Assembly (NCBI RefSeq): GCF_009914755.1
Contig: NC_060933.1
From: the human T2T-CHM13v2.0 reference genome, Homo sapiens
Length of the DNA stretch: 64,000 bases
Reading direction: 5' to 3' (one strand)
Of this stretch, positions 1 to 64,000 are shown piece after piece. The notes below the pieces were generated by a model. It did no database searches. It was given only the letters and a program-made list of their open reading frames with translations, and was not told where the DNA came from. The translations under genes and the position numbers were made by a program. The first letter of the stretch is position 1. Each line of letters begins with the position of its first letter.

Positions 1-1159
1 TAACAGCTCCCTTCCCCATCTCAGACTTAGGTGTTGTAGGACCATCTGGCTCACCTGATTCTGCTTGCCCCAGAATGCCTCCTTCTGCAGACAGGCACTA
101 GTGACCACGACCACACCCCCCACTATACCCGTGCAGTGTCCAGGTGCGCCCAGCAGCGCGCCCAGGGCTTCACCTTCCACTTGGCGGCGAGAGGGGAGGG
201 GAAGAGAGGTGGGTAGTGAGGCGGCAGTCTCAGGAAGAGAGCCACTCCCTCAGGCCGCCCGCTGCACTCTGCTCTGATGCTGAGGGAGGGCAGGCGGCGG
301 GTGAGGGCCGGTGCCCTTCACTGGGAGTGAGCCGCCGGGCTCGGGGTGAGGGTGCCGAGTCCTGAGGCTCAGTGGGCCCTGCTGTGGGGTAGAAACTGCG
401 CTGGGCGCCAGACACACACTTTTTGCACCAAATCTTTCCAAGAGTCTGCAAGGTGGCCACCGTCATCCCATTTCAGACAAGGAGGTTGAGCTCGAGGGAC
501 ACGGCCACCAAGAAGATGCTATGTGTGGCCAAGCGAGTGTGGTCCCCACTGCCGCCCCTGCGGGCCACTCATCGTGTTTCCAAGCATTTCCAAGGATCTC
601 TTTCTGGCAGTGTCATTCCAGACACGAGGAGCCCGGCCTCTGTCAGGAAAATGGGGCTGAGAGCAAAGCCCCCTCTAGACTGCCCCAAGGGCGGGGGTGG
701 GGGTCATGGAGGCGCTCAGCCCGCTTCCTGGCACGAAGAGGGCCTGGGAGAAAGCTTTGCTCTTACTGAGCACTTGCTGTTGGACCAGCCCCTGCCAAAG
801 GCTTTAGATACAAATGGAACAGTAAATGCAACAAACTGTGCGACCCGGAAGGGGAAAGCCCGGGGGACCAAGAGCCCTTGTCAGGGGACTCGAGCAGGCC
901 TGGGGGCAGGAAAGGCTTCCCAGGACAGGCCTCTAAGCAGATGGCGGCAGTGAGCCAGGCAAGAAGGTTCCCCTCCAGGGAACTGCAGGGGAAAGGCCCT
1001 GAACTGGGAGGCACAGGAAGGTGGCCAGTGTGCCTGAGGCTGGGGCACCGAAGGCCAGGGAGACTCGGCAGGGGCGACGGCCGGCCGGCAGGAGGGTGCC
1101 TCCAGGGCAGGAGCACCAAACTGTGCATGGCTGCAGCACACGTGGCCGCAGACTAGGCT

Positions 1160-1410
1160 TGTGGGGCAGGAGGCCGCAAGAGGGGCACCTGGGACGGGGC
1201 ACGGCCAACCAGGCTGGCAGGGCAGGAGGCCACAAGAGGGGACCTAGGACGGGGCATGGCAGACTCTGGCTGGCAGGGCAGGAGGCCCCAAGAGGGGGCC
1301 TAGGATGGGGCGCGGCAGACTGGCTGGAGGGGCAGGAGGCCACAAGAGGGGACCTAGGACAGGGCGCAGGAGTCTCTGGCTGGCGGGGCAGGAGGGCGCG
1401 GCAGACTCCG
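1160..1410. repeat. Degenerate ~56-bp tandem repeat, ~4.5 copies
   Basis: GGGCAGGAGGCC-ACAAGAGGGG-ACCTAGGACGGGGC recurs at ~1164, 1220, 1276, 1329 and 1386. Confidence 0.85.
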
Positions 1411-1828
1411 GCTGCCGCCTGGTTTTGGAGGGCTGGCCGCTGTGCTTTGCAGGGCCCACCATCTGGTTTTGCAGGGCGCGCCGCCTGGTTTTGGAGGCCC
1501 CACTGCCTGGTTTCATAGGGCCCGCCGCCTGGTTTTGTACATCCTGCAAGCTAAGAAAGGTTTTTACGTTTTTAAATGGTTGAGCAGGGTGGTGGGGGAA
1601 GCGTAAGAGTAATATTTCATGATATGTGAAAATGATAACACATTTCAAATTTCATTCTACAAAAATAAATTTCATGGGAGCATTGCCACGCTCCTCCGTT
1701 TACAGACCACCCAGGACTGCTGTCGTGCTGCAAGGGGAGAGTTGCGTAGTCGTGACAGAGACCGTCTGGCTCAAGAAACCTAAAATATTTACCATCCAGG
1801 CCTGCGCTGGAACATCTGCCGCCACCTG
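1385..1828. mobile_element. MER58B-like hAT-Charlie DNA transposon fossil; its GCCGCCTGGTTTTG motif is locally repeated at 1415-1540
   Basis: Matches recalled MER58B blocks GCTAAGAA..TTTTTACGTTTTTAAATGGTTG, GACAGAGACCGT..CCTAAAATATTTAC; ends ..CCACCTG followed by CTCTAGGA. Confidence 0.75.
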
Positions 1829-1953
1829 CTCTAGGAGAGAGACGGCAGTGGCCGGGCTGGGACACCGGCAGAGAAGGAAGTGACTTCAGGGGCAGTCAGG
1901 AGGGAGACCTGCTGGGGCCTCAGCTAGGGGCTCGGGTCTGGGCATCTGCATAA

Positions 1954-3085
<1,132 letters not shown>

Positions 3086-3124
3086 TGTCTCTGTGTTTTG
3101 TGTGGCATGCACATCTGTAGTTTA

Positions 3125-3435
<311 letters not shown>

Positions 3436-3518
3436 CATAATAAGAATATTTCTTCATCCCCAAAGATTTGATTTTTGCCCCCAAGAGCAGTAATGCCCCT
3501 GTTGAAAATGCATAGGCT

Positions 3519-3731
3519 ACCAGCATGGCCAACGTGTCGAAGCCTTATCTCTCCTAAAAATACAAACATTAGCCAAGCGTGGTGGCAAAAGCCTATAGTC
3601 CCAGCTACTCAGGAGGCTGAGATGCGATAATTACTTGAACCGGGCAGGCAAAGGTTGTAGTGAGCCAAGATTGTGCCACTGCATTCCAGCCTGAAGGACA
3701 GAGGGAGGCCCTATCTCAAAAAAAAAAAAAA
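3519..3731 (+). mobile_element. 5'-truncated Alu
   Basis: End of left arm, right arm and A tail. Confidence 0.8.
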
Positions 3732-3930
3732 GCATAGGTTAAGTAAAATATATTATTATAATCAGTGCTACCTATTTCTTTTTGCTTTTTTATTGCAGCC
3801 ACCAAAATTCTGAAAATACAGATGTGGCTTACATTATATTTCTATCTGGCAGCACTGATATAGACAGAAAACAAATACCCATGTCAACATGTATAGACAC
3901 ATATGGATACAGAGACACATACATAAATAA

Positions 3931-4385
<455 letters not shown>

Positions 4386-4639
4386 CTGATCTTGCCTTCT
4401 AAATACCCCTCTCCACTACCAAGGAACCAGAGCTCCTTGGACAAACAGCTGGTTCTTAAGCTGGGACAATGGAAATGCAAGGTAAGCCTGGAACATCTTG
4501 TTGACCAGCCTGGGTTACCAGCCAGAAAGTCAGGCACGGTATTCACATGTCCTCTGCAGCTCGAAGAATGATGAGGACGAATCAAAAGACACAGGGAAGC
4601 AAGCCGGTGTAACACAGTTCCCACTGGTCAAACCTGAGA

Positions 4640-5480
4640 CTATGTGAGCATCAATATAAATAATGATGGTAACAGGTTATATGCATGGAATAAAATAGGA
4701 AACCATAATCCAAACTGGAGACATGGCAGCAAGGGACAGAATGAGGGAGGGAGAGAGGGAAAAGAAAAGCAGAGATGGATGAGAAGAAAAGGAAGAAAAG
4801 ACTGAGAGAGATGAGCAGAGAAGGACAAGAGAGGAAGGAAAGGAGGGAGAAAAGGAGAAGCAAATATCAAGATATTTATATTGACTCAAAGTATCTTCTT
4901 TAAGTACGTGTTAACAGCAAACGGAAACCAAGTAACTTTACAGTGAAATCAAGCAGACTCCACCTTCACCAAGTAACTAAACAGAACATCACCAGCAATG
5001 GGGCACAGCCAAGCCCTGGACCACCTGCTAGGAGGCAAGAAGGATGCAGCGTGGAGGCGGAGCTAGACCCCTACAGGTGCATGACCTGACGCTGCTGATG
5101 GGGGAGCATTCTGTAACCAAAGGAGGCTGTAACCTTCCAAAGAGTCAAGGTCATGAACATCAAAGAAAGGCTGAGGAGCAGCCCCAGGTTGACAGAGGGG
5201 GACACAGCCACAGGCAGCCCAGGGTCCTGAGGCTGCTCTATGCTATGAAGGGCATTTGCTGGGACAATTGTGGAGAAGTGGACGGGTCACGGATTGCTGC
5301 TGTTGGCTGGATGGAGACGGATTGATGCTGTTGGCTGGATGGAGACAGCAGTGCTGTGGTTACAGAGGAGAATGCCCTTGTTTGCAGTAAACGCACTGAT
5401 GCCCCATACTTACCCTCAAATGGTTCAAGAAAAAGTTACCTGTGCTGTACTCATAACTTTTCCAATGACTGAGATATTTT
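4640..5480 (+). mobile_element. Old L1M (L1MC-like) 3' fragment
   Basis: AGTAACTTTACAGTG..CACCTTCACCAAGT..AACATCACCAGCAATGGG resembles L1MC 3' UTR. Confidence 0.5.
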
Positions 5481-7446
5481 CAAATTTTTTTAGACAATAA
5501 AATCTATCCCCCCCAAAAAAAGAAAAGACGCCCTTGTCTTCTTTGCAACCAGCATTCCCTCCTCTGCTCCCGGCAGCCCTGTGTTGTGGACCTCGGCTAC
5601 ACCAGCCCAGCCCCTTCTGCTGGCACCAGGGGCCCTTCGGGCACTTCCATGTCGCTTTTCAGTCACCAAGCACCTCATCAACATCCACTGGGGTCCTTGC
5701 GTGACCAGAAGCCTCATGAGAGCAGGGACAGCCCCGGCCTGTTCTCCTCCCTCCCCTTGGAGGCACAAAGCCTCCGTGGCACACAGCAGGGTTTTATTAT
5801 TATTATATTTATTTATTTTATTATTATTTATTTATTATATATTTATTTATTTATTATTTCTCGAATGAAGGCACAAGGTTCTGAGGGACCCAGAGAGGAG
5901 GAAGCCCAGCCGTGGCCCTGCCTTGGAGGGGCTCAGACCTGGAAGGGGGGCAGCCACACAAAGGTGCTCCAGACACACTGGGTCTGTCATTAGGATCATC
6001 CTTCACACTCTCCAGCTGTCCAGCTGCTGAGTTTTGCAGAAGGAGCAGCAAGGGTATCGTGTGATGAAACAAAGAGTTTCATTACACGAGGCCAGAGAGA
6101 AACCTGGAACAGTGGAGGAGTGAGATCGAGGTTCAAAGCGCGTGGAGGACAGGGTGGGGAGAGGGTGAAACCCAAGGAGGCTGCCAAGGGGAGGGAGCCC
6201 CTATACCAGCTCCTACAGGAAGAACCAGGCTAGAAGGAGAGAAGGTCTTCCAGCAATGGCACAGCTCACGATGGCACACATCAAAAAGGCCCGGAGGGGG
6301 GGATGCCAAAACCATCGCCAGGCTGGCGTGTCCGGGAAGAGGCAGGGAGCACAGGGAGTTGAGGTGGAGGTGGGGGACAGACTCTGGCAGGCCCAGGGCC
6401 AAGCCTTTGCGTGGTGTCCAGCAATGGCTGCCTGATGTGTTTTACGAGGAGGAGGCCACCAGGACGATGTGGGCAAGTCAGAGGTTGGGCGGCGGGTGGT
6501 ACCTTAAGGGTGCAAACTGCTGATGCTGGCACAGGCAACCTCGGGACCTCCCAACCGAAGCTGCTCCAGACACACCCGATTTCTCGTTAGGGTCAGCAGA
6601 TTGTGGCCATACCCAATTAGTTTAATTAAACCCACGGGGCTTCCAGGCACTTCAGATAAAAAACAAAATAAAATAAAGTAGATCCTGCCAGCTTCAGAAG
6701 AAATGACCAGGTGGGCAACTGGGATCTCTGTGACCACCTCCTAGCACCCGGCTCTGCACACAGCAGGTGCTGCATAAATGCACGTTGCTATGATGCTCCA
6801 TTAGGGCAAATAACCCAGCCCAGATTAAACTCAAAGTGGGAGGGGCGCTCCAAGTCCTCTGAAAATAGGATGTCACCATGAGAAGCCAGGGGAAATTCTG
6901 GAAGGAGGGAACATCATAGAGGCCTCCGGGCTAGACGGCCTCATATGCCATGACTGGCAGGGAGGTGGGCAACTCCCCGCCGTGTGCGCTCGAGGGGCCC
7001 TGCAACTCACCAGCCAGGGATCACAGGCACCCACCCCCCACCCCTGCCACCCCATGAAAAGAGACACACACCGTGACAACCCAAAACCCAAGAATGAGGC
7101 CAGGGACATCCCTCAGAAAGTCCACAAGAGAGTAAGCCAGCTTAGGAAGGCCTGCAGTCATCATTTATTTAAACAGTCCTGGGAGGGAGACTGCAATCCC
7201 TATGTTGGTTTTGCCACTTACTCCTCTGGGCAGGAGTGGTGGGGTGATGGGGAGTCACTCAAGCTCTCCGGAACCTTGACGGCCTCACCTATTAAACACA
7301 GGCAGCAACCCCCACCTAGGCTTGTGCTTAGGCCACAGCAGGGCAGGTAAGAAAGGGCAGATGTGATTTTTCTATGACCCAACCACCAAGGGTGGAGATG
7401 ACTTCTTCCCTCTCCCATCCCCACCCCTTAAGAAACGTGAGTTTCA

Positions 7447-8731
<1,285 letters not shown>

Positions 8732-9899
8732 TCAGCCTCAGCGACACAGGGCACTACGTGCCACAGTCCAGGTGACGGTCATTTCCTGGGCACTGTGCGA
8801 AGGGTGTGCCTTCTGTGCCTGCCCTTAGCAAATCCTCACAGCATGGCTACGAGGGGACTGCTATGACTGTTCTCATGACAGAGATGGGGAAACTGAGGCT
8901 CTGGAGGTCGTTGCCTACCTGGGAGGGGACAGTGCCAGGATTCAATCAGAGCGGAGAGCCACACAGACACACACCCATCTGGTCCTCCTACCATCCAGGC
9001 CCCTACACGCCCTCCACGAGTCCGGCAGCAGGGCCCCTAAACACCCCTCTACCGGCCCAGCAGCGGGACCCCTAGACACCCGTCCACCCCTCAGCAGCAG
9101 GGCTCAAGGGGCCTCTGTCAGGGTTCGTATTGCTGCCTGGCCAATGGCTCCAGAGACCCCAGGAAGTCTCTGGCTTGAACTTCCAGTGCAGGAGCTGAGC
9201 CAAGCCACCTGCCACAGCCACGGCCCCCTCCTCTTCCCATCTTCCCAAACCACAGCTGGGGAGGGGCAGCCCCCGGACCCAGCGAGTCCACCAGGCAAGG
9301 CTGGGCTCCTCCCAAGCCTCCTCTGTGCGGACCCAGCTGCCCTGCCTCTGCCCTGAGCCCCAGCCTGCAAGCAGCAGGGAATCCTGCCCGAGCAAGTCAG
9401 CCTGGGCAGCCCCTGGAACTCATATCAAAGGCAGCCACCTTGGTTCGAGGCCCAGCCCTGCTCCCCAACAGCTACCCTTCTCCTCAGTTTCTCCAGCCAT
9501 AAAATGGAGTCCAGACTTCCCAGTCCCCGTGGGGCTCTGAGAACAGATCCGGGGAAGCCCTCTGCAGCAGTGACCGCCACCCCCGCCACCTGCACCTGAC
9601 CACTGACATCCTGCGGGAAGAGGCGCTGGCTCCCAGGGAGGCCTCTGAGGGCTCCTGCTAAGCCGGTCCAGGCAGTGCTGGGTAATCATTACCCAGTGGG
9701 AAGGCGGCCCCTTCCCCTCTGGGCTTGCCTTTGTCAGCGCCCCCCAACCCGGCAGAGAAAGGCCCGGTCTCCTAGGAAACGCAGTCACCGCCAAAGGGCA
9801 GAGGCCTCGCTGCCCAGCCTGGAATCGCTGGTGACTCACTCTCCCTCCTTCCCAGGAACCACGTCCTAAGTCCCACTGGTGAATGGTCCCTCTCCACAT

Positions 9900-12450
9900 G
9901 GAGTTGCCACTGCGCGCGGTGAGGGGCTGCTGAGCTGGCTGGAAGACCGCACCTCCTCGGCGCTGGGTGGACCCGGCTGCCACCCGCTCTGCCTCCCCCG
10001 ACCTCTTCTAAGCTGCTCCCGGTAAGGATTCCGCGACCCCCGGAGAACAGGACGGAAGCCTCGATTCTCTCAAGTCTTAGCCAAGTTCCCTCTTAAGAGG
10101 CCAAGAAAAGCAGCTTCGTTCGGCTGGGCAGGCATTTTCCTGCCTGGCCCTGCGGCCGCACGCGTGCCTCCGCCGCGACAAAGGCCACACTCAGCGCCCG
10201 AAGGAGGGGTGGGGGTGTTGGGAAAGCGATGGGGGCCAGGACTGGGGCCAAGTGGCCCTGGGGATCCTCGAGGCGGCTCGACCCGGGAGCCAGGACTGGC
10301 GCCAAGTGGCCCGGGTCCGGGTCCGGGAAGAGGCGGAGGCCGGCGAGGGGGCGGTGCCCGGGGCCAACCCAGCTCCCTCCGGCCCCGAGGGCTCCCGCCC
10401 CGCGCCCCTCCCGGGCCCTCCAGCCGCGCCCCGGGCCGGCGCAGCGACCGCGCCCGCTCTTCCACCGGCGTCCGGCCAGGAGGCGCGAGGCCCAAGGATG
10501 CGACCCACGACGCGCACACCCGGCTCGGCAGGCTCCCTGGGAAATGAGGGGCCACTCGCAGGGCCCCGCAGAGCGAGCGCAGCGCCGGAGCCTCCCCCAT
10601 CCCAGGCCGCGCAGACCGCGGAACCGGCGCACCAGAGCAGTGCCCGCGGGCGGCGGCGGCGCGACCCAGGCTGAGGGGACTTTGGCCAACTTCGCGCCTC
10701 CTGAGGTCGCGTCTCGGAGGCCCGGGGCGCACCCTCCAGCCGCCCGCCCGCGTCCCGGAGCCCGGCCGCCCCAGCCAGGGCGCCTGGGCCGCCGCCGCTG
10801 CGACCTCCGCGTTCAGTCCGCGCGTCGGGCAGCGCGAACGCCGCCTCCCCGGGGCCCTCCCGCCCGCCGGGCGCTCACCTGGGACATCTGCGGCCGGAAG
10901 TTGATGTCCTTGAGGTCGATGGAGCCGGGGGAGAGGTTGTGCAGCAGCTGGCACAGAAGGACCCCGTCGCGCAGCGCCTGCGCCAGGTCGAAGACCACGG
11001 CCGAGGGCCACACCACCCGGTGGTTGGGCGGCAGGACCTTGCAATCGATGAGCCAGCGGCCGCACTGCCGCCACTGCTCCATGGCGCCCGCGGGCCCGAC
11101 CGGCTCAGGGCAGTGCTCGAGCCAAAGTGCAGCGGCCGCGGGGCATCCCGCCCGCGCGCGCGCGGGGCTCAGGGCCGGGGCGGGGCTTCGCGCGGGCTGC
11201 CCCAGGTCCCCCGCTGCGCCGCCGTGCGTCCCCTCCTCTTCCTCCTCCTACTCCTCGGGCTCCTCTCGGGCCGCCGCTCCCGCCCACGTGCGGCCGCGGG
11301 GCGGGCAACGGGCAGCGCGCCGGATCTCCCCGCTTCACACACGCAAGTGCCTGCGGGCCCCGGGCCGGGCTCCACGCAGCCAGTCGCCGCAGCGCTCCCC
11401 AATCCGCGCCGCCGGGCGCCGCATTCTGCGCTCGGGGCGCCCCGCGGCCGCCGCGGCTCCTGCCCCGCCCGAGACAAAGGCCCGGCGGGGTCGCTCGCTC
11501 CGCGCGTCCCGGGCCTGGGCCGCCCGCGTCGCCGCCGCTTTGTTCGCCCCACCCGCAGTCCCCACGCCCGGCGCTGCGACTCGACGACTCGGCGGCTCGG
11601 CGGCTCCACGGCTCCGGGGCGCTGGGGGCGCAGGGGGCGCGGCCACGGCCGGGCGGGGCAGGGGCGGGGCCGGAGCACTCGCCTGGCACCTCCCCGTGTC
11701 CCAAGCGCCGCCCCCGCCCCCCCACTTCCTGCCCCGCTACCGCCCGCGAAAGTTGCGGTGGGCGGGGGTTGCGGCGCAGGCCCAGGTCCGGCCGACTTTC
11801 TCCAAGGGCGCTCGGACTTTGGGGAGCCCTTCTCCCTGGGGGAGCGACCTCGCCCGTGGAGTGATGGCCGGGCGTCCCCCCGGGTGCCTTTGGTCCTCCG
11901 TGGAGGTCAGGAGGTGGTCCCTGTCGCGCTGGGCGCCCTCGCATGGCCGTTCGGTAACGACAGACTCGGGAGAGGGCACCGGGCTGGGCCGAAGCTTACT
12001 GAGCCCCCTTGGCCCATCAAGCCGCCCCGGCGGGATACCCGAGGCTGAGGCTGAAGGCACACGGGCCCAGGACTCCCAGAGCCCTCTTCCTGTCCTCCGC
12101 CCTGGCCGGGGGCCCATAGGAAGACCCCCGACCCTGCATAAAGGCCAGGATTCCCCAGCTTTTGGCCAAAGTCCTGGCCACTCGCAGCTGCCCAGCGGGC
12201 AGTTCCTGGCGTCCAGGGCGGAATGCGTGACATGAGTGAGGGCAGGAAGGTGCTCTCCGGCCCAGGGTCGCAGCCGGCCCCGGTGCTGATCCGCCCTGAT
12301 CTCCCTTCTAGGCCACACCCTGGGTGGTGGGGGCGCGGTCTGTCCAGCTGGCAACGTGTGACGGTAGGAGGGGCTTCAAGGACAAACAGATTCTGCAACT
12401 GAAATTATATGGATCCTGGCTCAGCTGCCGGGAACCGCGGGTTTTCACTG
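9900..12450. promoter_or_regulatory. VAV2: CpG island / VAV2 promoter
   Basis: Very GC- and CpG-rich around exon 1; GC boxes at ~11651-11670 and ~11709-11722, ETS core CACTTCCTG 11723-11731, E-box CACGTG 11285-11290. Confidence 0.9.
10879..11082 (-). CDS. VAV2: VAV2 coding exon 1 (N-terminal calponin-homology domain, 68 codons); gene continues leftward beyond the window
   Basis: [68 protein letters not shown]; strong Kozak GCCATGG; donor CAG|GTGAG at 10878. Confidence 0.98.
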
Positions 12451-13626
12451 CTGATTCACTGGGGGACACCAGGCAAGTCCAAGCCCTTCTCTGAGACTGG
12501 CTCAGCCCGGAGGCTGGGGTGCGGTGTCTGAGGGCTCCCACCCTGGACTCCGGTGGAATCCTGGGCCTGTATGAGCTGGGGCTGCACTGCAGCCCCCGGA
12601 CCCCTTACCCCGTGGCTTCCCTGCGCAGGGGCCGGAACGGGGATGCGAGCGCAGAGAGGGTCCCCTGGGCCCAGGGCCTCCGATGGGGGTCCTGTCCTGG
12701 AAATTGGTCTCTGCAGAGTCAGACTCACCCCTTCTCCACTGAGGTGGAAGCAGGGGGTCCCAGCTTAGGGTCTGGCCCGTAGAGAGAGGTCAGGAAGGAG
12801 CTGGCCCCTGCAGCAGTAAACTCAGGCCAGGTGGCTGGTGAGGCGGGGGCTCAGGTCTCTTGCCCTTCCCCGAGGAAGCAGCAGTGGGCACCTTTAGGGC
12901 AAGGGGGAGAGCTTTCCTCACCGAAGCAAGATGGGGCAGCAGGTGGACCCATCAGCATCTCCCTAAGAAATCAGAAAGCCAGGAGTGAAACCTGAGCGGG
13001 GCCCTCCAGCCCCATCTGAGAGCCTACACTGATCCCTCCTCCTGCAAAGCCTCATCCCCTCCTCTCTAGAGCGGGGAGACCCGGCTCCCACTGGACTTGC
13101 TTGTGAAGAATGGACGGATAAATTACCCAGAGGCTTCCCACTGTGCTGGGACAGAAAGGGCTCAGAGAGGAAGAAGAGCTACCCACTCTCCCAACCCCTC
13201 GCCTGGACCACCGGCGCATTGATGCACTAAATGTCTCTTTCCCCAGGTGGCTCCCTCAGCAAGAAGGGGGCCTCTGTCCTCACTGTCCTGGGCCTGCCTG
13301 CTCTGGCCAAGAGGACCAGCCAGGTCTGGGACCCAGGCAGCCGCCCGCCAACAATGCCATGGGTACCTGCTGCCCCCTGGTGGTGCTGTCACCACGGGGC
13401 ACCTGGCTGCACCCAGGAGGGGCTGCACAGAAAATCTGGGGTTGACCGTTGAGAAGACCCAACTCAGGAGACACAGACTTCACCACAGTGGCCCTGAGCC
13501 ACTCAGGCCTCCCTGGTTCCCAGGTCCTGATCGGCATAGGACATTCACCGGCCCTGTGCACCTCCCAGAATCCTTGGAGGCTCTGAGGGCAGGATGGATG
13601 TGAATCAAAGAACAAAAGTTTGGTGG

Positions 13627-13755
13627 GGCCAGGTACAGCAGCTCAAGCCTGTAGTCCCAGCACTTTGGGAGGCTCAGGCAGGCAGATGGCTTGAGTCCAG
13701 GAGTTCAAGACCAGCCTGGGCAACACAGTGGGTCCCTGTCTCAAAAATAAAATAA
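13627..13755 (+). mobile_element. Alu monomer (FLAM/AluJ left arm)
   Basis: Single-arm Alu with A-rich tail. Confidence 0.8.
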
Positions 13756-14633
13756 AAGGTAAAGAAAATGGGGCAGGAGCTCCCTTTGTAACCTTTAGTG
13801 TGAGTGTAATGATGAACAGGTTGAGACTGTGGACTCAAGGCACATGCCAGGAAGACTAATAGAGAGGACGCTGTTTGGGAAAATCCTACCACCATCCATG
13901 TCCACTTGGACTCAGGGCTGTCTGCCAGGACTGCCTGCTGCACACCTCCAGGGGGCGAGAGTCCCATCACACCTTGGAGATGGGCTCCAGGGGGAGCTGC
14001 TTACACAGACTGCCAGTGAGCAGCTGCCAGTCCAGCCGAGCAGATTAAACCAGGGAGCAAGAAGTGCCAGCATGGGCCACATACCCCAAGTATGGGGGAG
14101 GGTCACAGGTGGCGGAGGAGGGCACCAGGCAGGGCACACCCGGGGAGGGAGCAGCAAGGCTTCCAGGAGAAACTGAGGTTTGAGTTGACAACCAGAGATT
14201 GATCATGGTTGCAGTGACTAGGAGAGGGTGACATGGAGGATGGAGAGCTTGGACAGGAGTTGATTTTTAAACCACAAAGGAATTCAGTGTTGCCATGATC
14301 TCAGGCATTGAACAATAAACCGCAGTGTCCTCCTGAGCTCCTGTCTCATTCTCCCCGGCAGCCATGTGGGCAGCGAGTCCCAGCAGTCCACCTTCCTGTT
14401 CTGTCCAGCATCTGCCCCCTCCTGGCCCACCCCCACCAAGCCCCAGGCCCCCTCTCCTTGGACCCGCTTCCACCCTTCCACCTGTCCTCCGCAGCCAGCA
14501 AGGACCCAGTCGGCCCTCAGTGACACCCTGTCTCTCTTCTGCGCGGATGGGCACCTCGGGGCTCCCGCCTCACTGGAGGTAAAATCTAGCAAATCACTGT
14601 AATTGTAATTTTTAAATCCAATATATTCTTTCA

Positions 14634-15007
<374 letters not shown>

Positions 15008-15884
15008 TTATTTATTGACTTGTGGCATATTTTAACACTATCGCTATGTGAATTAACGTTACACTACGTAAGATTGCAGTTACGTCGCACATTGTCACTT
15101 TCAAGCCGTTATATTTTAACAGCATTCATAGTTGCAGTAACCAATCCTGTGTCTTGAGTCTGAGTGGCCGGCCTAGGTGATGGTCACCTCCTTTAAACCA
15201 CAAGCCACTCCATCACTTCTAGTCACTGTTATTGTACTGAGTGGTCCAACATAAAAACCAGCTCACCAAGCACATTGGTGAGCTGCCCAAGGTCACCCAG
15301 CAACACAGGAAAAAGCCAAGTCCAAACGCCAGGCCTTATTGACACCTGTGTGCACCCCTAAATAGAGGCTGCTGCTGAAAGGGCTTTCCACGCCTAGAAC
15401 TTTCTGCTTTCCCTTAATGCACTGATGTGGGTGGGGAGGTGACGAGGGAGGGAAAATGATCTGATGTCTAGAACACGTGGATACGGAGTCAGCAACAGAG
15501 CGCAGTGCCTGGAGCCCACAGGCACACCCCCCCGCCCCGCCACTGTGGTACCGAAATGAGCCCTTAGTACAGGCAGGAGTAGCAAGGCTAAGAAACGGGA
15601 GCCGAAGGGTCCGACACTGACTTAAAGGAGGGAAGGGCAGCTGGAAGTATATCCACGCATCCTGGAGGTCCTGGAAACCTGGTGACTCTTGGATCCTCGG
15701 GGTCCCAGAGAGGAGACCTTTGGAGGAAGGAGTGGGTAGACAGGTGGCTGCCCTTATGTGGGCAGCATGGCTGGGCTTCCCCTCTGGCTTCTCTGCCCAG
15801 TCACTCACACCACGAGTGATGCTCCACCTACCACTCAGCACGTCCTTCCTGCACCCAGGCCCTGAGCCAGGACCACCCACACCC

Positions 15885-16010
15885 TAGGAGGCGAGGACTG
15901 TCATCGTACTGTGCTACAGATGAGGTCGGCTCACATAGCTTGAGTGACTTGGCCAAGGTTATGCAACTGGCAGAGTTCAGATTCGAACTCAGGTCCACCT
16001 TCTCCTATGC
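15885..16010. mobile_element. MIR fragment
   Basis: TACAGATGAGG..GAGTGACTTGGCCAAGGT..GATTCGAACTCAGGTC MIR core. Confidence 0.65.
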
Positions 16011-16479
16011 CTCCAGCTGAGAGGTTTGCTTTTGTTTTCTACTGATAAATAATGATTTCAAGGGCAGTGGCACAGGACAATCTGAGTCCACAACCGGCCC
16101 AGCGCCCCTCTCCTGGGTTTCTGCAGAGCTGCCCTCATCAAATTGGTGTCCTCATTCTCTGGGCAGCCCCAGGGTCTGGTTTCTGAACAGGAATACATGT
16201 GTCCCTTAGCACGTTACATGCCACAGTGGAAGGGCTTGAGAGTTTACCTCTCACTCAAGACTGTTTCTTTCCATACAGGCCCTCCCAGAGAACCTCCATA
16301 CAGCCAGAGTGGGCACTGTCTCAGTCCAGTATTCCCCCAAAAAACACCAAGACCTGCTGCAAGGTCTCAGTACTTTTCATCAAAAGGTCCAAGGCTCAGG
16401 GGACCCTCATTCCACAGCCAGCATCCCAGGGATAGACTGAAGCTTCTTCAAAGGAGCTCCGCCCAAGGCTGGAGTCTGT

Positions 16480-17735
16480 CCATCATCCCTCCACCTGCCC
16501 CTCCATCCATCCCTCCTATATCTTGCTACCCACTCTTCCATCCATCCGTCTCTCAACCCATCCTTCCATCCATGCCACATTCCTCCACTCATCCCTCCAT
16601 CCATCCCTCCTTCCATCCATCCCTCCCACATTCCTCCACCCATCCCTCCATCCATCCCTCTCACATTCCTCCACCCATCCCACATCCCTCCACCCATCCC
16701 TCCCTCCATCCATCCCACATCCCTCCACCCATCCCTCCCTCCATCCATCCCTCCCTCCATCCCTCCATCCATCCCTCCCTCCATCCATCTCTCCCTCCAT
16801 CCATCCCACATCCCTCCACCCATCCCTCCACCCATCCCTCCACCCATCCCTCCACCCATCCCTCCTTCCATCCATCCCTCCATCCATCCATCTCTCCCTC
16901 CATCCATCCCACATCCCTCCACCCATCCCTCCTTCCAACCATCCCACATCCCTCCAGCCATCCCTCCACTCATCCCTCCCTCTACCCATCCCACATCCCT
17001 CCACCCATCCCACATCCCTCCACCCATCCCTCCACCCATCCCTCCACCTATCCCTCCACTCATCGCTCCACCCATCCCGCCGTCCTTCCCTCCATTCACC
17101 CCTCCATCCATCCCTCCCACATTCCTCCACCCATCCCTCCCTCTATCCATCCCTCCACCCATCCTGGAATCCACTCTTCCACCCATCCCTCCTACATCCT
17201 TCCATCCTTCCCCATCTATCCCTCAACCCATCCTTCCATCCATTCTTCCACCCATCCCTCCCTCCATCCATCCCTCTACCCATCCTTCCACCTATCCCTC
17301 CATCCTTCCACCAATCCATTCCTCCACTGTTCCCTCCATCTATCCCTCCGTCCACCCATCCCTCCACCCATCCTTCCATTCATTCTTCCACTCACCCCTC
17401 CTATATCCCTCCCTCCTTCTCCCATCCCTCAACCCATCCCTTCACCCATTACTCCCCCATCCATCCCTCAACCCACCCCCACATTCATCCCTCCCTCCAT
17501 CTATCCCTCCACCCATTCTTCCGCCCATCCATTCCTCCACCCATCTCTCCATCCATCCACCTATCCCTCCATCCATCCACCCATCCCTCCATCCATCCAC
17601 CCATCCATCTCTCTATTCATCTCTCCATCCATTAAATTCATCTCTCCACCCCTCCCCCACCCATCCCTCCATTCATCCCTGTATTCATCCCTCTGTGTAT
17701 CCCTCACATCCCTCCACCCATCCTCCATCCTCCAC
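16480..17735. repeat. CCAT/CCTCCACCCAT-rich low-complexity array (~1.25 kb)
   Basis: Almost G-free plus strand; 12-bp unit CCCTCCACCCAT tandemly repeated at ~16810-16860. Confidence 0.95.
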
Positions 17736-19069
17736 ATAGAAAATACTGACTGAGCACTGGCTTTGTTCATGAGGAAGGGCAAGTGAATGTTTTGACTCTT
17801 CCCAACATGATGGGATAAAGGAATTATTCTCATGTCCAAACCACATGAACACACACATTGTGCAAATTCCATTTGTAGCTACATCATGCAAATTCAGCTG
17901 TCACAATTTCCTGGGAAATTATAGGTGTAGAAAAAGACCATCTGGCCCACCATGCAGTCAGAGTATGCCTGACTGAATTATTGGGTGGGGGCTTTTACAT
18001 TTTGTTTGAAAGGGCAAAATATAGATTTTTTACTTCTTGTTCAACTTTCAAAATTAAATCAAATGCCATAATCCATGGATCGTACCCTAAACTGAAATCT
18101 CTGAAATCTCACTGCCAAGTGGCCATTGTTTGGACACCTTCCAGTGACTATTTAGGAGACCGGGGCAGTTTTCTGTGAGCACTGCCTGGAGTCTTTGAGC
18201 TCATGAGTTCAGGGTCACCTAATCAAGGCTTTAAGGAAGGGGGAAACAGTCTTCCCTCCGTGAATGTGAACGGACTTCATGCAAGTGTAGGCCAGAGGCT
18301 GGGCAGCGTGTGGAGGTGGACTTGGGATCTCTGCAGGAGCCCTCTCATCACAGCCCAGCAGGCCAACCCAAAGCAGGAGAGGGAGGCGAGGCCCAGACCA
18401 GCTAGGAGGATGAGCCAAGACCCACATGGCCAGCTGTGAGTTATGGGAATGGGTTATGAGTTATGCGATACAAGGGGGAGGCTGGGGAGCCTCCTGAATG
18501 TGGTCCTTGGCAGACTCAGCCTGCCGAACTCTGGAAACTTTGGCTCTTACTGAAAGGGAGGCAGCACACCCTGGTGTTAGGAAGACACGGCCAAGGGACA
18601 CTGGGCTCTAAGCCTGTCCACGCCCTTAATGGCATTCAATGCCACCCTGTCCTGGGCCCCTCCAGCTGTCCTCTAGCCACAGCACCTCCTGAGGCGCAGT
18701 AAGGGCACTGCCAAGGAGACATACCCACCCCTACCCTACTAGACAGCACCCCTGCCAGACCACAGCTCACGTACTCCAACTCTGGGACATTTCTGCCACC
18801 CCCAAAGGAGACCCCGTATCCCTTAGCTGCCCTCCTCAACCCTGCCCATCCTCAGCCATGGCAACCACTAAGCTGCTTCCTGTCTCTATGGATTTGCCTG
18901 TTCCGGACACTTCATCTAAATGAAATCAGCCAACGTGTGGACTTTTGTGCCTGACTTCTTCCCTCCAGCATGATGCCAAGTTCCATTCACCATGAACGTG
19001 CACCAGGAAGGGCTTCATTCCTTTTTATGGCTGACAAATAATTAATAGTAAGTGGAATCAACTTTAGTA

Positions 19070-19760
19070 ATACACTGTACTTGATCCAGTATATTTGAAA
19101 TATTATCATTTCAATATGTAATCAATGTACAAATCTATTAGAGAGACATTTGACATTCTTTTTTCTCGCCAAGTTTCAAAATCCAGCATGTGGTTTGCAC
19201 TGATAGCGGACTTCAGTTTGAACCCTAAATTTTCATCAGACGCATTTGATATGTGTTTAGGTTTCACAGAATTCACAGTTGAAAAAGTAGATTTGCATAC
19301 CCAAATTGTTTCCCGTAAACTTAGAAGTTTGCCAAAAATGAAATTGAGTATCAATTTTTAAATTAATTAAAATTAGAGGCCGGGCATAGTGGCTCGCACC
19401 TGTAATCTCAGCACTTCGGGAGGCCGAGGCAGGAGGATTGCTTGAGGCCAGGAGTTTGAGACCGGCATGGGCAACACAGTGAGACCCCATCTCTACAATT
19501 TTTTTTTTAATTAGCCAAGCATGGTGGCACACACCTGTGGTACCAGCTACTCAGGAGGCTGAGGTGGGAGGATCGCTTGAGCCCGGGAGGTCGAGGCTGC
19601 AGCAAGCAATGTTTGCACCACTGCACTTTCACCTGGGAGACAGAGCAAGGCCCTGTCTCAAAAAACAAAAAACAAATTAGATAAAGATTCAGTTCCTCAG
19701 TCAGACAAGCCTCATTTCAAGAGCTCAGAAGCCACACATGCCTGGTGGCCACTGATATCT
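19070..19760. mobile_element. Charlie1-family (MER33/MER3-like) DNA transposon interrupted by AluJ (19378-19675, +)
   Basis: ATATTATCATTTCAATATGTAATCAAT and TTCAGTTCCTCAGTCA..CATTTCAAG..AGCCACA motifs. Confidence 0.65.
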
Positions 19761-20049
19761 TGAACTTGGACTTGGGTCCACCTGCCTGAAGCCTGGTTCT
19801 GCCCCACCAGCATGAGCTTCTGTCTCCTCTCTCATGAGTGGCCATATTGCGATCTGCCCCACCCGTGGCCATAGGGGTTCTGGGAAAGCGGGGATGTAAA
19901 GAGTTCCGCGCTGAGGCTGACCCCCCCATATCAATACAAGAATGCAAGGATTGCTACTAAAGAGACTCTTCTCCTCCATCAGCTCAGAACTGGGCCAGCT
20001 TTGCCTGTCCCTGGGACACTCAACAATAGCAGGCCTTGGAGACTGCTCA

Positions 20050-21040
<991 letters not shown>

Positions 21041-21621
21041 TGTTATATTTCAAAACAAAACAACAGTCTTGGGTCCCCCACCCTCTGAGCACATCCAGCC
21101 TCCTAAGCATGATTCTCAAGGCCCTCTGCACCCCTCACAGCCCTCTCAGTCTAATTTATGCCACTCTCCAGACCCACCCCAAATCCTACAATACTCATGC
21201 TCTTGAAATTCTCTCCACACCAAGCTGTGTCTGGCTTTGTCCAGCAGTGGGCCCATGGGAGGTTGGTCCCCCAGGAAATGTGTATGTCTCCTAAAACCCA
21301 GCTCAGCCATCGCTTCCCTCAGGGACCATCTCCTGGCCTCCCCAGTGCCCTCTGTACCTTGCTTAGAGGTCCTGCAATGTCTGCCTGGGTGTGGGGTGGG
21401 CTCCTGGGGGCTTGGCCTGGGGGCTTGGCCTGGGGGCTTGGCCTGTGGGCTTACCTCCTTTTTGTCCTCCCAGCACCCAGAACAGGGTCTAGCATGTCTC
21501 TGGGCAACAGAGGCTGCCACCGTGGCCCCTTGCCTCCTGGGGAGGTCTCAGGGGTCCCAGAGGGTGCTGTGTTGTTTCTGAGCACAACTGATGAGAGTTA
21601 GACACCAGCATGAGTTCATTC

Positions 21622-22352
21622 TCCCATCCATCCACCCATCCATCCACCCACCCATCCACCCACCCATCCACCCATCCATCCACCCATCCACCCATCCACC
21701 CATCCACCCACCCATCCATCCATCCACCCACCCACCCACCCATCCATCCACCCACCTATCCACCCATCCACCCATCCACCTATCCCTCCATCCATCCATC
21801 CATCCACCCATCCACCCACCCATCCACACACCCATTCATCCACCCATCCACCCATCCATCCATCCACCCATCCATCCATCCATCCATCCACCCACCCATC
21901 CACCCATCCACCCATCCACCCACCCATCCATCCATCCACCCATCCATCCACCCATCCACCCATCCATCCATCCACCCACCAACGCACCCATCCACCCATC
22001 CACCCATCCACCCATCCCTCCATCCATCCATCCATCCACCCATCCACCCATCCACCCATCCACCATTCCATCCTCCCACCCATCCATCCACTCAGCCCTC
22101 CATCTATCCATCCACCCTCTACCCATCCACTCATCCATCCATCCATCATTCATCCACCCATTTATCCACCCATCTACCCATCCACCCATGTGTCTATCCA
22201 CCTACCCAACCATCCATCCACCATTCATCTGTACATGTATCCAGCCATCCATCCATCCATCCATCCGTACATTTATCCATCCATCCATCCATCCATCCAT
22301 CCATCCATCTGTACATTTATCCATCCATCCATCAATCCATCCATCCATCCAC
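21622..22352. repeat. (CCAT/CCAC)n simple-repeat array
   Basis: Interspersed CCAT and CCAC tetramers over ~730 bp. Confidence 0.95.
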
Positions 22353-24566
22353 CCTGTGCAAGGCCTGGGGAGATGCAGAGCCAGTCTAGGATTGTCACAG
22401 TGTCAGGAGGGAGGTGTCAGATGTGTCTGAGAAACAGAGGCTGCTGCCCTGGCCTCTTGTCTGCTAGGGAGGTCCCAGGGGTCCTAGAGGGTGCTGTGTT
22501 GTTTCTGAGCAGAGTTAGACACCTGCAGATGCCCTGAGCCCCCTCCCATCCCACCACACACCCCAAGCTTCATGTTGATGCTGTGTGGCAACTGTGCTGA
22601 ACCTATCAGAGGTCTCCAAGGCAAGTGTTCTCCCAGGGTCACCAGGCTCATCCTGGCTCCAAAGAAGTGGGTTTTGCTGCTAGGGCCATGGTGAATTTCT
22701 TGGCTCCATCCCGTGGGAGAATTTGAAGGTCTGATTGCAGCTTCTGTGGGGCCCACGGGTGGGCTCAGGCTGGAGATGTTGATCTCAGACCCCAGTGGTG
22801 ACTGTGGCACATCCAGGATGGGAGAGGCCGGTAGGAATGGCCTCCTGAGACTGGGAACCCCTTGAGAAGAACCCCAAGGTCTGGCCTCCCCAGCCTCTCA
22901 CACATGCTCGGGGCTGTCTGTAGGAGAGCCAGGGGCTTCCCCAAGTAGGGGCTCCACCCAGTCACTCTGAGGCCCTGGGCAGGCGAGTCAAAACTCTGGC
23001 CTCTGGCCTCTGTGTGAAATGGGCACAGCAGGTACCCAGGGCGCTGAGATGGCCGCATGCCCAGCGCTGAGGACAGCTGACCCTCCCCTGGCTCAGGGCC
23101 CATGCAGTCTCCTCCAGGGTCCTAGCTCAGAGCTCCATGCTCGCCTGCCGTGACGCTAGGAAGTCCCTCCCATAGCCATCTTCACTTCCCTGAATGGTCC
23201 AAGCTCCCATGGGCTTACTCGGCAGAGGGTGGACCCGCTTCTCTCAAACACCAGTGGGGCCACCCAGGGTCCCAGCGCCCCACGACAAAAAGGGCAGGCA
23301 GTGGGGAAGTGGATGCTCAGCCCCCGCAGGTCACGTGCAGCCTGGACAGCTCCCCTCTGTGTCTGTCACCGGGAACCTTTGGCCCAGAGTGTGGCCCAGC
23401 TGGCCTGGCTCCTCCCAGGCCCTGGCTGCCTCAGATGTGAGCCTGGAGGTGGCCACTCTGAGGCCCCTGCTCACACCCTCGCCACTGCCACCCGGACATG
23501 GGGCCATCCCACGGTGACAGGCACGTGCACCAGCACAGGTGTGTCCTCCTGTGGAACATTTAACTTGAGCTGCACCAGGCACTGCGTTATTATTTCTCCT
23601 CCCCCAGCCCACGGCTTCCCTTCTCTGTCCCTCCAGGGCCAAATCGCAGATCACGGTCCTCATGATCTGTCTGCCTTGGCAGCCCGGGGTGTCATGAACC
23701 CGGCCAGCTCTGCGCCCAGGTGCTGATCACTGATGTTCTCATTGCGTTTGCAACAGGCCTTTGTCAATGGCCGCCATCCCCACATACCCATGCCCAGCTG
23801 TGTCCCCAGCCCTCCTGCTACCACGGCCCGAAAGGGTCAAGCAGTGCTGCCAGCTGTGCCCCAGGAGGGACCTGCTGGCTTCCTGGCCCTGCCGCCTCTT
23901 CTCCAGGTGAAATGGACCCTGCTATGCCCCAGTAGCCAGTGGCGTCCTGCCCCCTCCCCTCCCCTCCGCTCCCACCACTTGGTGCCTGGAGGAGCCCAAG
24001 GACGCTAACCCCTGCATGCTATTATGGGCTGGCTCACCTTAAGGAACCCCATTGCTGAGGGCAGGTGGGCACGGAGAGTCCCTAGCACAAGGGAGCAATC
24101 GCTAAAACCTCCCCCAGTGGTGAGCTGGGATGAGACGCCCATGGGAGGGAACATACTGGTGGGTGCGATGCCTCAGACTTTTGAGCGGCTGGGGGCTCAT
24201 CGTTAGATGGGTGGCCATGGATGGCTGTTGCAGGGAGGCCTGAATGCGCTGAGGAAAGCCAGCGAGCAGCTGAGGGCCACTGATCACCCTTTCCAGTGAG
24301 GCAGGAAAGCCAGAGGACCTCTTTGGCAGCTTCTCTAAAGAGGCTTTCAGCTCTGGTGGCTGTCGGGGAGAAAAAGCTGAGATCTGGCCCAGCCCAAGCT
24401 GAGGAGCTCCAGAGAAGGGCAGATTCACAAGCTTAGCAAGTATTTTTGGTCAACAGCAGGACCCTGACTGGGACCCAGTGTGGCCACAGACTCAGGTCGG
24501 GGACACCTAGGGCAACACACCCGAAAGTCATACTCCTTGTGACCCCTCTGAAACCTCTGGGCCTGG

Positions 24567-25616
<1,050 letters not shown>

Positions 25617-25872
25617 TTATTCTCATTCTTGAAGAGCTATTTTAAACGTATCCCACACCATAGACATAGCCATTGAATTCTTTTGGGGGCACCACCCCGA
25701 AACCCCAGAGACTTTCACTGGGCTCCTCCTCCCAGGGACGCCCAGGGGACAACCCTTTGTCCCGTTCCCTAAGACAAGCAGTATCTTCATTGCTTTTTGC
25801 CACAGCCTGGCCAGATAGCCAATCCCAGATTCTCCCCATTTTTTTCTGCACCAATTTCTGCATTAGGGTTTA

Positions 25873-26310
25873 CACTGGGTTGAATGGTGGGCTCCCAAAA
25901 GATACATCCACATCACATCCCTGACACCTGTTCGTGTGACCTTGTTTGGAAAAAGGGTCCTTGCAGATGTAATTAACTACGGATATCATCCCAGATTATC
26001 TGAGCAGTCCCTAAATGCAATGATGTGGCCTTGTTGGAGATAAACAGAGGAGAGACAGACGGAAGAGGGGGATGCTCAGTGACCACAGAGGCAGAGACTG
26101 GAGTGATGCCAAGGAAGGCCAAACATTGCTGGCAGCCTCCCAAAGCCAGGAGAGAGGCACGGAACAAAATGCCCCCAGAGCCTCTGGAGTGGGGGAGCCC
26201 TGCCGACCTCTTAGTTCCAGACTTCTGACTGCCAGAACGAGAGAATAAATATGTCATTGGAAGTCACCAAGTTTGTGAAATTTGTTACAGTAGCCCCAGG
26301 AAGCCAATAC
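25873..26310 (+). mobile_element. MaLR solo LTR (MLT1B/C/D-like)
   Basis: GGTTGAATGGTGG..GTGACCTTGTTTGGAAAAAGGGTCCTTGCAGATGTAATTAA..AATTTGTTACAGTAGCCCCAGGAAGCCAATAC. Confidence 0.85.
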
Positions 26311-26372
26311 GGAGCTCTCACCTGTAAGTCAGAGAATCCAACACCCCACGAACGGATCAGGAAAGAATATCA

Positions 26373-27270
<898 letters not shown>

Positions 27271-28217
27271 TTATGCTGCAATTTTGATGAGAGAAGTGTC
27301 AAGGCATTTGACATGTTTAAATCCAAAGCAGTCCATCCTCTAGCCATGAATTACTTATATTCCTTGCACATGCAGAATACACCCACCCCTCCCTGCAAAG
27401 CCACGTCTGTCCTGGCCTCCTGCTCTTGTGATATAATTAGGTCCAGGTGCAAATGAGAGGCCTCAGGTGCAGCTTACCTGTTACAGTTCCTCTCCAATGT
27501 GGACGGAAGACTAAGAGGCCGATTGTCTGCCCCACACCCAATGACTGCACACCCAGTGGACACAGGACAAGCTGCTGTAGACCCTCCAGTTCGAAGAGCG
27601 GCAACACAGTCTTTGGGGAGCACATAGCAGCCCCAAGTCCATCATTTCTCAAAGCCAGTGGGGCACTTTGCCACTTCCTTCGTGGAGCCCCCAGGAATGA
27701 TTCCTCATGGTTCTTGGCACAAATTCTTTTTCCTTCCTGTAACTGCGACATGGTGTCCCGCACAACATGGCGTCTGTGTTGGGTGTCAAATGGTATTGGA
27801 GGGCTGTGTTGTGTTTGTTGTTGAGCCTAACTTCATTCCTGCCTTAGAAGCTTGGGGGCAAAAGGTCTCTTTTCATTCTGTACCTTCTCTGTCCCATCGG
27901 GGCCAAGCTAGCTGTGTTGATCCTAGTCCAATTCTCTTAAAATCTTTGTAGGAAGTGGGGTATGTGACTGGGATAAATGAAAAAGCCACCAAGTTCACCG
28001 TTCCTAATGAACATCAGCCGTTCTCTTTGAATCACTCTTCCTTCGGTGGCTGCAAGCTGCCTGTGAATTTCCTGAGCTGCAAAACAATTTTACTGTGATG
28101 ATTTTTGCAGATTTTTTCATTTGCCTTTATGAAGGGGCAGAATTGGGAGTTCCTTGCTCCACAATTTTTGCTGATATCCTTGAGCAAGTCAGGATTAACT
28201 TTTTAAAAACTGCTTTA

Positions 28218-28520
<303 letters not shown>

Positions 28521-28884
28521 AAACTGCGTTATTGAGATATAATTCACATACCATAAGATTCCTTTATTTAAAGTGTATAATTCAAAGCTTCCTAGTATAT
28601 TCACAGACCTGTGCAACCATCACCCAACTGAAGTTTAGAAAATTTTCATCTCTCTAAAAGAAACCCCGTTCCTATTAGCCATGACTCTCCAGCCCACCCC
28701 ACCCAACCCCAGCCTCTGGCAACCGCAAATCCACTGGCTGTCTCTCCGAATGTGCCTGCTCCAGACAGTTCACAGAAAGGGAGTCATATAATCCGTGTAC
28801 TTTGTGTACACTGTTCTCAGGTTTACCGCCATGTTCCAGCCCTTCACTTCTTCCTAATCCCTGGATAGTATTGCATACATGCAT

Positions 28885-34110
<5,226 letters not shown>

Positions 34111-34114
34111 CTAT

Positions 34115-34408
34115 TCCTTTTTTTTTTTCAATTAAGATGGCGGTCTTACTCCCCTCCCCCAAGCTGGAGTGCAGTGGCGCGATCATGGATCACTGCAGCC
34201 TCAAACTCCCAGGCTCAATGATCCTCCCACCTCAGCCTCCCAAATAGCTGGGACCACAGGTGTGTGCCACAACACCTGGCTAATTTTGGTTTTTGGTAGA
34301 GATGGCACCATGTTGCCCAAGCTGGTCTCAACCTCCTGGATTCAGGTGATGCCCACGTCTTGGCCTCCCAAAGTGCTGGGATTACAGGCCTGAGCCACTG
34401 CGCCCAGC
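34115..34408 (-). mobile_element. Alu (AluJ)
   Basis: Antisense Alu. Confidence 0.85.
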
Positions 34409-34414
34409 CAAAAC

Positions 34415-34623
34415 CTATTCTTAAATTAAGAAAGTTTTTTTCCTTAAGATATCAGGACATCAGGGCATTTCCAGAAGTACTGGGTCTGTTTAGTTAGTAA
34501 GCATCATTAACTTGCTCCCTCAACCATAAGAGTGCTTCACCTCCTGGGAATGTGACCCAGCAGGTCTCACTATATTTTTCTCTCATTCAAGATGGAGTCA
34601 CTCTGGTTTGGACACTTCTGGCA
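34415..34623 (-). mobile_element. MER41-family (ERV1) LTR fragment
   Basis: CCTGGGAATG..CCCAGCAGGTCTCA..ATTCAAGATGGAGTCACTCTGGTTTGGACACTTCTGGCA is the reverse complement of the MER41 5' end. Confidence 0.7.
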
Positions 34624-34864
34624 GCTTCATGGGTCCCTCCTCTAAGCATCTAGGTTTTCATCATTCCAACCTCTTCCCTTTGTTCCTTATCCCTAGGGGT
34701 GGTGGTAGTTGCTTCCTGCAGGTGCTACTTTAGGATATTTTAGAGTTATTTTTTTTCTTCTGAACTTAACAACTTTGTACTTAGCGAACAATTCCTTGTA
34801 TTTATTTCTCCCAGTTCAAATGATTGGTGTGGTTTCTCTCTTCCAAACAGACTCTGACTAATAT
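34624..34864 (+). mobile_element. 3' end of an ERVL-class LTR (LTR16/33/41-like), same orientation as the ERVL internal remnant
   Basis: CCCTAGGGGTGGT..GCTTCCTGCAG..TTCAAATGATTGGTGTGGTTTCT..CTGACTAATATA. Confidence 0.5.
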
Positions 34865-35207
34865 AAGTTCCATATCAATCATATGTATTGCAAATTTCTT
34901 CTCACGTTCTGTGGCTTTCCTTTTCACTCTTAAAAGGTATATTTTAATAAGCTTTAAAAATTTTAGAAGAGTTTGTTTTACAGAAAAATTGCAAACATGG
35001 TACGGCGTCCATATAAGCCCAATACCAATTTTCTCTATTGTTGATGTCTTACTTTCGTGTGGTCTGTGACAATTAATGAACCAATATTGATACATTATTA
35101 TTAATCCAAGTGCATACTTTAGTCAGATGTCTATAGTTGGTATCTTTTTTAAATTTAAATAGTGAGGTTTCCATTCATAAAATTTCTCCATTTAAAGTTT
35201 TTGTGCC

Positions 35208-36025
<818 letters not shown>

Positions 36026-36117
36026 TAAACACTTGTTTTCTGCTTTTTGCTGTCATTTAGAACAGTAGTTGACTCTGTAGATTAATTTTCCATCAAGCAA
36101 CCTTGTGTCAACCTTGT

Positions 36118-43330
<7,213 letters not shown>

Positions 43331-43354
43331 TCATGTAAGATTTAAACGTTTTCA

Positions 43355-43910
<556 letters not shown>

Positions 43911-44304
43911 GTTCCATTATGCTAGTTTTCTTAATTGGCATTGGAGAAAACCATAAAATTAGGGGAAAAGGGTAGATACTAAAAGAGTGCTATTGGAGTA
44001 TGATTGGAGGTGGAGTGAGAAAAGGAAATAGACCTTGCTTTCATGGGGCTGTTGAGGAGTCCAAATGAGCAGTATAGAGGCCTGGCTTGGTTGGATGAGA
44101 TGGAGAAATTCAAGACCTATTTTTGAGATAGTAAGCCCGGACATTTAATTAATTAAAAATAATTGTATCAATTACTGAGAGTAAGAATACTAATAAAAGC
44201 AGTAACAGCAGTGGCAAAAGTAACCACACAAGCAGAAATACGAAAACCAAGATGATAAGACCATACAGTCCGGCAGTGTCTTACTAACAGGGTTGTGGGC
44301 GTCC

Positions 44305-45268
44305 CACTCCTTCTCTTCATCCTCCTCCAGCTCCTCCTCCACGTCTTCCTCCAGCTCCTGCTCCTCTTTCTTTTCCAGTACCTCCTCAGCCCGTTCTCCT
44401 CTGCCAGCCCCTCCTCCCACCTCCGCTCCCAGCCCCTCCTCCTTTCCCAGCCCCTCACCATCCAGCCCCTCCTCCTCCATCTCCTCCTCCTCTCTCAGCT
44501 CCTCCTCCTCCCCCAGCTCCTCCTCCTGCTCCTCCTTCTCCTCCACTCCTCCTTCTGCTCCTCCTTCTCGTTCAGCTCCTCCTCTCCCAGCCCCTCCTCC
44601 TCCTCCAGCCCCTCCTCCTCATCCAGCCCTTTCTCCTCTCCCAGCCCCTCCTCTCCCAGCTCCTCCTCCTCCTCCAGCCCCTCCTCCTCTCCCAGCCCCT
44701 CCTCCCCAGCTCCTCCTCCAACAGCCCCTCCTCCTCCTCGCGCAGACCCTCACCATCCAGCCCCTCCTCCTTCAGCCCCTCCTCCAGCCCTTCCTCCTTC
44801 AGCCCCTCCTCCAGCCCCTCCTCCTCCAGCCCCTCCTCCTCCTCCAGCCCCTCCTCCTCCAGCCCTTCCTCCTTCAGCCCCTCCTCCTCCAGCCCCTCCT
44901 CCTCCTCCAGCCCCTCCTCCTCATCCAGCCCCTCCTCCTCATCCAGCCCTTTCTCCTCTCCCAGCCCCTCCTCTCCCAGCTCCTCCTCCTCCTCCAGCCC
45001 CTCCTCCTCTCCCAGCCCCTCCTCCCCAGCTCCTCCTCCTCCAGCCCCTCCTCCTCCTCGCGCAGACCCTCACCATCCAGCCCCTCCTCCTTCAGCCCCT
45101 CCTCCAGCCCTTCCTCCTTCAGCCCCTCCTCCTCCTCCAGCCCCTCCTCCTCCAGCCCTTCCTCCTTCAGCCCTTCCTCCTTCAGCCCCTCCTCCTCCAG
45201 CCCCTCCTCCTCCTCCAGCCCCTCCTCCTCCAGCCCCTCCTCCTCCAGCCCCTCCTCCTCCTCTTCCA
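44305..45268. repeat. Pyrimidine-rich (CAGCCCCTCCTCCTC-like) tract with internal ~320-bp-spaced duplication
   Basis: Landmark CGCAGACCCTCACCATCCAG at 44741 and 45061. Confidence 0.95.
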
Positions 45269-45269
45269 G

Positions 45270-46450
45270 TTCCTATTCGGGGCGGGCCCAGCCCCTCCTC
45301 GCGGAGCGATCGATGGCTTGGGCTCGTCGCACACGCCTGCCCAGCCTCTGCGCTCGGCTCGCCAGGCCTGCGGCGCTGCCATGGAGACACGGCCCAGCGG
45401 CCGCCGGCCCCGCCCTGGGAGCCCCGCAGTGCGTCGCGCCGCTGCCCGCATCTCCGAGGCCCGCGACGAGCGGTGACTGGGGCGGGCGACGTGGGGGACC
45501 CGGGGATGCGGGCAGACGATAGGGGGCTGGAGGATGGGGCGACCCAGAGCGCGCGGGGTCTGGGGCGCGGGGATGGGGGCCGCGGGCCACGCGACGGGGA
45601 CCCCAGGGTGCGCGCAGGTGGCGGGGACGCGCGATGGGGGCCCGGGAAGCTGAGGCTGACCTAGCGCAGGCATCCCAGGAGGGGAGGTCCCTGACGCTGC
45701 GCAGCTGGGAAGGCGTTCGGGAGTGGGTTGCGATGCTTCCCTGTTTGTTTTCTCCTGACATCGTTTTTGTTTGGGTCCAGGGGCCTCACGGGAGCTGGAT
45801 GCTCGGAGCAGCAAGGCGGCCCTGGGGGCCCCTTCCGGTCCCGGGGCTGACGCCTGGCGGCGTCTCCGGGAACCCGCGCCCTTTCAAGCGCCGCTGGCTC
45901 CTGTTTCACAGATGGAGACCCTGAAGCCCCAACAAGCAGCCTCCCCAGCACCTCCCAGTGACTGAAAAAGCTGGCACTGGGCGCCCGTCTCACTCTCCAC
46001 CCAGCTCCCAGGCTGCCCCACGGGACGTAAGTAGCTCGATCTAGGCCGCTGACCCCCAGAGACTTGATGCTGCGCTGCAGACTGCCGCCGCTGCCGGGGC
46101 GCTTGACTTCCCCTCTCCTGACAGCACGTTCGTTCCTTTGCAGCAGCACCTTTGGGGAGAGACGAGACCTGAACAAACGCTGGGGCTGGATCCCCAGGGT
46201 GGGTCAGAACAGCCGTTGCCCTGAAAGCTGGCCCGGACAGATGCGTGCGGGGCGTGCCACCGGAGCTCCTTCCAGCTTGCGTCTGGGGCCACCATGTCCC
46301 TTCCTCAGGGCACTGGATCCATCTCTTCAAGCTCAGTGGTCCAGGCCATGGTGGCAGAATCACCCCCCAGGGTGTGACGCCTCGTCCCTGTCAATTCCAC
46401 ACAGCTGCACCCGGAAGAGCTGTGGCCGGGCGCCGCTCTGACCTGTGTGC
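45270..46450. promoter_or_regulatory. BRD3OS: CpG island / BRD3OS promoter and leader exons
   Basis: CpG-rich; GC box GGGGCGGG at ~45279; predicted exon-1 donor GCG|GTGACT at 45473. Confidence 0.8.
45912..46026 (+). other. BRD3OS: Predicted BRD3OS 5' UTR exon 2 (115 nt)
   Basis: Acceptor CTCCTGTTTCACAG| at 45911; donor GAC|GTAAGT at 46027. Confidence 0.65.
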
Positions 46451-46683
46451 GGTCCCCTGAATGGGTCTCAGGTGTCTTCAGAATGGTGAGGCCGCCTCAT
46501 TTCCTCACCACACAACCCTCCTGAGGACGTTGCCTGCAAATGGGCGGAATTCCTAATTTCTACCATTCAGTTAAACGAGGGATCCTTAAGCCCCAAAGCT
46601 GGGAAAGCTGTCCGTTAATTTAGTGCGCGTGGGCCGTCTCAGAACAGCAGGGTTCCCAGGAGTCCAGCGGGACGGGGGAGGGG

Positions 46684-46938
46684 ATGAGTGGCCGTGTCCC
46701 CCTGGCAGAGAAGGCCTTGTCTGAAGGCTACGCCCGCCTCCGGTACAGGGACACCTCCTTGCTCATCTGGCAGCAGCAACAGCAGAAGTTGGAGTCGGTG
46801 CCACCTGGGACGTACCTGAGCAGGAGCCGAAGCATGTGGTACTCACAGTATGGAAATGAGGCCATCTTGGTCCGAGACAAAAACAAGCTCGAGGTCTCTA
46901 GGGACACAGGGCAGTCCAAGTTTTGCACAATTATGTAA
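46684..46938 (+). CDS. BRD3OS: BRD3OS 84-aa microprotein (formerly LINC00094), in predicted terminal exon starting 46571
   Basis: ATG-initiated non-repetitive [47 protein letters not shown]; acceptor CTAATTTCTACCATTCAG| at 46570; lies opposite the BRD3 3' end. Confidence 0.9.
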
Positions 46939-47392
46939 TTCCGATGTGAGCACCTGAACCCAGGACCACACTTTGAGGAAAACAGACCTGAGTTTCATTC
47001 AGTTGTCTTGTTGATTTCCAATCCTTGCTGGAAGATTTTGAATAATGAACGTGAAGATCAAACTGTGGTGTAAGAACCCAAGAAGCGCAGAATTGGCCCC
47101 CGAACCCCTCAGCACAGCCGCGGTGTGACTGGTGCACAGGACACTTCCCCTCTAGAGTCCCCTCCGTGGTCAGCTGTTGTGACATTTGAATTCTCCAGGT
47201 GCTGCTAGGGACAGCATAGGCCCGGGCACTGCTAGATGCTTGGTTTAAACCAGGCCAAGAGTAACCCTCCCATCCCCATTACAAACCACCTTTTCAAGTT
47301 TTTTAGGTTTTAGTTTTTTGTTTTTAGCATAAATGGCGGAGTAGCAGCAGCATCTCACCAGGAGCTTTGTCGCATTACATTTTGTATTTTGC

Positions 47393-50032
<2,640 letters not shown>

Positions 50033-50265
50033 CTTTAAATGGTTTTTTGGGGCCCCTTTTGGATGCTCTGGGTGTTTTTGCCAAGAGTTACAGGATGTCA
50101 AGTGTGGGGAGCTCAGCACCCTTGCTGTGGACCAGTGAAGGCTGTTCCAGACCAGGTGCTTCCAGACATTTCCAGGCTCCAGGAGAGAGGCTGGGAGCCC
50201 CCACAGAAAGCACAGGAAAATGCAAAAAAAAAAAACAGTCTTTTTTTTTTTTTTTTTTTTTGCTT

Positions 50266-50271
50266 TTTATT
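50266..50271 (-). terminator. BRD3: BRD3 distal polyadenylation signal AATAAA
   Basis: TTTATT on plus strand; on minus it is followed by an A-run then GACTG-T12. Confidence 0.7.
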
Positions 50272-51501
50272 ATGAAAACAAAACAAATGCCCCAGGAGAA
50301 GGGTCCATGATTACCAGAAACATCAAAGAGTACTTTCTACCATTTTTATTCTGTTGTGTTGAGGCCAGCATTGCAATAAACAAGCTAAACTACTTACATT
50401 GGACTCATTTTCAGTAACTGACATTTACAGGAATATACTAGAAACGGCACTAAAAAGTTTAAGAAAAGTTACGGTAAACTTGCATGCACATCATACAGAA
50501 AAGTAACATTTTAAATATAAAAAAGAAAAACTTCCTGGAAGCATTATGCCAGTATTAAGGAACAGTGCTACTCTGGATGTGACAAATTCTGTATGTGGGT
50601 GTTACTCTTTCCCAAAAGACTGTCAGAGGCGTGAGTGCTGCAAAAGAACAACAACAAAAACAAACACACAAAAAAATGTGTCTTACAGTTTGTAAGCAAG
50701 ATGACACTGCCCAACACAAAGAGGGGTCTGGAGTTCAGTTCACGCCCGAAGCCTGCCCCCTCGGCCTCCAGGGGTCATTCAGAGTGTTCTCAAATCCAAT
50801 TCCGACACACGACTTGTCACTACTCCTCTCCCCTTGAAAAAAGCATGTTAGAAGCTGCCCTACAGGTCTCAGCAGTGGGACAATCTAATTGAATCACCGC
50901 AGCCTTCTAATACAGAAGAAACGGACGTGACTGTCACCCTCAGCCCGCCAGCAAGGGCGCTGAGGAAGTCATTAATCCTTCGAAACTCTGAAAAGAAACC
51001 AGTGTTGAAGTCTGGACAGAAAGCCTTAAAAAAGTGACAGCACCAATGCAGCTGCTCAGTGTACCCGCCGTGGGCTGTCAGGGTCAGTGGCTTCTTTCTA
51101 GATGAAAGGAGCAGAGGCGAGCCGACGCCACCGTCACAGAGAACCAGCCGAGAAGGAAAGGCCCCACGATGCTCCTGCTGCGCTGCCCCCACAGCCGGCC
51201 GCTCCCCCGACGGCTCACACAGGCAGCACCTCACTGCCCTGTGGCTGGAGGGGCATTGCAAGGAGCGCCCCCCAGCCCCAGGCACCCCCGGCTTAGGGTG
51301 TACGTATCACCCAGCCCTGTGCTGGCAGCACGTTACCAACCAGCCTGCGTGAAGACCTGTCAACTGTCGTGTGTGAATTCCTTAAATTCGGTTTAAATAG
51401 TCCATTAAAGATCTGTTTAGAAAATACCTTTGAAAACGAGGGTAACTTTAAAAAATGGAAACTTTCAAATCCATTTATATTTTTATTATAAACAAAACTT
51501 A

Positions 51502-51507
51502 ATTAAA
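51502..51507 (+). terminator. BRD3OS: Candidate BRD3OS polyadenylation signal ATTAAA
   Basis: ATTAAA in AT-rich context; alternatives are AATAAA 50375-50380 and ATTAAA ~51404. Confidence 0.45.
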
Positions 51508-53526
51508 AGTTTAACAAACTGGCTGAAAACTCACCAAGTGTCAGACTCACCAGCAATTTAAAAAATGATAATTTACCAGCATCTCCTCATCAGAGTTCCC
51601 TCTCCAGTAAGGGTATACCTACATCTGTAAGGGTCAGTGGACTCTGAATCAATTTTATGGTTGTTTTAAAATCACCGTGTATTAGGATACTAATGATAGT
51701 CCCTATATCCATCCAGAAATGCTGGCAGAAAGCACTGGCCACCATACAGGACAGACCACACCACAGCTCCATACCCAGCGTCTGCCTGGAGGCTCCCCCA
51801 CGCTGAGGTCCGGGAGAATGCCTGGTTTCAGTCATTTCCGGACTAACTGTGACAACGCGTGAGCAGGGAGCACCGTGCGAGTCTCCGGGAGGGAATCCTC
51901 CTGGGGCCCAGAGACTCCTCCACCCCTGGGGAGGGCAGACAGGCTCGGGAGGGCCTGGCCAGGCCACTGGAGGCTGGCAGGGAGCAGGCATGTCCACCCG
52001 CAAGCCTGGGAGGCTAACTCTGGCATTCCTGGCCGGAGCCGCCATGCTCATTGGTGGGCCAGTTTGGGACATCCCCGTACTCAAAGACCATATGGCAGCC
52101 TCTGGGAAAACAAAACCAAAACATCACCTTCTATTAAACTCTGTATATTATTATTTTTTACAATAGAAAGTTAAAAATCAAGACTTAGATTTACTATACA
52201 TTTTTTCTCTCAGATTACAAAGTTTATATTATATAACTGGGGTTCCCTAAATTGATTTCTTTTAAAACAGTCTTAAAGAGACCAGAAGTGAATACAAAAG
52301 AACTAAACAAAATAAAAAATTAGAATGTGCTGTAGCTGAAAGCTGTCTATACCTGTAAGCCTCCAAGTTTCATACAAAAAAAAAAAAAAAAAAAAAACCA
52401 CAAAGAAAAAAACCAAAAAACCCAACAAACCCAGGGGCGAGCGCGCGAACAGACGTGGGTGAGCACCGCGCGGTGGCAGGAGTTAGCACCTGGAGACGAC
52501 AGGCCGCCGCCAGACAGGACCCGCGCCCGGCACACCACTGGCAAGGCCTGCATCTCTGCGACTGTGTGAATGCATTTCTTCTGCGGTTTTTTCTTATTTT
52601 CTTTTTTTTAAAAATGACCAATGATGTTAATAAATAACTATTTATATACACATAAGCTCGGGAAGTGGTTCCCAAGGGTGGCGCGGCAGCAGCAGCAGGG
52701 GCAGCGCTAGCCAGGCGGGGACTCACAGCGGGCTGGACTTCCGTAGAAAATTGCCGAACCTTACAAAAAAAGTCTCCTTTTTTTTTTTTTTTAAATCTTT
52801 TCTTCTTTTTTTTTTTTTAAAGTTGAGGTAAAAGCTTCAGTGTATGGAAACCTGCAGGCTGCATACACAGCCGCTCTGTTCCCTCCGAGGAGCTCCTGAC
52901 ATCACCACGAGCGGAGAACGCACATCCCACCCGACCACCCCCCAAGGGCTCCACGCTCCGGGCTGGGGCTGCGATGACCCTTCGCTTAGGCCCAGCCTGG
53001 TCTCCACAAGCAGGCACATCTGTCCTCAGCCCCTCCAGAAAGAGGTGGCCGCGTCAGACACGAGGGTCAGAGCTCGGGGCCCAAATGACAAGGACAATGC
53101 GTGTTGACAAAGCTAACAGCTTTCAAATACAGTACCCATATCCGAGACATTTCCTTGGAAAAAATTCTTTCTCGAGCTATCGACCAGGTTGGGCCTAAGC
53201 AAAGGGATTCCACAAGGTTCTTCGGTACGAATCTCACACGGTTTTCTGGGGTCATCGGGTTAGCATTTGAAGTTGTCATCTCCAAGTGACTGAATTCAGT
53301 GATGAAGAAGAGACTTTCTGCAGAGTTCACACCTTCTCATCAAGTCTAACGCACACACAAGATAGATCTCTGACCTATGAAAGCAAAAACTGGAAGATAT
53401 CATAACACTGAATTAAGAAGCAGACCTGCACACCATGGAACAGAAGTAGTAATATGAACCACAGAGGGGTACGGCAGAGTCTCGGCGTGTGCGACATCCA
53501 TCTGTCCTGTTCTGTCCGAAGCCAGT

Positions 53527-53642
53527 TCATTCTGAGTCACTGCTGTCAGAGCTGGACCCGCTGGAGCTGCTGCTCCCAGACTCGGAGGAGCTGCTGCTGC
53601 TGAGCCTGGACGGGCCCCCTGAGGGTGCTGAGCCGGGCTTCT
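53527..53642 (-). CDS. BRD3: BRD3 last coding exon (exon 12; Ser-rich SEED tail, stop)
   Basis: EKPGSAPSGGPSRLSSSSSSESGSSSSSGSSSDSSDSE*; acceptor CTCCACAG|; phase consistent. Confidence 0.96.
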
Positions 53643-54637
53643 CTGTGGAGACATGGGCAGGGAGATGCGCTCGCACACCCGCTTCTTGACCCGCTTGGCG
53701 GCATGTCGTCCATGCCAGCGTGACACCATCACACTGGGTGCCACGACCCACCCACTTCCTGACCCAGTCGTTTAATAAGTATTTATTGAAATTAATCAGG
53801 TCAACAAGACTATCTGAATATACTTGAGACAGGAAAAAAATGAATGCAGACTACTAACAGGAAATGATGGATGCGAGAAAGGCTGCCCATCAAAAACATC
53901 CACCAGTCACATGGCCACCAGCAGCGACAGGAACACCAGCTGCTGGCGTTTCTGGAGCGCTTACTCTGCCTGGGGCGTCCAAAGAGTGACTACAGGAGAC
54001 AGACCCCTTCAGCGGGCAGGGTCATGGGCCCTGTCTCGACACTGGGCAAACCATGTCGCAAGGCCATGGCCCCCAGCTAGAACATGCTCCAGTCCAGATA
54101 GGACCCTACTGTCCCCCCCATATGTGTGTCCTGGAAGCCAGGAAAAGAGATGTGTGCTCTAACAGGGTCCAGAAAAAGGAGGCAAGGGCTCAAATGCTGG
54201 CTCCCCTGAGCAAAGGACCTGGCAAAGCGCAGGGCATGGGGCTGGGCCTCCCGCCTCTGCTACCTCGGCCTGCCATGGAACTGATGCCACTGCCAGGGAA
54301 CAGTCAGAAAGCTCACGGTGAGCCCAGCTCACTGGCTGGGCTGCCCAGTCCAGCCCCACAAGAGCCCTCTCCTGGGGGGTCCTCTGTCTGTGGTGCCCTG
54401 GAATGGGCTGTGTTCACACACACTTGACATGTGCACACCTCCCTGCAGGGTTGGGGTATGACCCCCAGTGACAGACCAGGAAATGGAGGTTTCAGGAGCT
54501 CAAGAGCTCGTCTAAGAACATGGAGCTCATCAGGAGGTAAGCCACACTCAGACGTGGGCCTGCTCGATGCTCAAACCCCTACTGCTGACACCCCCCACCC
54601 CCCTAAAGAGGGGTGGCACAGCGGCCGCCAGCGGTAC

Positions 54638-54766
54638 CTTTCCGGGCGGGCTTCTTGCTGCTGCTCAGCTGCCCGCTGACATCCTGCAGACGCTTTTCCA
54701 GCTCCTTCTTCTTTTCCTGAGCTAGCTCCTCTTTCGACTTGGCTGCCTGTTTCTTCCCGCTTGCTG
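54638..54766 (-). CDS. BRD3: BRD3 exon 11 (coiled-coil after ET domain)
   Basis: [43 protein letters not shown]; AG/GT boundaries; 129 nt. Confidence 0.95.
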
Positions 54767-55968
54767 CTGTCGGGGAACAAATGGGCACTCAGACTGCAGA
54801 GCAGACCGATGGGGCAGGAGCCAGGGCTGCATCCAGGTGGCCAAGGCCCCAGCCCTGCACACTGGCATCCATGCCAGCTGCCCAGCTTTCATGAGTCTGG
54901 GAGCTGACAGATGCAAAGCTGTCACCAGGGCTTCGAGTGGCAGAAATGACTGGGATGAGACAGACCCACCACCACCCACATCTGCTGAGCCCTCAGGGTG
55001 AGCAAAGCCTGGATCCTAAGGTGACAGAGGCCATTCCTATGGCGCAAACAGGTGCACGGACAGGATGCGGTTTGGCCAACGTCCCTCATGTGCAGGGCAG
55101 AGCCTCTGATTCATGGACCTGCCTCACCAGGGCCGCTGCTCTCCATCTGCCCGAGCAGGAGGCCCGGTCTCCACTGCCTGACACTCCTGAGTCGCTCCCT
55201 CCAAGTTGACCCGGTGACTTACCGTGGGTCAGACGCACCATGACCACACAGACATTCCATCCAGGAAAAGGAGCAAGTGAGGCCCATGCACACCCGAGAG
55301 GCCACATGCAAGTTCAAGTGAGCCCTGCACTCACTTGACAGCCTATGGGGGCTGCCACAAGGGCTGCCTCGGGTCTGCCCTCCCTCCTACTCTGCCAGAC
55401 CTGCAGACCCCAGCAGTGACTCGTTCCTGCCACTGACTTCAGGGAAGCCTGGGCCGGTGCCCCAGGGTCCGTCCTGTGAGGCTTCTGGACTTGTGACCCC
55501 AGTCAAAGGGAGGGTGTCCTTGTTATAAGACAAGCTGGTCTGCCCTGCAAGGGACCATGAGAGGTCACCTGCAGCCAAGGCCCCAAATGGAGGGGAGCCT
55601 CAGGAAGGCATGCAGTGAGGACCCCAACTGGGCCCTGAATGAATGGGGTTTGGGGCCGGAGCCCAGCCCCAGAGTCGCGCACTCCTTGGACAAGGTTAAG
55701 GCCAAGGCACGCAGTGCTGCCCATGTCCCCAAGAACAGGGAAAGAGGGCTCTGGCTGGGTGGGGCTCAGGCCTGGGTTCAGCCCCAAGCCCACTGGCCCT
55801 GGGTGAGCACAGATATCCTCAGGGCATCTGTGGTGGGACGAAGGAGCCAAGACAGCGTGGCAGCCCTGTGCCCAAGCTCGCCGCACAGGGTCCGTGAGGA
55901 GTGACAGGAGGGGCAGGCCAAGGAGGGGAGAGGAACTTCAAGCACCACGCTCCACGCAGGCAACTTAC

Positions 55969-56261
55969 AGAACGGTTTCCTTTGCTTTTTCTGTAAACAA
56001 GACTTGACATATCTCTCCAGTTCCCGCAAAGTGGTGGGTTTCAGAGTCTCAAAGTCAATTTCTATCTCGTCGGGGTTGGAGTCCCTGAGCGAGGGCTCCC
56101 GAGATTGGATGATGTGCACTACCCGGCCCAGCTTCTCCCCGGGCAGCCGGTTGATGTCCAGGCTAAGCTGGCGCTTTTCATCGTAGCTCATGGGCAGGCC
56201 CTCCTCCTCTTCCTCTGAGTCGTAGGAGGCAGATGCCTGCTTGCCGCCTTTCTTCAGCTGT
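55969..56261 (-). CDS. BRD3: BRD3 exon 10 (extra-terminal, ET domain)
   Basis: [73 protein letters not shown]; donor T|GTAAGT. Confidence 0.98.
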
Positions 56262-56500
56262 CTGGGGCAGGAGACAGAGCAACGTGGTGTTGAGTCTCCG
56301 TCTACCTGCCGTGGGAGCCCACTGCACACACCCCTTCCTCCCAACAGCAGGCTGCTCTCTGGGACCAAGCTTTCTTCCCAAAGTGGTGCCCCAAGGCAGA
56401 AAATCCAAGGTTAGAAAAGTCGCTCCCAGCTGCGGGGTTTCCAGCCCTTGGCCAGGAAACAATTACAGAGGTTCGTTCCTCTCTACACCCCATAGGCGTC

Positions 56501-56528
56501 TCAAACTCCACAGGTCAAGAAATGATCT
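56501..56528 (-). CDS. BRD3: Alternative BRD3 coding segment giving C-terminus RDHFLTCGV* (556-aa ET-less isoform, BRD3R-type)
   Basis: Acceptor ..CTGAATACAG|A GAT CAT TTC TTG ACC TGT GGA GTT TGA in phase with exon 9; matches my recollection of BRD3 isoform 2. Confidence 0.7.
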
Positions 56529-56529
56529 C

Positions 56530-58580
<2,051 letters not shown>

Positions 58581-58582
58581 TA

Positions 58583-58843
58583 CAAGCTGGGTATCCCAAA
58601 TCCAAAAATCCAAAATGCTCCAAAATCTGAAACTGTCTGAGTCTTAACGTGACGCTCAAAGGAAATGCTCACTGGAGCATTTCAGATTTTCAGATTTGAG
58701 ATGCTTCAGTTTTGAGATGCTTCAGATTTGAGATGCTCAATGGGGAGTATAATGCAAATATTCCAAAATCTGAAAAAATCCAAAATCAGAAGCACCTTTT
58801 ATTTTGGAAACATCCTTATTTTAGATAAAGGATACTCAACCTG
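58583..58843. mobile_element. Tigger4a/MER46-like TcMar DNA transposon
   Basis: TA|CAAGCTGGGTATCCC..GACGCTCAAAGGAAATGCTCA..AGGATACTCAACCTG|TA; TIRs and TA TSD. Confidence 0.8.
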
Positions 58844-59970
58844 TATAAGAAAAATGGATTTCTGCATCTGCCTCCAAAAAGGAGAGAGGGAGGGAGGGAG
58901 AAAATAAGGGAAGGAAAGACCTATCCCGACCATTCCACTCGCTGTCTTCATTAATGGCTGACCCAGCTGTCTAACCCCAAACCCAGGACCCCCATGCTCC
59001 TCCCCTCCTCCCTCCAAGCACCAGGGCCTGGCCATGCCGCCTCCCAAAGTAGTCTATCTCCAGAGCCACACCAATTTCTTTTGCCTGCACAACCACCATA
59101 ACCTCCAAAGGGGTATCCTTTCTTCCATTCCTGATTTCCACTAAGCTATTCTCCATAGTGGCGAGGATCTGATCATGTTGAGCTTAAATCCTAACTCTCC
59201 TTCATTTGCTTGAAAAGGAAGCATGAACACCTCAAACAAAGCCGGCTGATCTCAGCAGCCTCAACTCACCTTTTTTCCCAACTTGTTCTTTTTCAGTGGT
59301 GCCAACTTTGCCCTCATTCCCAAAAGGAACACGTCCTACTGGCCTCTGTGGCTTTGTACCCGTTGTTCCCTGTTCTTGGAACTCCCTCCCTGGCCCTCTG
59401 CTGCCAAGCTTGCTCCCACACAGCTGTTGCCTCCCCCTTGGGAAGCCTCCCTTCCACCTGGCCAGGAGAGCTCCCATCCCGGGCCTGAGCTCCTTCCCTA
59501 CTAGCTCACACTGCTTTGTGGCTCCTGCATGTCCCTAGCAGACGCTCCTCAGGGTGGTGCCCAGCCACAGCAGGGGCTCCCGAAGGAGGCTGAATGCAGC
59601 TGTGCACGATTCCACCATCCCTGCCCCCTGCCTATGGGCAAGTCCAAAACGGGGCGTTCAACTCCCCCTAGTCAAGATCCTTGGCCCAGACCAGAGAAAC
59701 ATCCCAAAAGCTTCATGATGTGGAGACCAGGCCGTGCCAGCGCTTCAATGCCCAGAATCCAGGCCAGCCCCGCAGACAACTGAGCAGCATCACCTGGGCC
59801 CCCGGACTTCCCAGCACAGGTCTCATCAGGCCCTCTGTCTCCCTGCCCCCATCACCCTGGTTTCCAGGTGGCCAAGGCACAAAGCCCCCAATCCCAGCAC
59901 TGCTGCTACATGAGCCCCCATGGCGTGCTGAGCGCTGGGCTCTTGGAGCCCGAGCAGGTCTGGAGCCCAC

Positions 59971-60206
59971 CTGCCGGCCGTGGTCGTGCTGTTGGCCTTC
60001 TTGGCAGGAGCCTTCTTCTGCTGAGCCTGCTTGGCAGGCGGAGCCACCTTGGCCTTCTTCTCTTCCTCGGCCTTCACTTTGTGCTTCTCCTTCTCCTTCT
60101 CCTTGTCCTTCTTCTTCTTCTCCTTCTCCTTCTTCTCCTTCTTCTTCTTTGGTTTGTTTACTGGGGCCTGAGACAGGGCGGCCAGCTGCTCGTGCACGGC
60201 CTTCAG
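59971..60206 (-). CDS. BRD3: BRD3 exon 9 (motif B coiled-coil end and Lys-rich NLS/BID region)
   Basis: [48 protein letters not shown]; CTCTTTTCCAG| and AG|GTGGGC; 236 nt. Confidence 0.97.
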
Positions 60207-60500
60207 CTGGAAAAGAGCGGGCGGCTGAGCAGGTGCTGGGCACGGCCCACACCACTGGGGCTGCGTGGCGCCCTGGGATTGGAGGGGGCTTGGGGCGATG
60301 TCGGAGCTGCCTCAGCTGGGTGAGGAGGTGAACCAGGAGCACCTGGGCCCTGCTCTGCCCCTCACTCCCGTGACCCCCAGTGAGTCATGAGCCCTCTCCG
60401 CCTCGGCTTCTTCGCCTGCAGTGGGGAAGAGCTGCCTGGCCACAGGCTCAGCACTGCGCGGGTGGCACAACAGGGACTCGGTGAGGGCAGCTAACTTTTT

Positions 60501-60621
60501 AAAAAAAATGTATTATACTTTAAGTTCGGGGATACATGTGCAGAATGTGCAGGTTTGTTACATAGGTATACATGTGCCACGGTAGTTTGCTGCACCCATC
60601 AACCCGTCATCTACATTAGGT
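60501..60621 (-). mobile_element. Very short 5'-truncated L1PA 3' end with target-site duplication
   Basis: TATTATACTTTAAGTT..CATGTGCAGAATGTGCAGGTTTGTTACATAGG; TSD GGGCAGCTAAC(A)TTTTT at 60485 and 60622. Confidence 0.9.
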
Positions 60622-61697
60622 GGGCAGCTAACATTTTTATTATTACCATTGTTCAGATAAGGAAGGACTCTCTAGAAGTTTAAATGCCCACACAAAGGAG
60701 ATTTTCATCAGTGATTTCTGGGAAGCCATTTGATAACACGCAGGACTCCGGGGTTAAAACAATCCACTGCCAGCAACCAGCATTAATCCAGGGCCTCCCT
60801 GCAGCTGGCATTGTGCCAAGCGCCTCGCCCTCCCCACTGCAGCCACCTCCATGGGAGAGGCCCCTTGAGAGGCACTGCCCATGTGAGTCCACGGCCTGTC
60901 CCTGCCTCTGGGTGGTCTGTGCAAGGAAGACAGAGGGCGGGTGGAGGAGCTGCCACCTCACAGCCGTCTTCCCTGCTGTGTGTCCTTGCCACTTCAAAAT
61001 CAAATGTCCAGCCCAACTCTGGGGACTGCAGGGCCATCGCTGTCCTTGCAGCCCTGATTCATGCTGTTCCCCTCCTGACTCGACAGCCCTGCTCTATTTT
61101 CTCCCAATCTGGGGTCCCAGAAATCATGCATCTGGCTGGCTGCCAGAGGTCTGGGGAAACAATTCACATCTTTCTCAATCTGACCTCAAGACAGCTCAGA
61201 GTGGGTGACATTTGTCCCATACTGCAAACGAGGAAAGCAGAGAAGGGGGAGGAAGCACAGCCTGGCAGCGGGACTGGGGCTGGGCAGCTGCACGGCAGGG
61301 CCCTCAGGACCCTGGAGCCTGCACCCCACCCCACTGCAAGTGACTGCTTGGAGCCCAGGCACTACTGTGGCCTCTGCAAGTGCCTCACAGGCCTTTCTGG
61401 AGCAGAGCAAGGCACACATAACCACACATGACCCCTGAGCTCCCACCTGAGGCCCGCCAGGTCTCCAGAAACATCCCAGCCACGTGTCCCCGCAGCCACC
61501 CACGTGTGCTGTGGGTTAGGCTCGCACCACCCCAGACCTGGGGAGGGCACTCCGAGTGTCTTTACGAGGAAGCACTACCGCGGCTGCTGAGGGACACGGG
61601 GCAGAGGAAGGAACCATGCAAAGGGACGGACCTTGGGCTGCTGTGCCAGCAATCCCGCCTCAGCCCCTGAACCCCACCCAAGCATGCCAGTGCCCAC

Positions 61698-61889
61698 CTG
61701 CTCCTGCAGCTCCGCCAGCCTGGTGGCCCGCTCCTCCTCCGAGTCCGAGCTGCCTGAGTCCGAAGAGCTCTCCTCACTGCTACGGCTGCTCTCAGCGCCC
61801 TTGCTCACCATGGGGGCCGCGGGGGCAGGCAGCGCCGGTGCCTCCACGGGCTCATCTGGCATCTTGGCAAACCTCATCTCAAACACGTC
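61698..61889 (-). CDS. BRD3: BRD3 exon 8 (end of bromodomain 2, phosphorylation cluster, start of motif B); upstream exons lie beyond the window
   Basis: [41 protein letters not shown]; TTCTGCCGCAG| and CAG|GTGGGC; 192 nt. Confidence 0.97.
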
Positions 61890-62414
61890 CTGCGGCAGAA
61901 CAGAGGCTGCCCTGAAGACATGGGTGCCCATGGGGCTGCCCCTTGGTGTGGGCCCTCAGGGTTTCTGAGGTGCCCCTGAGGCAGCACCCACAGCTGTTAC
62001 GAAGGTGGGGCTAGGAGGAGACAGGGTCCCGCCTGCCTGGGGGGCTGTGGTTGCTTCCAGCTTGCCCACCCTCCCTCCCCAGGCAATTCCTGCGGACAGG
62101 CCTGGGAAGAGGGGACACAGGAGCTGGCCCACAGCTCCCTTCAGCAACTCCATGAGCCCTCTCTAGAAGATGCATGCATCCTTGTAGCCTCCTGGCCCAA
62201 AGCTCCCTGGGGCTGCCTCTGCTGTGAAACGGGAAACAGTGTCTTCCCTTGAGCTTGGACAGGGTCCTCCACAGCCACAGGAGTCCAAGAGTGTTGACCT
62301 CTTCCCATCTCTTCACCCCGGAACTGACTGCAGCATCACATCTCATGAACGGTGAACTCCAAAAGTTGGCTTAAAAGGCCAAAGTCTAGTCCTATCCATA
62401 CTTTATTTACAAAA

Positions 62415-63900
<1,486 letters not shown>

Positions 63901-64000
63901 TATCCAACAGCACCTGTTTCAGGAGCAGGGGCAGAGCTGCCAGCTTCCCTGCTCGGTCTGCAAGCCTGGGTTTCCGTCCTCTATGCTCAGCTCCCTCGTT

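What the first reader, a model, noticed from the sequence alone, without database searches (positions are those of the whole stretch)
46684..46938. BRD3OS microprotein ends in a classical CaaX box (CTIM): predicted farnesylated membrane-associated microprotein from a former lncRNA
Seen: the ORF ends TGC ACA ATT ATG TAA (46924-46938), i.e. C-T-I-M-stop, and this is the only cysteine in the 84 aa. Known: Cys-a-Ile-Met termini are farnesyltransferase substrates (KRAS4B CVIM, prelamin A CSIM, lamin B1 CAIM), followed by RCE1 cleavage and ICMT methylation. There is no upstream palmitoylatable Cys or polybasic patch, which usually means ER/Golgi endomembrane residence or prenyl-chaperone (PDE6D) binding. 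Inference: phenotypes attributed to LINC00094 RNA could be due to a lipid-anchored, FTI-sensitive adaptor peptide with aromatic motifs ([20 protein letters not shown]). I do not know of this being described but cannot check.
Basis: partly seen in the sequence, partly recalled or inferred. Interest (0 to 1): 0.82.

Follow-up and report, generated by a model that had tools for sequence, protein, structure and literature searches.

The report
BRD3OS microprotein has conserved CaaX box
A tiny, uncharacterised human protein long treated as a non-coding RNA ends in a lipid-attachment signal that has stayed intact from sharks to humans, so it is very probably a lipid-anchored protein, which nobody seems to have tested.

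Summary
The 84-codon BRD3OS ORF (window 46684-46938, +) ends TGC ACA ATT ATG TAA, which reads C-T-I-M-stop, and C81 is its only cysteine.

It is not chance. Of 138 named vertebrate homologues, from shark to mammals, 133 end in C-x-[V/I/L]-X, and X is Met in 132. The 5 exceptions are aberrant gene models.

In a 107-sequence tree, the Cys never changed and the final Met changed once. Position a1 changed at least 28 times. Position a2 changed at least 24 times, but only among V, I and L. That is the substitution pattern the CaaX rule predicts.

Upstream lies a variable, indel-rich, low-confidence linker. There is no second cysteine and no polybasic patch.

Best reading: a genuine CaaX prenylation substrate. 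It is farnesylated first, and probably partly rescued by GGTase-I when FTase is blocked. It would then act as a single-signal, endomembrane or chaperone-bound adaptor.

No homology or fold match gives its partner. No searchable paper links BRD3OS with prenylation.

Caveats: there is no biochemical proof, the 842-nt leader carries 8 upstream AUGs, and CDS knockout did not kill endothelial cells.

It is a new member of a known kind.

The parts
46684..46938 (+). BRD3OS coding sequence: 84 codons plus the TAA stop
   Evidence: RefSeq CDS of NM_001355256.2. 114 named homologues at E 8e-45 to 4e-9.
46924..46935 (+). CaaX box C81-T82-I83-M84. The predicted prenyl acceptor is C81 (46924-46926).
   Evidence: C81 invariant in 107/107, M84 in 106/107, position 83 only V61/I29/L17, position 82 free at 2.3 bits. 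Parsimony changes are 0, 28, 24 and 1.
46936..46938 (+). TAA stop, exactly three codons after the Cys
   Evidence: 133 of 138 homologues stop three residues after the Cys.
46915..46923 (+). Conserved pre-CaaX triplet S78-K79-F80, consensus S-[KR]-[IFV]
   Evidence: S78 in 105/107, K or R at 79 in 103/107, I/F/V at 80 in 106/107. The hydrophobic -1 residue is atypical for the PrePS linker.
46882..46914 (+). Variable linker, residues 67-77
   Evidence: Column entropies of 0.8-3.0 bits (nine of the eleven columns at 1.6 or more; G76 is 0.77), with gaps in up to 26 of 107 sequences. Mean of 23.0 parsimony changes per site against 7.6 in the core. pLDDT is below 50 for residues 68-84.
46699..46881 (+). 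Conserved core, residues 6-66. Predicted helices at 7-12 and 17-38, and a beta-hairpin at 48-53/59-64.
   Evidence: Invariant L7, L26, W29, L45, Y53, G57 and N58, plus 31 columns at 90% or more. AF2 secondary structure at modest confidence: mean pLDDT of 68-70 for residues 21-40.
46816..46833 (+). L45-S-R47-S48-R-S50, a conserved L-x-R-S-x-S motif. It resembles a basophilic-kinase site; that consensus is recalled, not tested.
   Evidence: L45 in 107/107, R47 in 105/107, S48 in 106/107, S50 in 103/107.
45417..45472 (+). BRD3OS exon 1 (5' leader)
   Evidence: RefSeq exons.
45781..46026 (+). BRD3OS exon 2 (5' leader, holds 2 upstream ATGs)
46144..46683 (+). 5' leader part of exon 3. It holds 6 upstream ATGs. 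The nearest in-frame upstream stop is at 46621.
   Evidence: spliced leader of 842 nt with 8 upstream ATGs in all. The context of the CDS ATG is GAGGGGATGA.

Best explanation
BRD3OS encodes an ancient 84-aa cytosolic microprotein, at least as old as jawed vertebrates. Its C-terminus is a functional CaaX box. After translation, protein farnesyltransferase attaches a C15 farnesyl to Cys81. Met at X and Ile at a2 are the FTase-type determinants. The -TIM tripeptide is then probably removed and the prenyl-Cys carboxymethylated. The protein has three parts: a conserved 60-residue core that probably folds only on a partner, a free-evolving flexible linker, and the lipidated tail. It has no second membrane signal, that is, no palmitoylatable Cys, no polybasic patch, no amphipathic or transmembrane helix. 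The lipid should therefore give weak, reversible binding to ER/Golgi endomembranes, or insertion into a prenyl-binding pocket of a partner or chaperone. The protein would then work as a small lipid-anchored adaptor or regulator. Shown here: the motif, its position, its selective constraint, the domain layout and the absence of second signals. Inferred: the modification itself, the choice of lipid, the processing steps, the localisation and the adaptor role.
For: (1) Motif and position. (2) Conservation: 112 of 114 first-search homologues and 133 of 138 after the profile search end C-x-[VIL]-X, with 132 ending in Met. The taxa run from Rhincodon and Heterodontus sharks through coelacanth, lungfish, sturgeon, bichir, teleosts, amphibians, reptiles and birds to mammals. 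All 5 exceptions are long 'hypothetical protein' models. Four keep the Cys and read on past the stop position, and one loses frame. In two of those species (Arapaima, Eleginops) a second entry held here ends in CSLM. (3) Substitution pattern on a FastTree topology of 107 sequences: C81 0 changes, M84 1, a1 28 (S, T, A, L, V, I, R), a2 24 (V, I, L only), and a mean of 23.0 in the linker. This matches enzyme rules seen in paper passages. a1 is solvent-exposed with low selectivity, while a2 is highly selective (PMC3017772). (4) 38 of the 133 orthologue tails carry tetrapeptides that a humanized-yeast study reports as modified by human FTase: CSIM 11, CAIM 9, CLIM 13, CIIM 1, CVVM 4 (counts; passages of PMC11152559). 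The human tetrapeptide CTIM is the natural tail of yeast Rho4. In a yeast GGTase-I screen it behaved like the canonical, fully processed sequences (passages of PMC11304957). (5) Linker: the PrePS paper defines the motif as CaaX plus about 11 flexible hydrophilic residues (passages of PMC1175975). BRD3OS residues 70-79 are polar. Residues 67-77 are variable (except G76) with indels, and residues 68-84 are modelled at pLDDT below 50. (6) FTase has access: there is no hydrophobic N-terminus or transmembrane segment, since the highest 18-residue mean hydrophobicity is 0.03. (7) It is a real coding gene. RefSeq lists it as protein_coding with an NM 'select' transcript, and the ORF was flagged as a conserved ORF with high coding potential in 2016 (passage of PMC4739325).
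Against: There is no direct biochemical evidence, and no searchable paper links BRD3OS to prenylation. The -1 residue is hydrophobic (F, I or V in 106/107), whereas PrePS reports a preference for small or flexible hydrophilic residues from -1. a1 in human is Thr, which is not aliphatic, although a1 is reported as tolerant. The human mRNA has an 842-nt leader with 8 upstream AUGs, so the main ORF may be poorly translated. An endothelial study reports a translated BRD3OS uORF whose targeting killed cells, whereas targeting the parent CDS did not (PMC13307568 passages). The structure model is of low confidence (mean pLDDT 53.8, pTM 0.27), and no partner or fold is known. I could not run PrePS or GPS-Lipid, and I could not compute dN/dS because no vertebrate DNA other than human was available.
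Confidence: 0.75

Rival explanations
1. The tail is a CaaX box, but the lipid that matters is geranylgeranyl (GGTase-I) or a mixture of lipids. In that case farnesyltransferase inhibitors alone would not delocalise the protein.
For: Passages of PMC11152559 support this. Met-ending sequences (CSIM, CAIM, CLIM, CIIM, CVIM) were partly modified without FTase. Human GGTase-I modified CSIM, CAIM and CLIM to about 50%, and CIIM and CVIM to about 100%. [quoted passage not shown] One orthologue ends CTLV.
Against: The same paper reports full modification of the Met-ending sequences when human FTase is present. X is Met in 132 of 133 tails and never Leu. The upstream lysine enrichment that PrePS reports for GGTase-I substrates is absent: the net charge of the 10 residues before the Cys averages +0.3.
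Confidence: 0.15
2. In human cells the 84-aa ORF is rarely or never translated into a stable protein. The locus would then act mainly through its RNA or its upstream ORFs, and the CaaX box would matter only in other tissues or species.
For: There are 8 upstream ATGs in an 842-nt leader. uORF-BRD3OS was detected, and targeting it was lethal in EA.hy926 cells while targeting the parent CDS was not. Many papers treat the transcript as a lncRNA with siRNA phenotypes.
Against: The human ORF is intact and 79-93% identical to the other mammalian entries in alignment A1. The core and the CaaX box are under clear constraint across about 138 vertebrate entries. The RNA signal is mainly cytoplasmic (PMC9406669 passage). 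A lack of effect on survival in one cell line says nothing about other functions.
Confidence: 0.15
3. The conserved C-terminus is a non-lipid peptide signal. In human and in 62 of 107 aligned sequences it reads [S/T]-x-hydrophobic-COOH, which resembles a class I PDZ ligand (that consensus is recalled). Alternatively the Cys could serve redox, metal-binding or palmitoylation roles.
For: a1 is Ser or Thr in 62 of 107 sequences and the last residue is hydrophobic.
Against: a1 is the least constrained of the four positions: it takes A, L, V, I and R too, with 28 changes. The invariant residues are the Cys at -4 and the Met at the end. That is the reverse of what a PDZ ligand would need. A palmitoyl or redox Cys does not need a fixed distance of three residues from the stop.
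Confidence: 0.04
4. Chance: a C-x-I-M end that means nothing.
For: A single tetrapeptide match is weak evidence on its own.
Against: 133 of 138 homologues keep it. The Cys shows 0 changes while the neighbouring sites changed 24-28 times.
Confidence: 0.01

Closest known systems
CaaX proteins ending in Met: K-Ras4B (CVIM), K-Ras4A (CIIM), N-Ras (CVVM), prelamin A (CSIM), lamin B (CAIM)
   Same: The terminal pattern C-x-[I/V]-M is the same. BRD3OS orthologues carry the identical tetrapeptides CSIM, CAIM, CIIM and CVVM, and these were reported as modified by human FTase (PMC11152559 passages). Both have a flexible linker before the box.
   Different: There is no GTPase or lamin domain (Pfam gave 0 families). 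There is no second signal, whether polybasic or palmitoyl Cys. The -1 residue is hydrophobic. From recall only, not from any call: Rheb ends CSVM and Rnd3 ends CTVM. Those are the two commonest BRD3OS orthologue tails (38 and 20 of 138).
G-protein gamma subunits (small prenylated adaptors that work only in a complex)
   Same: Both are very small, mostly helical or extended, and carry a CaaX lipid at the end of an extended linker. PrePS notes that the G-gamma linker wraps around G-beta. Both are expected to fold on a partner.
   Different: There is no sequence relation: Pfam gave 0 families at E up to 10, the best PDB profile hit had E 0.48 and was unrelated, and Foldseek gave 0 matches. G-gamma tails end mostly in Leu or Ser (recalled), whereas BRD3OS tails end in Met.
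Conserved microproteins hidden in 'lncRNAs': Apela, Tunar, LINC00116
   Same: The same 2016 screen named BC094334 (LINC00094) together with these as transcripts with conserved ORFs of high coding potential (PMC4739325 passage). All were first catalogued as non-coding.
   Different: From recall, those act as a secreted peptide or through a transmembrane helix. BRD3OS has neither a signal peptide nor a hydrophobic segment, and would reach membranes by a post-translational lipid. Searches for 'microprotein' + 'CaaX' (8 papers) and 'micropeptide' + 'farnesylat' (7 papers) showed, by title and abstract, no natural lncRNA-derived prenylated microprotein.

Membership tests
CaaX-type prenyltransferase (FTase) substrates | Cys exactly four residues from the C-terminus | tested here: met
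   133 of 138 homologues.
CaaX-type prenyltransferase (FTase) substrates | a2 hydrophobic and uncharged; no acidic residue at a1 or a2 | tested here: met
   I83 in human. V61/I29/L17 of 107, and a1 is never D or E. The a2 selectivity is described in PMC3017772 and the exclusion of negative charge in PMC1175975.
CaaX-type prenyltransferase (FTase) substrates | X residue of the FTase class (Met, Ser, Gln, Ala, Cys) | tested here: met
   M84 in 106 of 107. Met-ending boxes were fully modified by human FTase (PMC11152559).
CaaX-type prenyltransferase (FTase) substrates | Flexible, hydrophilic linker of about 11 residues before the Cys (PrePS) | tested here: inconclusive
   Residues 70-79 are polar. 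Residues 67-77 are variable (except G76) with indels, and residues 68-84 are modelled at pLDDT below 50. However, the -1 residue is F, I or V, and PrePS reports small or hydrophilic residues there. PrePS itself could not be run.
CaaX-type prenyltransferase (FTase) substrates | Motif conserved among orthologues | tested here: met
CaaX-type prenyltransferase (FTase) substrates | Protein made in the cytosol and accessible to FTase | tested here: inconclusive
   No signal peptide or transmembrane segment. Translation of the human ORF was not checked here. The leader has 8 upstream AUGs. Supplementary proteomic tables were closed.
CaaX-type prenyltransferase (FTase) substrates | Isoprenoid demonstrably attached to the Cys | not testable with these tools
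   This needs metabolic labelling, a gel shift or mass spectrometry. There are 0 papers with 'BRD3OS' and 'prenyl'.
Two-signal (Ras-type) plasma-membrane targeting | Second signal next to the CaaX box: a palmitoylatable Cys or a polybasic stretch | tested here: not met
   An extra Cys within 20 residues occurs in 2 of 134 sequences. Net charge of the 20 residues before the Cys averages +1.6 (human +2), and of the 10 residues before it +0.3.
G-protein gamma (GGL) family | Sequence or fold match to the G-gamma domain | tested here: not met
   Pfam: 0 families at E up to 10. No PDB relative. Foldseek: 0 matches, though the model was of low confidence.
Long non-coding RNA (LINC00094) | No ORF under protein-level constraint | tested here: not met
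   The 84-aa ORF is 59-93% identical across the 106 jawed-vertebrate sequences aligned with it (52-93% by BLASTP for the near-full-length hits), with 8 invariant and 31 nearly invariant columns. RefSeq type is protein_coding.

The most novel reading that the evidence does not exclude
BRD3OS is a previously unrecognised member of the human prenylome. It would be a farnesylated, carboxymethylated 9-10 kDa adaptor, conserved for the whole history of jawed vertebrates. Its core carries an invariant L-x-R-S-x-S phospho-acceptor-like motif and would dock on an unknown partner at endomembranes or in a prenyl-binding chaperone. At least some of the invasion, MMP and survival phenotypes published for the 'lncRNA LINC00094' would be protein effects that depend on Cys81 and respond to prenylation inhibitors.
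Probability: 0.2. Interest if true: 0.8.

Novelty: new member of a known kind. Interest (0 to 1): 0.62.

Why it matters
The set of human CaaX-prenylated proteins is small and pharmacologically important, because FTase inhibitors are clinical drugs and statins lower isoprenoid supply. An unstudied, deeply conserved substrate adds a candidate mediator of their effects.

The gene also appears in 28 searchable papers under the name BRD3OS, plus others under LINC00094 alone. By title and abstract it is treated there mostly as a lncRNA, ceRNA or biomarker. The two BRD3OS-focused papers I read in passages (PMC9406669, PMC13604529) treat it as a lncRNA, and the one with functional data used siRNA, which cannot separate RNA from protein.

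A single point mutant (C81S) and an ATG mutant would make that question directly testable.

A practical point, by inference from the sequence: trypsin would cut after K79. That leaves a five-residue, lipidated C-terminal peptide that ordinary shotgun proteomics would not report, so the modification could easily have been missed.

Tried and rejected
**Family and fold**
- Pfam at E up to 10 gave 0 families.
- The PDB profile search gave 4 hits with a best E of 0.48, all unrelated enzymes.
- AlphaFold2 with the 107-row alignment gave a low-confidence model, mean pLDDT 53.8.
- Foldseek against PDB with that model gave 0 matches. With such a model, this says little.
- The ESM Atlas returned only the protein's own chordate clusters and no named cluster.
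- Result: no partner or fold family could be named.

**Second membrane signals**
- I looked for an amphipathic helix. The 18-residue hydrophobic moment is at most 0.28, and no hydrophobic segment was found. Rejected.

**Paralogues**
- The human genome search found only the gene itself, one broken chr11 copy and three insignificant matches at E 0.7-7.8.

**Literature**
- One search was badly designed. With min_terms set to 3 of 6, the listing was filled with general prenylation papers and was uninformative about BRD3OS.
- Searches are the informative negatives.
- The review PMC13524398 did not contain CSVM or CTVM. The Rheb and Rnd3 tails therefore stay as recalled.
- The Brd3os mention in PMC9346484 is only a gene list.

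**Not done**
- The third homologue search, for example with a shark query to look for cyclostome or invertebrate relatives, and the second structure job. Neither would change the verdict.
- dN/dS, because no non-human vertebrate DNA is reachable.
- PrePS and GPS-Lipid, which are not available.
- Supplementary tables of prenylome or Ribo-seq papers. These are closed, and they could list BRD3OS.

**Limits of the homologue data**
- Only 120 of the 198 profile hits were listed, so the 78 weakest were not seen.
- 49 candidates and 7335 candidates known from samples alone were left out by the tool.

**Rows dropped before alignment A1**
- 8 of the 114 first-search proteins were dropped.
- P0002, P0005, P0013, P0014 and P0077 have long N-terminal extensions.
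- P0110 is partial.
- P0074 and P0114 are aberrant models.
- Six of these eight end in a CaaX box.
- P0115-P0138 were not in A1.
Full report
**1. The observation**

The window sequence at 46924-46938 reads TGC ACA ATT ATG TAA. Translating 46684-46938 on the + strand gives an 84-residue protein that ends ...GQSKFCTIM-stop. Cys81 is its only cysteine.

The ORF list gives the same ATG-started ORF. RefSeq annotates it as the CDS of NM_001355256.2, the 'select' transcript of the protein-coding gene BRD3OS.

**2. Is it more than chance?**

- A word-indexed HMMER search found 114 named homologues at E 8e-45 to 4e-9. All that carry a gene name are called BRD3OS; the rest are unnamed 'hypothetical' or 'unnamed' entries.
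- They come from two sharks, coelacanth, lungfish, sturgeon and paddlefish, bichir, many teleosts, frogs, salamander, caecilians, tuatara, lizards, snakes, birds and mammals.
- 49 candidates known from samples alone were withheld by the tool.
- 112 of the 114 end in C-x-x-X, and 111 of those end in Met.
- A profile search with the alignment found 198 hits, of which 120 were listed and 24 were new.
- Of the 138 proteins then held, 133 have Cys at -4. Their a2 is always V, I or L, and X is Met in 132. The one exception is armadillo, CTLV.

The five non-conforming entries are long 'hypothetical protein' models of 122-194 aa.

- Four keep the Cys and the next two or three residues and then read on, as if an intron had been predicted across the stop (P0074, P0116, P0117, P0125).
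- One loses the frame about two thirds of the way through (P0114).
- Arapaima and Eleginops each also have a second entry that ends CSLM.

**3. The substitution pattern**

I aligned the human protein with 106 homologues. Eight of the 114 were dropped first: five with long N-terminal extensions, one partial and two aberrant. Six of those eight end in a CaaX box.

- Invariant columns: L7, L26, W29, L45, Y53, G57, N58 and C81.
- M84 is present in 106 of 107.
- Position 83 is V61/I29/L17.
- Position 82 is free: S37, T25, A23, L13, V4, I3, at 2.3 bits.

On a FastTree topology, Fitch parsimony gives these minimum numbers of changes:

| Site or region | Changes |
|---|---|
| C81 | 0 |
| M84 | 1 |
| a1 (position 82) | 28 |
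| a2 (position 83) | 24 |
| K79 | 14 (almost all K/R: 103 of 107 sequences have K or R) |
| F80 | 12 (I/F/V) |
| S78 | 2 |
| Linker 67-77, mean per site | 23.0 |
| Core 6-66, mean per site | 7.6 |

The codons next to the Cys have therefore turned over dozens of times, but only within the residue classes the CaaX rule allows. This agrees with enzymology I read in passages. Both plant prenyltransferases, and mammalian ones as cited there, show low selectivity at the solvent-exposed a1 and high selectivity at a2 (PMC3017772).

**4. Anatomy**

- Residues 6-66 form a conserved core.
- AlphaFold2 with the 107-row alignment gives helices at 7-12 and 17-38 and a hairpin at 48-53/59-64. Confidence is low: mean pLDDT 53.8, pTM 0.27, and the best ten-residue blocks (21-30 and 31-40) average 68 and 70.
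- Residues 67-77 are variable (apart from G76), with gaps in up to 26 of 107 sequences. Residues 68-84 are modelled below pLDDT 50.
- The tail consensus is G-x-S-[KR]-[IFV]-C-x-[VIL]-M.

The PrePS paper defines the full prenylation motif as the CaaX box plus about 11 flexible, preferably hydrophilic residues (PMC1175975 passages). BRD3OS fits this, except that its -1 residue is hydrophobic.

There is no second membrane signal.

- An extra Cys within 20 residues of the CaaX Cys occurs in 2 of 134 sequences.
- The 20 residues before the Cys have a mean net charge of +1.6 (human +2). The last 10 average +0.3.
- No 18-residue window has a hydrophobic moment above 0.28 or a mean hydrophobicity above 0.03.

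**5. Which lipid, and what follows**

In a humanized-yeast study (PMC11152559, passages):

- GFP-Ras2-CVVM shifted only with FTase.
- Without FTase the Met-ending sequences were still partly modified.
- Human GGTase-I modified CSIM, CAIM and CLIM to about 50%, and CIIM and CVIM to about 100%.

Thirty-eight of the 133 BRD3OS tails are exactly CSIM, CAIM, CLIM, CIIM or CVVM.

The human tetrapeptide CTIM was not among those tested there. It is the natural tail of yeast Rho4. In a yeast GGTase-I screen it fell with the canonical sequences, which the authors interpret as prenylated and fully processed (PMC11304957 passages). A GFP-BD-CTIM construct was made in the Arabidopsis study, but I saw only the methods and the general statement on a1, not its individual value.

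My reading is farnesylation by default, with probable partial geranylgeranylation when FTase is inhibited. Cleavage by RCE1 (human Rce1 cleaved a-factor-CSIM, and both proteases acted on CAIM) and methylation are inferred for CTIM, not shown.

With farnesyl as the only signal, established work on Ras trafficking (recalled) predicts ER/Golgi endomembranes or a chaperone-bound cytosolic pool, not the plasma membrane.

**6. What the core does**

This is unknown. All of the following gave nothing:

- Pfam: 0 families.
- PDB profile search: best E 0.48, unrelated.
- Foldseek: 0 matches.
- Atlas: only the protein's own family.
- Human paralogue search: none.

The low model confidence, together with high sequence conservation, suggests a segment that folds on a partner. 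I therefore commit to a lipid-anchored adaptor or regulator, by analogy with G-gamma-like small prenylated subunits. There is no homology to them.

One lead is a conserved L45-x-R47-S48-x-S50 motif, present in 107, 105, 106 and 103 of 107 sequences respectively. It looks like a basophilic-kinase site. That consensus is recalled and untested.

**7. Evidence that cuts the other way**

- The spliced 5' leader is 842 nt long and holds 8 upstream ATGs before the CDS ATG, whose context is GAGGGGATGA.
- So the main ORF may be weakly translated in some cells, and it is not needed for survival of that line.
- The cSCC study used siRNAs. It notes that an 84-aa protein is predicted, and it leaves open whether RNA or protein acts (PMC9406669, abstract and passages).
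- A 2026 paper treats BRD3OS purely as a lncRNA (PMC13604529 passages).

**8. Known or new?**

The gene, the ORF and its coding potential are known.

- RefSeq lists the gene as protein-coding.
- The slncky paper named BC094334 (LINC00094) with Apela, Tunar and LINC00116 as carrying conserved ORFs (PMC4739325 passage).
- BC094334 occurs in no other searchable paper.

The lipidation signal seems undescribed.

| Search | Papers |
|---|---|
| 'BRD3OS' + 'prenyl' (anywhere) | 0 |
| 'LINC00094' + 'farnesyl' | 1, irrelevant by title and abstract |
| 'LINC00094' + 'microprotein' | 0 |
| 'LINC00094' + 'ORF' | 6, none on lipidation by title and abstract |
| 'microprotein' + 'CaaX' | 8, none on a natural prenylated lncRNA-derived microprotein by title and abstract |
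| 'micropeptide' + 'farnesylat' | 7, none on a natural prenylated lncRNA-derived microprotein by title and abstract |

Limits: only main texts of the held library were searched. Supplementary tables, for example prenylome proteomics or proteome-wide CaaX lists, were closed and may list the protein. I could not consult UniProt.

**9. Verdict**

- The central interpretation, a functional CaaX box and so a prenylated protein, is strongly supported in silico at about 0.75.
- Lipid choice, processing, localisation, FTI sensitivity and the link to lncRNA phenotypes remain inferences.
- It is a new, deeply conserved candidate member of a well-known kind.
- Interest: 0.62.

Noticed in passing
window 44320-45261: There is a C/T-rich minisatellite of about 940 bp, with 15-18-bp units in about 50-60 copies and a 320-bp higher-order period. 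GC skew reaches -0.80. It ends about 155 bp upstream of the BRD3OS transcription start at 45417. It produces the long Ser/Pro/Leu-rich mechanical ORFs seen. Such a polypyrimidine tract might form unusual DNA structures or vary in length. Neither was examined.
   Followed up: partly
L002 1447-1617 (G000 chr11:22134310-22134481): This is a broken copy of the BRD3OS coding region. It spans 182 bp at 76% identity, from about codon 25 to the stop, with three in-frame stops and a frameshift, and it still ends ...FCKIL-stop. It lies inside the span of lncRNA LOC102723370, and no pseudogene is listed there in genes.tsv. Similarity is confined to the CDS, which suggests an old copy.
   Followed up: partly
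window 45417-46683 (spliced leader): The 842-nt 5' leader holds 8 upstream ATGs, with uORFs of 9-66 codons. A published endothelial screen found a BRD3OS uORF whose targeting killed cells, while targeting the CDS did not. I could not tell which uORF that was, because supplements are closed.
   Followed up: partly
window 46816-46833: L45-S-R47-S48-R-S50 is almost invariant across vertebrates. It resembles an L-x-R-x-x-S basophilic-kinase or 14-3-3-like site (recalled consensus). It could be a phospho-switch next to the invariant W52-Y53.
   Followed up: no
window 46771-46785: There is a run of five glutamines, Q30-Q34, encoded CAG CAG CAA CAG CAG. Q30-Q33 are conserved in 99-106 of 107 sequences, so this is a constrained Q-run rather than a drifting repeat.
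   Followed up: no
window 46144-47198 and 48762-50396: The RefSeq 'non-coding' transcript NR_149319.2 contains the whole 84-codon ORF. It differs from the mRNA only by an extra intron downstream of the stop. That would make it a likely nonsense-mediated-decay target rather than a truly non-coding form (inference).
   Followed up: no
window 50241-51523: The BRD3OS 3' end and the BRD3 3' UTR overlap convergently over 1,283 bp on opposite strands (given annotation). There is potential for sense-antisense interplay between the two mRNAs. This was not examined.
   Followed up: no
proteins P0074, P0116, P0117, P0125, P0114: Five deposited gene models (Arapaima, Hirundo, Ovis, Smutsia, Eleginops) extend past or lose the conserved stop after the CaaX box. 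These look like annotation errors, and they would hide the motif in automated CaaX scans.
   Followed up: yes
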